Source of the DNA: Rubripirellula sp.
Lineage (GTDB): Bacteria; Planctomycetota; Planctomycetia; Pirellulales; Pirellulaceae
Direction: 5' to 3'
NCBI GenBank assembly: GCA_965216875.1
Contig: OZ244207.1
Location: 7,488,001-7,552,000, forward strand
Length of the DNA stretch: 64,000 bases
Position numbers and translations under genes: made by a program. Below are positions 1 to 64,000 of the stretch, piece after piece (position 1 is the first letter of the stretch; each line of letters begins with the position of its first letter). The notes below the pieces were generated by a model that was not told the origin of the DNA, searched no databases, and worked only from the letters and a program-made list of their open reading frames with translations.

Positions 1-1
1 C

Positions 2-2365
2 GCGGCGGTACGCGGCCCTGAGTTTGGCGAGTTTGAAAAACGGACCGAATTGCCTCGTGAGAAATTCACGATCTTCAAAGTCTCGCCTTCGCCAGTCGAT
101 CCAGAAAAGCGGTTGGCCGCTGCGGCCGCAACGGTGTCACGTTCGAAAGCGGTCGAACGCGTCTCACCTATCTTTGCTGTAGGCGATGCTTATGCGATGG
201 CGACCGAGCGGTTGTTGGTTGGGTTCACCAGCGCCAAAGCATCGAAAGACTTCATCGACGATTTTGAAGAGGTGATTTCAAAGGAAGGCAACGAGTACGT
301 CGTGCGGCTTGCCAGTGACGCCGACCCGTTCAAGTCCGCTGCGGATCTGATGGAATATGAAGGTGTCGAATACGCTGAGCCTGACTTTGTCAATTTTGGC
401 TCGCACCTGCCGCGGCGTGTGATGCGTTCGAGCGATGACAAAAAGGGCACCGGTTCGTCGGAAGTCGACCAGTATGCCATTCGCATCACGCAGGCCGTCG
501 AAGCTTGGCAGTTGCAGAAGGGAGACCCCAAGATTCGTATCGCGATCCTCGACGAAGGTGTTGATACCGGACACGAGGATTTGGCATCGATCATCGTTGG
601 TAACTACGACGGCGTTGATGATGACGATTTTCAAGAGCCGAAAGATTGGGATGCGCATGGCACGGCGTGCGCAGGTTTGGCGGCGGCAAGACATGACAAC
701 GAAATCGGGGTCAAAGGAATCGGCGGTGGTTGTTCAATTCTAGCGGTTCGAATCGCATACTCTGCGAGTCGAGGTGCCAACTGGACGACACGCAATTCTT
801 GGATCGCTCGCGCGATCGATTGGTCATGGAGGAATGACGCCGACGTGTTGAGCAATAGTTGGGGCGGCGGAACGCCATCAGCTGCGATTGCCAATGCGTT
901 CCACCGTGCACGCAGTAAAGGACGAGGTGGTAAAGGCGCCGTGTTGGTGATGGCTGCAGGCAACGCCAATCGCTTGCACGATTTTCCGAGCAGCTTGGAC
1001 GAAGTGTTGACGGTTTCGGCAAGCAACGAATACGACGAACCCAAGACGCCCACCAGTCGTGATGGCGAACGTTGGTGGGGATCGAGTTATGGCCCGAAAG
1101 TTGATGTTGCCGCGCCGGGCGTACACAACGCGACCACCGATAACTCTGGCCCGCGCGGTTACAACCGTGTCCATGGCGAGGCCGGGAACTACACCCCTGC
1201 GTTCAATGGCACGTCTTCGTCGACTCCCATTGTTGCGGGGGCGATCGGGTTAGTGCTTTCGGCAAACCCTGATCTAACCGAGGCGGAGGTTCGCGACATC
1301 ATCCGCAACTCTGCCGACAAGGTTGGAGACATTCCCTATGTCAACGGTCGCAATGATCGCATGGGGCACGGACGGCTCAACGTGCTGCGGGCCGTCAAGA
1401 TGGCCAAGGAAACCGAGGATCGGGTTGTCCCGACAGGGCTGCATGCACCGGTGACCAACGAGGTTGGAGATTCCGAAGCGGAGGTCACCCTGATCGCGGT
1501 CAAGCACGCGACGGTTGGCTCGGCGGCGACCGATGGCCATCACGAATCCGACGGTCAGGAGTCGCTGCCGCAAGAGAAAGCGCGGGGCGCTGGAAAGCTA
1601 GCACCACCGCCGGCTCCGCAAGCACCTGACATTAGCGGACTTCAAGACATTGCGACGGCGTCCTACATCGACATGCCGTCGCCAGAAACCGTTCATGGTG
1701 TTGACGATCGTCGACGGATCAAATCGACAAAAAACTATCCATGGCGGGCGACGGCATCGTTGGTCATCACCGCGCGTGACGATTCGTCATGGATCGGAAC
1801 GGGGTGGTTCATCGGACCGAACACGTTGGTCACAGCAGGACATTGTGTCTATATCCACCGACCAGAGCGTCCCGAACGTCATGGTTTTGTCAAACGCATC
1901 GTTGTGATCCCGGGCCGCAATGAGAATGAAATGCCGTACGGTTCCGCGGCGTCCGAAACGTTCTTCTCAGTCAAAGGTTGGACGGAACATGGACGAAGCG
2001 ACTTTGATTATGGGGCGATCAAGATCTCGACGGGTCTTGGTGACAAGGTTGGTACCTTGGGCTTCGGTGTTTTCGGGCGTGACGATCTGATGAGTGTCAC
2101 CGGTAACATTGCCGGCTACCCGGGGGACAAGGAAAAGGGCACGCTTTGGTATGACCACAACCGGGTCGCGCGCGTGTCGGATCGCAAGATCTATTACGAC
2201 ATCGACACCGCGGGCGGGCAAAGTGGTGCTGCCGTTTACAAGTTCGAAGATGGCCAACGCATTGCGTTTGGGATTCACGCCTATGGGGGCGCGATCAATA
2301 ATTCGGCGACGCGTATCACGACACCCGTTTTTCAGAATCTGACCAATTGGAACGAGGACGATTGA
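2..2365 (+). CDS. S8 subtilisin-like serine protease fused to a C-terminal trypsin-fold (V8/glutamyl endopeptidase-like) protease; 5'-truncated by the window edge
   Basis: Frame is open from base 2. S8 triad motifs ILDEGVD, HGTACAG, FNGTSSSTP. C-terminal S1 motifs TAGHC, DYG, GGQSG. Confidence 0.9.
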   Translation, partial: AAVRGPEFGEFEKRTELPREKFTIFKVSPSPVDPEKRLAAAAATVSRSKAVERVSPIFAVGDAYAMATERLLVGFTSAKASKDFIDDFEEVISKEGNEYVVRLASDADPFKSAADLMEYEGVEYAEPDFVNFGSHLPRRVMRSSDDKKGTGSSEVDQYAIRITQAVEAWQLQKGDPKIRIAILDEGVDTGHEDLASIIVGNYDGVDDDDFQEPKDWDAHGTACAGLAAARHDNEIGVKGIGGGCSILAVRIAYSASRGANWTTRNSWIARAIDWSWRNDADVLSNSWGGGTPSAAIANAFHRARSKGRGGKGAVLVMAAGNANRLHDFPSSLDEVLTVSASNEYDEPKTPTSRDGERWWGSSYGPKVDVAAPGVHNATTDNSGPRGYNRVHGEAGNYTPAFNGTSSSTPIVAGAIGLVLSANPDLTEAEVRDIIRNSADKVGDIPYVNGRNDRMGHGRLNVLRAVKMAKETEDRVVPTGLHAPVTNEVGDSEAEVTLIAVKHATVGSAATDGHHESDGQESLPQEKARGAGKLAPPPAPQAPDISGLQDIATASYIDMPSPETVHGVDDRRRIKSTKNYPWRATASLVITARDDSSWIGTGWFIGPNTLVTAGHCVYIHRPERPERHGFVKRIVVIPGRNENEMPYGSAASETFFSVKGWTEHGRSDFDYGAIKISTGLGDKVGTLGFGVFGRDDLMSVTGNIAGYPGDKEKGTLWYDHNRVARVSDRKIYYDIDTAGGQSGAAVYKFEDGQRIAFGIHAYGGAINNSATRITTPVFQNLTNWNEDD

Positions 2366-2637
2366 TGCCGGATCTTTGGTCGCTCAACCTTTGCGTTGTC
2401 GATCCCCAAGGTGGCCCCGTCGAGATGGCCGCCGTAAGTATTTCCGCGTCGTCACATCCGGTTGCCGATGTCGCCGCGTGTACCTCGGCGTCCGGTCGGG
2501 TTGCCATCGATGTGCCGTCGAGTGGTCGCTACACGATCACCATCGTCGCCGACAAGGGACGACGAGCCTCGGTTGAGGTGGAAGCGGTGACCGACGATGC
2601 GATCACCACCATCGCTCTCGATGATGGTGAGGAATGA
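2365..2637 (+). CDS. Small hypothetical beta-sandwich protein (carboxypeptidase-regulatory-like pattern)
   Basis: ATG overlaps the protease stop (TGATG). Pattern VVDPQGGPV..TSASGRVAI..GRYTITI. Confidence 0.6.
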   Translation: MPDLWSLNLCVVDPQGGPVEMAAVSISASSHPVADVAACTSASGRVAIDVPSSGRYTITIVADKGRRASVEVEAVTDDAITTIALDDGEE

Positions 2638-2658
2638 TGGCGGGGGCGTTGCTGTCAA

Positions 2659-4116
2659 TCAAGCGATGACGTCGTGGATCGGTTCGACTTCTTCGACGCC
2701 AACAAGTTTCTGGTCCAATCCGCTATAGAAGTAGGAAAGGTGGTTGGGGTCGAGGCCAAGTTGGTGCAGGACGGTCGCGTGCATGTTTTTGACATGCAAT
2801 GGGTTTTCGACAGCACGAGAACCGAGTTCATCCGTGGTGCCGTAGCTAACGCCGCCCTTGATGCCGCCGCCAGCCATCCACATGGTGAAACCGTACGCGT
2901 TGTGGTCCCGACCGGAGCCTTTCGCGTATTCGGCGGTCGGTTGGCGACCGAATTCGCCACCCCAGACGACCAGTGTTTCGTCCAACATGCCGCGCTGCTT
3001 TAGGTCGGCAAGCAAGCCGGCGATGGGCAGGTCCGTATTTCCGGCGTGTTTGTTGTGATTGACTTCAAGGTCACCGTGGGCGTCCCAGTTGTCATCGTTG
3101 TGGGCGCCGCCACTATAGAGTTGGATGAATCGCACGCCCCGTTCAACGAGTCGTCGTGCCATCAAGCAGCGTGTTCCAAAGTCTTTGGTGCGGTCCTTGT
3201 TGATTCCGTACAAGTCGAGGGTTTTGGCGTCTTCCTGCGAAAGGTCGACGGCTTCGGGAGCAGTTGATTGCATGTTGAACGCAAGTTCGTAACTCGCAAT
3301 GCGTGAGGCCAAGTCACTGTTACCATCGCGTGTCGATAAATGACGTTGGTTCGCGTTTTGAATCGAATCGATCAATTCGCGTTGGACTCCGCTAGGCAGG
3401 TCACTCGGAGGAGCCAAGTCGAGAATGGGCGCACCCTTGCTTCGGAAGACTGTTCCCTGGTAGGTCGCTGGCATGTAGCCGCTGCTCCAGTTCTTGGCGC
3501 CACTGATCGGACCACCGCTAGGGTCGAGCATGACGACAAAACCAGGAAGGTTTTCGTTGACGCTGCCCAGGCCGTAGTTGACCCAAGAGCCGAGCGCTGG
3601 CGATCCGGACAGAATGCGTCCGCTGTTCATCATCAGCATCGCCGAACCATGAATCGGGGAATCGGCGGTCATCGAGTGAAGGAATGCGATGTCGTCAACG
3701 TGCTGGGCGACATTGGGAAACAGCGAACTGACCCATTTGCCACATTGGCCGTATTGTTTGAAATCCCAACGAGGTTCGACGATCCGTCCTGAGTCACGAT
3801 GGCCACCACGGCCATGCGTTTTGACTTTGACCGTCTTACCGTCCATCCCTTTCATGATCGGCTTGCGATCAAAAGTGTCGATGTGACTTGGGCCACCGTA
3901 CATGAATAAGAAGATCACCGACTTCGCTTTGGGTGCGAAATGGGGTGGCTTGGCTGCCAAGGGACTTGTCCACTCGGACTCCGCGGCGGATGCGTTGCCA
4001 AAGAAACCGTCGCCCGCGAGCATCGACGTGAGCGCTGCGGCACCAAAACCTCCGCCAGTTTGCCAGAGGAACTCGCGTCGCGTGCGTCCGCAAAAGTCTC
4101 GTCGCTTCTTGGTCAT
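2659..4116 (-). CDS. DUF1501 family protein with Tat-like signal
   Basis: TRREFL, AKSVIFLFMYGGPSHIDTFD, WDAH, WGGEFGR, GRDH motifs. Start placed at MTKK; the ORF extends to 4182. Confidence 0.92.
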   Translation of the reverse strand: MTKKRRDFCGRTRREFLWQTGGGFGAAALTSMLAGDGFFGNASAAESEWTSPLAAKPPHFAPKAKSVIFLFMYGGPSHIDTFDRKPIMKGMDGKTVKVKTHGRGGHRDSGRIVEPRWDFKQYGQCGKWVSSLFPNVAQHVDDIAFLHSMTADSPIHGSAMLMMNSGRILSGSPALGSWVNYGLGSVNENLPGFVVMLDPSGGPISGAKNWSSGYMPATYQGTVFRSKGAPILDLAPPSDLPSGVQRELIDSIQNANQRHLSTRDGNSDLASRIASYELAFNMQSTAPEAVDLSQEDAKTLDLYGINKDRTKDFGTRCLMARRLVERGVRFIQLYSGGAHNDDNWDAHGDLEVNHNKHAGNTDLPIAGLLADLKQRGMLDETLVVWGGEFGRQPTAEYAKGSGRDHNAYGFTMWMAGGGIKGGVSYGTTDELGSRAVENPLHVKNMHATVLHQLGLDPNHLSYFYSGLDQKLVGVEEVEPIHDVIA

Positions 4117-4174
4117 CTTGATCTCAATCGGGAAGGGCGTTGTGGTGGTTGGGTCTTTTGGAGGGGCCAGCGGT

Positions 4175-6637
4175 TCAATCAAGGAACAGGAATTCGTTCC
4201 AGTTCATAACGGTCATGCAGTAGAGTTGGGTCGCGCGGTCACGGGGCACTTGGTGTGTGGTTTCCAGTTGCTTGATCAACTTGCTGCCTTCGGCAACTTC
4301 CGCGTCGGTCGCTTCTCGTGAAAGGACGGCTCGAACGGTGCGGCGGACCACTTGTTCATTCTCGAGTTCGTTGGCGCCCATTGATTCGGCCAAACGCTTG
4401 GCTTGTTGGTGAATGAAGTCACCATTCAACATCGCGAGTGCTTGGCCTGGTTGCAGCGTTGCAAACCGTTCTTCGCACGTCAGGTCGGGGTCTGGGAAAT
4501 CGAAGGCGGAAAGCAAAGGTGTCAGCAGCGAACGTTTGACGTGGATATAGACACTTCTGCGATTGCGATCTTGTTCGGAAGAGTTACCCCACCCGGCACC
4601 GGGACGGGATTGGCCGGCCAAAACTTCACGCGACAACTGTGGGTAGAAACTTGGACCGTAGACCTTTCGGTTGAGCGTTCCGTTGACGGCCAAAACCGAA
4701 TCGCGAACCTCCTCGGCGCTGAGCCGACGGGGGTTGAATCGCCAAAACAAATCGTTTCCAGGATCGATTGCTTGTCCGTCTTCGCGGTTTGCCGACGACA
4801 TTTGGTAGGCGTTGCTGGTCATGATCAACTTGTGCAATCCTTTCAGACGCCAGCCGTTGTCGATCAAGCGATGGCCGAGCCAATCGAGCAATTCGGGATG
4901 CGTCGGCGGCGTGCCTCCGAATCCAAAGTTGTTGCTGCTGCGGACGATCCCTCGCCCAAAGTGGAATTGCCAGACACGGTTGGCCATCACACGAGCGGTT
5001 AGCAAGTTGTCGTCGCTGGCAACCCACTCGGCCAAGACACGGCGGCGGCCGGAGGACTTGGCGTCATCATCGCGATCGGGAATATCGGGAGTTTGACCGC
5101 CGAAGATCTCAGGGAACTTTGGTTGAACTTCGTCACGTGGCGAATGCGGGTTGCCTCGGAAAAGCAACTTCGTGACCCGCGGTTGCGGTTCGCATCGAGC
5201 GAGCCCCATGACCATCTCTCTGGCCGGCAAGCGTTTCGCTTCTTCAAGGATGCTCGCGAGTTGTTTCTTAAGATCCTGGTACTCGGTCCATTGAACCTTG
5301 CTGAGGTGGTCTTTGAGTTTTTCCTTGAGAACTCGGTTGCGATCCCGTTTGGGGCCTTCGGTAGCGCGCTGGTCGGGAGCATCCATTTTCTTGATGCCTT
5401 CCTGTTCCAGTTTTCGAATCAGCGTTTCGGTTTCGCGCTTGCGGTGATCGTTGTCCTGGTACTTCTGGTTCAATTCGTCGCTCGAAACGTCGATTTGATT
5501 GTTCGAGCGTTGATTCCCACGCGTGCCCCACGGCGTCACATCTGCCATGAAAGCCAGCAGACTGTAGTAGTCCTTCTGTGGGATCGGATCGATCTTATGG
5601 TCGTGACAGCGTGAGCAATTGATGGTCAGACCAAGGAAGGCCTGCCCCGTCGTCATGACGATATCGTCCATGTTGTCGTAAAGTGACAACAAAGGATCGG
5701 CCGGTTCGTCGTCCCAGATGCCAAGGCGGTAGTAACCCGTTGCGGTCAATGTCTCGATCGTGACATCGTCAAGTTCGTCGCCGGCAAGCTGTTCTTTGAT
5801 GAAGGTGGAGTACGGTTTGTCTTCATTGAATGACTTGATCACATAGTCGCGATACTTGAACGCGTTCGGTTTTGGGCCGTCTCGCTCATAGGAATTGGTT
5901 TCGGCATAGCGAACAAGGTCCAGCCAGTGTCGCCCCCAGCGTTCACCGTAGTGATCTGATTCGAGCAGCTCGTCGATGAGCTTCTCGTAGGCATCCGGGT
6001 CGGTGTCGTTGACAAAGTCGTGCACCTGCTGGGCCGTCGGTGGCAACCCTGTCAAATCGTAATAGGCTCGTCGAATGAGCGTTGTTTTGTCGGCGCGGCT
6101 ATTGGGTTTCAGGCCAGCGGTCGACATGTCGGCATAAACAAACGCGTCGATCGGGTGCTTGCTCCAAGCGTCGTTGTCGACTGGCGGTGGTTCACGGTCG
6201 AGCATCGGTTCAAACGCCCAGTGCTTGCTCCAATTGGCGCCTTGGGTGATCCATTGGGTAAGGACTGCGATCTCTTTTTCCGACAACGGGTCACCCTCGG
6301 GCGGCATCCTTTCGAATTCGTCTTCGGACCGAATCCGCGCGATCATCGCACTCGCCTCGGGCTTGCCGGGAACGATGGCGGGATCACCCGAGTCGGTTTC
6401 AGCGAGGGCGTTTTCGCGACTGGTGAAACGCAGACTTCCTTCGGCATCGTCGGGGCCGTGACAGGCAAAGCAACGCTTGGCCAAGATCGGCTGGACCTGT
6501 TTGATGAAGTCGATCTCAGCGCCGGTCGGATCGGCTCCGGCAACTGGAGTGACCGCGACGGAAGTGATAAGGGATGACATCAACGCGATGGTGAGAGCCG
6601 TGCGTCGATACAGCGTGGGTAGAAAGATTGGTTTCAT
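4175..6637 (-). CDS. Planctomycete cytochrome c / DUF1549 / DUF1553 (PSCyt1-2, PSD1) protein
   Basis: CFACH and CSRCHDHK heme motifs, GERWGRHWLD, ARVMANRVW, PTHPELLDWL. Start uncertain (ORF extends to 6709). Confidence 0.92.
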   Translation of the reverse strand: MKPIFLPTLYRRTALTIALMSSLITSVAVTPVAGADPTGAEIDFIKQVQPILAKRCFACHGPDDAEGSLRFTSRENALAETDSGDPAIVPGKPEASAMIARIRSEDEFERMPPEGDPLSEKEIAVLTQWITQGANWSKHWAFEPMLDREPPPVDNDAWSKHPIDAFVYADMSTAGLKPNSRADKTTLIRRAYYDLTGLPPTAQQVHDFVNDTDPDAYEKLIDELLESDHYGERWGRHWLDLVRYAETNSYERDGPKPNAFKYRDYVIKSFNEDKPYSTFIKEQLAGDELDDVTIETLTATGYYRLGIWDDEPADPLLSLYDNMDDIVMTTGQAFLGLTINCSRCHDHKIDPIPQKDYYSLLAFMADVTPWGTRGNQRSNNQIDVSSDELNQKYQDNDHRKRETETLIRKLEQEGIKKMDAPDQRATEGPKRDRNRVLKEKLKDHLSKVQWTEYQDLKKQLASILEEAKRLPAREMVMGLARCEPQPRVTKLLFRGNPHSPRDEVQPKFPEIFGGQTPDIPDRDDDAKSSGRRRVLAEWVASDDNLLTARVMANRVWQFHFGRGIVRSSNNFGFGGTPPTHPELLDWLGHRLIDNGWRLKGLHKLIMTSNAYQMSSANREDGQAIDPGNDLFWRFNPRRLSAEEVRDSVLAVNGTLNRKVYGPSFYPQLSREVLAGQSRPGAGWGNSSEQDRNRRSVYIHVKRSLLTPLLSAFDFPDPDLTCEERFATLQPGQALAMLNGDFIHQQAKRLAESMGANELENEQVVRRTVRAVLSREATDAEVAEGSKLIKQLETTHQVPRDRATQLYCMTVMNWNEFLFLD

Positions 6638-6968
6638 CGCGAAGCTTGGTGGGGCTCTTCGGGACAGGTGCAGTGCCGATGATGGCTTCGTTGGCGGGTG
6701 TTGCGGCAAGGGTAAGCTGTTGCAGCAATCGGATGCGAGGCAGTCCCAAGGGGTGAATCGCGATCCGCTCGATCACCACCATTGTGACACGCAGCGAAGG
6801 CGTCGCCAATGAGAACAAGCGTTCTTTTACTGAGATATGTTCCACACGAATCATGCGCAATTGTTGATAAAGGTCGTGTTTTATCTCGTGTTTGATGTTA
6901 GTCTTGATGCTGGCGTTGAGAAATATTCTTCCAAGCCGGCTTCGTCTCTTTGGGGAGGATCATCAACA

Positions 6969-8159
6969 TTGTCGACCGCTGAAACCGACCTGCCCTTAAC
7001 CGTCAACGCCACGAAAAGGCCGCACGTTTTGTTGATGATCGAGACGACCACGTCATTCGGACGCGGTGTTCTCGAAGGCATCGGACGCTATCTCGTTGAA
7101 CACCCGCCCTGGTCGGTCCAGCTCGATCTGCGTGAATTGCAAACCACGGCCCCCGCGTGGCTCGATCGTTGGGAGGGTGATGGAATCATCACTCGGACGG
7201 CGACACCCGAAATGGTCGAGTTGATTGATCGACTTGGGATTCCCACAGTGAACCTGACCGACATTTACGGTCGACAAGATTTGCCATCGATCTGGAATGA
7301 CCATGATGCGATCGGTCGTGCCGCCGCCATGCATTTTCTAGAACTCGGTTTGACCCAATTCGCCTACTGTGGGTTTAGCGACCATCACTGGTCCAAACTG
7401 CGTCACACCGGTTTCAAGGACAAACTGGCCGAGCATGGTTACGAGTGCGCCAGTCACGCGTCGGACTGGGCTTTGGCCAAGCACACCGGTTGGGAAGACC
7501 AGCAAGAGCAGATCGTGGGTTGGCTACACGATCTTCCGAAACCGATTGGTGTGATGGCGTGCAATGATTTTCGCGGACAACATGTGTTGGAAGCATGTCG
7601 AACGGAAAAGATCGCTGTGCCAGAACAGGTTGCGGTGTTGGGCGTCGATAATGACCACGTGGTTTGCGACTTTTGTCAACCACCGCTGACAAGTGTCATT
7701 CCTGCTGCCGAACGCATTGGGTTTGAAGCGGCCGGAATGCTAAGCAGGTTGATGAACGGCGAAGAGATGCCAAGTGATCATGTCACTATCCAACCGCTCG
7801 GCATCGCGTCGCGACAGTCGACCGACTTGTTGGCGATTGACGACGGCAGTGTTGCCGCGGCACTCAAAATCATTCGCGACCGAGCTTGCCAAGGTCTGAC
7901 TGTTGATCAAGTGCTACGTGAGGTGCCCATCGCACGCAGTTCGCTCGAGCGTCGGTTTCGCAAATACGTCGGCCGTTCGCCTCAGGCCGAGATTCGCGAC
8001 GTCCAACTGAAGAAGGCTCGGCGTTTGCTGCGCGATACAGATTTGCCGCTCGCCCAAATCGCATCACTCACCGGCTTCAAGCATTCCGAGTACTTCAGCG
8101 TTGTCTTCAAACGCGAAGTCGGCACAACGCCGGGACGGTATCGGCTAGGCAGCCGTTGA
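6969..8159 (+). CDS. XylR-type transcriptional regulator (periplasmic-binding-like domain plus AraC HTH)
   Basis: VPEQVAVLGVDND, C-terminal IASLTGF..YFSVVFKREVGTTPGRYR. TTG start preceded by GGAGG. Confidence 0.9.
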   Translation: MSTAETDLPLTVNATKRPHVLLMIETTTSFGRGVLEGIGRYLVEHPPWSVQLDLRELQTTAPAWLDRWEGDGIITRTATPEMVELIDRLGIPTVNLTDIYGRQDLPSIWNDHDAIGRAAAMHFLELGLTQFAYCGFSDHHWSKLRHTGFKDKLAEHGYECASHASDWALAKHTGWEDQQEQIVGWLHDLPKPIGVMACNDFRGQHVLEACRTEKIAVPEQVAVLGVDNDHVVCDFCQPPLTSVIPAAERIGFEAAGMLSRLMNGEEMPSDHVTIQPLGIASRQSTDLLAIDDGSVAAALKIIRDRACQGLTVDQVLREVPIARSSLERRFRKYVGRSPQAEIRDVQLKKARRLLRDTDLPLAQIASLTGFKHSEYFSVVFKREVGTTPGRYRLGSR

Positions 8160-8237
8160 GATTCCTGTTTGGAATTCCCACTCGATCAAAGGCGGTGTTG
8201 CCAGCGCTGACGGTTGCGGCGGGCACAGTCCGGATGG

Positions 8238-10259
8238 TTATGCCGACATCTTCACGCTGCCGCAGAGGCTTTGGTAGAAGCGATTGCGGCCAATCAGTTC
8301 GTGGTGTTTGCCAACGTCCGACACTTCGCCACTTTCAATCACAACGATTCGATCGGCCATAGCAAGGCTCGTGGGGCGATGAGTGATCATGATGCCGGTA
8401 CGCCCAACAAGGAACTTTTCGAGGGCTTGATGAATCAACTGTTCGCTCTCGAGGTCAATCTGACTGGTTGCTTCATCCAAGATCAAGATGTCAGGGTTCC
8501 TCAGGAAGGCTCTTGCCAAAGCGATGCGTTGCATTTGACCGCCAGAGAGTCGCATTCCGCCGGCACCCAAAACGGTTTTGTATCCGTCGGGTGTCTTGCG
8601 ACGAATGAACTCGTCCGCAAAGGCGAGTTTCGCCGCACGCACCACCGCGTGTGAGTCGGCACCGGGTGTGCCATAGCGAATGTTGTTTTCAATCGTGTCG
8701 TCAAACAAAACGGTTCGCTGGGTCACCAACGCGATTCGGCGGCGCAAGTCGCGAATCCGCAATTGATCAATCGCGGCGTCATCAAGGCTGATTTGACCGC
8801 CTTGCGGATCGTCAAATCGACAGAGCAGGCTCACGAGCGTGCTCTTGCCACAACCGTTGGGGCCGACAACCGCAATCGTTTCACCATGTTCGATCGACAG
8901 GTCAATCCCGCGCAAGACCATTGGCCCCGAGGGGTATTGATAGGTGAGGTCGCTAAATTGAATTCGCTTGTGTGGTCGTGGCGTGTCGATCGCAACTTCG
9001 GGGTCGCGAACGCGGACCGGTTGGTCGATCACTTCGTAAACGCGAGTCGTGGCGGCGATTCCGCGTTGCAGGCCGCTCCATACATCGGTCAGCTTCCGGG
9101 CGGGATCCGAGGCACCAATCAAGAAGCCAAAAAAGGCGAGGACCTGGCCAACTTCAAGCGGTTTGTCGCTCATGCGTAGTCCGAACAGGTGCGTCTGCTC
9201 GTTGACGATCAAGTAACCACCGGCAAGGATCGCCAAACCGACCGTGATCATGCCCAACATCTCGCTGCTGCTTCGAGCAAGCGTGTTGTAGAAGGACATC
9301 TTCATCGATTTACGGAAGTAAGCTTGAATACCGCGGTTGAATTTGGCGCGTTCGAAGGCTTGTGTGTTGAAGGCTTTGACGACTCGGATTCCAGCAAAGG
9401 AATCGGTCAACATGCCGTACAACTGGCTCATCTCTTCCATCGCTCTTCGACTGGCTCGTCGAATCGCACGGCTGAGGTGATGCATGACCAGCGCAACGAC
9501 CGGTGTGACCACGAGTACCAGCAACAACAGACGCGGGCAAACATAGAAGGCCAAACCCAAACAAACCGCCATCTTAAGCGGTTCGCGAATCAATCGCCCT
9601 AGCAGCACGGTTAGCCCGGCGGAGACGTTGGCGATGTCGTTGGTCAACCGCGCCGTCAATGCCGCGGAACCGTTTTCGCCAAACGAATCGAGATCAAGGT
9701 GCAGGGCTTTGCGGAAGAATATCGAACGCAGTTCAACTGACGTTCGCTCGGAGACATACTGCACCATCAGCATGTTGCACATCAGCGCGACAAGCTTGAT
9801 GGCTGTCCCGCCGACCAAGATCGCCACAATCAAAACCAAAGTCCCGAACGCACCCTCTGGCGCATACTCGTTGATGGTGGGCTGGGCCATTTTGAGGTAG
9901 TGGACCGACTCGGTGATCGCGGTCTTGGTCACTTCGGCCGATTCGATCTGCCGTTTCAGGCCGCGCTTGGTTGCCTCATCGGCGACCTTCATTTCGGCGG
10001 TCAGCCTGGCAACCTCATCATCGATGTTTGCCACTTTTTCAGCGGAATCAGCAATCCGTTTTTCGGTGTACGCCGGAATGCTGTCGCCCTTAAAGACCAC
10101 TTCGACAAGTGGATAGAGCGTTCCAATATTCGCCCCCCAAAGAAGGGCGATCGTCAGCGAGGTGAACAGGATTCCGCCGAGCGCCCAGCGGCGACGAGCG
10201 GCGATCCTGAGAATTCGCGAGAAACTAGTCATCAGTGTCGGGTCATCCTTGACGTACAC
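8238..10259 (-). CDS. MsbA-like ABC exporter (fused permease and ATPase)
   Basis: Hydrophobic N-half, Walker A GPNGCGKST, LSGGQ signature, Walker B ILILDEATS. Confidence 0.92.
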   Translation of the reverse strand: MYVKDDPTLMTSFSRILRIAARRRWALGGILFTSLTIALLWGANIGTLYPLVEVVFKGDSIPAYTEKRIADSAEKVANIDDEVARLTAEMKVADEATKRGLKRQIESAEVTKTAITESVHYLKMAQPTINEYAPEGAFGTLVLIVAILVGGTAIKLVALMCNMLMVQYVSERTSVELRSIFFRKALHLDLDSFGENGSAALTARLTNDIANVSAGLTVLLGRLIREPLKMAVCLGLAFYVCPRLLLLVLVVTPVVALVMHHLSRAIRRASRRAMEEMSQLYGMLTDSFAGIRVVKAFNTQAFERAKFNRGIQAYFRKSMKMSFYNTLARSSSEMLGMITVGLAILAGGYLIVNEQTHLFGLRMSDKPLEVGQVLAFFGFLIGASDPARKLTDVWSGLQRGIAATTRVYEVIDQPVRVRDPEVAIDTPRPHKRIQFSDLTYQYPSGPMVLRGIDLSIEHGETIAVVGPNGCGKSTLVSLLCRFDDPQGGQISLDDAAIDQLRIRDLRRRIALVTQRTVLFDDTIENNIRYGTPGADSHAVVRAAKLAFADEFIRRKTPDGYKTVLGAGGMRLSGGQMQRIALARAFLRNPDILILDEATSQIDLESEQLIHQALEKFLVGRTGIMITHRPTSLAMADRIVVIESGEVSDVGKHHELIGRNRFYQSLCGSVKMSA

Positions 10260-10324
10260 GTCGCCTCAAGCAACCGAGTTGTTGTCCCCTTTTTGCCGAG
10301 GAAACACGCGTTGGATTGAGGTGG

Positions 10325-10485
10325 TTGTCCGGTCATGTCAGGGTTTCCCCCGGTCAGGCCGGACGCTGAGTCAGCCGGTTGGCTGAAGGGTCATGCGTCT
10401 TTTAGCGGAATCGGCCCTGCGCAATCCAGCCGAATTATTGATAGCAACGCTTGGGTCAGGGAAACCCTGGCAACCATGAGGACGA
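10325..10485 (+). ncRNA. Candidate rod-shaped structured RNA (6S-like shape, identity unproven)
   Basis: Nested stems: 10336-10349/10459-10472, 10325-10330/10480-10485, 10379-10385/10427-10433, 10387-10392/10413-10418. Non-Watson-Crick positions in these stems are G-U on the + strand. Confidence 0.5.
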
Positions 10486-10857
10486 ATGCTAGCGATTATG
10501 CCGGCGATCGGGATTGAGCGTAGCGAAAGTGAAGCCGGGCTGGGATAGAACCCGGCCATGAGCGGCTGCGTCATTTTTGCGCCCTAGAGTTGTGCGTCGC
10601 AGGTCCCACGAACTGTTCCGGCTTGGATTCTCCAACCAACGGTCGCTGGGATTTCCCTACTTCACGGCCGCTTGGATTTGAAACCGGCGGTTGTTTGGGA
10701 TCGACAGACCACCATCGACCACGTCACGAACTTTCTTGACTCGGCAGCTAAGGGGCAGCCGCGCCAGAGAAGGAGCAGCGTCGTCACATTTCGTCGCGTT
10801 CCATCTGGACGCGTGATGAGGTGCGATGGGAGTGCAAATGCAACACGGGCAGAATTA

Positions 10858-11808
10858 ATGAGTCAATCGGGCAATCAATCCGACAGGCGGGCTACACGTA
10901 CGCTTCGGAAGGGGCTGGTGTTTTTTACCGTCACCTGTTTGGTCGCGACGGTGGGCTACGTCCTCGCTGGATGGAGCTGGATTGACGCCGCCTACATGGT
11001 GACGATCACCATCTTTGGCGTCGGCTACGGCGAAGTACAGCCAGTCGAAACGCTGCCGATGAAAGCCTTTACCATCGGTGTCATTTTCTCGGGTTGTTCT
11101 TCGCTGATTTACGTGATTGGCGGCATTGTCCAAATCTTGGCCGAAGGAGAAATCGAGCGAGTCATGGGTGTACGAACACGATCCAAAGAAATCGCATCGC
11201 TAACCGACCACACCATCATCTGTGGCTACGGTCGCATCGGCCGCTTGTTGGCCGCCGAAATGCGAGAAATGGGGGAACCTCTTGTCGTACTTGATCGGCA
11301 ACCGGAACGGGTTCAGCAGGCCATCGACGACGGCTATTTGGCGTTGGATGGCAACTGCGTTGAAGACGAGACGCTTCAACGGGCCGGCATCTTCCGCGCA
11401 CGTGTCTTGGCAAGTGTGCTTCCGGATGACGCGACCAATGTTTTCATCACGCTGACCGCGCGTGGCATGAGTGAAGCGATTCGCATCATCTCGCGTGCCG
11501 AATCTCCCTTCACCGAAAGCAAGCTGATTCGTAGTGGAGCCAACCACGTGGTGATGCCCGCGGCGATTGGCGCGGTGCGAGCAGCACAGCTGGCGACCGC
11601 GGACACCGATGACGAAGCGTTACCAGAAAACCGCTATCGAATGCTCCACACTTCGGCACACAAACACCGGTCGAATAACGAAGTTGACGCCGAACGGGAA
11701 GTGCTCGCCGACCTGGATCAACTCGCAGAAGCTGCATCCGATCTGTCGCGAAACGTTGCCGATCAAGATGCCAAGCAAATCATGATGCAAGAACAGGGCG
11801 TCGAATAA
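10858..11808 (+). CDS. Potassium channel protein (2TM pore plus TrkA-N/RCK domain)
   Basis: GVGYG filter between two TM helices, HTIICGYGRIG Rossmann motif. Start placed at MSQSG. Confidence 0.9.
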   Translation: MSQSGNQSDRRATRTLRKGLVFFTVTCLVATVGYVLAGWSWIDAAYMVTITIFGVGYGEVQPVETLPMKAFTIGVIFSGCSSLIYVIGGIVQILAEGEIERVMGVRTRSKEIASLTDHTIICGYGRIGRLLAAEMREMGEPLVVLDRQPERVQQAIDDGYLALDGNCVEDETLQRAGIFRARVLASVLPDDATNVFITLTARGMSEAIRIISRAESPFTESKLIRSGANHVVMPAAIGAVRAAQLATADTDDEALPENRYRMLHTSAHKHRSNNEVDAEREVLADLDQLAEAASDLSRNVADQDAKQIMMQEQGVE

Positions 11809-11832
11809 GATCGAGCTCCAGAGGACAAAAAG

Positions 11833-11872
11833 AAACGGCCGAGGCAACTCAATGGTTGCCTCGGCCGTTTTG
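11833..11872. terminator. Bidirectional intrinsic terminator between convergent genes
   Basis: Perfect 16-bp stem AAACGGCCGAGGCAAC/GTTGCCTCGGCCGTTT with A-rich and T-rich flanks. Confidence 0.85.
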
Positions 11873-11895
11873 CGTTATTGGCGTTTGCGGGTCGA

Positions 11896-12414
11896 TCAAT
11901 GACTGAGGTTCAACGTCACATCAACGACGATCTCGCCAGTGATCAGCGAGGGACGCGATGACGATTCAAGTGTTCCGCTGATCCCCGACGTGATGCCTGT
12001 ACCACCAGAGAGCTGGCCGGTACTAACGATGTCAATCTCAAGCGTGTTCAGGTCAATCCCCGTCACGCAGGATTGATTGTCGGTGATGAACGTGCCGAGC
12101 GGGCAGAGATCATGACCGATCGTGAACACACCGACGCCCGAGGCGGCGTTGAACCCGAGTGCTGCGGCAGCGGTTGGGTCACAGTTGGGATCAATGGCTG
12201 GATACGACAGGTCTTCGTAGCTACCAATCTTTTGCCCATCCAAGAATCCGCCGACGACGAACAAGTCGCCTTCGACGATGAAACGACCTTGAGCATCCGG
12301 AATAAGCGTTCCGACGATTTGCAAATTGATTTGCGGGTTCGCAGCTTCGGCATTGGTGCCAAAGCAAAGGCTAAAGACCGCGACAGTTGCCAACAGAAGA
12401 TTGCGAAATTTCAT
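11896..12414 (-). CDS. Secreted hypothetical protein, possibly a dirigent/allene-oxide-cyclase-like beta-barrel
   Basis: Signal peptide MKFRNLLLATVAVFSLCFGTNAEA; C-terminal LSGGTG..SGISGTL pattern. Confidence 0.65.
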   Translation of the reverse strand: MKFRNLLLATVAVFSLCFGTNAEAANPQINLQIVGTLIPDAQGRFIVEGDLFVVGGFLDGQKIGSYEDLSYPAIDPNCDPTAAAALGFNAASGVGVFTIGHDLCPLGTFITDNQSCVTGIDLNTLEIDIVSTGQLSGGTGITSGISGTLESSSRPSLITGEIVVDVTLNLSH

Positions 12415-12763
12415 GAGCACAGTCCTAGAAATCGTTACGAGTGGGTGAAGCGCAGGTGAACATCCATGCCGAAGCGAGCGCAGAAACAAATCACTAACGG
12501 CTGTTGGGGCAGGAGGGATGATAGTGGTCGTAACGATTGGATCAAGAAAAATGCGCTGCAATCAGCGCGCAAATTTCGGCAGAGGGCCAGCCAGACTCCC
12601 CCGCAGTGCGGTGCTCTGATGAGGGATGACAACGCGCGATGAGCGGGAAGACGCTAGCCGCCGATCCTGTAAGCTCGAGAAGAAGCCACGAATCAAACGA
12701 ATCCCACGAATCGGATCGTCGTTCGTGGGCGCCGCACGCGCGCCAATGAGCGGCAAGGCGCTA

Positions 12764-12961
12764 GTGCTACGGATTGCAATTGCGCTTGCACCAGCAGAAA
12801 TCCTTGCCGAAGTTCACACGACTGAGCCGCGATCGCGTAAGCGGCCGGGCCTTAATCGCCTTCACACTCGTTGTGTGGCAAGGGCCCGAGGCCTGACGGC
12901 CAGCGGCTCACGGGCACTACCCAACCTGCTCCGGTGGCACCGAGATTGCAATCCGCAGCAT
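12764..12961. mobile_element. Non-autonomous MITE-like element with 17-bp imperfect TIRs and TA target duplication
   Basis: GTGCTACGGATTGCAAT ... ATTGCAATCCGCAGCAT (15/17 match), flanked by TA at 12762-63 and 12962-63. Confidence 0.6.
12823..12911. repeat. REP-like inverted doublet, family A (TGAGCCGCGATCGCGTAAGCGGCCGGGCC)
   Basis: Near-identical arms at 35487-35570 with a different spacer. Confidence 0.85.
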
Positions 12962-13065
12962 TAGCCGCCGGTCTTGCAAACCAAAACGGAGGGATTGCCC
13001 GATCGCGTCGGGATAGGGAACGGGACTCGTGGCCTCGTCCACTACCAAGGGAGCGGCTTCAATAG

Positions 13066-15429
13066 CTACCGAGCAAACCGGGGGTCAACGTGAACCGGCG
13101 GGAACCAATTCTCGTTTCCAGCACTTTGGCCTTTTGAGATGCGGATGGTGGACGCAGCGGAGACCGGTGGCTGAGCGCGTTGCTGCGTCTGAGGCGGAGG
13201 GGGAACCGGCAACGGTTGTGGTGCCGGTACGGCTTGAGGTTGCGGTACGGCTTGAGGTTGCGGTACGGCCTGAGGTTGCGGCGCAAGCGTTGGCTGTGAC
13301 GGAACGTTGTAGGGGGACCGATTCGCGCTACCGCCATAGGGCTGCGGCGTCACCTGTTGGTGGTTGTGGCCGTTTGCGTCCGCGCCCTGGTAGGGATGAT
13401 TGCTGTCGTATTCCATCCCCCATTGGCCCATCATCTCGAGTGCCTCACTTCCGCGGTTCACGCGCGGGCGAGGGTGATGATTCGGGCAGTTCTTGTCGTG
13501 GCAATAGGGCGACTGGGGATAGGTCACCGCGTGCGGGATCTGGTCAAGCTGTTTGTTTGCAGTGCATGCTGCGTAGGCTTCTCGTGGTGTTCCCGCATAG
13601 AAGGGTGTGACCAATTCCGGTTTGAGGAAAACGATCAACTCACTTTCGCGAACTTCGGTGTCATGGCTGCGGAAGAGTTTGCCGACATACTTCCAATCTT
13701 TCAAATAGGGCACTCCTCGAACGGATTCGACGATGCTCTTTTGACGAAGCCCACCCAGGACAAACGTTTGTCCGTTTCCGACGCGAACCGTTGTGTCCGC
13801 TTTGCGGCTGTCGATCACGGGGCCGGTCGAAGTGATTTCTGCGACGACACTGTATTCGGGTTGAACCTGCAACTCGATGGTCCCATCACGACTGATTCGC
13901 GGCGTGACATTGAGAATGATTCCAGCTTCTTCGAATTCAGTCTGTGTGAAGACCGCGTTCGAGTTTTCAACAGGGTTGGCGCCGACGATTGGGATCTTGC
14001 GCACGATGCGAATCGACGCCTGACGACGATCGCCCACGGTAATCGAGGGGTCGGCAAGAAGCTTTGCCTCGCTGCTGTTGTCGAGGGCTTCCAAAAAGAC
14101 GGTGGCTTCCAAACGGTCAGAAACGGTTCGGAAACCGGCGCTCGTTCCGCCGGTTGTCGTGAGGTCCGTTGCGAATGTATAGAACTGGCTCACGGCCGAG
14201 GAGACATCCTCGAGCGCTTCGTTTTGTGCATTGGCCAGAGCACGCAAGTCGCGTGAAAAATTGACGCCGAGTTTTTCGATTTCGCCGAGACCGACATCAT
14301 AGATCATGGCAGTGATGCGGACTTGTTGTCGCGGCTTGTCCAGTTGCATGATCGCTTCTTTGGCAATGCGAAGCTGCTCGGCGCTTCCCTTAACCATGAT
14401 TCGGTTTTCTTCGGGATAGACAGCCACGATGACCGATTCGCCGAGAGCCGATCGAAGCGGCTCGCCCATCTCTTCGGCGTTGGTGTATTGAGGGCTGAAG
14501 TAGGCGATCCCATCGGCAACGATGGCAGTGCTTGGACTGGCGACGACGGCTGAGTTTTGACCCGTTGCTCCACCCGGAATGCTTGCGGCAGCGTTGCCGG
14601 GCGAGATCTCGGCAAACAGTTGTTTGACGCGAGCCACTCGTTCTTGTGAATCGACCACCAAGACCGATCCCGTGCCAACGCGCCGAATCTGACCGCGTTC
14701 GCTGAGCAGCAATTGTGCTGCTTCGAGTGTTGTTTCCGGTTCGGTCAACGTTTGCGGCAACCGAATCATCTCAGAAACGAAGTTCGGGTCGTCTGCGCCT
14801 ACTTCGTCGATTGGCAGGACGATCAGGCTGCTGCCGGTTTGGCGGTAGCTGTAACCGGTCGCGGTCAGCGCAGCGGAAAGCACTTCGCGAAGTGGCGCGT
14901 TGTGAAATGCTCCGCTCACTTCACCGGTCACGTTTTCTCCGGCGACAATATTGATCTGCCAAAGATCGCTGAGCAGGAAGACAACTTCCGAGAGTGGCGT
15001 CTTGCGAAAGGTCACACTTCCGCGACGATCGAGCGCTTCGGCGATCGACTTGGGTCTTGGCAGTTGGGTTGATTCACCGCCGCCGGGTGTTTGATTCACG
15101 CGGCCCGGAGTCGCGTTGGCGTTTGGGTTTTGCGGCAGCACAGCAACCAGAGGTGACCGACTGGCATCGATCAGACGGGCATGTGGACGCACCAGCGTGG
15201 AGTTTGCCAGCGTGGAGTTTATTGGAGCGGGTGTATGCGCGAGAGGCCGCGCCGAAACGTCGATGGCATCCAGACGCGGAGGAGCCGCTTGGATAGAAAG
15301 GGGTTCAAAGATCTGGGCGCAAACCACGAAAACCGCAAGCGATCCGGCAAACAGCCGAGCCCCAAGTCGATGCGGTTGTTGATAACGTGGTTTAGCTTGG
15401 ATGCCTTCCATGGCAATCTCGCTGAACAA
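13066..15429 (-). CDS. Secretin (PilQ/GspD family) with Pro/Gln-rich C-terminal tail
   Basis: STN-like N domain, NolW-like repeats, QLDKPRQQVRITAMI, GIILNVTPRI, GVPYLKD..GKLFR, ELIVFLKP. Confidence 0.92.
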   Translation of the reverse strand: MFSEIAMEGIQAKPRYQQPHRLGARLFAGSLAVFVVCAQIFEPLSIQAAPPRLDAIDVSARPLAHTPAPINSTLANSTLVRPHARLIDASRSPLVAVLPQNPNANATPGRVNQTPGGGESTQLPRPKSIAEALDRRGSVTFRKTPLSEVVFLLSDLWQINIVAGENVTGEVSGAFHNAPLREVLSAALTATGYSYRQTGSSLIVLPIDEVGADDPNFVSEMIRLPQTLTEPETTLEAAQLLLSERGQIRRVGTGSVLVVDSQERVARVKQLFAEISPGNAAASIPGGATGQNSAVVASPSTAIVADGIAYFSPQYTNAEEMGEPLRSALGESVIVAVYPEENRIMVKGSAEQLRIAKEAIMQLDKPRQQVRITAMIYDVGLGEIEKLGVNFSRDLRALANAQNEALEDVSSAVSQFYTFATDLTTTGGTSAGFRTVSDRLEATVFLEALDNSSEAKLLADPSITVGDRRQASIRIVRKIPIVGANPVENSNAVFTQTEFEEAGIILNVTPRISRDGTIELQVQPEYSVVAEITSTGPVIDSRKADTTVRVGNGQTFVLGGLRQKSIVESVRGVPYLKDWKYVGKLFRSHDTEVRESELIVFLKPELVTPFYAGTPREAYAACTANKQLDQIPHAVTYPQSPYCHDKNCPNHHPRPRVNRGSEALEMMGQWGMEYDSNHPYQGADANGHNHQQVTPQPYGGSANRSPYNVPSQPTLAPQPQAVPQPQAVPQPQAVPAPQPLPVPPPPQTQQRAQPPVSAASTIRISKGQSAGNENWFPPVHVDPRFAR
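13225..13281. repeat. 18-bp tandem repeat x3 encoding PQPQAV in the secretin tail
   Basis: CGGTACGGCTTGAGGTTG repeated three times with one mismatch. Confidence 0.9.
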
Positions 15430-15446
15430 TATGCTGCAGGATTTCG

Positions 15447-16109
15447 CTAACGCAAAGTTTGCGTGCCTACCCGTGCGAAATCTTCTTCAAACTCTTCGTC
15501 CTCGGGACGAGCTTCGCGCTCGCCTAGCCCATACAACACCAACTGGATTTCGAGAGTCACGGGTGACTCAACCACTCCGGTCGGACTTGCCGTCAAGCCG
15601 CTGAGCGTCATCAGCCATCCTTGGCCTTCGATTTCAGCGATTACCTGACGCACGGTTTCGAGCGAGCCATCGGCTTGCATTTCCACCGTGTGGGTATGGA
15701 GAACGAAGTTCGACTCCTCTCCATAAAAAGGCATCGTGTCGTGTCGCGGGTCATCCCCCTCGATCGCCCACGGTCGGGTCTCTACGTCGCCAATTTCCAG
15801 ACGTCGCAGTCGCCCCCCGGCATCGCGAACGATTCGAACCAGCCGTTCACGGATGTCGTTCTTTTCCGTGGGGTTGGTCGAACGGTGCGAGAGTGATTCC
15901 AGCTCTGAGCCAAGCTTTGAATCGATCCGAGTCAGTTGTAAGTCACGTGTTTGGTTTGCGACCAATCGTGCTTCCAGTTCGACAAACTCGTTCGCTTCGC
16001 GGCGAAGCCTGAGATACTCATCGACCCACGGGATTCCTATCAAGATGATCGCAAGCAAACTTCCGCTGGCTACGATTGCTCGGGTCGCCCGATTGTTACG
16101 GTTATTCAT
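15447..16109 (-). CDS. PilO/GspM-like membrane-anchored alignment protein
   Basis: N-terminal TM helix, coiled coil, ferredoxin-like C-terminus; lies between PilMN-like gene and secretin. Confidence 0.65.
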   Translation of the reverse strand: MNNRNNRATRAIVASGSLLAIILIGIPWVDEYLRLRREANEFVELEARLVANQTRDLQLTRIDSKLGSELESLSHRSTNPTEKNDIRERLVRIVRDAGGRLRRLEIGDVETRPWAIEGDDPRHDTMPFYGEESNFVLHTHTVEMQADGSLETVRQVIAEIEGQGWLMTLSGLTASPTGVVESPVTLEIQLVLYGLGEREARPEDEEFEEDFARVGTQTLR

Positions 16110-17613
16110 ATTGTGTTCTCAATTCCGCCCGCTCTGGCGACAACGTGGTCAACCGGATCACAAACCGCGTCCCGCCCGTTTCTCCATCGGGGCTGGTTCC
16201 CTTGAGAGCGACCTGTGTGATTCCTGGCATGAATCGAAGCGATTCGACCAGCTCGTAGACGGCCGCCTCGTCAATCACGGTGCCATCGAGGCGGATCACC
16301 CCTTCGGCTTCCACACGGAATTCGTTCAGCTTGCCCGTATCCGGCAAACTTTGCGTGATCCAACCGAGCAGACGATTGAAGTCTTCCTGAACTTGCTTTT
16401 CGTCGATCTCGCGCAGATAACCGACCAAGCGACGTTTGCCGCTCAAGTCGTTAAACCTTATCTGTGTTGCCTCAAAGGCCGTTTCCATTTTGATTCGCTG
16501 ATCGGCAACCTGAGCCGCTCGGGAACGTTCGCCCGAAACGAGTCCAAACGAAATGCACAGCACGAGCGCCGCTGCAATGGCAGGCCACCCTGCACTGAGC
16601 AACCGGATGTGCCAGGGAAGTTCGGGTGCACGTCGTACCTCCGAAAGCATGTCAGGCACTTCGTCTTCGTCGACTTCAACCAACAGCGGCAGGACACTTG
16701 CCACGGCGGGGACATAACTGGAGTCCTCTTGCCCCGATTGAAGCACATAGACTTCGGGCATTTCGGGGACGTTGAGGATTTCGGGTTCAATGCCAGCTTC
16801 ACCGAAGGCTTCGGCGGCACGCTGTAGTTTTTCGCCAGAGCCGCACATCAACAGCCGTTCGAGTTCGCCTGAGGTGATGCGGCGATGGCGATGGCAGAAT
16901 CGTTTCAGCCGCGCAAGGTGCCCTTCGAGTGCATCGCGAAAGCCTTGTTCGGTCGTTGCGGCAGCCGGGCGGTAATCAAGCAACATCCGCCCGTTGTGAG
17001 TGATCCCAACGTCCCATTGCTGGCCCGTTCCATCGGCAATCATGATGGGCTTGCCCTGGCCGATGTTGGCCAAGCCGACCATCCGAGCGACGCCAACCAA
17101 CGAGGGTTCGACCCACGCGATTTCGACGTCGACTGTTCGCAGCGAGTCATAAATCAGCTGGATCAAATTGCGATTGACCACGCCAGTGACGGCATAGTCG
17201 ACGCTGGCTTCAACGCGCGTTCGAGCCACGCCGGTGACTTTTTCGCCAGGACCGAGCTGCAAATAGCGTGGAATGCGATCGGCCAACGTTGCAAGTTCGT
17301 GATCGACTTCGTCAATCGAACCCATCGCTGCGCGAATGACGCAGAAATCGCCGTCGAGTGAAACGGCCACTCGTCCCCGCCTCATATCGTGCCGTTCGGC
17401 GAGCGTGGCCAAGGCTTCGGCGAGGAGGTGATTGCCGGTAGGGGAAAGCCATCCTGATTCACTGCTGCAGCGAATGTCGTCGATTTCGAGCCGATATCGG
17501 CCGCCCTTGGTGGGCGTTGCAACGGCAACCTGCAGCAAATGACTTTCGATTCGCAGGCCAAACAGCCTCGAATTCCCGTCGTTTGAAGCGTTGCGAAACG
17601 GCAGCTGGCGCAT
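16102..17613 (-). CDS. PilM-like actin-fold domain fused to TM and PilN-like domain (GspL-type architecture)
   Basis: FGLRIE N-terminus, MIADG and LLMCGSG actin-fold positions, TM, then LPDTGKL..IRLDG..YELVESL PilN-like pattern. Confidence 0.7.
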   Translation of the reverse strand: MRQLPFRNASNDGNSRLFGLRIESHLLQVAVATPTKGGRYRLEIDDIRCSSESGWLSPTGNHLLAEALATLAERHDMRRGRVAVSLDGDFCVIRAAMGSIDEVDHELATLADRIPRYLQLGPGEKVTGVARTRVEASVDYAVTGVVNRNLIQLIYDSLRTVDVEIAWVEPSLVGVARMVGLANIGQGKPIMIADGTGQQWDVGITHNGRMLLDYRPAAATTEQGFRDALEGHLARLKRFCHRHRRITSGELERLLMCGSGEKLQRAAEAFGEAGIEPEILNVPEMPEVYVLQSGQEDSSYVPAVASVLPLLVEVDEDEVPDMLSEVRRAPELPWHIRLLSAGWPAIAAALVLCISFGLVSGERSRAAQVADQRIKMETAFEATQIRFNDLSGKRRLVGYLREIDEKQVQEDFNRLLGWITQSLPDTGKLNEFRVEAEGVIRLDGTVIDEAAVYELVESLRFMPGITQVALKGTSPDGETGGTRFVIRLTTLSPERAELRTQYE

Positions 17614-17849
17614 CGAATTTCCCCTGAATTCAAACTTAGGTCACGATCCTTGTTGCGGGAATCCGAACGGCTGGTTTGCCGCTTCCCGCAATCCAGTCGC
17701 TTCGGCTGTAGTGCTGGTTCCGGTTGCGCCGAATACTCCACCTGTGCGTCGTCCAGGGGAAATGATGCAAACCGCACGAAGATTTCGTCGATTCCTCACA
17801 GCAGTCAAACCCGGAATACACGTTACTGCTTTCAATCGGCCGGTTCTTA

Positions 17850-18767
17850 ATGTTTGATGCCCCTATCGCATTGATCATCTTCAATCGCCCTGATTCGGTA
17901 CGCCGTAGTTTTGCGCGGATCCGGCAAGCTCGTCCGAGCAAGCTCTTCATCATTAGTGATGCACCGCGCGAGCAACGCGAGGGTGAAGCCGCACTCGTCC
18001 AGCAGTCGCGCGAGATCGCAGAGCAGGTCGATTGGCAATGTGACGTTCGCAAGATTTATGCGAGCACCAACCTTGGGTGCAAAAGGCGAATTAGCAGTGG
18101 GATTAGCGAGGCGCTCGATGAGGTCGACCGGCTGATCATCATTGAAGATGATTGTGTCGCCGATCCATCATTCTTTACGTATGCAAGCACCTTGCTCGAT
18201 CGCTACGCAGACGACCATCGTGTGATGTCGGTGGGCGGGAACAATTTTCAACAAGGCATCAATCGCACCCGCCACAGCTACTACTTCTCGAAGTACTCGC
18301 ATTGTTGGGGTTGGGCGACTTGGCGTCGTGCGTGGCAAACCTTCGATTTGAAGATGTCCGCCTGGCCTCAGTTTCGTGATGCGGGGCATTTGGCTTCCTA
18401 CTGTCGCAACCAACGCGAGTCCGATTATTGGTCTGCGATCTTTGACCGTTGCTACGCTGGAGAAATCGACAGTTGGGCATACCCCTGGCTGTTAACCTGC
18501 TGGATGCATCACGGCCTCGCGACCATTCCGCGTGAGAACTTGGTTCGCAATATCGGCTTTGGTGCCGACGCAACGCATACGAAAGACCTCGAGAGCCAAT
18601 ACGCACAACTCGCCGAAGGTTCCCTTGGCGAGTTGACGCATCCGGCCTCCATTTACCGTCACGCGGTTGCCGACGCCTTTACCGACGACACACTCTTTAG
18701 TCGTCAAAGACGCAGCCGAATCAAACGCCTCGTCAGCGTTTTGCCACGGCTCTCACGCGCTGCTTAG
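17850..18767 (+). CDS. GT-A fold glycosyltransferase (often labelled 'HlpA-like')
   Basis: PIALIIFNRP, NLGC, IIIEDDC, HCWGWATWRRAW, NLVRNIGFG. Confidence 0.88.
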   Translation: MFDAPIALIIFNRPDSVRRSFARIRQARPSKLFIISDAPREQREGEAALVQQSREIAEQVDWQCDVRKIYASTNLGCKRRISSGISEALDEVDRLIIIEDDCVADPSFFTYASTLLDRYADDHRVMSVGGNNFQQGINRTRHSYYFSKYSHCWGWATWRRAWQTFDLKMSAWPQFRDAGHLASYCRNQRESDYWSAIFDRCYAGEIDSWAYPWLLTCWMHHGLATIPRENLVRNIGFGADATHTKDLESQYAQLAEGSLGELTHPASIYRHAVADAFTDDTLFSRQRRSRIKRLVSVLPRLSRAA

Positions 18768-18848
18768 TCAAGCGACCTGCGGATGTATCCGCGGTACAAT
18801 TGGGACCGGCTTGCGTTTCCCGTTCCAAAACTCGTGCGGCGACAATCG

Positions 18849-20066
18849 ATGAGTGCGACGATTCAATGTTCGCAATGTGGCCAATTGCTGGCTCTGCCCC
18901 CAAATTTTCAGGGTGGCAGCGTCGCATGTCCAAAGTGCAATTCGGTCATCCCAGTACAAGTGCAACCAACTGCTGCACCTGTTCAGGCACCGCTCGCAAC
19001 GCCGCCCGTACCCCGGCCACAACCAACCTACCGGTCTCAACCAGCACCTCGACCTCAGCAGCGATCGGCGGGCGGTAAGAAGAGTGGCGTCCCCAAGGTC
19101 GTTTGGATTTTGGGTGGCGTGTTCGGAGGCTTTCTGCTGATCGGACTGATTTGTGTTGGTGCCATCGCCATGCTGATTCATCAGGCAACGCGAGTCGATC
19201 CACAGTACGCCGGCAAAAGCCTCATCGAGGGACGCGGAACTTTTAAGACCAGCTTGATCCGTCGCGACCGCGATCGCACGCCACCCGAGACACCACCGGA
19301 GAATCTCTTTCGGCTCGTCCGTTATCCGGCTGAGCATGGGCCGACACCCGCCTATCTCGGCGTGGATGCAGCGGGCACTCAGAAACGCCCAGCGATGATT
19401 TGGTTGTTTGGTGGATTCAGCAACGGGATCGGTTCCACCGCATGGGATCCTGCCACTCCCGACAACGATCAATCGGCCTCCGCCTTTCGAAACGCTGGAT
19501 TGATCATGATGTATCCAGCACTTCGCGGCGGAAGTGGTGCACCTGGGAACATGGAAGGCATGTATGGCGAGGTGGACGACGTCTTGCGGGCCGCCGAATA
19601 CCTTGCCAACCAGCCCGGAGTCGATCCGCAGCGCATCTATCTAGGCGGTCACAGCACGGGCGGCTCGTTGGCAATGTTATGCGCCGCTGCATCGCCCGAA
19701 ACCTTCCGAGCCGTTTTTGCCTTTGGTCCCGTTGATCGGCTTTCGGGATACGGGCAAGAGTCGTTGCCCTACAGCATTCGCAACGACAAAGAATGTGAAC
19801 TACGCGATCCCATCAAATGGTTGCACGCGATGCACACGCCGACGTTTGTCATCGAAGGGACGCAGGGCAACATTAGCTGTATCCACAGCATGCGAATGGC
19901 ATCCAAGACCGATCAGGTTCGGTTGCTCGATGTTCGTGGCGCCGACCACTTCAACATTCTTGGGCCGATTACAAAAGTGGTCGCCGGAAAGGTGGCTGCC
20001 GATACCGGTCCAACGTGCAACATTGAAATCAGCACCGACGAGCTGAACCGAGCCTTTCGTAGGTAG
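18849..20066 (+). CDS. Membrane-anchored alpha/beta hydrolase with N-terminal zinc ribbon
   Basis: CSQC..CPKC, Pro-rich linker, TM helix, GHSTG nucleophile elbow, ADHF. Confidence 0.85.
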   Translation: MSATIQCSQCGQLLALPPNFQGGSVACPKCNSVIPVQVQPTAAPVQAPLATPPVPRPQPTYRSQPAPRPQQRSAGGKKSGVPKVVWILGGVFGGFLLIGLICVGAIAMLIHQATRVDPQYAGKSLIEGRGTFKTSLIRRDRDRTPPETPPENLFRLVRYPAEHGPTPAYLGVDAAGTQKRPAMIWLFGGFSNGIGSTAWDPATPDNDQSASAFRNAGLIMMYPALRGGSGAPGNMEGMYGEVDDVLRAAEYLANQPGVDPQRIYLGGHSTGGSLAMLCAAASPETFRAVFAFGPVDRLSGYGQESLPYSIRNDKECELRDPIKWLHAMHTPTFVIEGTQGNISCIHSMRMASKTDQVRLLDVRGADHFNILGPITKVVAGKVAADTGPTCNIEISTDELNRAFRR

Positions 20067-20127
20067 GCCCTGTTCTCGCGGAGGCAGAGGGGGACGCTCC
20101 TGCGGAGCTGCGTCCTCTCCACAGACC

Positions 20128-20280
20128 GTAGCTACCTTCGCCAGAAGGTGGTTTGCATCGGTGACTGCTTTCCACTAACACAACGCTCTGGCGAGCGTAG
20201 CTACACCGTTTGTAGTTCAGCCTTTGGACGCCTTTACGCGGTTTGCGAGAAGATTCCGGCTAAAGCTCGGTACTACGAAC
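20128..20280. repeat. REP-like cluster: GTAGCTAC..CGCCAGA doublet (family D) plus family C arm
   Basis: Inverted pair 20128-20151/20181-20204. The 37-mer 20244-20280 is identical to 41597-41633. Confidence 0.85.
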
Positions 20281-20291
20281 TCCCGATTTCG

Positions 20292-21089
20292 CTACGCAGC
20301 TAATCGCTTACGAACGTGCCTTTCACGGCGTGCCGGTCCGCCGATCGGAGTCTTGTCGACAATGCGTTGAACCTTACCTTGCCAACGCTTGAGACCGCGC
20401 GGTTTGTCTTTCCAGCGGTACTCCATTTCCAAATCGATCGTCGCATAAACGTAATCGTTGGTGCGCCAAACTGACTCGTAGTGCAGATGGCTGAGTTGAC
20501 CGCCGAGGTCGGCAGCGAGCTGCAGGAATTCTTGCGGACCAATGGTCTCATCAACAATCTGCAATCCTTGCGGTTCGTTGTCGTGCAGGTATTGCTGGTG
20601 CAGGTAGCTGGGGCAAGTCACGATCAAACGTGCCGAGTCCGACATCGACTGACGCAGGTTCGCGTGGAATTCCGGACGCGATTTCGCTGGGATGTGTTCA
20701 TAAACATCCAACAACGTGACGACATCGAAGGGGCCACCTTGCACCGGTTGTGTGAGGTCGCTTACTGCGAATTGGGCCTCAATGGCTGGCCCGAACAATT
20801 GGGACGCCATCGCGATGTTCTGTGGACTGATGTCGACACCGACTGCTTTGAGGTCGGGACGATGGTGGCAAAGTCGATTTGTGGTTTCGCCAACACCGCA
20901 ACCAACTTCGAGCAGCGATGACGCATGTTCAGGCAATTTGCTGGCTGCGAACGCCAGTGCATGTTCAATTCTGGGATTTCCAGAAACGTAGCCACTGACG
21001 AGCTTCTTGCTGAACTCATCATAGAAACCTGCGATCTGAGTCGTTGTGACGTCAGATGATTCCGATTGTTGCGGTTTTGACGGCGACAT
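20292..21089 (-). CDS. Class I SAM-dependent methyltransferase
   Basis: LLEVGCGVG, VGVDIS, FDVVTLLDVYEHI. Confidence 0.88.
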   Translation of the reverse strand: MSPSKPQQSESSDVTTTQIAGFYDEFSKKLVSGYVSGNPRIEHALAFAASKLPEHASSLLEVGCGVGETTNRLCHHRPDLKAVGVDISPQNIAMASQLFGPAIEAQFAVSDLTQPVQGGPFDVVTLLDVYEHIPAKSRPEFHANLRQSMSDSARLIVTCPSYLHQQYLHDNEPQGLQIVDETIGPQEFLQLAADLGGQLSHLHYESVWRTNDYVYATIDLEMEYRWKDKPRGLKRWQGKVQRIVDKTPIGGPARRERHVRKRLAA

Positions 21090-21334
21090 GGGGTCCTTCC
21101 CGTGTGTGGATTGCTTCCAGATTGGTCGTATAGGTCAACGGCCCCATTGCTCGCAAGGTCGTTTTCATCGACCACGATCCAAAAGGGCATCGACGCGTCG
21201 AAAGACCACGTCGCACAAGATTGCGGTGCAGCAAATTGCAACTACGATCGAGGGCATCCGGGCAGGCTATTTCGGGGACGCCCGTTCGTGCAATTCATCT
21301 GACGCGTGCACCTTCTTTTACTCGGCAAAACGCC

Positions 21335-24300
21335 ATGCTTCGCAAACCCCACTCGCGCCGCCAGCGACGGCCTATTCACAAGAATCCATCTTGGACGCTT
21401 TCGACGCTTGAGCCGCGTCTGATGTTGGCGGCGGATGCGGGCGTTGCAACGGCCTCGGCGTGCCACGGCGAAATGACAGTTGGGCAAAACGCCGTGGCGT
21501 CCGAAGTGGCACCGACCGTGGCCCAATCGGCCCCGGCAACCATCGTGTTTGTTGATAGCGCTGTATCCGATCTGGCGGAACTCGCCGCCACAAGCGGCGA
21601 CGCCGAACTTGTCCTGATCGACGCCGAGCGTGATGGCATCGACCAAATCACCAACCACTTAGCAACGCGACAGAACGTCCAGTCCATTCAAGTCGTTTCG
21701 CATGGCGCCTCAGGCCGGATTCAACTTGGCAACACGAACGTCGATACAAACACACTCAACGAACGCGCCGATCAAATTCGCAAGTGGCGTGGCGCTCTGT
21801 CACGCGATGCGGATCTCTTGATCTACGGGTGTGATGTTGCAGCGGATCAATCGGGTCAAGATTTTGTACGTCAGCTCGCGCGGCTGGCAGGTGCTGATGT
21901 GGGCGCATCGAGCGACCGCACGGCCAACGCACAGCAGCATGGTGATTGGGACCTGGAATTCTGTAGCGGAGTGATCGAGTCCGCACTCGCGATCTCTCCA
22001 GAGGCGATTGAAGCGTTTCGTGGTCATCTTGCGATCCAAATTCGCGCCGCAGGCACGACCGGCGAAGAACAGATGCAGCTGTTGATCGACGGCGTGTCCG
22101 TTCAAACTTGGAATGTGACCGGAACAGGCGCCTACGCTGGCCAGTACGACACCTATACCTACAACCAAGACGGAATCGACGTCGATCGGATTCGTGTCGC
22201 GTTTACGAACGACCTCTATTTGCCAGAGCAAAATTTCGATCGCAATTTGCGTGTCGATTGGATTCGTGTCGATGGTGTTCAATACGAAACGGAATCGGCC
22301 GACGTCTTTTCCACGGGAACGTGGATCAGCGGGGTGGGGATTCAGCCTGGGAATTGGCAATCCGAGTTTCTGCACACCGATGGCTATTTTCAATACACCG
22401 ACAATAGCGGTGGAACCAATGGAGGTTCGGTTTCGCTGACATCGTCGTCCGCATCGGTCGATGAAGACGCAGGAAGCATTACGCTCACACTTCAGAGAAG
22501 CGGCGGCAGCGACGGCTCGGCCGAAGTTTTCTTCCGCACCAACGCGGGCTCGGCGAACGCCGGGAGCGATTTCACGGCTCAAAACTCAAGTGTGGTGTTT
22601 GCCGACGGACAAACATCAGCATCCATCACGATTCAAATCTCTGACGACGCGACTGACGAAAGCGACGAATCGTTTCAGGTCGAATTGACCAGTGCCAACG
22701 GTGCGGACCTTGGCGGTACAATGGTCACGACGATCACCATCAATGATGACGACGTGACGGCGCCACCTCAGCCATCAGGTTTGATCGGCTACTGGGCTCT
22801 CAATGAGACGTCAGCCGGGACGATCGTTGACTCCTCGGGCACCGGAAACGACGGGCAAGCAATTAACTTTGCATCGCCCAACGGGCCAACCAACGACACC
22901 CCCGACGTCAATGGTTTCAATCCAGGGTCGTTTTCGTTTGACGGGAACAACGATTTCATCAACGTCGGACCCGATGAATCGCTGCGTTTGACGGAAGGGA
23001 CCTACACACAAACGGTTTGGATCAAACCGACCGACACCAGTAACAACTATCAAGGTGTCATTGGTTACCAAGCGGGCGGTGTCAACAGTCGCTATCCGTT
23101 CATCTATACCCGCAACGACATGATCTACGCAGGCTTTGGTGCGGGCGCCACCTGGAAAGGCGTCGTTGCTGATAACGCGTTGGACATCGGCCAGTGGAAT
23201 CACGTTGCCGTTACCTTTGACGGAACAACGATGGTGCTGATGGTGGATGGCGAAGTGGTTGGCACGAACAACAATTTTGGCGGCTCACTGCCGACAACTG
23301 CGACATCCCAGCTGAGCATTGGCAAGATCAATACCTACTTTGCAGGTCAGCTTGATGAAGTGCGGCTGTACGATCGCGCACTCAGCCAGAACGAAGTGGT
23401 CACGGTGATGAACGCCGCTGACCCGCCACCACCGCCGACATCAAGTCCCGGTCAGATCGGATTGGCGGCCACACAAGTTGCCGTCAACGAAAACGAGGGG
23501 ACGGTATCGATTGGTTTGCTGCGAACCGGCGGTGCAAGTGGACCGGCAGAAGTCTACTACACCACACAAGATGCTTCGGGCGAAGCAGGCGTCGACTATT
23601 TCGGTACGAGTGATGGTCGCGTTCAGTTTGCTGACGGGCAAGTCTTTGCTTCCATCAACATTCCGATCATCGACAACTTCGAACAAGACGGCGAAAAGAC
23701 GTTCCAGGTTTCTTTGTTCCGAGTTGATGGCGCTTCCCAAGGCGAGCCAAGAACGGCCACCGTCACCATTGTTGACGATGAGTCGGGTTCGGGGTTGATC
23801 GGCTATTGGAACTTGAATGAAACCGACGCTTCGGGGCCAATCGTTGATTCGTCTGGCCAGGGGAACAACGGGCAAGCGGTCGGTTTCAATTCGCCCTTCG
23901 GTCCAACCAACATCGCGCCAGACACAAACAGCCCGAACCCAGGTGCGTTTAGTTTCGATGGTTCAAATGACGCGATCGAAATTGCCGAGAACGAATCGCT
24001 GCGTCTGACCGAGGGCAAGTACAGTCAATCGGTTTGGGTCCGCCCGACGGCCAACGATGGCAAGTTCCACGGCGTGCTCGGCTATCAGTCTGGCGGGGTG
24101 AACTCGCGTTATCCCTTCATCTACACGCTCAATAACTCAGTCTATGCCGGGTTCGGCGCCGGCGCGACATGGAAAGGCGTCACTGCCAACGGCGTCATCT
24201 CGGTCGGCTCATGGAACCACATCGCGGTCAGCTTTGACGGTTCACGGATGGTCCTTTACGTCAACGGAGAAGTCGTCGGAACGAATGATGATTTCGGCGG

Positions 24301-25714
24301 GTCGCTGCCAACCACGGCGACGGCTCAATTGAGCATCGGGCGAGTGAACAATCAGTTCGTCGGCCAAATTGACGAAGTTCGTATGTGGGACCGAGCGATC
24401 AACGGGGGCGAAGTACAAGCCTTGATTGACGGTGCGACCCTTCCACCACCCAACGTCGTCGGCTATTTCACAACCGAAGCCCTGGCCAGTGGGTTCGTTC
24501 AGCCAACCACCGTAGAACGATTGCCTGATGGACGGTTCCTTGTGGCCGAACGTGCCGGCGTGATCAAGGTTGTCAACCAGGATGGCAGTGTGAATGCGAC
24601 GCCGCTGTTGGACATCAACGACGTCGTCAATCGTGTTGGTGTCGACCGAGGTGTGATGTCGATTGCGATTCCACCCGACTTTGCACAAACACGACAACTG
24701 TATGTCGCCTACACCTACGATCCACCGGAAGTCCAAGGACGCAGTGGTGATGGTGGCCCCGATGGCGAGGGGGCACGCGTCGCGCGTGTTTCGCGTTTTA
24801 CCGTCAATGAATCATGGACAGTCGCCGACCGAAACAGCGAAGTCGTCGTTGTCGGCAAGAACAGTCTTTACGAGTACATCGGGCAACCGAATCGCCGCCC
24901 GCTTCTTTCGGACCCTCAGTCGGGATTGGACGAAAACGGCAACTACATTCGTGACTTCATCGCCAGCGACGAACTGAGTCATACCGTTGGCGATATGGAA
25001 TTCGCATCCGATGGTTCGCTTATCATTTCCGTGGGCGATGGTGGGTCGTACGGCCGAGTCGATCCGGTGAACCTTCGCTCGCTCGACCTGAACAGCCTCA
25101 ACGGCAAGATTCTTCGAGTCGATCGCTGGACCGGTCTCGGGCTGAGCGACAATCCGTTTTACGATGGCGACCCGGGCAGCAACCAGAGTCGTGTCTACAG
25201 CTACGGACTGCGAAACCCATTCCGTTTCGCGATCAATCCAAACGATGGCGAGATCTTCATTGCCGATGTTGGTTGGCTGAACTGGGAAGAGATCAACACC
25301 GGTCGCGGCAAGAACTTCGGCTGGCCCGCCTACGAAGGTTTCGGTTTGACTGGCGGTTCACGCGGAAGCTATGCGTCGTTGCCAGAAGTGCAAGACTACT
25401 TGGCGACGAATCCAGAGATCACGCCGCCGATTTGGACACGCAGTCATAGTGCGGGCGCTCGTGCGATCATCATGGGCGACTTCATCCAAGGTGGTGACTA
25501 CCCGGCAAGTCTTCAGGGAGCGTTCTTGTTTACCGACATTGGCGACCGTGTGTTGCGTGCGGGGCGATTGGACAGTAACGGTCAATTGATTGACGTCGTT
25601 CCCGTTTCCTCAAGCGTCGGTTTCATCACCGATGTGATGCGTATGAGCGACGGCAGTCTCTACTACGTCGACTTCGCCTCCGGTACGCTCGGCAAGCTGG
25701 TTTTTAACAGCTAA
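21335..25714 (+). CDS. Large exported protein: LEPRxLL, DUF4347, carbohydrate-binding module, 2x(Calx-beta + LamG), PQQ-type sugar dehydrogenase propeller
   Basis: LEPRLMLAAD; SHG..LLIYGCDVA..GDWDLE; AFTND..DRNLRVDWI; VVFADGQT; WNHVAVTFDG..GQLDEVRLYDRAL; GLRNPFR, DVG..WEEIN. Confidence 0.88.
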   Translation: MLRKPHSRRQRRPIHKNPSWTLSTLEPRLMLAADAGVATASACHGEMTVGQNAVASEVAPTVAQSAPATIVFVDSAVSDLAELAATSGDAELVLIDAERDGIDQITNHLATRQNVQSIQVVSHGASGRIQLGNTNVDTNTLNERADQIRKWRGALSRDADLLIYGCDVAADQSGQDFVRQLARLAGADVGASSDRTANAQQHGDWDLEFCSGVIESALAISPEAIEAFRGHLAIQIRAAGTTGEEQMQLLIDGVSVQTWNVTGTGAYAGQYDTYTYNQDGIDVDRIRVAFTNDLYLPEQNFDRNLRVDWIRVDGVQYETESADVFSTGTWISGVGIQPGNWQSEFLHTDGYFQYTDNSGGTNGGSVSLTSSSASVDEDAGSITLTLQRSGGSDGSAEVFFRTNAGSANAGSDFTAQNSSVVFADGQTSASITIQISDDATDESDESFQVELTSANGADLGGTMVTTITINDDDVTAPPQPSGLIGYWALNETSAGTIVDSSGTGNDGQAINFASPNGPTNDTPDVNGFNPGSFSFDGNNDFINVGPDESLRLTEGTYTQTVWIKPTDTSNNYQGVIGYQAGGVNSRYPFIYTRNDMIYAGFGAGATWKGVVADNALDIGQWNHVAVTFDGTTMVLMVDGEVVGTNNNFGGSLPTTATSQLSIGKINTYFAGQLDEVRLYDRALSQNEVVTVMNAADPPPPPTSSPGQIGLAATQVAVNENEGTVSIGLLRTGGASGPAEVYYTTQDASGEAGVDYFGTSDGRVQFADGQVFASINIPIIDNFEQDGEKTFQVSLFRVDGASQGEPRTATVTIVDDESGSGLIGYWNLNETDASGPIVDSSGQGNNGQAVGFNSPFGPTNIAPDTNSPNPGAFSFDGSNDAIEIAENESLRLTEGKYSQSVWVRPTANDGKFHGVLGYQSGGVNSRYPFIYTLNNSVYAGFGAGATWKGVTANGVISVGSWNHIAVSFDGSRMVLYVNGEVVGTNDDFGGSLPTTATAQLSIGRVNNQFVGQIDEVRMWDRAINGGEVQALIDGATLPPPNVVGYFTTEALASGFVQPTTVERLPDGRFLVAERAGVIKVVNQDGSVNATPLLDINDVVNRVGVDRGVMSIAIPPDFAQTRQLYVAYTYDPPEVQGRSGDGGPDGEGARVARVSRFTVNESWTVADRNSEVVVVGKNSLYEYIGQPNRRPLLSDPQSGLDENGNYIRDFIASDELSHTVGDMEFASDGSLIISVGDGGSYGRVDPVNLRSLDLNSLNGKILRVDRWTGLGLSDNPFYDGDPGSNQSRVYSYGLRNPFRFAINPNDGEIFIADVGWLNWEEINTGRGKNFGWPAYEGFGLTGGSRGSYASLPEVQDYLATNPEITPPIWTRSHSAGARAIIMGDFIQGGDYPASLQGAFLFTDIGDRVLRAGRLDSNGQLIDVVPVSSSVGFITDVMRMSDGSLYYVDFASGTLGKLVFNS

Positions 25715-25790
25715 TTGGACAACTCCACTTTTTGCGTCAAAGCACTTGCTTCTACCCCTGCTCGTGCTTTCCGCTCATCTTGCCGACCGC

Positions 25791-27422
25791 TCAAGGCTTA
25801 CTGCCCTGTGCGTGTTCCCCAGAATTCTGGCGGGCCCGGGCGATCACGTCGGTGATTCGTTGTGTTCGCTCTTCGGCCGTGAGGGCATAGTTGCCGATGG
25901 GCTGACCAGGTTTCAAAGGAACGATCCAGCTCTTGGATCCAAACGGGCCGGTGTCGACGCGACTGATGTCAACGTTCGGATCGATTAGGTATTGATAGGG
26001 ACGCCCATTTAGCGAGGCAATGGCATCACAGCGGATTTCGAAGTCTCGCAAGCCTTCTGCTTCAAGACTCGTACGCAACACCTTTGCGTAAGTGGCAATC
26101 ATTCGCGGTTCATCGCCGATATGAACTGCCTGTTTGCGATTCAAGTGAAGCGGGTTGAGGATTTCGTAGCGTCCATCGCTGTCGACAAGAAGGTAACGAA
26201 CGACGCCGTCGGTGGAATTGGATTTCATCCGCCAGGCAAACTTTTGCCCGAGCTTTGTCCAGTCAGTGTAGCCTTCGCAAAAATGATGGCGGAAAGGCAA
26301 CAAGACCTGCACGATCAGATAGACCAGCAGACCGGCGGCCACCCACGAATGCGCGCTTGTGACTGTGGTGTTCGTTTCGATCGGTGCGTCTACTTCGCTG
26401 TTGTTCTGTGAGTCGGGCGATCGACGTCGAAAATAGGCGACGACTTTCCTGGGGGTATTTGGTGGAAAGAATAAGAGCGTCGCCCCCAACATGAACCAGG
26501 GAAAGGTCCCGATGGTAAAGAGGAAATGGTTGGTGAGGTTAAAGCCTAGAATTAGGGGGATGACCCACAATCGCGTGCGACTAAAGAGCAACGCGACCGG
26601 GACAAGCAAGTCGAAGAGCAAACCGCCGTAGGCGAATCCCAACACAACAGCCGGAGTCTCGGCCATCTCAAGTGCCGTCGGTGTCGATGCGTGGTTGAGC
26701 AGGAATTTGTGCATCGGCTCGCCACGCAGCCAATCACCATTGATCTTGGTGATGCCCCCATAAAAGTAGGCGATGAAGAGATGGGCGCGAAGGATGAAAA
26801 CGTTCCAATACGGGCAGACTTCGTCGCGCACTCGCGGCTGGTCCCCGGATTGAGGCCGCAGCCATTTCGCAATTGACCAAGTCGCGTCCGCGCGACAAAA
26901 GATCATGAAAAACGTCAACAACACAAAGAGATAATAATGGTTGTTGTAGTTCACCTCGTCGATCAGAAAGACATGTGTGTAGGTCAAGAACAAGACTGTC
27001 GCCGAGACTCGGTACATGATCCCCGTCATCACACCAATCGCGGCAATCGCCTGAACGATGATCGCAACATGCATCAACCCTTCGGGCCAAGGGGCGACAA
27101 AACTAAAACCGGGGTACGTGAAATGGAAACTCTCGGCAGAGTAATGTGTTTGGGCTCTGGGCAGATGATACAAAGCCGCTTCGCAGGCCATCAAGAATCC
27201 GAACCAGATCCTGAAACAGGCCAAAGAAGAACCGTCGACGTTGCGGAACAATAGGTTCTGCCAGCGCGACCAAAGCGTCACTTCAGATGGCGACCGACCG
27301 CCGTCGTCCTCTTCAACCATTTGTCCCAAAACAACTCCGAGCCACTGAGATCCCGTCCCTGTCTGGCAGAACTGAATTTGACAACGGCTTGCCTGGACTG
27401 AACAACAAACCGGCATTCTCAC
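25791..27422 (-). CDS. HTTM-domain protein, homolog of vitamin K-dependent gamma-carboxylase
   Basis: SLACFRIWFG, YNNHYYL, YFYGGITKINGDWLRGEP, FTIGTFPW, FAWRMK, SLNGRP..IDP. Start uncertain. Confidence 0.85.
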   Translation of the reverse strand: MRMPVCCSVQASRCQIQFCQTGTGSQWLGVVLGQMVEEDDGGRSPSEVTLWSRWQNLLFRNVDGSSLACFRIWFGFLMACEAALYHLPRAQTHYSAESFHFTYPGFSFVAPWPEGLMHVAIIVQAIAAIGVMTGIMYRVSATVLFLTYTHVFLIDEVNYNNHYYLFVLLTFFMIFCRADATWSIAKWLRPQSGDQPRVRDEVCPYWNVFILRAHLFIAYFYGGITKINGDWLRGEPMHKFLLNHASTPTALEMAETPAVVLGFAYGGLLFDLLVPVALLFSRTRLWVIPLILGFNLTNHFLFTIGTFPWFMLGATLLFFPPNTPRKVVAYFRRRSPDSQNNSEVDAPIETNTTVTSAHSWVAAGLLVYLIVQVLLPFRHHFCEGYTDWTKLGQKFAWRMKSNSTDGVVRYLLVDSDGRYEILNPLHLNRKQAVHIGDEPRMIATYAKVLRTSLEAEGLRDFEIRCDAIASLNGRPYQYLIDPNVDISRVDTGPFGSKSWIVPLKPGQPIGNYALTAEERTQRITDVIARARQNSGEHAQGSKP

Positions 27423-27519
27423 TCAACCAGGTTGGATCAGCTATAGCTCATCGGGCCGGTGAGGAGAATCTTGTGGTTGAGTTCATGGTTTCTTAACGCA
27501 ACACTTGGAAAGCTGCGAG

Positions 27520-28338
27520 TCAGGCCGATCGGCGTCGTGGTTGATTGAGGTCGTAGCCGAATGCGGCCGCTTGGGGTGCGATCATGTCGCGATAGGTGCA
27601 GATGACACTTTCGGGAACCACCAGTTCCTTTTTGCCTGGTGGTTGGTACGCAACATCGACTTGGGCGCTGATGTCATGCGTCACGTTGAGTCCGAGAGTG
27701 GTGGCCAAGTCGTGGATCGATTTTGACTTGCTTTGAACAAAGTCCTCATAGCGAATCAACTCGAACGCTTCGGGTTGGTTCAAGTAGACATCCGCGGCAA
27801 CTTGCCAGCGTCGAGCCAAGATTTTGCCGCATCCCCATGAGGTCGACTCGGCGCCGTAAAGATGCGGGTCCTCAAACACTCCGCGCCAACCGTCGGAAAG
27901 TTGGTGGGTCACTTCGCTTGTCGCTGACAGATCCTCGGCCGACATCTTCAGACGTTCCGCGATGCTGCGAATGTTCTCGGTTGGTTCACGCACGACAAAC
28001 ACAAACGTCGCTTTGGGGAACACTTCGCGCAGCCCATCGAACAAAAACGTCAAATTCGGTTCTTTGACGAGTGCGTTTGAAAAGTCGCGGTAGCATTCGT
28101 TAACCGCAGAGGATAACGACGCTTCGCCGCGATGTAGCCGTTTAAAGTCTTCGCCCCAGAACGCCGAGATGTCGATCACATACGACAGACCGGTTGCTTT
28201 GCCCAGCAAGCTGGCGATCGCCGACGTTCCCGACTTTTGATTGCCAAGCACAATCACGGGTGAACGCTCTTCGGGGCAAAACCGACGACGTCCCATGAAA
28301 TGTCGCAAGCGATCGATTTGTTTGCTTAACTTCGACAC
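27520..28338 (-). CDS. Sulfotransferase family protein
   Basis: 5'-PSB VIVLGNQKSGTS, KEP, 3'-PB FVFVVREP..NIRS, IRYEDFV. Confidence 0.85.
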   Translation of the reverse strand: MSKLSKQIDRLRHFMGRRRFCPEERSPVIVLGNQKSGTSAIASLLGKATGLSYVIDISAFWGEDFKRLHRGEASLSSAVNECYRDFSNALVKEPNLTFLFDGLREVFPKATFVFVVREPTENIRSIAERLKMSAEDLSATSEVTHQLSDGWRGVFEDPHLYGAESTSWGCGKILARRWQVAADVYLNQPEAFELIRYEDFVQSKSKSIHDLATTLGLNVTHDISAQVDVAYQPPGKKELVVPESVICTYRDMIAPQAAAFGYDLNQPRRRSA

Positions 28339-28554
28339 GCCGATTCCCTTCGTTCCAATTGCATACGGTGCGGTCCAGGCGGACCTTCAGCCAGCTGCGT
28401 GGATCGTAGAAAAACGGTCGAATTGGCTGCAATGCCGTTTTTGAAGAACAGCAGGCTCAGGGACGCTGTTGAGACTTGTGTTCCAAAATCGCTGCCGCAC
28501 CAAGACTGCTCTGGACGCGTACAACGAGTCAGGTCAAACCAGCAGGGCAACGCC

Positions 28555-28941
28555 ATGAATCTCAATCAAGTCACCATTCCGTCCCATGATCTGGTCAGGT
28601 CCGTTGCGTTTTATCAGCAGCTTGGACTTCGGCTGATCGTCGATTCTGTTCCGCGGTATGCTCGGTTTGAGTGTCCCGACGGCGAGGCAACGTTTTCAAT
28701 TCATCGTGTGGAGGATCCCGTCAGAACATCTGGCCTAAGTATTTACTTCGAATGTGAAGACTTAGATGTCCGCGTTGCAGAACTGAAGGATCGAGGGATT
28801 GCCTTCGACCTCGATCCGGTTGACCAGCGATGGCTCTGGCGAGAAGCGCACCCTCGCGACCCCGATGGCAATCATCTGATCCTGTTCCACGCTGGCGAGA
28901 ATCGAAAGAACCCACCGTGGAGGATTGAAACCAGTCCGTAG
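28555..28941 (+). CDS. VOC/glyoxalase family protein
   Basis: MNLNQVT..DLVRSVAFYQQLG, WLWREA..RDPDGN. Confidence 0.9.
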   Translation: MNLNQVTIPSHDLVRSVAFYQQLGLRLIVDSVPRYARFECPDGEATFSIHRVEDPVRTSGLSIYFECEDLDVRVAELKDRGIAFDLDPVDQRWLWREAHPRDPDGNHLILFHAGENRKNPPWRIETSP

Positions 28942-29001
28942 CGTTTCAGCCTTAATCGGATTCCTGCAAGTTGATTGTCATCTCAATAGGATCAAATCGC
29001 G

Positions 29002-29409
29002 ATGCGTTTCTCATTGATCTCACTGGCCGTCCTGGTTCTCTTTTTCGCATTCGTATTCTTCTCGATCAGCAACTCAAGTTCGAGGTATTGGAGCGATTCG
29101 GTGAGGACGGTGTACGGACTTCTTTTCGCAAGTTCGATCGTCTACGCCTACGATCGTGGCAGCACACCTGCGATGGCCTTTGGCTTTACTGGCATGGTGA
29201 TCGCGTACTTTGCGTCGGGCTCCACATTCGGCTTTTCGCTGCTGCTCGAAAGCATGGGGCTGCTTGATCGATCGGTGATGGACAACCTTGCCGTTGTCGA
29301 GACGCTCAAACATCACCTCGCAGCGCTGGCTGCGTCGATTGCCGCATTGATTTGGAAGGGTCTGTCCCTTCGTGAGCGGTCTCGTCGCTTGATGGCCGCA
29401 GACGATTAG
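29002..29409 (+). CDS. Hypothetical membrane protein
   Basis: MRFSLISL start typical of small planctomycete membrane proteins; several hydrophobic segments. Confidence 0.6.
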   Translation: MRFSLISLAVLVLFFAFVFFSISNSSSRYWSDSVRTVYGLLFASSIVYAYDRGSTPAMAFGFTGMVIAYFASGSTFGFSLLLESMGLLDRSVMDNLAVVETLKHHLAALAASIAALIWKGLSLRERSRRLMAADD

Positions 29410-29448
29410 GTCCGCGGCAATCACTCGTCAAACTCGTTGGTTATGACG

Positions 29449-32400
29449 CTACTGTTGCCCGCTCAGGTCGATGGCGCCGCGGACAAGGTCTGTGAACTCG
29501 GCGCGAATTCCGTAGGGGTCGTCGCCCTTGGCTGCTTCGGCAACATCAAGCACATCACCGTAGGTCCAGTCCCCGGCGTATTGGCTGCCGCGCAGTTGCA
29601 TGCCAAAGGAAGCGACCGCCGCGGCGAAGCGAAAGTCATCGTCCGCTTTGTCGAAGGTGCTGCCATCGTCGGTGACGGGGTATTCCACACGCGAGCTTTC
29701 GGCTCCCTCTTCGACGATGTCATCGGGGCCGAGGTAACGCAGTTTCAAGTTCATCACCACGTCACTGTCGGCCGCTGGCGTCAGTTCGCGTTCGGTTTGG
29801 AACTTTGGTGGGTCGGCCTTCGGAGCAATGGTTTTGGCTCGCACGTCGGCGGGAACCAACTCGTAGAGAGCCGTCACAGCGTGGCCGGCACCAATTTCAC
29901 CAGCATCTTTGGTGTCGTCGTTGAAGTCTTCCTTGGCAAGGATTCGGTTTTCGTATCCGATCAATCGGTACGCGGACACGTGGACGGGATTGAATTCAAT
30001 CTGCAGCTTGACGTTCTTGGCGATGGTCACCAACGTGCCGCCAACTTGGTCGACCAAGACCTTCTTGGCTTCGGCTTCGCTATCGATGTAGGCGTAGTTG
30101 CCGTTGCCTTTGCCGGTGATGGTTTCAAGCATCGCGTCGTTGTGGTTGCCCATGCCGAAACCGAGGACGGAAAGGTAGATGCCATCTTTGGCTTCTCGTT
30201 CGACCATCCTCGTCAAGTCATCGGTGCTCGTGACGCCGACGTTAAAGTCGCCATCGGTGCAGAGGATCACGCGGTTGACACCACCTTCGATAAAGTTCTC
30301 GCGGGCTGTTTGGTAAGCCAACGCAATTCCTTGCGCACCGTTCGTGCTGCCGCTCGGGCGCAGGCGTTCGATTGCCGCTTCGAGCTTGTCGCGTTTCTTT
30401 GCCGACGTTGATCCGATCACCAAACCGGCTGAACCGGCGTAGGCAGTGATCGCGACTTTGTCTTTGCCGCGGAGTTGCTTGAGCAACAAACGCATGCCCT
30501 GTTTGACCAACGGCATTTTCGCCGACGCGTTCATCGATCCGCTGGTGTCGAGCAGGAAGACGAGGTTGCACGCTGGACGCTCGGCCTTTCGCATTGTCTT
30601 GCCTTTCAGTGCGATGCGGGCGAGCCTGTGCTTTTCATTCCAAGGGCAGGACGTGATTGCCGTTTGTGCCGCGAACGGATGCTCCGCATCGGCATCGGGC
30701 CCTTCGTAGCCATAATCAAAATAGTTGACCATCTCCTCGATGCGTACGGCACCTGGTTGTGGCAAGTGCTGTGAACGGACCAGGTAGTTGCGCACTTTGC
30801 TGTAGCTCGCGGTGTCGACGTCAACAGAAAACGTGCTCGTTTCCTGTTCGCTCACGCGTTTGAACTCATTCTCGACAATCACATCATGGCGATCGCCCGC
30901 CAGGCCCGGGCCAATGCCAAAGGGTTCGGTCGTGTCGAATTCGACTTTCTGACTGAGCGCGTCGAGTTCAAGTCCTTCGTTCGCATTTCGTCCCAGAGTT
31001 GTTCCTAAAGCAGTGTGGCGACGGACCGAGCGAGACGCTTTCGCGTCGACTCCGAGAGCAACCGATTGGTTGCCGCGGGCTTGGTTGCCAGCTTGGTTTG
31101 CGCTCATGAATTTCTTGAGCCGAGTGCTGGCTTTCGGATTGCCTTTGAGGGTGATCGTGCCTCCCTCAGGCACATACTCAATCTTTGCCTTCTGATTTCC
31201 TTGGCCACTGGACGGAGCCGGTTGAGCTTCCTTGGATTCCTCGCCAAAACGCATTCGCGCGCCACCTGCGAACCGCTGGCTGAGTTGGCCACCACGACCT
31301 TGTTGACCCTGGCTTTGCTGTTGTTTGTAGTAGAGTTCGACCGCGTCGCGTTGGGATTCCGGTAACGCTTGCTGAGCGAGGTCGAGATCGGTTCTGGCTT
31401 CGCCCTTAGGTGCGGATTCAGCAAGTGCACGGGCATATTCAGGTGACGCAGCGTAGCCGGGGGCAGCAAGCGCTTCGGGGCTCGTCGCCGGTCTTGCTGG
31501 GGCTGTTGGTTTGGGGGCCATCGGCGCGGGCGTTTGATTTGGCGCGGGGGCAGGAACGGCGAGACGGCCGCCACCAAAACCTCCGCTGCCTTGGCCAAAG
31601 CCGTCGGCGCCAGGCTGGGACCCGTTGCCGCCCGGTGCTGAACCGTCGGCAACCTGCATTGGGGCTTGTTGCCCAGAGCCCTGCTGCCCGGAGCCCCGTT
31701 GTCGGGAATTGGGTTGTGGGGAACCGGGTTGCGATGAATCCTGTTCACTTCCCGCAATCGACTTGCGTTTCAGGTTTCGGGGGGCACCGTCAAGTGACAT
31801 GCCGCCAAAGAGCGTTTGTGCTTGCTCTTGTTCACCGTTTGCCTGACCCCCTTGGTTTTCGCCGACGACTCGGCGTGCTTTGGAAGCTTCTTTGCTGCCG
31901 AATCCCAACTGAGCGGCGGGGGCCGGTTTGCCTTGACTCTCGCTTTGGGGACTCTCGTGCTTTGCGATATCGCTGGAGGGGCCGTTTTGGTTTTGCGAGC
32001 CATCTTGTCTGTTAGGCAGGAGCTTACCCGCAGCGCCAAGGCCACCGCCGGCCATGGCGCCACCGGCAGCGCTGCCGCTGTCGAGGCTTCGGTCGAGCCT
32101 TATCGGTCGGCCGCCCTTCGCTGCTCCATCGCCGGCGATACCCGATTGGACGCCCGCTTTAGAAATGCCAGCGTCAGAAAACTTTTGGTCGGTTGGTCGA
32201 GTGATGTCACTGGCGTCAGGCAGGACGCTCATGGCTGATGCACGCTGCGAAGGTGCTGTGCGTCCCCGGGAAAGCTGGTCGGGTGCATTCTCGTCAGTTT
32301 TGGGGGCGTTTCTGCTTTGGACATTTCTACTTCGAGGCTTGCTGCTTTGGGCCTTGCTGCGGATGGCGTCAAGTTCAGCGTTTGTCTCGTATCGATTCGG

Positions 32401-33288
32401 CTCGATCGATTCGTCACGTCCGTTGCTACCAGCGGCTTCGCCATCGACCTTCATCGAATAGAGTTGGTTTCGCTCCTGCCCTCGAATCTTTTCGACCGAA
32501 CCCAATTTGTCAGCAGCGACCTGGGAACGATTGGTGCTCGCTGAGCCGCGCCCGTCGGGGTCGGTCGAAACGGGGGCTTCCGAGACGGCGGCTTGGGCAT
32601 CCGCCATTTCTGAAAGTGGTTCTTCCGCAAAGGGCGCATCGTTTGCTTTGAGAGTTTGAGCTTGAGTTTCCGTTGCTAGTTCGGCGATCAGCGGCGTGAC
32701 GGATTCGGGATCGGCTGCTTCAAGATCAACCGCATCGAGTTGGTTCAGTTTGCGGGTCGGGGCCACAAAGCCTCCACTTTCGACGACCGCCAAACCACGC
32801 GCTGCCTCGTTGTCCGATTCGATTGCACGAAGGTCGCTGTTGGAATCAGCGGCGGCCTCATTTTCGGCCAGCGATTGATCAGACGTAGGTTCGTCCGGTT
32901 TCTCGAAGACTTGCGAAACATTCAAATCCGTCTCGTGCCGATTCAACCACGGCGCTAATCCAACCAAGACCAACAGCACTGCTGCGGCGGCAAGGACGGT
33001 TCCCCACACCTTCCACGCCGGAGGGCTGCTTGGCGGAAGTGCCGTGGATGGAGCGGGCATGGCTTCTCCGGCACGAATCGCTTCACGGCGTTCGTCGTCC
33101 AGGGGTGGCATCTCTTCGGAGGTGTACAGGTCAATCAATTGACCGGTGACACTGCGTGCTTCTTCCACAGCAGCTGCGAGATTCGAATCGGATTGCATTT
33201 CCGTTTCGAACGCGGCACGCTCGGCATCATCAAGCTCTTCAAGCACGTAGGCGGTGATACGTGGATCGTTCCAGGGTGATTCGGACAT
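29449..33288 (-). CDS. Putative anti-sigma factor with long low-complexity linker and C-terminal YfbK-type vWA module
   Basis: N-terminal ITAYVLEEL..ERAAFE, TM helix, STFSVDVDTASY, MIDAS DTSGS, LCTDGDFNVG, YRLIGYENR, DAGEIGAGH. Confidence 0.88.
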   Translation of the reverse strand: MSESPWNDPRITAYVLEELDDAERAAFETEMQSDSNLAAAVEEARSVTGQLIDLYTSEEMPPLDDERREAIRAGEAMPAPSTALPPSSPPAWKVWGTVLAAAAVLLVLVGLAPWLNRHETDLNVSQVFEKPDEPTSDQSLAENEAAADSNSDLRAIESDNEAARGLAVVESGGFVAPTRKLNQLDAVDLEAADPESVTPLIAELATETQAQTLKANDAPFAEEPLSEMADAQAAVSEAPVSTDPDGRGSASTNRSQVAADKLGSVEKIRGQERNQLYSMKVDGEAAGSNGRDESIEPNRYETNAELDAIRSKAQSSKPRSRNVQSRNAPKTDENAPDQLSRGRTAPSQRASAMSVLPDASDITRPTDQKFSDAGISKAGVQSGIAGDGAAKGGRPIRLDRSLDSGSAAGGAMAGGGLGAAGKLLPNRQDGSQNQNGPSSDIAKHESPQSESQGKPAPAAQLGFGSKEASKARRVVGENQGGQANGEQEQAQTLFGGMSLDGAPRNLKRKSIAGSEQDSSQPGSPQPNSRQRGSGQQGSGQQAPMQVADGSAPGGNGSQPGADGFGQGSGGFGGGRLAVPAPAPNQTPAPMAPKPTAPARPATSPEALAAPGYAASPEYARALAESAPKGEARTDLDLAQQALPESQRDAVELYYKQQQSQGQQGRGGQLSQRFAGGARMRFGEESKEAQPAPSSGQGNQKAKIEYVPEGGTITLKGNPKASTRLKKFMSANQAGNQARGNQSVALGVDAKASRSVRRHTALGTTLGRNANEGLELDALSQKVEFDTTEPFGIGPGLAGDRHDVIVENEFKRVSEQETSTFSVDVDTASYSKVRNYLVRSQHLPQPGAVRIEEMVNYFDYGYEGPDADAEHPFAAQTAITSCPWNEKHRLARIALKGKTMRKAERPACNLVFLLDTSGSMNASAKMPLVKQGMRLLLKQLRGKDKVAITAYAGSAGLVIGSTSAKKRDKLEAAIERLRPSGSTNGAQGIALAYQTARENFIEGGVNRVILCTDGDFNVGVTSTDDLTRMVEREAKDGIYLSVLGFGMGNHNDAMLETITGKGNGNYAYIDSEAEAKKVLVDQVGGTLVTIAKNVKLQIEFNPVHVSAYRLIGYENRILAKEDFNDDTKDAGEIGAGHAVTALYELVPADVRAKTIAPKADPPKFQTERELTPAADSDVVMNLKLRYLGPDDIVEEGAESSRVEYPVTDDGSTFDKADDDFRFAAAVASFGMQLRGSQYAGDWTYGDVLDVAEAAKGDDPYGIRAEFTDLVRGAIDLSGQQ

Positions 33289-33367
33289 CGTTTGTCTCGT
33301 GACGTTCTGGGTTGCCGACCATTTGGGCCGACGTTGTTGTGGCGGTGCGGGGTGAAAGGAGAGGCGG

Positions 33368-33880
33368 CTAACTCACAGCCAGCGAGTCGCGCAGGTTGCG
33401 AACCGCTTCGTGTAAGTGAAAGCCAACGTTGCCGATCGTCAGTCCCGTGACCTCGGCGATCTCTCGGTAACTCAACCCCGCTTGCATGCGAAGACGTAAG
33501 ACTTCCTGTTGGCGTGGCGACAACGTGCCAACCAACTCATTGAGATGGACTTTGTCTTCGGCGTCACTGGCGACCTGTTCGGCGCCCGGCGACGGGTCGG
33601 CGACGGTGACCTGACTGGCGTCGATCGGCGTCGCGTGTTTGGTTCGTTGCATGTCGATCACTCGGCTCCGGCAAACGGAAAAAAGCCAGGCAGCGACGCG
33701 CGATTCGATCTTCTCTCGATCTTCGCGACACAGCCGCAGGAAAGTTTCCTGCACCGCGTCCTGTGCTCCCTGCCAATCACCGCCAAGCATGCGATTGGCA
33801 TACGCAAGCAGCGGCCGCTCGTAGCGGTCTACGAGACGGTCCACGGCATCGGCCGGCCAGTCAGATGCGTTTTTGGTCAT
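33368..33880 (-). CDS. ECF RNA polymerase sigma factor
   Basis: Region 2 AQDAVQETFLRL..AWLF, region 4 LSPRQQEV..GLSYREIAEV. Confidence 0.92.
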   Translation of the reverse strand: MTKNASDWPADAVDRLVDRYERPLLAYANRMLGGDWQGAQDAVQETFLRLCREDREKIESRVAAWLFSVCRSRVIDMQRTKHATPIDASQVTVADPSPGAEQVASDAEDKVHLNELVGTLSPRQQEVLRLRMQAGLSYREIAEVTGLTIGNVGFHLHEAVRNLRDSLAVS

Positions 33881-34215
33881 TGCGGAGATGTCAGAGGAGA
33901 CAACGCGGTTCAAACACGACAACGAGACGTCGGGCGGTTTTGTTAGGGACGAAGCAAGAAATTGGTGCCACCACCTCCGAGTTTTCCTGCTTTTCACATG
34001 CAAAAAGTCGCCTTTTCACCCGCCCCATTGTGGCCTGCGACAATCCGGGACGCCACGAACCGGCCCTTCGATCCGAGTTTGGGTTTGACGCCGAGATGCG
34101 ACCCCCGCTATTCCAATCTTTGAAAAGTGACGGTTGATCGGTCTCGAATGCGAATTCTTCGTTTTCTCGACCCCCTACCGATCCAAATGAATCCGGCCAA
34201 CCACGGAAGGTTGAT

Positions 34216-35376
34216 ATGACCACCCCTTCAGATAACGTCCCCCTGCTGGACATTAATCTCGATAACAAACCCTATCGCGAAGAGTTTATCGAAGCTCTGA
34301 CCGCAGTCGTTGATAGCGGACGCTTCCTCTTTGGCCCCGATGTGGTCGAACTCGAACGCGAAGTTGCGGCCTACAGCCAAGTCGAAAACGCCGTCGGCTG
34401 TGCCTCGGGAAGCGACGCCCTCTTGCTATCATTGATGGCTCTTGGGATCGGGCCGGGCGATGAAGTGATCGTTCCGAGCTTCACCTTCTTTGCTTCGGTC
34501 AGCTGCATCACACGTCTTGGGGCGACCCCCGTCTTTGTCGACATCCGCCCTGACACGTTCAACATCGACACCTCGAAAATTGAAACGGCGATCACCGCCA
34601 ACACCAAAGCGATCATCCCGGTTCACCTGTTTGGCCAGTGTGCCGAAATCGATCGGATCTGCCAAATCGCAGGCGATCGCGATATTCCGGTGATCGAAGA
34701 CGCAGCTCAATCGATCGGTGCAGCGTACCACTCGCGGCCAGCGGGTAGCTGGGGCACGGTTGGCTGTTTCAGCTTTTATCCCACCAAGAATCTCGGCGGG
34801 ATGGGCGACGGCGGCATGATGACCTCGGGTGACGCGTCGACTGCAGACCGCTTGCGACTGTTCGCCGGTCACGGCATGCGGCCTCGTTACTACCACCAAG
34901 TGGTTGGAATCAACAGCCGTCTCGATACCTTCCAAGCAGCCGTGCTTCGCATCAAATTGCGGCATCTGCCGGAAGCCATCGAGTCACGCACGAACATTGC
35001 GGCTCGCTACAACCGAATGCTATCCGAAGCTCATCTGGTCGCCGAGGATCAGATCACCCTGCCCGTCCAGGACCCGAATGCGTTCCACGTCTGGAACCAA
35101 TTCTCGATCCGTGTCGCTGGTGAACGCCGCGATTCGCTGAGGTCGTATCTGGCCGAAAATGGCGTTGGCAGCGAGATCTATTATCCAGTTCCAATGCACC
35201 AACAAGAGTGTTTCGCGTACCTGAACGTCGATGGCAGCAACCTGCCGGAGACCGAGCGTGCGAGCAAAGAAATCTTGAACCTGCCGATCTTCCCTTCAAT
35301 GACCGAGGCTCAACAGCATCGAGTCGTCGAGGTGATCGCGAACTTCTACGCCAGCGGAGCGAAGATGGCCGCCTAA
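34216..35376 (+). CDS. DegT/DnrJ/EryC1/StrS family PLP aminotransferase
   Basis: SGSDAL, IPVHLFGQ, IEDAAQS, SFYPTKNLG..GDGG, NSRLD. Confidence 0.95.
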   Translation: MTTPSDNVPLLDINLDNKPYREEFIEALTAVVDSGRFLFGPDVVELEREVAAYSQVENAVGCASGSDALLLSLMALGIGPGDEVIVPSFTFFASVSCITRLGATPVFVDIRPDTFNIDTSKIETAITANTKAIIPVHLFGQCAEIDRICQIAGDRDIPVIEDAAQSIGAAYHSRPAGSWGTVGCFSFYPTKNLGGMGDGGMMTSGDASTADRLRLFAGHGMRPRYYHQVVGINSRLDTFQAAVLRIKLRHLPEAIESRTNIAARYNRMLSEAHLVAEDQITLPVQDPNAFHVWNQFSIRVAGERRDSLRSYLAENGVGSEIYYPVPMHQQECFAYLNVDGSNLPETERASKEILNLPIFPSMTEAQQHRVVEVIANFYASGAKMAA

Positions 35377-35413
35377 GGCCACAGCGACCGAAAACTTGGA
35401 AACAGCCCGTGAG

Positions 35414-35459
35414 CGGGTGGGTCTGGTGCGAACCGCGCCGGACCCACCCGTTTTCTTTT
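35414..35459 (+). terminator. Intrinsic terminator of the aminotransferase gene
   Basis: 17-bp stem with G-U pairs (35414-30/35434-50) followed by TTTTCTTTT. Confidence 0.8.
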
Positions 35460-35486
35460 GGGTTCGACTCCAGCGAGTTCATCAAG

Positions 35487-35638
35487 GTGAGCCGCGATCG
35501 CGTAAGCGGCCGGGCCTTGTACGCATTGCGCGTGTGACTGGGGCCCGAGGCCTTACGGCCAGCGGCTCACGGGCGCGGAAGAGCGTGGAAGAGCCAGACG
35601 CCGGATCTGCGTCGCTGTCGCTCCTTGATTCGGCCTAC
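35487..35638. repeat. REP-like cluster: family A doublet plus family B (GTAGGCCG..GGAGCGACAGCGACGCAGATCCGGC)
   Basis: Family A matches 12823-12911. Family B at 35600-35638 is the reverse complement of 41644-41682 with one mismatch. Confidence 0.85.
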
Positions 35639-35644
35639 GCGCAT

Positions 35645-35683
35645 AAAAAAATCGCTCCTCTGCATTTGGCAAAGGAGCGATTT
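35645..35683 (-). terminator. Intrinsic terminator of fusA
   Basis: AAATCGCTCCT/AGGAGCGATTT stem with an A7 run on + (U tract on -). Confidence 0.8.
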
Positions 35684-35711
35684 GCTGTTTTGCGAATGAT
35701 CGTGCAGGAGC

Positions 35712-37796
35712 TTACTTGGCGCCAACCAATTGTTGCTTCTTCGCTTCGATGATCTCTTCTTGGATGTTGCTTGGAGTTTGGCGATAGGAAGCCAACTCCA
35801 TGCTGAACGTCCCTTGACCTTGAGTCATCGAACGCAGGTCGGTTGCATAACCGAAGGTTTCTGCGAGAGGGATTTCCGCTTTGATGACGCTCGAGCCTTC
35901 GATGATGTCGTTGCTGGTCATGATTCCACGTCGCTTGGTGATGTCACCGACGACCGAACCTTGGAACGACTCAGGGCACTCGATTTCGACGTTCATGATC
36001 GGCTCGAGCAACTTGGGAGCCGCTTGCTTGAAGTATTCGCGGAAGCAACCTTGAGCACAGGTGTAGAAGGCTTTTTCCGACGAGTCGACTTCGTGGAAGC
36101 TACCGTCGTCGAGATCGATTCGAGTTCCCACCACGGGGTATTCGGCGACAGGGCCTTTGCCCAGGATGTCGCGGAAGCCCTTTTCGATCGCTGGGATGTA
36201 TTGCTTGGGAATACGACCACCAACGATGTGCTCTTCAAACTCGAAGCTGTCTTCGGAGTCCGATTCGATCGGGCTGAGCTTGCCAACGATGTGGGCGAAT
36301 TGACCCGAACCACCACTTTGCTTCTTGTGCTTGTAGTTGAATTCGACGGCCTTGGTTGGGCTCTCGCGGTAGCTCACCTTTGGAGCACCGACTTCGATGT
36401 CGACGCCGTACTCTCGGCGAATGCGTTCGATGTAAACTTCCAAGTGAAGTTCACCCATTCCCGAGATCAAGATCTCTTTGGTTTCTTCGTCACTGAAGAC
36501 ACGGAAGGTTGGGTCTTCTTTGCGGAAGCGTTGAAGAGCCTTGCCCATCTTGTCGCCATCGCCACGGTTGACAGGATTGACGGCGATCTTGATCACTGGA
36601 TCGGGAACGAACATTGACTCGAGTGTGCACTGGTCACGTTCGGCGGCGTAGGTGTCACCACTGGCCGAGTCGATGCCCATCACCGCGATGATGTCGCCGG
36701 CGGTTGCGGTGTCGATTTCCTCACGCTTGTCACTGTGCATCTTGACCAAGCGGCTGAAGCGTTCTTTGCGACCCGTACGCTGGTTGACGTAGGTGCCACC
36801 TTTTTCGATCGTGCCTTGGTAGATACGCATGAACGTCAGCTGACCGAATTGGTCATCGACGATCTTGAACGCCATGCCAACGAATGGTGCGTCGGCGTCT
36901 GGCTTGAGTTCGATCTTCTTGTCTTCGTCCTTCGGGTCGGTACCGCTGATGTCACGATCGAGCGGGCTCGGAAGGTAACGAACCACGGCGTCAAGCAGTG
37001 GCTGAACGCCTTTGTTCTTGAAGGCCGTCCCCATGTAGACGGGAGTCGCACCGCCGAGGACAGCATCACGAGTGACCTTGTAGATCAACTCCTTGGAAAC
37101 TTCTTCTTCGCTGAGAAGCAGTTCCATCATTTCGTCGTTGTACATCGAAAGCGCTTCGAGCATGTTCATGCGAGCGGCTTCGACTTCGTCTTTCAAATCG
37201 TCTGGCACAGGACCTTCGACGATTTCCTCACCCTCTGCGCCGGCGTGAGTCAGGGACTTCATTTCGATCAGGTCGACAACACCTTGGAAGTTTTCTTCTG
37301 CACCGATTGGGTACTGCATCAAGAAAGCTTCGGCACCCAACTTGTCGCGAAGTTGTTCGACAACGCGGAAGGGGTTTGCACCGGTGCGGTCCATCTTGTT
37401 GATGAACGCAACGCGAGGCACTTGGTAACGTTTCATTTGGCGGTCGACAGTGATCGATTGGCTTTGCACGCCACCGACACTGCAGAGCACGAGGACAGCA
37501 CCGTCAAGAACACGCAGCGAGCGTTCCACTTCGACGGTAAAGTCAACGTGGCCGGGGGTGTCGATCAAGTTGATCGGGTAACCGTTGTATTCGACGCTGG
37601 TTGCGGCACTGGTGATCGTGATCCCACGCTCGCGTTCCAGTTCCATGTGGTCCATCGTCGCGCCGTCGCCATCGCCGCGAACTTCTTCGATTTTGTGAAT
37701 CCGTCCGGTGTAATACAGGATGCGTTCGCTCAGGGTCGTTTTTCCCGAGTCAATGTGAGCGCTAATCCCGATGTTCCGTAGTTTCTCCAGACTCAT
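35712..37796 (-). CDS. fusA: Elongation factor G
   Basis: RNIGISAHIDSGKTT, ERGITI, DTPGHVDF, NKMD, GMGELHLE, LLEPIM, GYATDLRSMTQG. Confidence 0.98.
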   Translation of the reverse strand: MSLEKLRNIGISAHIDSGKTTLSERILYYTGRIHKIEEVRGDGDGATMDHMELERERGITITSAATSVEYNGYPINLIDTPGHVDFTVEVERSLRVLDGAVLVLCSVGGVQSQSITVDRQMKRYQVPRVAFINKMDRTGANPFRVVEQLRDKLGAEAFLMQYPIGAEENFQGVVDLIEMKSLTHAGAEGEEIVEGPVPDDLKDEVEAARMNMLEALSMYNDEMMELLLSEEEVSKELIYKVTRDAVLGGATPVYMGTAFKNKGVQPLLDAVVRYLPSPLDRDISGTDPKDEDKKIELKPDADAPFVGMAFKIVDDQFGQLTFMRIYQGTIEKGGTYVNQRTGRKERFSRLVKMHSDKREEIDTATAGDIIAVMGIDSASGDTYAAERDQCTLESMFVPDPVIKIAVNPVNRGDGDKMGKALQRFRKEDPTFRVFSDEETKEILISGMGELHLEVYIERIRREYGVDIEVGAPKVSYRESPTKAVEFNYKHKKQSGGSGQFAHIVGKLSPIESDSEDSFEFEEHIVGGRIPKQYIPAIEKGFRDILGKGPVAEYPVVGTRIDLDDGSFHEVDSSEKAFYTCAQGCFREYFKQAAPKLLEPIMNVEIECPESFQGSVVGDITKRRGIMTSNDIIEGSSVIKAEIPLAETFGYATDLRSMTQGQGTFSMELASYRQTPSNIQEEIIEAKKQQLVGAK

Positions 37797-38648
37797 AGTT
37801 TTCACCTAAACGGTAACAAGCCTCTTCATTCCCAAGTTGGCGGACACGATCAACGCGCGTGTCAGAATTGAGGACGACGCCACGAGGATGGGAGGCAGGT
37901 CTTTTCGTGTTGGCTTGCCGTGTTCGGCGGCAAGCATTCTGTGTTGTTTTGTTGTGGTTTCGGTAGGACCGCGATTGATTGGATCGAGCCACCGAGCGGC
38001 TGTACCCATTCAGCGATCATTCCTACTGGCATCTCAGTGGTTTTCCCTACCGGAAATCATCAAAGGGCACCAGCGTAATTGCCGGTTTTTCCCTCGCACG
38101 ACTGGCAGACTGGTCATGACAGCAAATGCACCGAGGAAGCACCTTTTGAGGGTTTGGGGGTCAAAAGGTGAAGTTCTCGCGTGCGGCGGACCGATTCTGG
38201 TGGGACCATCCTCTCTTTCTGGGACACCACCGCCAAAAACTCGGTTCCGAGCGATTGGGCAGGGGTGACGAAAGAGACCTGATTTTCAAACGATTGACTT
38301 GGAACGTCTTGGCTCGTTTGAACCCAGTGGTTGGCCGTCGAGAACGTGATCCCATTCCCACGCGCGGGAACGTCTAGGAAATATGGCAAAGGTTTGCCGT
38401 GATGGAAAGGGCAAATCTTGGTCCAATTTCCCCTTGCGAGCGAGAAACCGGGTCGACATACTTTCGGACCTGCCTTCGTTCGACCCGCAATTCATGAAGG
38501 TTTTGCGAGTCCTGAGGAGGCAATTTTTTTCGGCGAGCCGGAGAATGTCCCCCTAAGCCAGTCTCAAGGTGCGGGATTTGGTCATTCTGTGGACACTCAG
38601 CCACTCCGGCCGATCAGACCGTTCGCCTCAACAGCAAGAGAATACCCT

Positions 38649-38927
38649 ATGCCTCCTCGTCCTATGAGCACGCGAAGCCGAGCTCGAAAACGCTCGCGCG
38701 TCCGCTCGCGTACGAAAAAGAAAGATCCCATTTTCGTCGATGGCCAGCGTCCACGTCCGATGTACGTTGACTATAAGGACATCGAACTGCTCAAGAAAAT
38801 GGTCAATCGCCAAGGCCGTATCGTTGGTCGTCGCAAGAGCGGTTGTACCGCCGCCAGCCAACACGCGGTCAGCGCCGCGATCAAACGGGCTCGCTTCATG
38901 GCTCTGCTGCCATACGTTGGCGAGTAA
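38649..38927 (+). CDS. rpsR: 30S ribosomal protein bS18
   Basis: VDYKD..LLKK..GRI..RRKSG..QH.V..AIKRARFMALLPY. Confidence 0.95.
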   Translation: MPPRPMSTRSRARKRSRVRSRTKKKDPIFVDGQRPRPMYVDYKDIELLKKMVNRQGRIVGRRKSGCTAASQHAVSAAIKRARFMALLPYVGE

Positions 38928-38972
38928 CGAGTCGCCAGCGCTGCCAAGGGCCACCATCGCCCAGTAAAATAG

Positions 38973-39007
38973 GCGAAGGAACGATTTGACGTTCCTTCGC
39001 TTTTTTC
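38973..39007 (+). terminator. Intrinsic terminator of rpsR
   Basis: Perfect 11-bp stem GCGAAGGAACG/CGTTCCTTCGC followed by T7. Confidence 0.9.
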
Positions 39008-39040
39008 TTGTCTGCTCCGCTTTTCCCCGCTGATGGTGCG

Positions 39041-39478
39041 ATGGCGTTCTCGACCAAACGACGTATCGAGTTTCGTGATACCGATGCCGCGGGAATCGTC
39101 CACTTTTCGGCCTTTTTTCCGATGATGGAAGCGGCCGAGCATGAAATGCTTCGTTCGTTGGGCATCGAGATTTTGCCCGACGAACCGACCTCCGACGATG
39201 CGACCAATGACACGCTGCCGCCGCTGACGTGGCCGCGAGTCTCCGCATCATGCATCTACAACGCCGCCGCCCGCTTCGAAGACTTGCTGACCATCTCGGT
39301 CACGGTGGCCAAAATCGGCAACAGCAGCGTGAAGTACGAGTTTGTCTTTTCCCGCGATGACGAACTGATCGCCGAGGGACGCATCACCGCAGTCTGTTGC
39401 GAGCTGCTGACCGGCGGACGGCTGAAAAAGCACGTCATTCCCGATTCCGTTCGTGAACGTTTGCTGCGGCATCAGTAA
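39041..39478 (+). CDS. Acyl-CoA thioesterase (4HBT/hot-dog fold)
   Basis: RIEFRDTDAAGIVHF..EAAE, ARFEDLL, IGNSSV. Confidence 0.9.
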   Translation: MAFSTKRRIEFRDTDAAGIVHFSAFFPMMEAAEHEMLRSLGIEILPDEPTSDDATNDTLPPLTWPRVSASCIYNAAARFEDLLTISVTVAKIGNSSVKYEFVFSRDDELIAEGRITAVCCELLTGGRLKKHVIPDSVRERLLRHQ

Positions 39479-39554
39479 TCTGGTCTCGAATCGTAGCGAT
39501 CGCCCTCGTCCTCATGGTCCCGGTGGAAACGGACGCTCTGCCGCTGTGATGTTC

Positions 39555-39702
39555 GTGAGCCGAACGCGCTAGCGTCGGGCATTTCAGGGGTTGGGCCTTT
39601 CACTCGGTTGGATGGAATGCGAACGCCCGTCATGCGGAGCATGACCTACGAAGAGGACGCGGAGCGTCCGAAAGTGCGTTACCACGCGGAGCGGGGTAAC
39701 GA
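39555..39702. repeat. Cluster of REP-like palindromes
   Basis: GTGAGCCGAACGCGCTAGCGTCGGGC (related copies at 41700, 54793, 62084, 62155), GTCATGCGGAGCATGACCTAC, GGACGCGGAGCGTCC, CGTTACC..GGTAACG. Confidence 0.75.
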
Positions 39703-39874
39703 GGGCGAGAGAGCGAAGCATCAGGTAACGAGGTCCTGACCAGTGGATCTCGCTACCGCGAAAAGCGGTAAACCGCTACGCTGCTGGCCGCGTAATGATG
39801 CAAGCGGCCGGCAAGACTCCGTTGCACCGCACCTTATTCCCAACTTGTCGTGAACCATTCGAACGGACGTTGGC

Positions 39875-41557
39875 GTGATCGCATTGGCTCTTCCCCTCGC
39901 CATCGAACTTCCGTTGCTTGCAGTGGTTGGCGCATGCCTGGGGGCCCTCGCCAATTGCGTCCTCTTCGCCTGCATGAACGTTGTTCACTTGACCAACCCT
40001 TGGGCTCCCATCGAAGAGCCGCGCGGTCGCGACAAGCTGGAACAGAAAAACCAGAAGCCGCATGACTTTGCGCCACGCACGACAGCGGATCGCATTCCGA
40101 TCATCGGTTGGTTGCTTCTGCGGCGCGAGTCGAGTCAGCGGAGTTGCTGTTTTTGGGTGTGCCCCTTGCTGTTGGAGGTGGCTTTCGCGATCGCGCTACC
40201 GTTGCTCGTATGGTGGAACCCTGCGACGTTTTTTGCCGACGCTTACGCACTGTGGGACGGCTGGCCGCTTGGCTTGCAGTACTTCCTACTTGCCTGTGAC
40301 GGGTTGTTGGCCGGCGCACTGGCCAACTATGTCATCTACACCCAAGCGTTTTCTCCGCGGCCGATCGATCCTTGGTCACCCAAACACGATGATGCTCCGC
40401 CACGTTCATGGACCGATCGCATTCCAGTGATTGGTTGGTTGGGGCTTCGCCGTGAGTCGTCGATTCATGGCAACGGGTTTTGGGTGCGGCCGCTCTTGAT
40501 TGAACTGTCGCTCGCCACAGCACTGCCGGCGCTTTACTGGTACGAAACACAAGCGGGCGGGATCTTTCCCGTCGTTGCACGACAGGATGCGATTCTTTCC
40601 GTCTTCCAGCCCTGGACGATGGACATCTTCGTTGGGCATGGAATCCTTTTGGTTTTGATGACGGCGGCCACCTTCATCGACTTTGATGAAAAGACCATTC
40701 CGGATGTGATCACTTTACCTGGCACGATCATCGGCTTGGTATTGTCGGCGATGATCGTTCCGATTGGCACCAAGAGTCTCAATGGGTTCATGCCGACGGC
40801 ATTGCCAATCTGCCAAGAGGTCGAACAGGTCATCCCAACCACATTCGATTCGCCTTGGTTCGAACAGTATGTGGGCAGCAAGTGGGAGGGATCGACAGGA
40901 CTTTGGACGGGCCTCGCGATTTGGACTGTCTTCTGTTTTGCCTATGCGGATCGTCGATTCACTGGAGTGATGCTAAGACGTCGTGGCCTCAGCAAGACGA
41001 TCGAGTTTTTCTTTGCCGCGCTGTTTCACCACTGGACCTGGAAACTGTTGGCCGTACTTTGGATGGTTGGTCTGGTTGCCGTCAGCACCGTTTGGAATGT
41101 GGGCGATGAGAGTTGGCGCGGCTTGCTCAGCGGTTTGGTTGGATTGGCGGTCGGCGGAGGAACGATCTGGGCGATTCGAATCGTCGGTTCGGCCGCGATG
41201 CAGCGTGAAGCGATGGGGTTTGGTGATGTGACGCTGATGGCGATGGTCGGTGCCTTCATCGGCTGGCAAGGTTCACTCGCGGCCTTCTTCCTTTCCCCTT
41301 TTGCCGCAATCGCCATCGTTGCTCTGCGGTGGGTCGTCACCCGCGATACACAAGTGCCATTCGGTCCTTATTTGTGCGCAGGCACGATGTTGACGATCTT
41401 GTTTTGGGATCGTGTTTACAACCAAGCCCTGGCGTGCAACTTCTATCTGCTTGGCACGATCGTGATCTGGGTCGCCGTTGCCATGTTGGGACTGATGGGC
41501 GTGATGTTGTTCGCCCTCCAGCTAATCAAGAGCCTGGTGCGTGGCCGCTCGCGGTGA
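39875..41557 (+). CDS. A24 prepilin peptidase with duplicated N-terminal domain
   Basis: Catalytic FIDFDEKTIPD and MGFGDVTLM, VPFGPYL; DRIPxIGW..RRES..FWV.PLL.E occurs twice. Confidence 0.88.
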   Translation: MIALALPLAIELPLLAVVGACLGALANCVLFACMNVVHLTNPWAPIEEPRGRDKLEQKNQKPHDFAPRTTADRIPIIGWLLLRRESSQRSCCFWVCPLLLEVAFAIALPLLVWWNPATFFADAYALWDGWPLGLQYFLLACDGLLAGALANYVIYTQAFSPRPIDPWSPKHDDAPPRSWTDRIPVIGWLGLRRESSIHGNGFWVRPLLIELSLATALPALYWYETQAGGIFPVVARQDAILSVFQPWTMDIFVGHGILLVLMTAATFIDFDEKTIPDVITLPGTIIGLVLSAMIVPIGTKSLNGFMPTALPICQEVEQVIPTTFDSPWFEQYVGSKWEGSTGLWTGLAIWTVFCFAYADRRFTGVMLRRRGLSKTIEFFFAALFHHWTWKLLAVLWMVGLVAVSTVWNVGDESWRGLLSGLVGLAVGGGTIWAIRIVGSAAMQREAMGFGDVTLMAMVGAFIGWQGSLAAFFLSPFAAIAIVALRWVVTRDTQVPFGPYLCAGTMLTILFWDRVYNQALACNFYLLGTIVIWVAVAMLGLMGVMLFALQLIKSLVRGRSR

Positions 41558-41596
41558 GCACGCTTGCACCGTTCGTGGGCCCGCGATTAGACCGAA

Positions 41597-41725
41597 TGCG
41601 AGAAGATTCCGGCTAAAGCTCGGTACTACGAACGACAGGGCCTGTAGGCCGGATCAAGGAGCGACAGCGACGCAGATCCGGCATCTACTGGCGTGAGAGG
41701 CCCGACGCTAACGCGTTCGGCTCAC
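41597..41725. repeat. REP-like cluster (families C, B, A') between convergent genes
   Basis: Three adjacent units, each with a matching copy elsewhere in the window. Confidence 0.85.
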
Positions 41726-41731
41726 AAGAAA

Positions 41732-42133
41732 TCACAGCTTGTCGGCTAAGACGAGGCAGGCGTCGGTCAAGTTGCTCTTGAGAACAAAGCCGGTCACCTG
41801 ATTCTGGTAGGCATCGAGACGGTCTTCGTCAAAGCCCGGCGAGGTCAGCACAAAGATCATGCACGAAGAGAGGTCGTTGTCCTTGGAAACCTCGTGCAAG
41901 AACTCGACGCCATCCATTACCGGCATGTGCATGTCGAGGAAAATGACCAACGGGCGCTCGATTGGATTTTTGCCGTTCTCGCCGCGCAAGTGTTCCAAAG
42001 CGTCACGACCATTGATCGCGACCGTCAACGCGTTGTCGAGCCCGTGCTTTTTCATGCCACGGCGAAAGGCCATCGCATCCACGTCGTTATCATCCACCAA
42101 AAGAATGTGGACGTTTTTTGCTATCAAAGTCAT
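41732..42133 (-). CDS. Single-domain response regulator (Rcp-like)
   Basis: ILLVDDN, IFLDMHMPVMDG, VLTS, FVLK. Confidence 0.9.
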   Translation of the reverse strand: MTLIAKNVHILLVDDNDVDAMAFRRGMKKHGLDNALTVAINGRDALEHLRGENGKNPIERPLVIFLDMHMPVMDGVEFLHEVSKDNDLSSCMIFVLTSPGFDEDRLDAYQNQVTGFVLKSNLTDACLVLADKL

Positions 42134-42294
42134 GGCAGTTCAATTGGATGAGTTCTCAAGGTTCGCCAGTCATCTCAGACTAACATTGCCGCCAAGTCAC
42201 CTTTCGGTTTACTATCCAGAGCCCCAGTCAAAGGCATCGACCAAGGTAGGTCAAGCCGGAACATCGTACGCGAAGAACCAGGGAAGGTCTCGCT

Positions 42295-43362
42295 GTGTCC
42301 GCCGAAGCACGCGCAAATCAAGCCAGCCCATTTGAGTCCGCTCCTGCGACATTGATTGAGCGGCTTCGTTTGCTGCGAGAGATTGTATCGCGCGAAGGCA
42401 AGGCCGTCCTCTCAAGTGCCGCGTCGCTCGGACCCGAGGCGGTACGTGCTGCTGAAATGACCGCCAACTGCGATGGCAGCGTCATCATCACTGGCGTTGG
42501 CAAAGCAGGGTTGGTGGGCCAAAAGTTGGTTGCGACTTTGGCGAGCACGGGAACACCGGCCCATTTCTTGCATCCGTCCGAAGCGGTGCATGGCGATCTG
42601 GGACGAGTGCGCGACACCGATTTGGTATGGGCGATTTCGAATTCGGGGCGTAGTGAAGAAGTGGTTCGCATCGCGTCTCACTTGCGACAAAACTCATGCG
42701 GTCTGATCGCATTGACCGCCGATGACGACAATCCGCTCGCGGTTGCCGCAGACTGTGTCGTCGCTTTTGGAAAACACGACGAAGCCTGTCCCAACGGTCT
42801 GGCCCCGACAAGCAGCACAGCGGTGATGATGGCCGTTGGTGATGGCATCGCGATGCTCTCGAGCCGTTTGCGCTCATTCTCTGCTGGCGATTTTGCGCGC
42901 TACCATCCAGGTGGATCGCTTGGTCGAAAGTTAGCGACGGTCGACCAGATCATGCGTCCGCTCAATGCTTGCCGCGTTGCTTCGAAAGAGGTTTCAGTTC
43001 GCGAGGCGATGGTGGCGGCATCCAAGAATGGCCGGCGCACTGGCGCAGTCATGCTGTTGAATCAAGACGAAACATTGGCCGGGATCTTTACTGACAGCGA
43101 TTTGGCGCGGCTGTTGGAAGGACGCGAAGACGAGGCGTTTGACGAGTGCATCGAACTTCGCATGACAGCCAACCCAACAACCATCACCGCGGGCACGATG
43201 TTGCAGGATGCGGTTGCGACGATGTCGCAGCGTCGTTTGAGCGAATTGCCGGTGGTCGACCAGCAAGGACATCCGATCGGGTTGATTGACATTACCGATG
43301 TCGTTTCACTCGCCGAAACGGACAGCGGACCCTCGACCATCAAGATTCACAACCAAGTTTAA
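42295..43362 (+). CDS. kdsD: Arabinose-5-phosphate isomerase (KpsF/GutQ; SIS plus CBS domains)
   Basis: TGVGKAG, HPSEAVHGDLG, SNSG, EACPNGLAPTSST, HPGGSLG, GIFTD.DL. Confidence 0.93.
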   Translation: MSAEARANQASPFESAPATLIERLRLLREIVSREGKAVLSSAASLGPEAVRAAEMTANCDGSVIITGVGKAGLVGQKLVATLASTGTPAHFLHPSEAVHGDLGRVRDTDLVWAISNSGRSEEVVRIASHLRQNSCGLIALTADDDNPLAVAADCVVAFGKHDEACPNGLAPTSSTAVMMAVGDGIAMLSSRLRSFSAGDFARYHPGGSLGRKLATVDQIMRPLNACRVASKEVSVREAMVAASKNGRRTGAVMLLNQDETLAGIFTDSDLARLLEGREDEAFDECIELRMTANPTTITAGTMLQDAVATMSQRRLSELPVVDQQGHPIGLIDITDVVSLAETDSGPSTIKIHNQV

Positions 43363-43371
43363 GTAGGCTCG

Positions 43372-43890
43372 ATGTCCGATCAAAGTGACCCGGCTACTTC
43401 AAAGCCGATTACCTGCATCCTTTCCGACGTCGATGGTGTGATGACCGATGGTCGCATCATCTACGACAACGCTAGCGTCGAAACCAAACGTTTTCATGTC
43501 CACGACGGTTTGGCCATCAAGCTGTGGATGAAAAGCGGCTTTCAGTTCGGAATCTTGACCGCTCGGACCAGTCAAATCGTTTCGCATCGCGCGAGTGAAT
43601 TGAACATCGATCATGTCCAACAGGGCTACGAGCAAAAGGGCGACGAAGCCAAGAAAATGATCGCCGCGATGGGATGCCAGCTCGATCAAGTTTGCTATAT
43701 CGGCGACGACCTTCCCGACTTACCCGTCATGCAAATGGTCGGACTTGCTGCCGCGCCCGCCGACGCGGCGACCGACGTCTTGAGCCGCGCTAATTGGGTG
43801 ATGAACAAGCGCGGTGGCGAGGGCGTGCTGCGGGAATTGATCGAACGACTCTTACGATCCAAGAACCGCTGGGAGGAGCATTTGCCGTAA
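43372..43890 (+). CDS. kdsC: KDO-8-phosphate phosphatase
   Basis: DVDGVMTDG, FHVHDG, YIGDDLPD, GGEGVLRE. Confidence 0.93.
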   Translation: MSDQSDPATSKPITCILSDVDGVMTDGRIIYDNASVETKRFHVHDGLAIKLWMKSGFQFGILTARTSQIVSHRASELNIDHVQQGYEQKGDEAKKMIAAMGCQLDQVCYIGDDLPDLPVMQMVGLAAAPADAATDVLSRANWVMNKRGGEGVLRELIERLLRSKNRWEEHLP

Positions 43891-43942
43891 GCGAAACGTC
43901 TTGTCGAAACCTGAGCGTTTCCTTTTCTGCATCGCGCCGGTC

Positions 43943-46900
43943 ATGTTGGATCGAATGACACATTATTTCGCTGCATTGGTATTCTTGATCGCTTCGGCGG
44001 TGATCTACGAGAACGTTCTGACGCCGTGGATGGAACCGGCCAAGTTGTCGTCCGTTCCGCCCAAAAAGCCCTTTGATGGAAGCGTCGGTGGCGACAAGCT
44101 GGCCGATTTGTTTCCCGACCCCGAGGCTTGGCAACGCGGCGCCTGTAAACAGCTGCAAACCTCTGATGGCATGTTGTTGTTTGCCAACGGCAAGCAGATC
44201 TCGGCCAACCAATGGAAACTCTGGCCTGTCACCATCGTGGTCGGCCGCGGCATGTCTTCCGAATCGAAGCGAGATCCCTTGATCATCGAGGCACCCGAAG
44301 GGGCCGAGATCATCTTCACGACGTCGCTGGATGTCATGAGTAGCGCGGGGGCGGGCGCGAAAACTCCGATCAAACGTGGACGCATGATTGGCCGCGTGAA
44401 CATTCGCCGGCCGAGCAGTGACAAACCGACTCAAGCGATCGAAATCACAACGGCCAACGTGGGGATTGATCGTCGCAAGATCTGGACGACCGAACGCATC
44501 GAAATGAAGTTCGGCGACGCCCGACTTTCCGGACGCGACCTGACGGTGCACTATTCCGGTCCCGATGCATCGGGCGGAGGCAATCCCGCGTCGATTCTTG
44601 ATCGCATGGACCTGATCTATTTGGACCAGTTCATCATGCCATTGAAAGAGGGTGGCCTGCTGAAGTCCAAGAAGCGGCCGGGTGATCGCTCGACCCCGAT
44701 CCCCGGGCCCTCAGCGGTGATCTCTTTGAATTGTGGTGGCCGAGTTGAATATGACTTTGCGATCGATCAGTTGTCGCTTCGAGATTCGGTCTCACTCGTG
44801 CATCAGGTCGACGGGATGCCTGCCGACCAATTCCATTGCGATTCCTTGTTGCTCAACCTGTTGGATCCAACCAACGACAAACTGCCACGCGAGACACCGC
44901 TTGATTGGATCAAACGCATCGTGGCGACCGGCCGACCAGCGCGTGCCGTGTTGCCGACATTCGATTCGGAGATGCAAGCCGATTCGATCGATTTTGATGC
45001 CGAAGCCGGCTTGGTTCGCGCGATCGGAAAATCGGGGATTTGGGTTCGCCGCGGCGGCATCGAAGCGAGCCTCGCCCAACTGGCCTATCAATTCGATCCG
45101 AACAACTACGAAGCAATCGGGCTGATCAACGTCCAGGGCGCCGGGATCATCAAGGTGAATGACCCCAAGATCCCGCTGCTGCGCGCTCATTGGCGTGATC
45201 GCTTTCGGCTCGAGCCAACCAAAGCGTCAGTTGCGGACGAATTTGATGCCGACGTCGTTCTGCAAATCGATGGCGACATTCAAGCCACCCTTTCCGATGG
45301 CGGTCAGTTCCACGCACAGACCGTGGATGGTCTGTTGAAACCGAAATACGAGTTCGATCCAAAGAAACAAAAGAAGGTGATGTCACTTGTGCCAAAAACC
45401 TTCCAGGCACAAGGCAATGTGCGTGTCGATACCAGCGCGATCGCCGCAGAAACCGACCGGCTTGATCTCGAGTTTGTACAGCCTATCGATCCACAACCTC
45501 GATCGGTCAGTGGCGATGACAAAGCAGCCGAGGACAAAAAGAAATCGAACCCACTTCGCCAATGGGTGATTCAGCCAGAGAAAGGGGCCGACAATAAGGT
45601 CGACCCGGTCGCCCGGCCACGACCGGTGATTCGAGGTGATTGGATCAGCGCCCAGTTGCGACTCGATGAAGATGCCGTCAACGCAAAGGACATGTCGGTC
45701 ACCGGATCGGTTTCGCTGACACACGTTTTGAAGACAGGCGACAAGATGTTGCCCGCGCGATTGACGGGCGAATCGTTGCGGTTAATCGATGGTGGTGGCG
45801 AGGATCTTTTGCAGCTTGGCAGTGGCGTCGAGTCGCCTGCTCGGTTTGAGTTGGGTGATGGATTCTTTGTGGGGCCGATGATCCAAATTCGACCCACTGA
45901 CAATCTTGTTTGGATCAACGCGGCGGGCGAATTTCAAATGCCGACGGCTGCCCTTCCGACCAGTTTAACGGGCGACAAAGAATCGGAATTCGTTTGGGTC
46001 CGCGCGCCTCACTGTCGCTGGCAGGGCGAGATGTTTTTTGATGGACGCTCTGCAGTGCTGACCGATGGCGTTCGCATCGACGCATCACTTCGACGCGAAG
46101 CCGATCTTTGGGACGTCGAAATGCATGGTGATCGCCTACAGGTCGACTTGCAAAGTGGCGTTCAAGTCAACGACGTCGACACGATGAAGAATGCGGCGAT
46201 CGAACGCATCTCACTGATGCAATCTGAAGAGCGGCCGGTTCTCGTTCAAGCCTTTCGACGTGCCGGCGACAATGTGCTCGAAGCAAAGCATGTGATGAAA
46301 GCCGACAAACTTGTACTCGTTCCGGGAAGCAAGGGTGGCGGCGGTGTGATTTCGGGTGGCCGACTGATCGGCGAAGGTCCGGGTTGGTACCGCGGATGGA
46401 TGAAACCGAAATCGAAAGGCGCTTTTGGCAAACTGATCGGTGGTGGAGACAAAGAGGGGCAAGTCGCTAAGAAGCTCAATGGCGTGCACCTGATTTTCCA
46501 CAACACCATGCAAGGCGACTTGGTCACCAAGAGTCTCGAGTTTGTGCGTGGCGTGCGCGTCGGACTGCGCGGCCTTGATGATTGGGACCAAAGCTTTGAC
46601 GCCGCCACCATGGATTCCATCTCGGCTGGCGACGCCACGATCGATTGCGACAAACTTCGCTTCGCGATCTCGCCCGGTCAGCGTTCGCCATCGACCGGCG
46701 ATCAAGCGTGGGAAATGGAAGCGAACAGCGGCGTCGTTTTTCGAACACGGAGCGAACGCGGTCTGCTCGAGGGAACGGCAAGTCGAGCGGCCTATGCTTC
46801 GGCAAAGGACCTTTTCACGATTGAGGGGGCTCCCAACCGCGCGGCAACCTTTAAACACACTCTGGCCGATGGCAAACCGGGGCCGGAGGGTGCGGTCCGC

Positions 46901-46993
46901 AGCATGACGATCCAAACCGCGACTCAAGAAGTGAAGAGTCTGCAATTGGAGCGCATCAACATCGCTACCCCACCCACACTCAGCCCTCGCTAA
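43943..46993 (+). CDS. Large membrane-anchored beta-rich protein, probably LptC/LptA (OstA)-like tandem jellyrolls
   Basis: N-terminal TM helix; recurring G.V.V..G, ADKL.L, A.G.V patterns; position directly after kdsD-kdsC. Confidence 0.6.
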   Translation: MLDRMTHYFAALVFLIASAVIYENVLTPWMEPAKLSSVPPKKPFDGSVGGDKLADLFPDPEAWQRGACKQLQTSDGMLLFANGKQISANQWKLWPVTIVVGRGMSSESKRDPLIIEAPEGAEIIFTTSLDVMSSAGAGAKTPIKRGRMIGRVNIRRPSSDKPTQAIEITTANVGIDRRKIWTTERIEMKFGDARLSGRDLTVHYSGPDASGGGNPASILDRMDLIYLDQFIMPLKEGGLLKSKKRPGDRSTPIPGPSAVISLNCGGRVEYDFAIDQLSLRDSVSLVHQVDGMPADQFHCDSLLLNLLDPTNDKLPRETPLDWIKRIVATGRPARAVLPTFDSEMQADSIDFDAEAGLVRAIGKSGIWVRRGGIEASLAQLAYQFDPNNYEAIGLINVQGAGIIKVNDPKIPLLRAHWRDRFRLEPTKASVADEFDADVVLQIDGDIQATLSDGGQFHAQTVDGLLKPKYEFDPKKQKKVMSLVPKTFQAQGNVRVDTSAIAAETDRLDLEFVQPIDPQPRSVSGDDKAAEDKKKSNPLRQWVIQPEKGADNKVDPVARPRPVIRGDWISAQLRLDEDAVNAKDMSVTGSVSLTHVLKTGDKMLPARLTGESLRLIDGGGEDLLQLGSGVESPARFELGDGFFVGPMIQIRPTDNLVWINAAGEFQMPTAALPTSLTGDKESEFVWVRAPHCRWQGEMFFDGRSAVLTDGVRIDASLRREADLWDVEMHGDRLQVDLQSGVQVNDVDTMKNAAIERISLMQSEERPVLVQAFRRAGDNVLEAKHVMKADKLVLVPGSKGGGGVISGGRLIGEGPGWYRGWMKPKSKGAFGKLIGGGDKEGQVAKKLNGVHLIFHNTMQGDLVTKSLEFVRGVRVGLRGLDDWDQSFDAATMDSISAGDATIDCDKLRFAISPGQRSPSTGDQAWEMEANSGVVFRTRSERGLLEGTASRAAYASAKDLFTIEGAPNRAATFKHTLADGKPGPEGAVRSMTIQTATQEVKSLQLERINIATPPTLSPR

Positions 46994-47056
46994 CGGCTAG
47001 GTCTCCGCCGCAGACGCATCGGCCGCTTCTTTTCGCCGAATTGTGAAAATAGGCAC

Positions 47057-47104
47057 TTGAGACTACCAAATCGACCCGATATTCTTGTTGCAAATGGTTC
47101 TCAA
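47057..47104 (+). promoter_or_regulatory. Sigma70-type promoter with a Fur-like operator over the start site
   Basis: TTGAGA-17bp-TATTCT (47057-47085) followed by TTGCAAA-TGG-TTCTCAA (47088-47104). Confidence 0.55.
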
Positions 47105-47274
47105 TATCACGCTGCCGTTTTGAGCGGTTTGGTGTTTCGAGGGCCAACGAGAACTAGCAAGCCAGCGGTTTTTGCGTCGTTTTAGACGCCCCTACCTGAA
47201 AACTGCCCAGCCAGCCAACGCTCGCATGTCACCGATCCCCTTCGCTTTGGGGGCCGGCTGAACGTCAAAACTCA

Positions 47275-48312
47275 ATGCAAAGGCTTGTTATGTACGTTGG
47301 TAAAGACGCAGTGCGTCCGGTCCGTCGCGGTTTCACTCTCGTTGAATTGCTGGTGGTGATTGCAATCATCGGGATTTTGGTGGGGCTCCTGTTGCCCGCC
47401 GTCCAAGCGGCTCGCGGGGCAGCTCGTCGAATGAGTTGTCAGAACAATCTGCACCAAGTGATCCTTGCCGTTCACAACTACGAAGCGGCGACCAAGCGAT
47501 TGCCGCCCGCGTGGATGAAGCCCGCTCAAACAGGTGATGGCTGGTCGGCCCAAGCCCGCATTTTGCCCTACATCGAAGCGCTCGGATTGGCCGACGCCGT
47601 CCAATACGAAGGCGGCTACAAGGTGGCGACAATCACGGTTGATGGCGAGCAGTTGCCGGTCGCTTCCTATCGCGTACCGACCTACCTGTGCCCAAGCGAA
47701 GTTTACGACGAGCAGCGGCTTGGCTCGAACGGTCCCGAGCACTACCCGCTCAATTATGTCGTCAACGCTGGACGTTGGTTCGTCTACGATCCCAACAATG
47801 GCAAAGTCGGCGACGGAACGTTTTTTGCCAACAAGGTTTCGCGTTTCCGCGACGTGCTTGACGGATTGGCCAACACATTGGCATTCGCTGAAGTCAAAGC
47901 GTGGAATCCGTACTACCGCGATGTCGAAACTCAGGGCGACATGACGATGCCAGTCGACACGTCGGAGATTTGTTTGCTTGGCGGTTCGTTCAAAGAGAAC
48001 ACCGGGCACACCGAATGGGTTGATGGCCGAGTCCACCAAACCGGATTCACGACGACCTTCCCGCCAAATAAGAAAGTCCTTTGTGAGGTGAGCGGCGTCG
48101 AATACGACGTTGACTTTACCAACATGCGAGAAGGGAAAGTGACGACAGCGCGAACCTATGCTGCGGTCACGTCGCGAAGCTACCACGGTGGTGGCGTGAA
48201 CGTCGCCATGATGGACGGTTCGGTCCGCTTCCTCTCAGAGTCGATCGAGTTGAAGTTGTGGCAGGACATGTCGACTCGAGCGGGAAAAGAGTTTGTCGAA
48301 GTACCCGAGTAA
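47275..48312 (+). CDS. DUF1559 prepilin-type protein with H-X9-DG C-terminal motif
   Basis: GFTLVELLVVIAIIGILVGLLLPAVQAAR, C.NNL, YLCPS, SYHGGGVNVAMMDGSVRF. Confidence 0.95.
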   Translation: MQRLVMYVGKDAVRPVRRGFTLVELLVVIAIIGILVGLLLPAVQAARGAARRMSCQNNLHQVILAVHNYEAATKRLPPAWMKPAQTGDGWSAQARILPYIEALGLADAVQYEGGYKVATITVDGEQLPVASYRVPTYLCPSEVYDEQRLGSNGPEHYPLNYVVNAGRWFVYDPNNGKVGDGTFFANKVSRFRDVLDGLANTLAFAEVKAWNPYYRDVETQGDMTMPVDTSEICLLGGSFKENTGHTEWVDGRVHQTGFTTTFPPNKKVLCEVSGVEYDVDFTNMREGKVTTARTYAAVTSRSYHGGGVNVAMMDGSVRFLSESIELKLWQDMSTRAGKEFVEVPE

Positions 48313-48470
48313 GCAAGCCCGAGCAAGTTCGCTCGGGTCGTGAGTTCCGCGTCCGCGTCGCGAACTCGCAAGACGGATCACCAAGGGCATGTCGCGCAGC
48401 AGCGACATGCCCTTTTTTAGTAAAAAGGTGTCAGGACTCTTTTTCGCCTACATCGATCTCAGGTGCTTCG

Positions 48471-48941
48471 TTGTCGTTTCCGCAGTTGGTTGTCTTCGAT
48501 CTCGACTACACCCTTTGGGATTGTGGTGGCACATGGTGTGATTGCTTGACGCCTCCGTTCTCGGGAAGCGGACAACAAGTTCGCGACAGCACCGGTCGGC
48601 ATGTCCAGCTGTATGAAGACGTGCTCTGGATCCTCGATCACTGTGATAGCCACGGTGTTCCGATGGCGCTTGCATCGCGAACACAGGAACCGGATTGGGC
48701 GCGTGAGCTGATTGAACGACTCGATGTCGCGCACCGATTTGCCCATGCCGAAATCTATCCCAGCAGCAAGCTGGCGCACTTTTGCGAGCTGCGGAATCAA
48801 AGTGGTGTCGCTTTCGAGGAGATGCTTTTCTTCGACGATGAAATGCGCAACATCAACGAGGTCTCTCGCCTCGGCGTGAACAGTATCTTTGTCCCCGCGG
48901 GGATCAATCGCGAGCTGTTCGATTCAGGTTGGGCAGGCTGA
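48471..48941 (+). CDS. Magnesium-dependent phosphatase 1 (MDP-1, HAD superfamily)
   Basis: VVFDLDYTLWD, ASRT, EIYPSSK..HF, MLFFDDE.RN. TTG start inferred. Confidence 0.88.
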   Translation: MSFPQLVVFDLDYTLWDCGGTWCDCLTPPFSGSGQQVRDSTGRHVQLYEDVLWILDHCDSHGVPMALASRTQEPDWARELIERLDVAHRFAHAEIYPSSKLAHFCELRNQSGVAFEEMLFFDDEMRNINEVSRLGVNSIFVPAGINRELFDSGWAG

Positions 48942-48961
48942 AAGTGATTTCCGTCCCTCAT

Positions 48962-49025
48962 GTTTGTAGTCCCGCCTTTAGGCGGAAGGGCCTGAAGATT
49001 TCGGCTGAAGCTCGGTACGACAAAC
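48962..49025. repeat. REP-like doublet, family C variant
   Basis: GTTTGTAGTCCCGCCTTTAGGCGG..CGGCTGAAGCTCGGTACGACAAAC resembles 20244-20280. Confidence 0.65.
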
Positions 49026-49050
49026 GGTGGCTGTTTTTTGAATTTCTCGC

Positions 49051-49095
49051 TTGACTTTACGACGTCTGTCGTAAAACAATACTACAAGCGTAGTA
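49051..49095 (+). promoter_or_regulatory. Tandem BlaI/MecI/CopY-type operators overlapping a TTGACT -35 box
   Basis: Palindromes TTTACGAC-N4-GTCGTAAA (49056-75) and TACTAC-N4-GTAGTA (49080-95) directly upstream of a BlaI-family gene. Confidence 0.8.
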
Positions 49096-49180
49096 AATCG
49101 GTTGGCAACAGGTGTGTTGCAATCGGGCCAGCAAAGGGCGGGTTCAAGCCTTTGCTACGAAATTGAGTGAGACACTATCG

Positions 49181-49603
49181 ATGGGTACTCGGAAAAAAGC
49201 GACCAAGCTCAGCAGTGGCGAAGTCGATCTGATGGACCTGCTTTGGCGACACGAAGCGTTGACGCTCGCCGAGGCTCATGAGGCCTTTGGTACCGAGCGG
49301 ATTGGATACACGACCATGCAGACGCGATTGAATCGTTTGGTCGAAAAGGGGCTCGCTCGCAAATCGAATGATCGTCCCGCGGTGTACGCGCCAGCGGTGG
49401 CTCGCGAAGCCGTCCAGGCTGGCCATCTCGATGACGTGATGAAACGCTTGACCGATGGCAGCGTCGTGCCGCTGGTCGCGCACTTGGTTCGCGATCGCAA
49501 GATTGATCGCGACGAGTTGGCCGAGCTCAAACGCTTGGTGCAGCAGGCCGAGCAAGAACTTCTCGAGTCCGAGGATGAAGATTCATTGGAGGGAGCCGAG
49601 TGA
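49181..49603 (+). CDS. BlaI/MecI/CopY family repressor
   Basis: LSSGEVDLMDLLW, YTTMQTRLNRLVEKG, GSVVPLVAHLV. Confidence 0.93.
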   Translation: MGTRKKATKLSSGEVDLMDLLWRHEALTLAEAHEAFGTERIGYTTMQTRLNRLVEKGLARKSNDRPAVYAPAVAREAVQAGHLDDVMKRLTDGSVVPLVAHLVRDRKIDRDELAELKRLVQQAEQELLESEDEDSLEGAE

Positions 49604-52140
49604 TGTTTAACGCGATCTCTTCGACAACCTGCATGCTGTTTGGCGTTGGATTGGCAGCGGCGCTTCTGTTTCGAGTCGTGCGGATTGATTCGTGGCGACT
49701 GCGGCAATGGTTGATGTTCGCTGTATTGCTGCAAGGCGTGATGTTTGTGCGCTCGCCCTTGCATCTGGGATTACTCCCCGCCAAAGCCGATTCCGGCAAC
49801 CAATTCGTCGGACATTTCGATGAAGGCTTGCGGACTCGCAGCGATGTGGGTGACGGTTCCGAGGTCGCATCGAGGCTTGCAGGTTCGTCGTTTCTGACGA
49901 CTCCTATGAACGACGAACCTTCAATTTCGTTTTGGTCGAACCTATCATCGTGGCCGTGGCGCACCATCGTTGGTTCGATTTGGGCGATGGTCCTCGGCAC
50001 GCTCTTTTTCATTTCGGCCGTGCGCTACCTGCGACTTCTGAAACTGGTGCGGCGTCTGCCGCTGGCGGACGATCGTTGGCAAGAACAACTCGACCGCGCG
50101 ATTGAGCGGGAAGCGATCAAGGGTGGAACTGTTCGCATGCTGGTTTCGCCTACCGTCGGACCGCTCTTGGTTCGTCGGCCACGCGGCTATGTCTTGATCG
50201 TTCCCAATCGCTATTGGCACGCCCTGACGACCGAGCAGCGACAGGCTGTCCTAGTGCATGAGCTTGCTCATCTGCGTCGCAGCGATGTATGGCGCCAGCT
50301 ATTTGTTCGCGTGATCACTTCCCTGCACTGGTTCAATCCGGTCGGTTGGTGGGCGCTGCGGCAATACGAAGAGGCGGCGGAACTGGCTTGCGACCAAGCG
50401 GTCACACGCCGAGGCAAGCATGCATCGGCCAGTTTTGCATCAGCACTCGTTCAGCTTGTTGATTGGCATCAGGGTGCGTCTGACGCAAGTGTTTCGCATC
50501 AGGCCTATGCGACCGGTGTTGGCTACCAGGCGATGGCGGCACCCCCGCTGACGCATCGAATCTCAAGACTCCTAGAATCCTCGTCAAATGGAGACTCTCT
50601 CATGAAACGGCTCGTGCTTGTTGGTGTTGCCATCGTGCTGGTGGGCGCCTCGTTCTTTCAAGTTCGGCTGACGACCGCACAAGACGCCGGCGCAAACGGT
50701 TCGCCCGACTTGCAGGTCATTGACGACACGATGGCGGCCGAGTTGAAGCAGCTTGTTGCCCGTCTCGACACGACGGATGCTTCGACGGGCCAGCTTGCCT
50801 CGCTTTACGACTCGGTAGAAGGCAAGCTCGCCATCGCCGGAGCGCTCAACCAGCTCGCTCGCCCCGCCCGCGATGATGCTCGCGATGACGCTTTCCCTCG
50901 CTTTATCGAAGCTCATTTTGAAACAACAAGTGGCGGCAAACTGAAACTGCGATCTCAGCATGCCGAGCGAGCCGATCGATGGAAAACGAAGTCAAAACGG
51001 TTGGCCGAAAACATGGACAAACTTCGCCAGACGACCGACGAGATCGCAGAGCAACTTGATACGTCGAGCGACGTTGGGGTGGTCTTCAACCGGTTGCTTA
51101 AAGACGAACAAGCACCAGCTGCTTTGTTGCTTTTTGAGATGGAAGGCGGGGGCGATCTGATCACTCGGTTCATCTCCGAGGCGATGGATCGAATCCTGGT
51201 GCAGCGGGCTGACGGTGCTTTCGAAATCGTCCAATCACGACGACGCGAAGCGGAGATGCAAGTGGCACGCTTTGAGCTGGCCGGAAAACTTGCCAAGCGT
51301 CTTCAACGCGAGATCGCGGTCTTTGCCAAAGAACTCGATACGTCGGACGAGGAACACCAGCAACTGGCCAAGTACATGTCCAACCCGATGATGGCGACGG
51401 TGGTTGCGTTGCACCTAACCGAGGATGACAAAGTTCGCTCGGCTTCTGCTGCGGTCGATCGCTTGTTTGGTCAACTCGATTCGGTATCGGTCGAGGCTCC
51501 AGGAGGCGTTCGCATCGAAAACGAAGAAGCCTGGTCAAAGTTCCGCGAGATCTTTGTGCATGTTGACCGGGCAACCGAGATGGTTCCCAAAGTACAAATG
51601 CGTCTGGCGGAATTGGCCGAAACATTGACAACCGATGACGAACTCTTGAAGCGTTTCGAAACTCAACTCGGTGAGCTGCCGGTTGCCGTTTTGATTTCTG
51701 CAGAGCTTCCCTATGCCGAATCGGATCCGGGGGCCGAGTTGAAAGCCTTGTTGAGTGAAGTCCTTGTGGAATCGGATTCTGGCAAATTGGGCATCGTCGA
51801 AGATCGTCAGGAGGAAGTCGTGCAGAAAGCGACGGAGCTGCTGCGTACCTGTCGAGCGATCCGTCGCCACGTCTCGGGAGTCGATGATTTGCTTGGCAAT
51901 ATGGAGGATCAGAGTTTCGTTGCCGAGATTGGCGACGCGGGCCGTTATTTCATGCTCGGCCAAGTCCGCGATTTTGCGGATCGCTATCGGCCTGACCTTG
52001 TCCAGCTCTTAGCCAAAGAGATTCTCGAAGAGACCGATGGTGGCAAATATCGCGTTCGACCCGATCAACGCGAGATCGTTGCCAAGTTAATCGATCAAGC
52101 CGAAAAGGTTCGTGCCGAGGCAGCCAACGATGACTTTTAG
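49600..52140 (+). CDS. BlaR1-like M56 metallopeptidase with a long helical extracytoplasmic domain
   Basis: HELAHLRR.D, WFNP..W, ELACD; start overlaps the repressor stop. Confidence 0.92.
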   Translation: MMFNAISSTTCMLFGVGLAAALLFRVVRIDSWRLRQWLMFAVLLQGVMFVRSPLHLGLLPAKADSGNQFVGHFDEGLRTRSDVGDGSEVASRLAGSSFLTTPMNDEPSISFWSNLSSWPWRTIVGSIWAMVLGTLFFISAVRYLRLLKLVRRLPLADDRWQEQLDRAIEREAIKGGTVRMLVSPTVGPLLVRRPRGYVLIVPNRYWHALTTEQRQAVLVHELAHLRRSDVWRQLFVRVITSLHWFNPVGWWALRQYEEAAELACDQAVTRRGKHASASFASALVQLVDWHQGASDASVSHQAYATGVGYQAMAAPPLTHRISRLLESSSNGDSLMKRLVLVGVAIVLVGASFFQVRLTTAQDAGANGSPDLQVIDDTMAAELKQLVARLDTTDASTGQLASLYDSVEGKLAIAGALNQLARPARDDARDDAFPRFIEAHFETTSGGKLKLRSQHAERADRWKTKSKRLAENMDKLRQTTDEIAEQLDTSSDVGVVFNRLLKDEQAPAALLLFEMEGGGDLITRFISEAMDRILVQRADGAFEIVQSRRREAEMQVARFELAGKLAKRLQREIAVFAKELDTSDEEHQQLAKYMSNPMMATVVALHLTEDDKVRSASAAVDRLFGQLDSVSVEAPGGVRIENEEAWSKFREIFVHVDRATEMVPKVQMRLAELAETLTTDDELLKRFETQLGELPVAVLISAELPYAESDPGAELKALLSEVLVESDSGKLGIVEDRQEEVVQKATELLRTCRAIRRHVSGVDDLLGNMEDQSFVAEIGDAGRYFMLGQVRDFADRYRPDLVQLLAKEILEETDGGKYRVRPDQREIVAKLIDQAEKVRAEAANDDF

Positions 52141-53512
52141 CTGGCGGTATCAGTGCGTTGGTCCACGCCGGGCTGCGTTGCTGGTGATGGGTGTCTGTTT
52201 GATCGCGGCTGCACCGGTCCACGCCGAGACGATTGATCGGTTGTTGGCGGGCGCGCATCGCGAGGCTGGCATTGAACCGGCGGCGGTGTGCGATGACGCC
52301 ACGTTTCTGCGGCGTTTGTCGCTCGACTTGATTGGGCGTGTTCCAAGTGAAGCCGAACTTGATCGATTCCTGGGCGATCCCGATCGTTCGCAAGCTATTG
52401 AAACGTTGCTGGCAAGCAACGAGCATCGAGCGTTTTGGTCGCATCTTTGGACGTCATTGCTGCTTGGGCGAGCTCAGCAGCAGTACGTCGAACGCGAAGT
52501 GTTGCGAGCGTGGGTGCAGGATCAGATGACTGACCCGCTGGCACTCGACCAATTTGCTTTCGAATTGATTTCGGCCGAGGGCGTCACGTCACTTGATGGC
52601 CCGGTCAATTATGTTGCCGCCAGTCGTCGCGACCCGGTGATGCGATTGTCGCGAACGTTTTTGTCGGTGCAGCTCGATTGTGCCCAGTGTCATGATCATC
52701 CGTTTGATCGTTGGACCAACGACGACTACGAGTCCATGCAACGTTTCTTTTCGCAAACGCGGTTTCGGGAGGTTTCAGGCGGCTACGCCGTCGCGGACGA
52801 AGCCGGTGGCGATGGTGCCGACTTGCCCACGTTCTTGACAGGTCGAAAGCCACACACTTCGGCATGGCGCCGCGAGTTGGGGATGATGGTCGTGACTTCA
52901 AAACCCTTTTCGCGTGCGATGGTCAACCGCGTTTGGCATTGGCTGATGGGGCGCGGTTTGGTCGATCCCGTTGATGGACTCTCTCGTGAGAACCCGGCGG
53001 CGACTCCGGAGCTTCTCGAACAGCTTGCGTCTGACTTGCGTCGCGACCGGTTCGATCAATCGGCATTGATTCGGCGCATTTGCGAGTCGAAGGCGTATCA
53101 GCGTCGTTCAGACCCATCACAAGATTCCCAGACGCAAGAGCGGCGCCAACTGTTTGCCGTTCGCAACGCGAGACCTTTGTTGCCGCGTCAATGGATTGCT
53201 TCGGTCGCCACCGTGCTCGACCGGCCGATGCCCGAACCGGACGAACTTGCGGTCCAATCAGCGAACTTGCTCGGGGTGACGCGTCAGGCGATACCGGCGA
53301 CCGATCCCTTCGCGTGGTCGACGACGACCCAGACGTTGATTCGCCAACTCTCTCGGCCGTTGCCAAGCCGAACAAGGTCGATCGATTCGCTGTTCAAAGC
53401 GGCGCTGGCTCGCGATCCGTCGGCCGAGGAACGCAAGATGCTTCAAGGGCGTTCTTCACAGGAACGGGTGTATGCCGTCGTTCATGGCAACGAATTCATG
53501 CTCAACGATTGA
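52130..53512 (+). CDS. DUF1549/DUF1553 protein (short form)
   Basis: DATFLRRLSLDLIGRVP, CAQCHDHPF, VNRVW..GRGLVDPVD. Confidence 0.9.
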   Translation: MTFSWRYQCVGPRRAALLVMGVCLIAAAPVHAETIDRLLAGAHREAGIEPAAVCDDATFLRRLSLDLIGRVPSEAELDRFLGDPDRSQAIETLLASNEHRAFWSHLWTSLLLGRAQQQYVEREVLRAWVQDQMTDPLALDQFAFELISAEGVTSLDGPVNYVAASRRDPVMRLSRTFLSVQLDCAQCHDHPFDRWTNDDYESMQRFFSQTRFREVSGGYAVADEAGGDGADLPTFLTGRKPHTSAWRRELGMMVVTSKPFSRAMVNRVWHWLMGRGLVDPVDGLSRENPAATPELLEQLASDLRRDRFDQSALIRRICESKAYQRRSDPSQDSQTQERRQLFAVRNARPLLPRQWIASVATVLDRPMPEPDELAVQSANLLGVTRQAIPATDPFAWSTTTQTLIRQLSRPLPSRTRSIDSLFKAALARDPSAEERKMLQGRSSQERVYAVVHGNEFMLND

Positions 53513-53529
53513 ATGAGGATTTGCAAACG

Positions 53530-54747
53530 ATGATTGATTCGAGCCACCGAAGTCGTCGCCACTTTCTTTCGACCGTGTCGGCATTCGGTTTTACGAGCCT
53601 GTTTGGCAGTCAGCTTTGCCATGCACTTTCAAGCGGCGAGCCGACTGGGCGTTTCAAGCGTTGTTTGGTGCTGTGGATGGAGGGCGGGCCAAGTCAGCTC
53701 GATACTTTTGATCCAAAAGTCGATGCGCGCAAGTCGATCGCGACCAACGTACCGGGAGTGCGGTTTGCAGAGACGCTTCCTGGACTCGCCAACCGCGCCG
53801 ACCAACTCTGTTTGGTGAGGTCGGTCGGTAGCAGCGAAGGAGAACACGCACGAGCAACCGAATTGCTGCACACAGGGTTCACACCTGTTCCTTCCTTCCC
53901 ACGGCCGGCACTCGGTGCGATGGTCGCGGCTGATCGTGACGTCGGCGATGTGCCTCGCTATGTCACGCTCGGTGGCAACGGCTTGGGGCCGGCATTCCTG
54001 GGAAGCGAAAATGGGCCCTTCGTTGTTGACGACATTTCAGCAGCTTGCCAACAACTCAAACGGGTTGATCAAAAACGTGGTGCACTCAACTTGCTCGAAC
54101 GACTCAATCGCAACCGTCAATCGCAGCTCGATGTTGCTGCGTTGGGAAATCGGCCAGCGGCGGTCGAATCGGTTTCGCGTCTCTTCGGAACGGACTTTCC
54201 CAATGCGCTCGATCTTGAATCGGTGGATTCAAAGCACTGGGAACGCTACGGCGATAGCACCTTTTCGCAGCGGGTGTACACGGCGCGGCGGCTATTGGCA
54301 CTTGGTGTTCCCTTTGTGGAAGCCCAGTTGGGCGGTTGGGACACGCATATCGACAACGATCGCCGCACCAGTGACCTTTGTGCCACGATCGAAAAGCCTT
54401 GGCTGGCTTTGATGGATGACCTGCAAGCCGAGGGGATGTGGGATGACACACTGATTGTGTGGATGGGTGAGTTTGGTCGCACTCCCAACATCAACAATCG
54501 TACTGGACGTGATCACTATCCCGAGGTCACGCCAATCGTGCTTGCCGGTGGCGATCTGGGTGGCCGTGTTGTTGGGGCGACGAGTGAGGCTGGCACAAAA
54601 CGCGTTGGCCAAAAAAATAGCGTTGCCGACTTCATGGCAACGCTCATGGAACTGCTCGGGCTCGATCACGAACAAGAATACATGACCAGCTTTGGTAGCC
54701 CTACAACCGCGACTGACGATGGAACGCCCATCGCACCGTTGCTGTAG
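53530..54747 (+). CDS. DUF1501 family protein with Tat-like signal
   Basis: SRRHFL, LWMEGGPSQLDTFDPK, GWDTH, MGEFGRTP, GRDHY. Confidence 0.92.
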   Translation: MIDSSHRSRRHFLSTVSAFGFTSLFGSQLCHALSSGEPTGRFKRCLVLWMEGGPSQLDTFDPKVDARKSIATNVPGVRFAETLPGLANRADQLCLVRSVGSSEGEHARATELLHTGFTPVPSFPRPALGAMVAADRDVGDVPRYVTLGGNGLGPAFLGSENGPFVVDDISAACQQLKRVDQKRGALNLLERLNRNRQSQLDVAALGNRPAAVESVSRLFGTDFPNALDLESVDSKHWERYGDSTFSQRVYTARRLLALGVPFVEAQLGGWDTHIDNDRRTSDLCATIEKPWLALMDDLQAEGMWDDTLIVWMGEFGRTPNINNRTGRDHYPEVTPIVLAGGDLGGRVVGATSEAGTKRVGQKNSVADFMATLMELLGLDHEQEYMTSFGSPTTATDDGTPIAPLL

Positions 54748-54850
54748 CGACCGAAATGCCGTCTGCCCTTCGAGATGCGAAAAGTGGGTAAGGCCCGACG
54801 CTAGCGCGTACGGCTCACAAAGGGTTCGAACAGGCCATCACGATGGGAAA

Positions 54851-56428
54851 TCAAACTTCGTGAGGCGTACGAAGCGGATTCCACTTGATCTTCCAGCCGA
54901 CGCCTTGGCCATTGAGCTTGGGTTCGGGTAGGTCTTCGAGATCGGCTTCGTCGGTGGACTCTTCGTCACCGGGATCGTTTTCGGGGGCGTCGATTTCGAC
55001 CTTTTGCAGCCGAGTGCGTGGCGGTGTGGTGTCGCTGGCACTTGGGCTCTCAGGTTCGGCCGCGCCCGGTTGAACCAGGATCGACTCACCCGATTCGCTC
55101 GACGTGATCGGAGCCGCTTCGACGGGAACCGAGAACGACGAATAGCCACTTCGAATCGCGGGGCTGAAGGGGTCGTAGTACGACAACGGCGTTCGCTGGA
55201 CGACTTGGCGCGGCACCATGACGGTCTCGGTGTATGGAACCAGCGTCTTGCGAGTCACCGGTCGCATCACTTTACGAGTGACCGCTTCGCGTTCGTAGTA
55301 AGGCACTTGCACCGACTCTTTGCGAGTCTCGTAAACGGTTCGTGTCGATTGCACAGGAACCTTACGAACGACTTCTTCGCTGACCCATTTCTGCTGCTGG
55401 ACGGGGACTTTTCGCGTCAATGTTTCGGTCACAGGTCGTTGAACCGAATAAGGAATCTTGCGAACTTCCACCGTCGGCACCATACGTGTCGTTTGAACGG
55501 GCACGTTTTGCGTGACGACTTCTGATTGCATGCGTTGCACTTGCACAGGCACGCGTTGGGTGACCACTTCAGTTTGCATCCGCTGAACTTGCACAGGCAC
55601 TTGCACCTGGGTCGTTTCAGGGACGTAGGACGTCTGAGCGACTTGTTGCGTGATGTAGTTCGGGCGATACGAGTATTGCGTTTGGACGGTTGCAGGTGTC
55701 GTTTGCGGCGTCCAGTAATAGCCGCCACGGACTCGAGCAAAAATGCCGAGCGGGCCTGGTGTTGCGTGAGTGCCGCGGACGTACTGAAGTCCGTAGTTGG
55801 TTTGGCCTGGAACAACGACTTGTTGAGCGACGTAGCCACCCGCGTCAACCGTTTGGTTTTGCATCGTGGTCACCGGACGCATCGACGTGTGTTGCTGCGT
55901 CTGGTACTGAGTTTCAACAACGGGACGCTGGACCGTGTACTGCTGATCGCGGTACTGGGTTTCGACGACCGGGCGCTGGACCGTGTACTGCTGTTGGTGG
56001 TACTGAGTCTCGGTGACGGGACGATAGGTCGTCACGCGTTCTTCGCGTTCCGCCGTTTCGGTGACGTACTTGGTTTGCGTGTACGTTTCATCACGGTACG
56101 AGGTTTCGGTGACCGGCTTCCAAACGGTGTAGCGTTCTTCGCGGTACTTGGTTTCAACGATCGGCTTGGCAACGCGGTACTCGCGCTCTTCGTTGCGGTA
56201 CTTCAGCACGTTGCGATAGGTGGTGACATCTTCGCTGACGTACTCGGTCTCATACGAGACGCGATAACGCTGAACCTGCTGCGGTTCCATCACCGTTTCG
56301 CATTGCAAGCGATAGGTGGGTTGAAAGCAGCAGCCATCGTCTGCAAAGGCAGCTTGTGGGATGCCCATGGCGATGGTCGAAGCGATAGCAAGAAGCTTGC
56401 AGGATCGGGATTTTGCTGAGCGAATCAT
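54851..56428 (-). CDS. Secreted YTV-repeat protein (planctomycete envelope structural protein candidate)
   Basis: Signal peptide; 16-aa repeats YTVxRPVxET in the N-half and RVPVQ in the C-half. Confidence 0.8.
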   Translation of the reverse strand: MIRSAKSRSCKLLAIASTIAMGIPQAAFADDGCCFQPTYRLQCETVMEPQQVQRYRVSYETEYVSEDVTTYRNVLKYRNEEREYRVAKPIVETKYREERYTVWKPVTETSYRDETYTQTKYVTETAEREERVTTYRPVTETQYHQQQYTVQRPVVETQYRDQQYTVQRPVVETQYQTQQHTSMRPVTTMQNQTVDAGGYVAQQVVVPGQTNYGLQYVRGTHATPGPLGIFARVRGGYYWTPQTTPATVQTQYSYRPNYITQQVAQTSYVPETTQVQVPVQVQRMQTEVVTQRVPVQVQRMQSEVVTQNVPVQTTRMVPTVEVRKIPYSVQRPVTETLTRKVPVQQQKWVSEEVVRKVPVQSTRTVYETRKESVQVPYYEREAVTRKVMRPVTRKTLVPYTETVMVPRQVVQRTPLSYYDPFSPAIRSGYSSFSVPVEAAPITSSESGESILVQPGAAEPESPSASDTTPPRTRLQKVEIDAPENDPGDEESTDEADLEDLPEPKLNGQGVGWKIKWNPLRTPHEV

Positions 56429-56806
56429 ATTGGTTGTCGATTCGTGTGGTTGGAACTCAGTGGGCCGACGGGTGCGAGCGCATGTGCCCCCCGGTGGTCG
56501 TGAAACAACTAATTCAAGGGTACGCAAGCCTTTAAGAAAATGTAGAAAAAACCATGGAAAATAGGCGTATTTGCCAAATCGCCCCTCCTCAAAATTCGCC
56601 AGTTTTCCCGAGCTGTTTATTTGTCGCTACAGATGTTGCTGTTTCGCAACACTCGACAGTTTGGCTAACCGTCAGGGTCGCCCAATTGTCTGACAGCATT
56701 TGCCGTGCGAACCAATGGCCAAGCAAGCACGCAAGACCGTTGATGTTGGCTGTAGCGATTATGAGGCCGGGCGCCCGTCTTGCCGAAGCGACGCTTAGGT
56801 CGACGC

Positions 56807-57050
56807 TACTTTCGCGGAGCGAAAGGCGACAATGGTCAGCCGCGACGCGCTAGCGTGCGGTTCTCGCTTTGCCGTAGCGACGCTCGCCAGAGCGTGGTGA
56901 ATCGGTCGCGGATCCGCAGAAGCTGGGTACGGCGACGGTACTTTCGCGGAGCGAAAGGCGACAATGATTAGCCGCTACTAGAAACGAGACGAAGCCCGAA
57001 ACGTGAGAGAGTGTCATTCACTCGCTCTCGCTTCGGGCTTGGATCGGAAT
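56807..57050. repeat. Mosaic REP-like cluster
   Basis: 28-bp direct repeat TACTTTCGCGGAGCGAAAGGCGACAATG (56807, 56939), family D arm 56874-97, AAGCCCGAA..TTCGGGCTT hairpin. Confidence 0.8.
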
Positions 57051-57061
57051 GGGCTTGATGA

Positions 57062-58555
57062 CTAGCGGAAGTCAACCATGAAGGTGCCGTTGTCCGCGAC
57101 GTCGAACATCGGTCGGCAGTAACGTCCACAGCCCATCGGGCCTCCTGGACGGTACATCAAACCGAGTGAGATGTTCCAGCTTTCCTCTTGGTGAGCACCG
57201 CTGCTGCTGCCTTCGCGTGGCACCAAGAAGGTACCGCCGGTTTGCAGAACCAAGTTGCGGCGAAGCGGCAAGTTGATCGTCGAACCGAGTAGCCCGTCGT
57301 CGTTGTCGGTGAAGCCGAGGAAGGTGTCCCATTGGCCGCTGCTGTTGAGCAACCGTCGGTAAAAGAACCGATATTGAGTGGTTGATCGAAACCGAATCGA
57401 ACCAAGGACTTGCGTGCCCGCGACATTGGCGACCGTTCCCGAATTGTCTTTGCTGAGCCGAGCCATGTTTTGGAAACCCCAGACATGAGCGCCGCGGCCC
57501 TTCCAGCTCAATTCACTTCGCAGTTGAGTCAGGTTGCCTTGGAAGTACCAGTCAGAGTTCAGGTAGTCGACGACCGCACCATATTGAAGTCCGCAATCAA
57601 CGCGGCGAAACAAGCCAGCGGTGAGGAAAATCTGATGACGCGTTTCGCGTGTGAATTCGGATCCGGTCAGGTTGGTTTGCGTGGCACGCAAGCCGAGTTG
57701 CGCGGCCAGGTCGCAGCCGAAGAGTTTCTTCAGGTCACGGCTCTCGTTGAATCCTTGGTAAAAGCCAAAGCTTCCCGAACCGCTTCGCAGGTTGGCGTTG
57801 GTAGCACTGATCGGGGTGAAGTTCAGCGGGCCTTTGAAGCCCTGCATCCCCACGAAGAATTGGAATCGATTCCAGTTCACACGCACAAACGGCAGGCACA
57901 ATGGAATGTGTCCAACGTCACAGGCGGACATGCAAGCGTCACAGCCACATTGGCCACCACTTTCGAGTCCACAGCCGGGATCGCCGATAATGCCTTCGAC
58001 GCCACATGCCGCTTCAGCACATTCGACGCAGCCATCGCATCCAGTGATATTGCAGACCCTGGGACCGAGTTTGGTCAGGGCTGCGCCGACGCCACATCCG
58101 ACTTCGAACCCACATGCTGGTTCGTCGCCGTAGAATTCCGTTCCACACACGGGTTCGATGTTGTATGCAGCATCGCAGTTGCCGCAATCGCATACCGGCC
58201 CACAGCCGTGAGTCTCGAGGAACCCGACCTGCTGGATCTCAGCCTTGACCAGATTGCCATCGAGGGGCGAAACCGGCGGATCGGCAAGCACCTCGCCGTA
58301 GGCGGCTTTAGCTACCATAGAGCGAGGTTGGCTCGGCACGGCGGCTGCGTCCGCATCAATGCGGGATCGGACCTTGGCGTGGGCGACTTGGATTTGTCGC
58401 TGTTTCACCTCCGATTGCCCGGATTTCGAGGCGGCTGGCTTCCTGCGAAGCACGTTTTCTGCACCTTTGGTGGTGACGGGAGCTGCGAAAAAGTTGCTCA
58501 GTACCAGAAAGGTGGTCACACCGAGCAGTCGAAATGTTCCGCGTCGCGTTATCAT
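57062..58555 (-). CDS. Planctomycete Cys/Gly-rich exported protein with predicted C-terminal beta-barrel (DUF6666-like)
   Basis: Many CG dipeptides in the N-half; GSFGFYQGFN, RHQIFLTAGLFRRVD.GLQYG, terminal RPMFDVADNGTF. Confidence 0.75.
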   Translation of the reverse strand: MITRRGTFRLLGVTTFLVLSNFFAAPVTTKGAENVLRRKPAASKSGQSEVKQRQIQVAHAKVRSRIDADAAAVPSQPRSMVAKAAYGEVLADPPVSPLDGNLVKAEIQQVGFLETHGCGPVCDCGNCDAAYNIEPVCGTEFYGDEPACGFEVGCGVGAALTKLGPRVCNITGCDGCVECAEAACGVEGIIGDPGCGLESGGQCGCDACMSACDVGHIPLCLPFVRVNWNRFQFFVGMQGFKGPLNFTPISATNANLRSGSGSFGFYQGFNESRDLKKLFGCDLAAQLGLRATQTNLTGSEFTRETRHQIFLTAGLFRRVDCGLQYGAVVDYLNSDWYFQGNLTQLRSELSWKGRGAHVWGFQNMARLSKDNSGTVANVAGTQVLGSIRFRSTTQYRFFYRRLLNSSGQWDTFLGFTDNDDGLLGSTINLPLRRNLVLQTGGTFLVPREGSSSGAHQEESWNISLGLMYRPGGPMGCGRYCRPMFDVADNGTFMVDFR

Positions 58556-58656
58556 GTCGTGTGCTTTTGAAGTAAGCGTTATCAACTCACGGGCATGGCC
58601 GTAGCGCAAGCCCGTATCGAATCAGTAATTTCCATCGGACCGTCACAGCCTGCACA

Positions 58657-59547
58657 ATGAGCAAACCTTCTCTAATCGTTACTTTTTTACACTCACCCCT
58701 GCGAAACTGGGGGGGATGGGCTTCTCTGGCGGTGGTGATGGCAATTTGGGGCGGTCAGGCACCTGCTCAGGAAGCTGCGAACAACGATGCAGCTGAGCTC
58801 GCGTATCCGCTGTCGGTGGCCGTCAGTGGCGACGATTTGTACGTGGTCGACCTCGATTTGCCCGGCGTGTGGAAGGCGGGAGCTGAGCCTCGGGCTCTGC
58901 TGGTCCGTGGTTCGAACCTGCTTCGCAAGCCAATGAATCGTCCGCGGGCGATCGCGATCCATCCCGATGGCGGTCTGCTGGTCGGCGACTCGGCAACGCG
59001 CGAGGTCTATGCGATTGGGGCCGATGGTGGTGAGCCCAAGCCACTGACCGATGGCTATATCGGAAACGTGATGGCAATCGCCGTTTCGCCCGATGGCAAA
59101 ACGGTCTACGTCGGCGACGCAGAGAAACGGGCTCTCTTTCGATTTCCGATCGAAGGGGGCAAATGCGATTTGGTGGCCCGAGTGAATGCTCGTGGATTGG
59201 CGTTTGACTCTGACGGCAAGCTTTGGGCGATCACTCCTGACGACGCCGCGGTCCAACGCGTTGACGTCGAATCGAAGGAAGTGGAAAAGGTGATCACTGG
59301 TCGACCCTTTCAATACCCCAACGGACTCGCTTGGGCAGGCGATCATGGTTACGTCACCGACGGCTACGGCAAGTGCATCTGGAAGTTCACAGCCGACGGC
59401 AAGACTGAAAAGTGGCACGAAGGCGATCCGCTGGTTGGGCCGGTCGGCATTGCAGTGACTGAGGGCTCGGTCTTTGTCGCCGATCCAAAGAAGAAACAAC
59501 TCTTCGAAATCAATCGCGAAAGCAAAGAGGTCAAAGAGCGACTGTGA
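58657..59547 (+). CDS. Exported NHL/SMP-30-like beta-propeller protein
   Basis: Repeats YPLSVAV, RPRAIAI, YPNGLAW, GPVGIAV..VFVAD; signal-like N-terminus. Confidence 0.85.
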   Translation: MSKPSLIVTFLHSPLRNWGGWASLAVVMAIWGGQAPAQEAANNDAAELAYPLSVAVSGDDLYVVDLDLPGVWKAGAEPRALLVRGSNLLRKPMNRPRAIAIHPDGGLLVGDSATREVYAIGADGGEPKPLTDGYIGNVMAIAVSPDGKTVYVGDAEKRALFRFPIEGGKCDLVARVNARGLAFDSDGKLWAITPDDAAVQRVDVESKEVEKVITGRPFQYPNGLAWAGDHGYVTDGYGKCIWKFTADGKTEKWHEGDPLVGPVGIAVTEGSVFVADPKKKQLFEINRESKEVKERL

Positions 59548-59620
59548 ACCTTGGCGGTCGCCAAAGGTGTCGTCCTCGCGATGATCGTCCAGTTTCGAAC
59601 CTGACCGTAGAGATGCCTTC

Positions 59621-60238
59621 ATGACGCTAAGTGTTGCCAACATCGTTGATGCCACCGAGGCCGAAGGACCAGGCGTACGGTTTGCGATTTGGTTCCAGGG
59701 GTGTCCGTTCCGGTGCCCCGGTTGCTGCAATCCAGAGATGCTGACGTTTCGCGGCGGCACCGAGATGTCGGTCGCCGACGTGGCCCAGCGTATTGGCAAC
59801 GCGCTCGAGAACGAAGCGATTGAAGGGATCACGCTCCTCGGTGGCGAGCCCTTCTCGCATGCACGTGGCGCAAGTCAGCTTGCCGAGATCGCGCAAGTCA
59901 TGGGGCTGTCGGTGATGGTTTTTACCGGCCACGAGTTTTCACAGTTGCAAGCCAACCCAGACGATGACGTTCAGTCGCTGATGGAACACACCGATTTGCT
60001 GGTCGATGGTTTGTACGATCGAGACCAACCCGACACGACACGTCGCTGGATCGGATCAATGAACCAAGAGATCCACTTTTTATCGGGGCGATACAGCCGC
60101 GAAGACGCTTTCTGGAACAAACCTGATACGCTTGAGATTCGGCTACGCGATGGCGAGCTTGCGGTCAATGGTTTTCCAGCGAAGTCGGCGGTCGGTGTTT
60201 GGAAACGCCCACGCAAATCGTCGAAAACTCGGTCGTAG
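59621..60238 (+). CDS. NrdG/activase-like radical SAM protein
   Basis: EGPGVR..WFQGCPFRCPGCCNP (CxxxCxxC), GITLLGGEPF, DLLVDG.Y, GS.NQ. Confidence 0.92.
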   Translation: MTLSVANIVDATEAEGPGVRFAIWFQGCPFRCPGCCNPEMLTFRGGTEMSVADVAQRIGNALENEAIEGITLLGGEPFSHARGASQLAEIAQVMGLSVMVFTGHEFSQLQANPDDDVQSLMEHTDLLVDGLYDRDQPDTTRRWIGSMNQEIHFLSGRYSREDAFWNKPDTLEIRLRDGELAVNGFPAKSAVGVWKRPRKSSKTRS

Positions 60239-60333
60239 CTGCCTTGGCCAGAGGAGTGGAATGGTGTTGGCAAGCCACGCCCAACTTGCTGGCGAGCGTC
60301 GCTCCTGCGTGACCGACAACACAACAATCTAAT

Positions 60334-61371
60334 ATGCGTTCCGTCTCACGTTTCGAATCGAACCTGCTGCGAATCCTGCACTGCATCATGGGGCAGGCTG
60401 AGGTGACGCATGTGTTGCCGATCGTGTCCAAGGGGCAAAACCGTCCCAAGTGTTTGAGCCGCGACTGCGTCGAACTGGTCAAGCAGGCTCTTGGTGCGGG
60501 CACGATCACATTCCTCGCCGCCGAAGATGCCTGGAAGCATGAGCGTTACTTGCGCAACGACCAGATTTCCGAAGGCCGGCTTTGGCAACGCACCGATCCG
60601 TCTGAGCTTGGCCTTGAGTTTTCGGCTGCGTCGCTCGACCTGTTGATGTGGCTGACCGAACAACATGCGCCACAGAGCATGCCGCCTTGGGAATATGAGG
60701 GGCAACTCACGCTTGGCGACGAATTCTTGGTTGCTTTGACCGCGCTTGCGTTTTCCGATACCAAGATGCTGGTCCATTGTTTTCGTGTGGGGCGATTCGC
60801 TCAGGCAACGCTGGCGCCTTTGCTGGTGCCTGGCGGGTACGCCTATTCTCGAGTGACGCCTGAGCCTGACTATTCGTCGTGGGTTTCCGCGCCGGGTTGT
60901 TACGTCATCGAATCGATCCAGAAGCGTTTGGCCGCGCGTTGGACCCGGCTCGAAACCACAAAGCAGCGTTTACTATTGCCGGCAGAAATGCGTGCCGTCG
61001 GACAGGTCCAGGAAAGCGTCCTGACCGCCTGGATGGACGCCTGTGAAAAGGCAAATCGAAGAGATTTGTGCCGTTTTCTTTTCGAAGTTGCGGCGAAAGT
61101 CTACCGCGAGCAGACCACGTCTCGCGACTTCTTTGGCAATCTCGATACCAAAGACATGCGGCTGGCAGAGCGAACCGAAGTCTACCAAGTGGGGTCTGCA
61201 TTGATGCGAGCTGTCGACCGGCTGCGTCGCTGGCAGACTGCCAGTCAATCGGTCGGCTATTTCGACGAAGGCTATGCGGAGTCTCAGCTTCTCAAGTCGC
61301 TGTGGGAATCGGGGGCGATGGATGAAGCTGCGGCTCACGCCAGCCGGGTCAGCAAGGAACTCGATTTTTAG
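60334..61371 (+). CDS. Conserved helical hypothetical protein, probably an FtsH ternary-system component (fvmX6-like)
   Basis: 345-aa co-oriented ORF; VSRFE..LLRIL, GRLWQR, GYFDEGY motifs. Family name recalled, not searched. Confidence 0.6.
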   Translation: MRSVSRFESNLLRILHCIMGQAEVTHVLPIVSKGQNRPKCLSRDCVELVKQALGAGTITFLAAEDAWKHERYLRNDQISEGRLWQRTDPSELGLEFSAASLDLLMWLTEQHAPQSMPPWEYEGQLTLGDEFLVALTALAFSDTKMLVHCFRVGRFAQATLAPLLVPGGYAYSRVTPEPDYSSWVSAPGCYVIESIQKRLAARWTRLETTKQRLLLPAEMRAVGQVQESVLTAWMDACEKANRRDLCRFLFEVAAKVYREQTTSRDFFGNLDTKDMRLAERTEVYQVGSALMRAVDRLRRWQTASQSVGYFDEGYAESQLLKSLWESGAMDEAAAHASRVSKELDF

Positions 61372-61491
61372 ACTCTTCGAATCGCCGGATCGACAGTATG
61401 CCTCCGGTTGTTGTCGAGCTTTTGACGCTTTCACAGCTATCTCCTCTCTGTTGAACATGCGAAAATAGGGCAAGCATTGGAGGACATTTGC

Positions 61492-62061
61492 ATGAGCCGA
61501 GCATATCGAATCAGCGTCAGTGAAACGGTTCGCCGAGTCATTCACGCCGAGGACCACGTCAGCACTCAACTAGAAATCTTGGATGTGTTGCCGTGCGACC
61601 AAATGACCGACCTGTTGGCAGCCGAACTCGAAGGCCTTGGTTTCGAGCGAGACGGTGACGAGATGGTTCGCAAAGATGGCCCGACGACGGTTACCGTCGA
61701 CTTGCCATCGGCAACCGTCACGGTCACCAACGAAGCTGCCAAAGAAGTGAAGGTGTCGGGCAAGAAAACGGGCGTGACCTACGACGACTACGGTCCAAGT
61801 ACAAAAGAGGCCAAGGCAAAGGTCAAAGAGTCGTTGACGAAAGAACTCGAAAGCAACGTCGACGAAAAAGAAGCTGCCCTTCAAAAGAAGATCACCGACG
61901 AACTCGAATCGACACTTTCGGGTTTGCGAAAAGAACTCGATCAAGCAGTCAATCGAGTGACGGCAACCGCGCTGAAACAGAAAGCGGCACAGATTGGCCA
62001 GATCAAAGAGCTAACCGAAGATCCCGAATCGGGTTCACTCACGATTGTCGTCGAAGTGTAA
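61492..62061 (+). CDS. Conserved hypothetical protein with coiled coil, probably an FtsH ternary-system component (fvmX5-like)
   Basis: MSRAYRI.V.E start, coiled coil, C-terminal ALKQKAAQIGQI..SGSLTIVVEV. Family name recalled, not searched. Confidence 0.6.
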   Translation: MSRAYRISVSETVRRVIHAEDHVSTQLEILDVLPCDQMTDLLAAELEGLGFERDGDEMVRKDGPTTVTVDLPSATVTVTNEAAKEVKVSGKKTGVTYDDYGPSTKEAKAKVKESLTKELESNVDEKEAALQKKITDELESTLSGLRKELDQAVNRVTATALKQKAAQIGQIKELTEDPESGSLTIVVEV

Positions 62062-62083
62062 TTCGACCAGTGCCAGACGTCCC

Positions 62084-62180
62084 GTGAGCCGTACGCGCTA
62101 GCGTCGGGCTTTGCACCAGCGACTGGTCTTGCATTGCAGTTCGCATCACGGAGAGCCCGACGCTAGCGCGTTCGGCTCAC
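62084..62180. repeat. REP-like inverted doublet, family A'
   Basis: GTGAGCCGTACGCGCTAGCGTCGGGCT ... AGCCCGACGCTAGCGCGTTCGGCTCAC. Confidence 0.85.
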
Positions 62181-62320
62181 TGCATGCAGACCGCTGCCGT
62201 TTCGTCGTACCGAGCGTTTGCCGGAATCGTCAGGCGATTTGCCCAAAGGCGGCAATGCAAACGTGGAGGCCGCCGCGCAGCTGCCTCCCATACACCTTCT
62301 CACTCGCATAAAATTGCATC

Positions 62321-64000
62321 ATGTCTGTCATCATTCCCGAGTCGGAATTGCCGAAAGAGCTAACGCCTGAGCAGTCGGTCGAAGCGGCCTATGCAGAAAC
62401 GCTTAGCGACGTGGCGTCTGATTTGATCCGCGGTCTTCCTGCGCTTGTCGAATGTGACAAGGACTTGGCGCCGTACGTGTTCATGAATGTTCGCGCGCGG
62501 TTACGTCAAGAAGACTTGCGATGCCTCTATTTGGACGGTCGCCCGCCCGCCGACCAACCACCCGATCCTATGCAGGGCGGGTTGTTGGGCACGATGATTG
62601 GGCAGTTGCGTGATGCCGTTCGAGGCGCGGTGGAACGTCGCGTCGTTGTTTTGCCACACCTGGATCTGCTGACAACAAGCCAGGGTGGTTTGACCGCCGA
62701 AGCACGCGAAGTCATTCCGCTGCTTTACGAAAACCCCGAGTTGGTTTGGTTGGGATTCAAAGACCCTTCCTTTCCGCTTCCCGAAGTGATCGAGAATCTG
62801 TTCCCGCATCGGTACAGTTTGCTGGGGATCCCACGTCCGCGGCTCAAACAGTTGGTCACGCAGAAAGAAGCTCGCAAGTTTGGCAAAGAGTTCAACCCGT
62901 GGAGTCTGTACAAATACGTTTCAGGGATGAACGCAGTTCGGCTGCGCAAATTGTTGTCGACCCTCGAGGGGGAAGACTACCCGAGTGATCCGCGCCGCGC
63001 GTATGCACAGATTCGCCAAGCGACCAGTGGCGGAACACTGGAAGTACCTCGCGTCGACCTGCAAAACGACATTGGTGGCTACTCGAAAGTCAAGAAACGA
63101 CTGTCGTCCGAGATCCTCGAAGTGTTGTCGACGAAAGAGAGTCGAACCGACCCCGAAGAAATCAAGCGACTTGAAGAGTTGATTCCTCGTGGAATGGTTT
63201 TCTGGGGGCCTCCCGGGACGGGCAAGACGATGTTTGCCAAGGCGATCGCGACCGCAATCGGGGCGGCGATCACCGTTGTTTCGGGGCCGGAGCTTAAGAG
63301 TCGTTGGGTCGGCGAAAGTGAAGAACGATTGCGCCAGATCTTTCATCGTGCGCGACAATCCGCTCCTTCGATCATCGTCTTTGACGAACTCGATTCGTTC
63401 GCGGCCGCACGTGGCACTTACACCGGCAGTGGCGTCGAGCACTCGATGGTCAACCAGTTGCTTACCGAGATGGATGGATTCCATAGTGAGGAATTGGTCT
63501 TTGTGGTTGGCACGACGAACTTTGTCGACATCCTCGACCCCGCACTCTTGCGCCCTGGACGCTTTGAGTTCCACCTGCACATTCCCCATCCCGATCGGGA
63601 TGATCGTCGCGCGATTCTGAAAATCTACGACGAGAAGATGAACTTGAACCTCACCGAAGAGGCTCTCGAGTTCGCTGTCCGACGCACGGGAGAGTTTGTC
63701 GAAGGTGCAGCGGCGGGAACGCGATTCTCGGGCGACCATATCAACGCACTCTGTCGCGCGGTCGCACGGAATCGTTTGCGTGACAATGTCGATGGTCCAA
63801 CCGAGGCGAAAGACATCGATCGAGCACTGACCGAATGGGTGGATCGGCCGAAGATGACGCCTGTCGAAGAACGTGTTGTTGCCACACACGAGGCGGGACA
63901 CGCGGTCGTCGCCTTGTTCTGTCCGCACGCACCGCCGATCGATCGAATCTCGATTCGCGCCGACACTGCTGGGGCGCTCGGGTTTGTGCGTCACCAGGAT
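62321..64000 (+). CDS. Soluble FtsH-like AAA+ ATPase / M41 metallopeptidase; 3'-truncated and absent from the ORF track
   Basis: Translated by hand from ATG 62321: Walker A FWGPPGTGKT, pore loop SRWVGESE, Walker B IIVFDELD, SRH TTN..LDPALLRPGRF, then VATHEAGH. No N-terminal TM segment. Confidence 0.92.
   Translation, partial: MSVIIPESELPKELTPEQSVEAAYAETLSDVASDLIRGLPALVECDKDLAPYVFMNVRARLRQEDLRCLYLDGRPPADQPPDPMQGGLLGTMIGQLRDAVRGAVERRVVVLPHLDLLTTSQGGLTAEAREVIPLLYENPELVWLGFKDPSFPLPEVIENLFPHRYSLLGIPRPRLKQLVTQKEARKFGKEFNPWSLYKYVSGMNAVRLRKLLSTLEGEDYPSDPRRAYAQIRQATSGGTLEVPRVDLQNDIGGYSKVKKRLSSEILEVLSTKESRTDPEEIKRLEELIPRGMVFWGPPGTGKTMFAKAIATAIGAAITVVSGPELKSRWVGESEERLRQIFHRARQSAPSIIVFDELDSFAAARGTYTGSGVEHSMVNQLLTEMDGFHSEELVFVVGTTNFVDILDPALLRPGRFEFHLHIPHPDRDDRRAILKIYDEKMNLNLTEEALEFAVRRTGEFVEGAAAGTRFSGDHINALCRAVARNRLRDNVDGPTEAKDIDRALTEWVDRPKMTPVEERVVATHEAGHAVVALFCPHAPPIDRISIRADTAGALGFVRHQD

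Follow-up and report, generated by a model that had tools for sequence, protein, structure and literature searches.

An eight-gene FtsH ternary operon in a planctomycete and its association with proteins carrying TIGR02996 heads

The FtsH ternary system, subsystem 3 of the vWA-MoxR systems, is a computational prediction (Kaur, Burroughs, Iyer and Aravind, eLife 2020, PMC7159879). As described there, the complex subtype combines a β-propeller vWA protein with JAB, E1, E2-Ubl, RING and caspase genes. The simpler subtype holds a MoxR protein, often with a GxxxTAKS motif, a divergent, inactive vWA domain with a large helical extension at its N terminus, a third component with two AAA domains (the first inactive, the second active), and a radical SAM gene together with fvmX3-analog, fvmX5, fvmX6 and fvmX7. 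Sections 21 and 24 of the paper propose a self-contained, NTP-gated defence that acts through a radical-SAM-modified peptide and adjacent effectors. One effector, NEFF1, is named once in its text and carries no definition there; it might correspond to an inserted family of the operons analysed here. Neither 'M41' nor a TIGR02996, WGR or LRR partner appears in the main text of PMC7159879, and the terms 'TIGR' and 'FtsH' are absent from the searched passages of PMC8567305. Our literature search found no experimental test of the system, 'FtsH ternary' leading solely to the 2020 paper. No paper on TIGR02996 was found in the literature searched either; the link could lie in the source data of Kaur 2020 or in Mahajan et al. 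2020, which is cited in PMC8567305 and reportedly deals with planctomycete paralogues.

We analysed a stretch of 64,000 nt (the window) together with the sequence beyond its edge, into which the operon continues (Table 1). A sequence-only reading of the window had proposed that four co-oriented genes, namely an activase-like radical SAM, two hypothetical genes and an FtsH-like gene running off the edge, begin an FtsH ternary system. All four open reading frames were recovered on the plus strand, and the profile check assigned the two hypothetical proteins to the Pfam families fvmX6 and fvmX5. The eight core genes and two genes with TIGR02996 heads, which stand at the operon end, span 13.4 kb with a GC content of 55.3%, against 56.3% for the genome.

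Table 1. Features of the locus. Plain numbers are window positions; numbers prefixed L001 are positions in the extended locus (L001 position = window position minus 58000)
Feature	Position	Strand	Evidence
NrdG/PflA-like small radical SAM, 205 aa	59621-60238	+	Fer4_12 and Radical_SAM matches
fvmX6, 345 aa	60334-61371	+	PF20004 E 6e-67
fvmX5, 189 aa (194 if TTG start)	61492-62061	+	PF20003 E 7e-59
Intergenic palindrome	62084-62180	none	hairpin -69 kcal/mol
AAA+/M41 protease, first 560 codons of 718	62321-64000 (whole gene L001:4321-6477)	+	AAA + Peptidase_M41
fvmX3-analog, 89 aa	L001:6552-6821	+	PF20002 E 3e-31
fvmX7, 1138 aa	L001:6899-10315	+	PF20005 E 2e-84
MoxR, 338 aa, GxxxTAKS	L001:10334-11350	+	bpMoxR E 5e-60
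Helical-N + inactive vWA, 490 aa	L001:11434-12906	+	PF19996 E 3e-31, PF19997 E 3e-37
TIGR02996 head + LRR-like body, 257 aa	L001:12956-13729	+	TIGR02996 E 2e-18
WGR + TIGR02996 head, 386 aa	L001:13822-14982	+	WGR E 9e-13; TIGR02996 E 4e-10

Judged from gene content, the four window genes are almost certainly the start of a complete eight-gene FtsH ternary operon of the simpler type. MoxR and vWA genes, which the sequence-only reading had suggested looking for downstream, are present; the JAB/ubiquitin-like module it had also named is not. None of the operon's ORFs encodes a JAB, E1, E2-Ubl, RING or caspase protein and the vWA domain is joined to a helical N-domain, not a β-propeller, which places the operon in the simpler subtype. 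All four window genes occur together in 22 of 40 fvmX7 loci with at least 8 kb of upstream sequence (drawn from the 80 loci considered out of 206), more than expected by chance. Each outcome that would have counted against the sequence-only reading, namely missing fvm-family matches, missing MoxR and vWA genes and a lack of conserved linkage, was thereby contradicted. This genome yielded no fvmRadSAM-pep gene, a possible difference from the systems described in PMC7159879. The operon itself is a further copy of a predicted system, and what is new is its link with TIGR02996.

The 718-residue protein combines an AAA domain (residues 292-422) with an M41 domain (residues 512-694). Walker A and HExxH are intact in all 38 full-length copies and the Walker B pattern in 37 of them, and D355/E356, W329, H523/E524/H527 and D600 are invariant across 39 alignment rows. 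Residues 1-240 show no Walker motif and lie outside the AAA profile match; their assignment to an AAA fold, as an inactive first AAA domain, is taken from Kaur 2020 (PMC7159879). The highest 19-residue hydropathy value, 1.61, falls within the Walker A helix, from which we conclude, in agreement with the sequence-only reading, that the protein has no membrane anchor. The M41 domain is shared with FtsH, and the score against the FtsH model TIGR01241 is 289 bits, below the cut-off. For the active AAA domain the top score, 164.9 bits, is against the second AAA domain of VAT; the best 60 of 251 rows are all of the Cdc48/p97 type. In contrast to both FtsH and Cdc48/VAT, the protein pairs the lack of an anchor with an extra degenerate N-terminal AAA-like domain. 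Two other FtsH-like matches are found in the genome.

The radical SAM protein carries its CxxxCxxC motif at C28/C32/C35 and matches Fer4_12 (E 2e-33). Like the glycyl-radical activases NrdG and PflA it is small, and its closest solved structure is PFL activase (E 2e-8), with which its N-terminal GPGxR segment aligns. It matches only activase models in NCBIfam but, unlike true activases, stays under the cut-off of every one, the best being NrdG (TIGR02491, 100 bits against a cut-off of 126), and it has no NrdD or Gly_radical partner. The lack of a glycyl-radical enzyme, previously noted for the window, extends to the whole single-contig, 99%-complete genome, in which neither NrdD (PF13597) nor Gly_radical (PF01228) was found; as a control, the first profile gave matches in six of 14 genomes and the second in three. 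The nearest radical SAM relatives adjoin other AAA+ ATPases, two of them together with Hsp70/GrpE-like genes.

Among 56 fvmX7-positive genomes, the inactive vWA is retained in 56, the protease N-domain in 55, the radical SAM in 54 (46-63% identity) and fvmX6 in 53. fvmX6, the inactive vWA and the radical SAM are single-copy and are kept also when unlinked, and in the complete genomes G326 and G330 the core genes are dispersed over megabases, showing that the tested core parts are co-retained even when scattered round the chromosome. fvmX7 itself occurs in 11 of 151 genomes of the host family (10 genera), 43 of 54 in family f4, 1 of 61 in f3 and 2 of 60 in f96. The radical SAM orthologue is present in exactly the 11 positives of the 151, and the protein is a core part of the system. 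The sequence-only reading had left open whether it modifies a component or a peptide. fvmRadSAM-pep (PF20007) exceeds its cut-off in none of five system-bearing genomes, this one included, which weakens the peptide option, although PF20007 may model another subtype and the peptide meant may be the 89-residue X3-analog. Since the enzyme is distributed like a core subunit, modification of a component is the likelier half.

The fvmX proteins gave few structural leads. fvmX6, present in 23 of 23 loci that hold the radical SAM, is all-helical (model pLDDT 92), with a best Z of 6.4 in the fold search and no Foldseek match at E 0.001. Its 'VGYF' segment is a weak candidate for a glycyl-radical loop, the glycine being replaced by alanine in two loci (L063 and L066). 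For fvmX5, the Atlas search additionally gave fvmX2 clusters at 0.89-0.93, comparison with one DUF1257 sequence gave no match, and the profile reached a best E of 0.36 against solved sequences. A DUF2997-like identity for the X3-analog was not supported (18% for a single sequence and 1.6% for a profile of 41 rows; none of 53 Pfam members), and its Atlas search returned no matches. The fvmX7 model consists of an α/β part, a linker and an α-solenoid; the fold search returned generic solenoids only and barely covered the N-terminal part.

We then compared TIGR02996 content with the presence of the system in two overlapping samples, both of Planctomycetota only, a family sample of 151 genomes and a class sample of 251. 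Positives were genomes with fvmX7 over the cut-off, G429 and G646 (fvmX7 below it) being counted as negatives, and heads were counted among the best 43 (family) or best 27 (class) scored candidates per genome. In the family sample, TIGR02996 was found in 11 of 11 positives, with at least two copies in 10, as opposed to 9 of 140 negatives, with two copies in one; the positives hold from 1 to at least 43 copies. In the class sample it was present in 47 of 48 positives and 19 of 203 negatives, and at least three copies were found in 43 of 48 positives and 0 of 203 negatives, which reach two at most. Because 43 of the 48 class positives come from one family, f4, they are not independent, and Fisher values for these data serve as description only. 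Inside f4 the domain occurs in 43 of 43 positives and 2 of 11 negatives; outside it, at least three copies occur in 4 of 5 positives and 0 of 192 negatives. Among the sampled planctomycetes, TIGR02996 expansion is therefore found only in genomes with the system. Exceptions at the lower end are G367 and G573, with one copy each, and G543, a whole operon without a canonical head whose two inserted genes are weakly head-like (hhalign 9%, same family in L030). Four out-of-class genomes with divergent fvmX6 (G012, G017, G062, G079) gave no TIGR02996 above noise, so possession of the core does not require this head; among these divergent systems, locus L116 shows an X7-X3a-protease-X5-X6 cluster.

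In 5 of 81 loci a head gene stands inside the operon or immediately after it, and three different positions are represented; the operon has none in the other 76, among them every locus named Gemmataceae (L100 and L009 carry the same genes, and the pair was counted once). Head genes also adjoin core genes in L111, L129 and L130. Some operons contain inserted variable genes, and two further inserted families have head-like starts (hhalign 61%, E 8e-5; 55%, E 1e-4). In this genome there are 15 head copies with constant heads, nearly always N-terminal, and varied bodies; conserved residues of the head include R22, D27 and W28, as numbered in the 257-residue protein. Read by eye, these bodies are mostly repeat-type binding folds, with no nuclease or other toxic enzyme seen among the 15, and the LRR body profile matches ribonuclease-inhibitor-type repeats. 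Viral loci hold 112 heads in 77 loci with zero core genes; the head motif is identical in host and viral copies, and an LRR body accompanies 1 of 104 non-redundant viral heads. A two-pattern scan for fvmX7 in viral contigs, which may miss copies, gave 28 hits, none confirmed. Small, helical, non-enzymatic, multi-copy, joined to varied bodies and correlated with a core, the heads resemble effector-associated domains (PMC7159879, PMC8195603). Those differ in that a core component carries one fused copy and that like binds like, while hhalign against the eight core profiles revealed no head-like segment in fvmX6 or any other core protein (best probability 0.8%).

Taken together, these data make it probable that TIGR02996 heads are functionally tied to the FtsH ternary system. 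The link points to candidate clients or adaptors of the machine and suggests why this domain is present dozens of times in some genomes and is also found in phages. F-box receptors of SCF ligases combine a helical N-terminal head of about 45 residues with a variable, LRR-type body on a long helical scaffold, and viral F-box mimics exist. By analogy, the TIGR02996 head of about 45 residues, its LRR-type bodies, an fvmX7-type scaffold and viral head copies may play comparable parts. No homology is claimed, and unlike SCF the operon is without a ubiquitin module and the pathway would end in a dedicated AAA+/M41 protease. We envisage that the eight proteins would form one cytoplasmic machine, in which the 718-residue protein would be the ring unfoldase-protease, fvmX5 and the X3-analog its cofactors and fvmX7 the scaffold. 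MoxR and the inactive vWA would remodel the complex, and the activase-like radical SAM would act on a machine protein, most simply fvmX6. The constant, acidic, helical 45-residue head would dock on one conserved machine surface, and the variable body (LRR, WGR or others) would capture a target and deliver it for unfolding and cleavage, making TIGR02996 proteins possible interchangeable targeting parts. Phages would use this head, joined to other bodies, to block or redirect the machine. We assign this reading as a whole, a soluble unfoldase-protease fed by F-box-like TIGR02996 adaptors, a probability of roughly 0.42; a role of some kind in phage conflict seems marginally favoured. It is tempting to speculate further that some planctomycetes possess a ubiquitin-free SCF analogue, with tens of TIGR02996 receptors served by one eight-protein machine that phage head proteins jam or redirect. 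This is doubtful, and if true would assign a function both to a large unexplained gene family of Gemmata-like bacteria and to the FtsH ternary system.

Co-occurrence alone cannot tell adaptors from substrates. The head could be a degradation tag, in which case TIGR02996 proteins would be substrates that the protease keeps low; stalling or saturation of the machine during infection would let them accumulate and act, as in a guard model, with phage heads as competing decoys. The same co-occurrence and phage data fit this account, as do the mostly N-terminal heads and the intact pore-loop tryptophan and protease site; the repeat-type binding folds of most bodies, the ribonuclease-inhibitor-type LRR match and the lack of a toxic enzyme among the 15 speak against it and make it unlikely. 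Given a functional tie, adaptors are somewhat preferred over substrates. Complex prediction for the head (residues 1-92) with fvmX7 1-405 and fvmX6 twice ended in 'no answer' at a score of 0.00 and is uninformative either way.

The self-contained, NTP-gated defence proposed in PMC7159879 and, in similar form, by the sequence-only reading, with the heads incidental or one more effector class, matches the operon as described there and the variable genes inserted in some operons. We consider it quite unlikely, as fvmRadSAM-pep is missing over cut-off from all five genomes, the radical SAM is conserved and tracks the system unlike a variable effector, the genes lie scattered in G326 and G330, and the operon's GC content is close to that of the genome. 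Decidedly unlikely, too, is a housekeeping machine for protein quality or cell organisation in some planctomycetes, without a defence role and merely exploited by phages: its prevalence in f4, the unlinked retention of single-copy core genes and the AAA+ and Hsp70/GrpE-like neighbours of related radical SAM genes are in keeping with it, but the system is patchy outside f4 and head copy number varies widely. Finally, that shared ancestry and large genomes produce the co-occurrence of physically unlinked heads and machine is highly improbable despite the dominance of f4, the rarity of head-operon adjacency and the orphan copies in negatives, because the pattern recurs separately in f1, f3 and f96, listed negatives of 9-11 Mb hold 0-2 copies as opposed to 4-20 in several positives of 4.4-5.5 Mb, and the probability that chance alone would put a head no more than 2.5 kb from one of the operon's ends is 0.009 in this genome.

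With the full core set and two head genes side by side, the locus offers a compact test case. A PADLOC scan of 10 proteins gave a match for the AAA domain only. The intergenic palindrome is a dispersed, genome-wide repeat and not specific to the system, matching 312 distinct 200-bp bins when searched with blastn against its own genome.

ORF reading confirmed the four co-oriented genes that the sequence-only reading had described at the right end of the window, and profile searches bore out its assignment of the 345-aa and ~190-aa hypotheticals to fvm families: they are fvmX6 and fvmX5 (189 aa), respectively. The FtsH-like gene encodes 718 aa in full, with AAA and M41 domains and, as proposed, without a membrane anchor, and the MoxR and vWA genes expected downstream are present past the window edge, the latter as a protein with a helical N-terminal part and an inactive vWA domain (ivWA). 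This genome holds one copy of each core gene. The operon matches the simpler subtype of section 21 of PMC7159879. The FtsH ternary system is already in print, as a prediction, and our locus is a further case; PMC7159879 was the sole paper found in a literature search on the system.

Operon genes past the window edge, and coordinates of nearby and related features (L001, the locus here extended past the window edge; other L numbers, relative loci)
Feature	Position	Strand	Description
fvmX3-analog	past window edge		89 aa
fvmX7	past window edge		1138 aa
MoxR	past window edge
Helical-N/inactive vWA protein	past window edge
Two TIGR02996-head genes	directly behind ivWA, operon end
Repeat protein	window 54851-56527	minus	558 aa, largely imperfect repeats rich in Val/Gln/Thr/Arg
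Long palindrome	window 62084-62180
Ser/Thr kinase and ECF-sigma-like gene pair	L001:15168-18729	minus	convergent with operon end
Module with sister radical SAM	L139:4978-15291
Paralogous gene pair	L110:13629-15050; L030:5818-6852		154-179 aa
RtcA (example)	L072:2856-3923
WD40	L016:12700-13797; L030:13404-14405; L024:13391-14362; L027

Relatives of fvmX7 occur in 206 GTDB stretches, and locus counts rest on 80 of the 206, among which the nearest named loci are from Pirellulaceae, probably the family of the host as well. The linkage of the four window genes is conserved, all four being present in 22 of the 40 loci from this set with at least 8 kb upstream (radical SAM 22, X6 28, X5 30, protease 33, X3-analog 35); the 46 loci from the same 80 with 3.5 kb downstream contain MoxR in 21 cases and ivWA in 11. 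Genome-wide counts, which covered X6, the protease N-domain, ivWA and the radical SAM, found these in 53, 55, 56 and 54 of 56 fvmX7-positive genomes, respectively; for these genes broken synteny does not amount to gene loss. In two complete genomes (G326 and G330) system genes lie megabases apart. Upstream of the radical SAM gene, on the same strand, 12 of 81 loci, mostly Gemmata-like, carry RtcA (RNA 3'-terminal phosphate cyclase), which may reflect an inherited neighbourhood or an RNA-repair link. A WD40 gene immediately follows fvmX7 in four loci, preceding MoxR in those where MoxR was seen.

The link between the system and TIGR02996 heads gives a new and strong clue to the system's partners. 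Fifteen heads are encoded in this genome on differing bodies, mostly LRR-like, with a WGR fusion in one and, judged by eye, what we take to be a YwqG-like body and others that are L7/L12-like. Within the family sample (151 genomes), a head was found in 11/11 positives (15, 6, 17, at least 43, 9, 1, 5, 4, 3, 11 and 2 matches) versus 9/140 negatives, one of which has two. In the class sample (251 genomes), which is dominated by one family, at least three heads occur in 43/48 positives versus 0/203 negatives; inside that sample's family f4 any head occurs in 43/43 positives versus 2/11 negatives, and outside it at least three occur in 4/5 versus 0/192. Across the phylum sample (301 genomes), three genomes (G000, G105, G277) have at least three heads, and all three have the system. 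Orphan heads, in one or two copies, occur in 19/203 class-sample negatives, and the protease N-domain was found in none of the four orphan-head genomes checked. In genome G543 the operon occurs without a canonical head, and no head above noise was found with four divergent systems outside the class. The dependence looks one-way: head expansions need the system, which in some cases does without this head. In most loci no head gene adjoins the system; insertions of head genes into the operon, at three different positions, were seen in 5/81 loci, in L111, L129 and L130 head genes lie beside core genes, and two other inserted gene families start with a head-like segment.

We favour, over four rivals and with a probability of roughly 0.42, a reading in which TIGR02996 proteins would be adaptors that bring targets to the unfoldase-protease. 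Where EADs operate, a core protein carries an EAD copy, whereas here no core protein has a copy of the head, and we therefore do not class the head as an EAD. By analogy it may nevertheless work like an EAD, or like an F-box, which it resembles more in its architecture. That the heads are degradation tags is unlikely; a peptide-effector model seems improbable, a housekeeping role alone slightly more so, and coincidental co-occurrence of head and system has the least to recommend it. No paper was found in a literature search on TIGR02996. The source data of PMC7159879 may already contain the head under the name NEFF1, an effector which that paper mentions, though this is unlikely. Other candidates for NEFF1 are two paralogous genes lacking a Pfam match between X6 and X5 in L110 and L030, preceded in L110 by a DUF6915 gene.

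HExxH and Walker A motifs are retained in 38/38 full-length protease copies, and an alignment of 39 rows shows no variation at D600 and W329; judging by FtsH and Cdc48, D600 is presumably the third zinc ligand and W329 the pore-loop residue. The active AAA domain scores highest against VAT/p97. M41 is not mentioned in the main text of PMC7159879. Several f4 genomes (L122-L128) have extra stand-alone protease N-domain copies (183-260 aa) and protease-less AAA paralogues, one of these adjoining a second MoxR (L128).

The radical SAM protein had been called activase-like with no glycyl-radical enzyme in the window; the likeness was seen again, and NrdD and the Gly_radical domain gave no match in the complete genome. 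It falls below the cut-off of every glycyl-radical activase model, and retains an N-terminal segment that aligns to PFL activase and is presumably part of the peptide-binding site. As its orthologue (at least 50% identity) is limited to exactly the 11 positives of the family sample, it is a core part of the system. X6 is present in every locus where the radical SAM gene was seen, and could be the substrate of this enzyme. Of 12 more distant matches, six were inspected: five have a gene for another AAA+ ATPase at most two genes away (for L140, judging by its resemblance to L139), whilst the sixth lies close to a contig end. L139 and L140 carry a separate module, with a sister radical SAM, in one run of Hsp70-like, GrpE-like, NrdG-like radical SAM, AAA ATPase, kinase, FGE-sulfatase, DUF1257 and DUF2997 genes. 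A different, second radical SAM and two unknown genes are inserted between MoxR and ivWA in L046, L051 and L082, and a radical SAM/HemN-like radical SAM/ATP-grasp cluster, which we assume to be STM4011-4015-like, lies, complete or incomplete, beside the system in L013, L015, L030, L036 and L051.

In the fvmX7 model, a disordered linker connects alpha/beta modules with an alpha-solenoid of 660 residues; the fold search gave only generic matches, and the predicted shape suggests a scaffold. In 22 loci fvmX7 is tandemly duplicated; the second copy is relaxed in its N-terminal part (within-group identity 0.35-0.36 vs 0.67-0.69) and conserved in its solenoid. X6 is modelled as a confident all-helical fold, for which the fold search gave no clear match.

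Scanning of viral contigs found 112 heads in 88 stretches, representing 77 loci of at most about 20 kb each, some of which may be prophages; no core gene was found in them, save one weak AAA match. An LRR body occurs on 1/104 non-redundant viral heads, and the head motif is identical in host and virus. Within the operon, the palindrome is a REP-like dispersed repeat that is matched in 312 bins across the genome.
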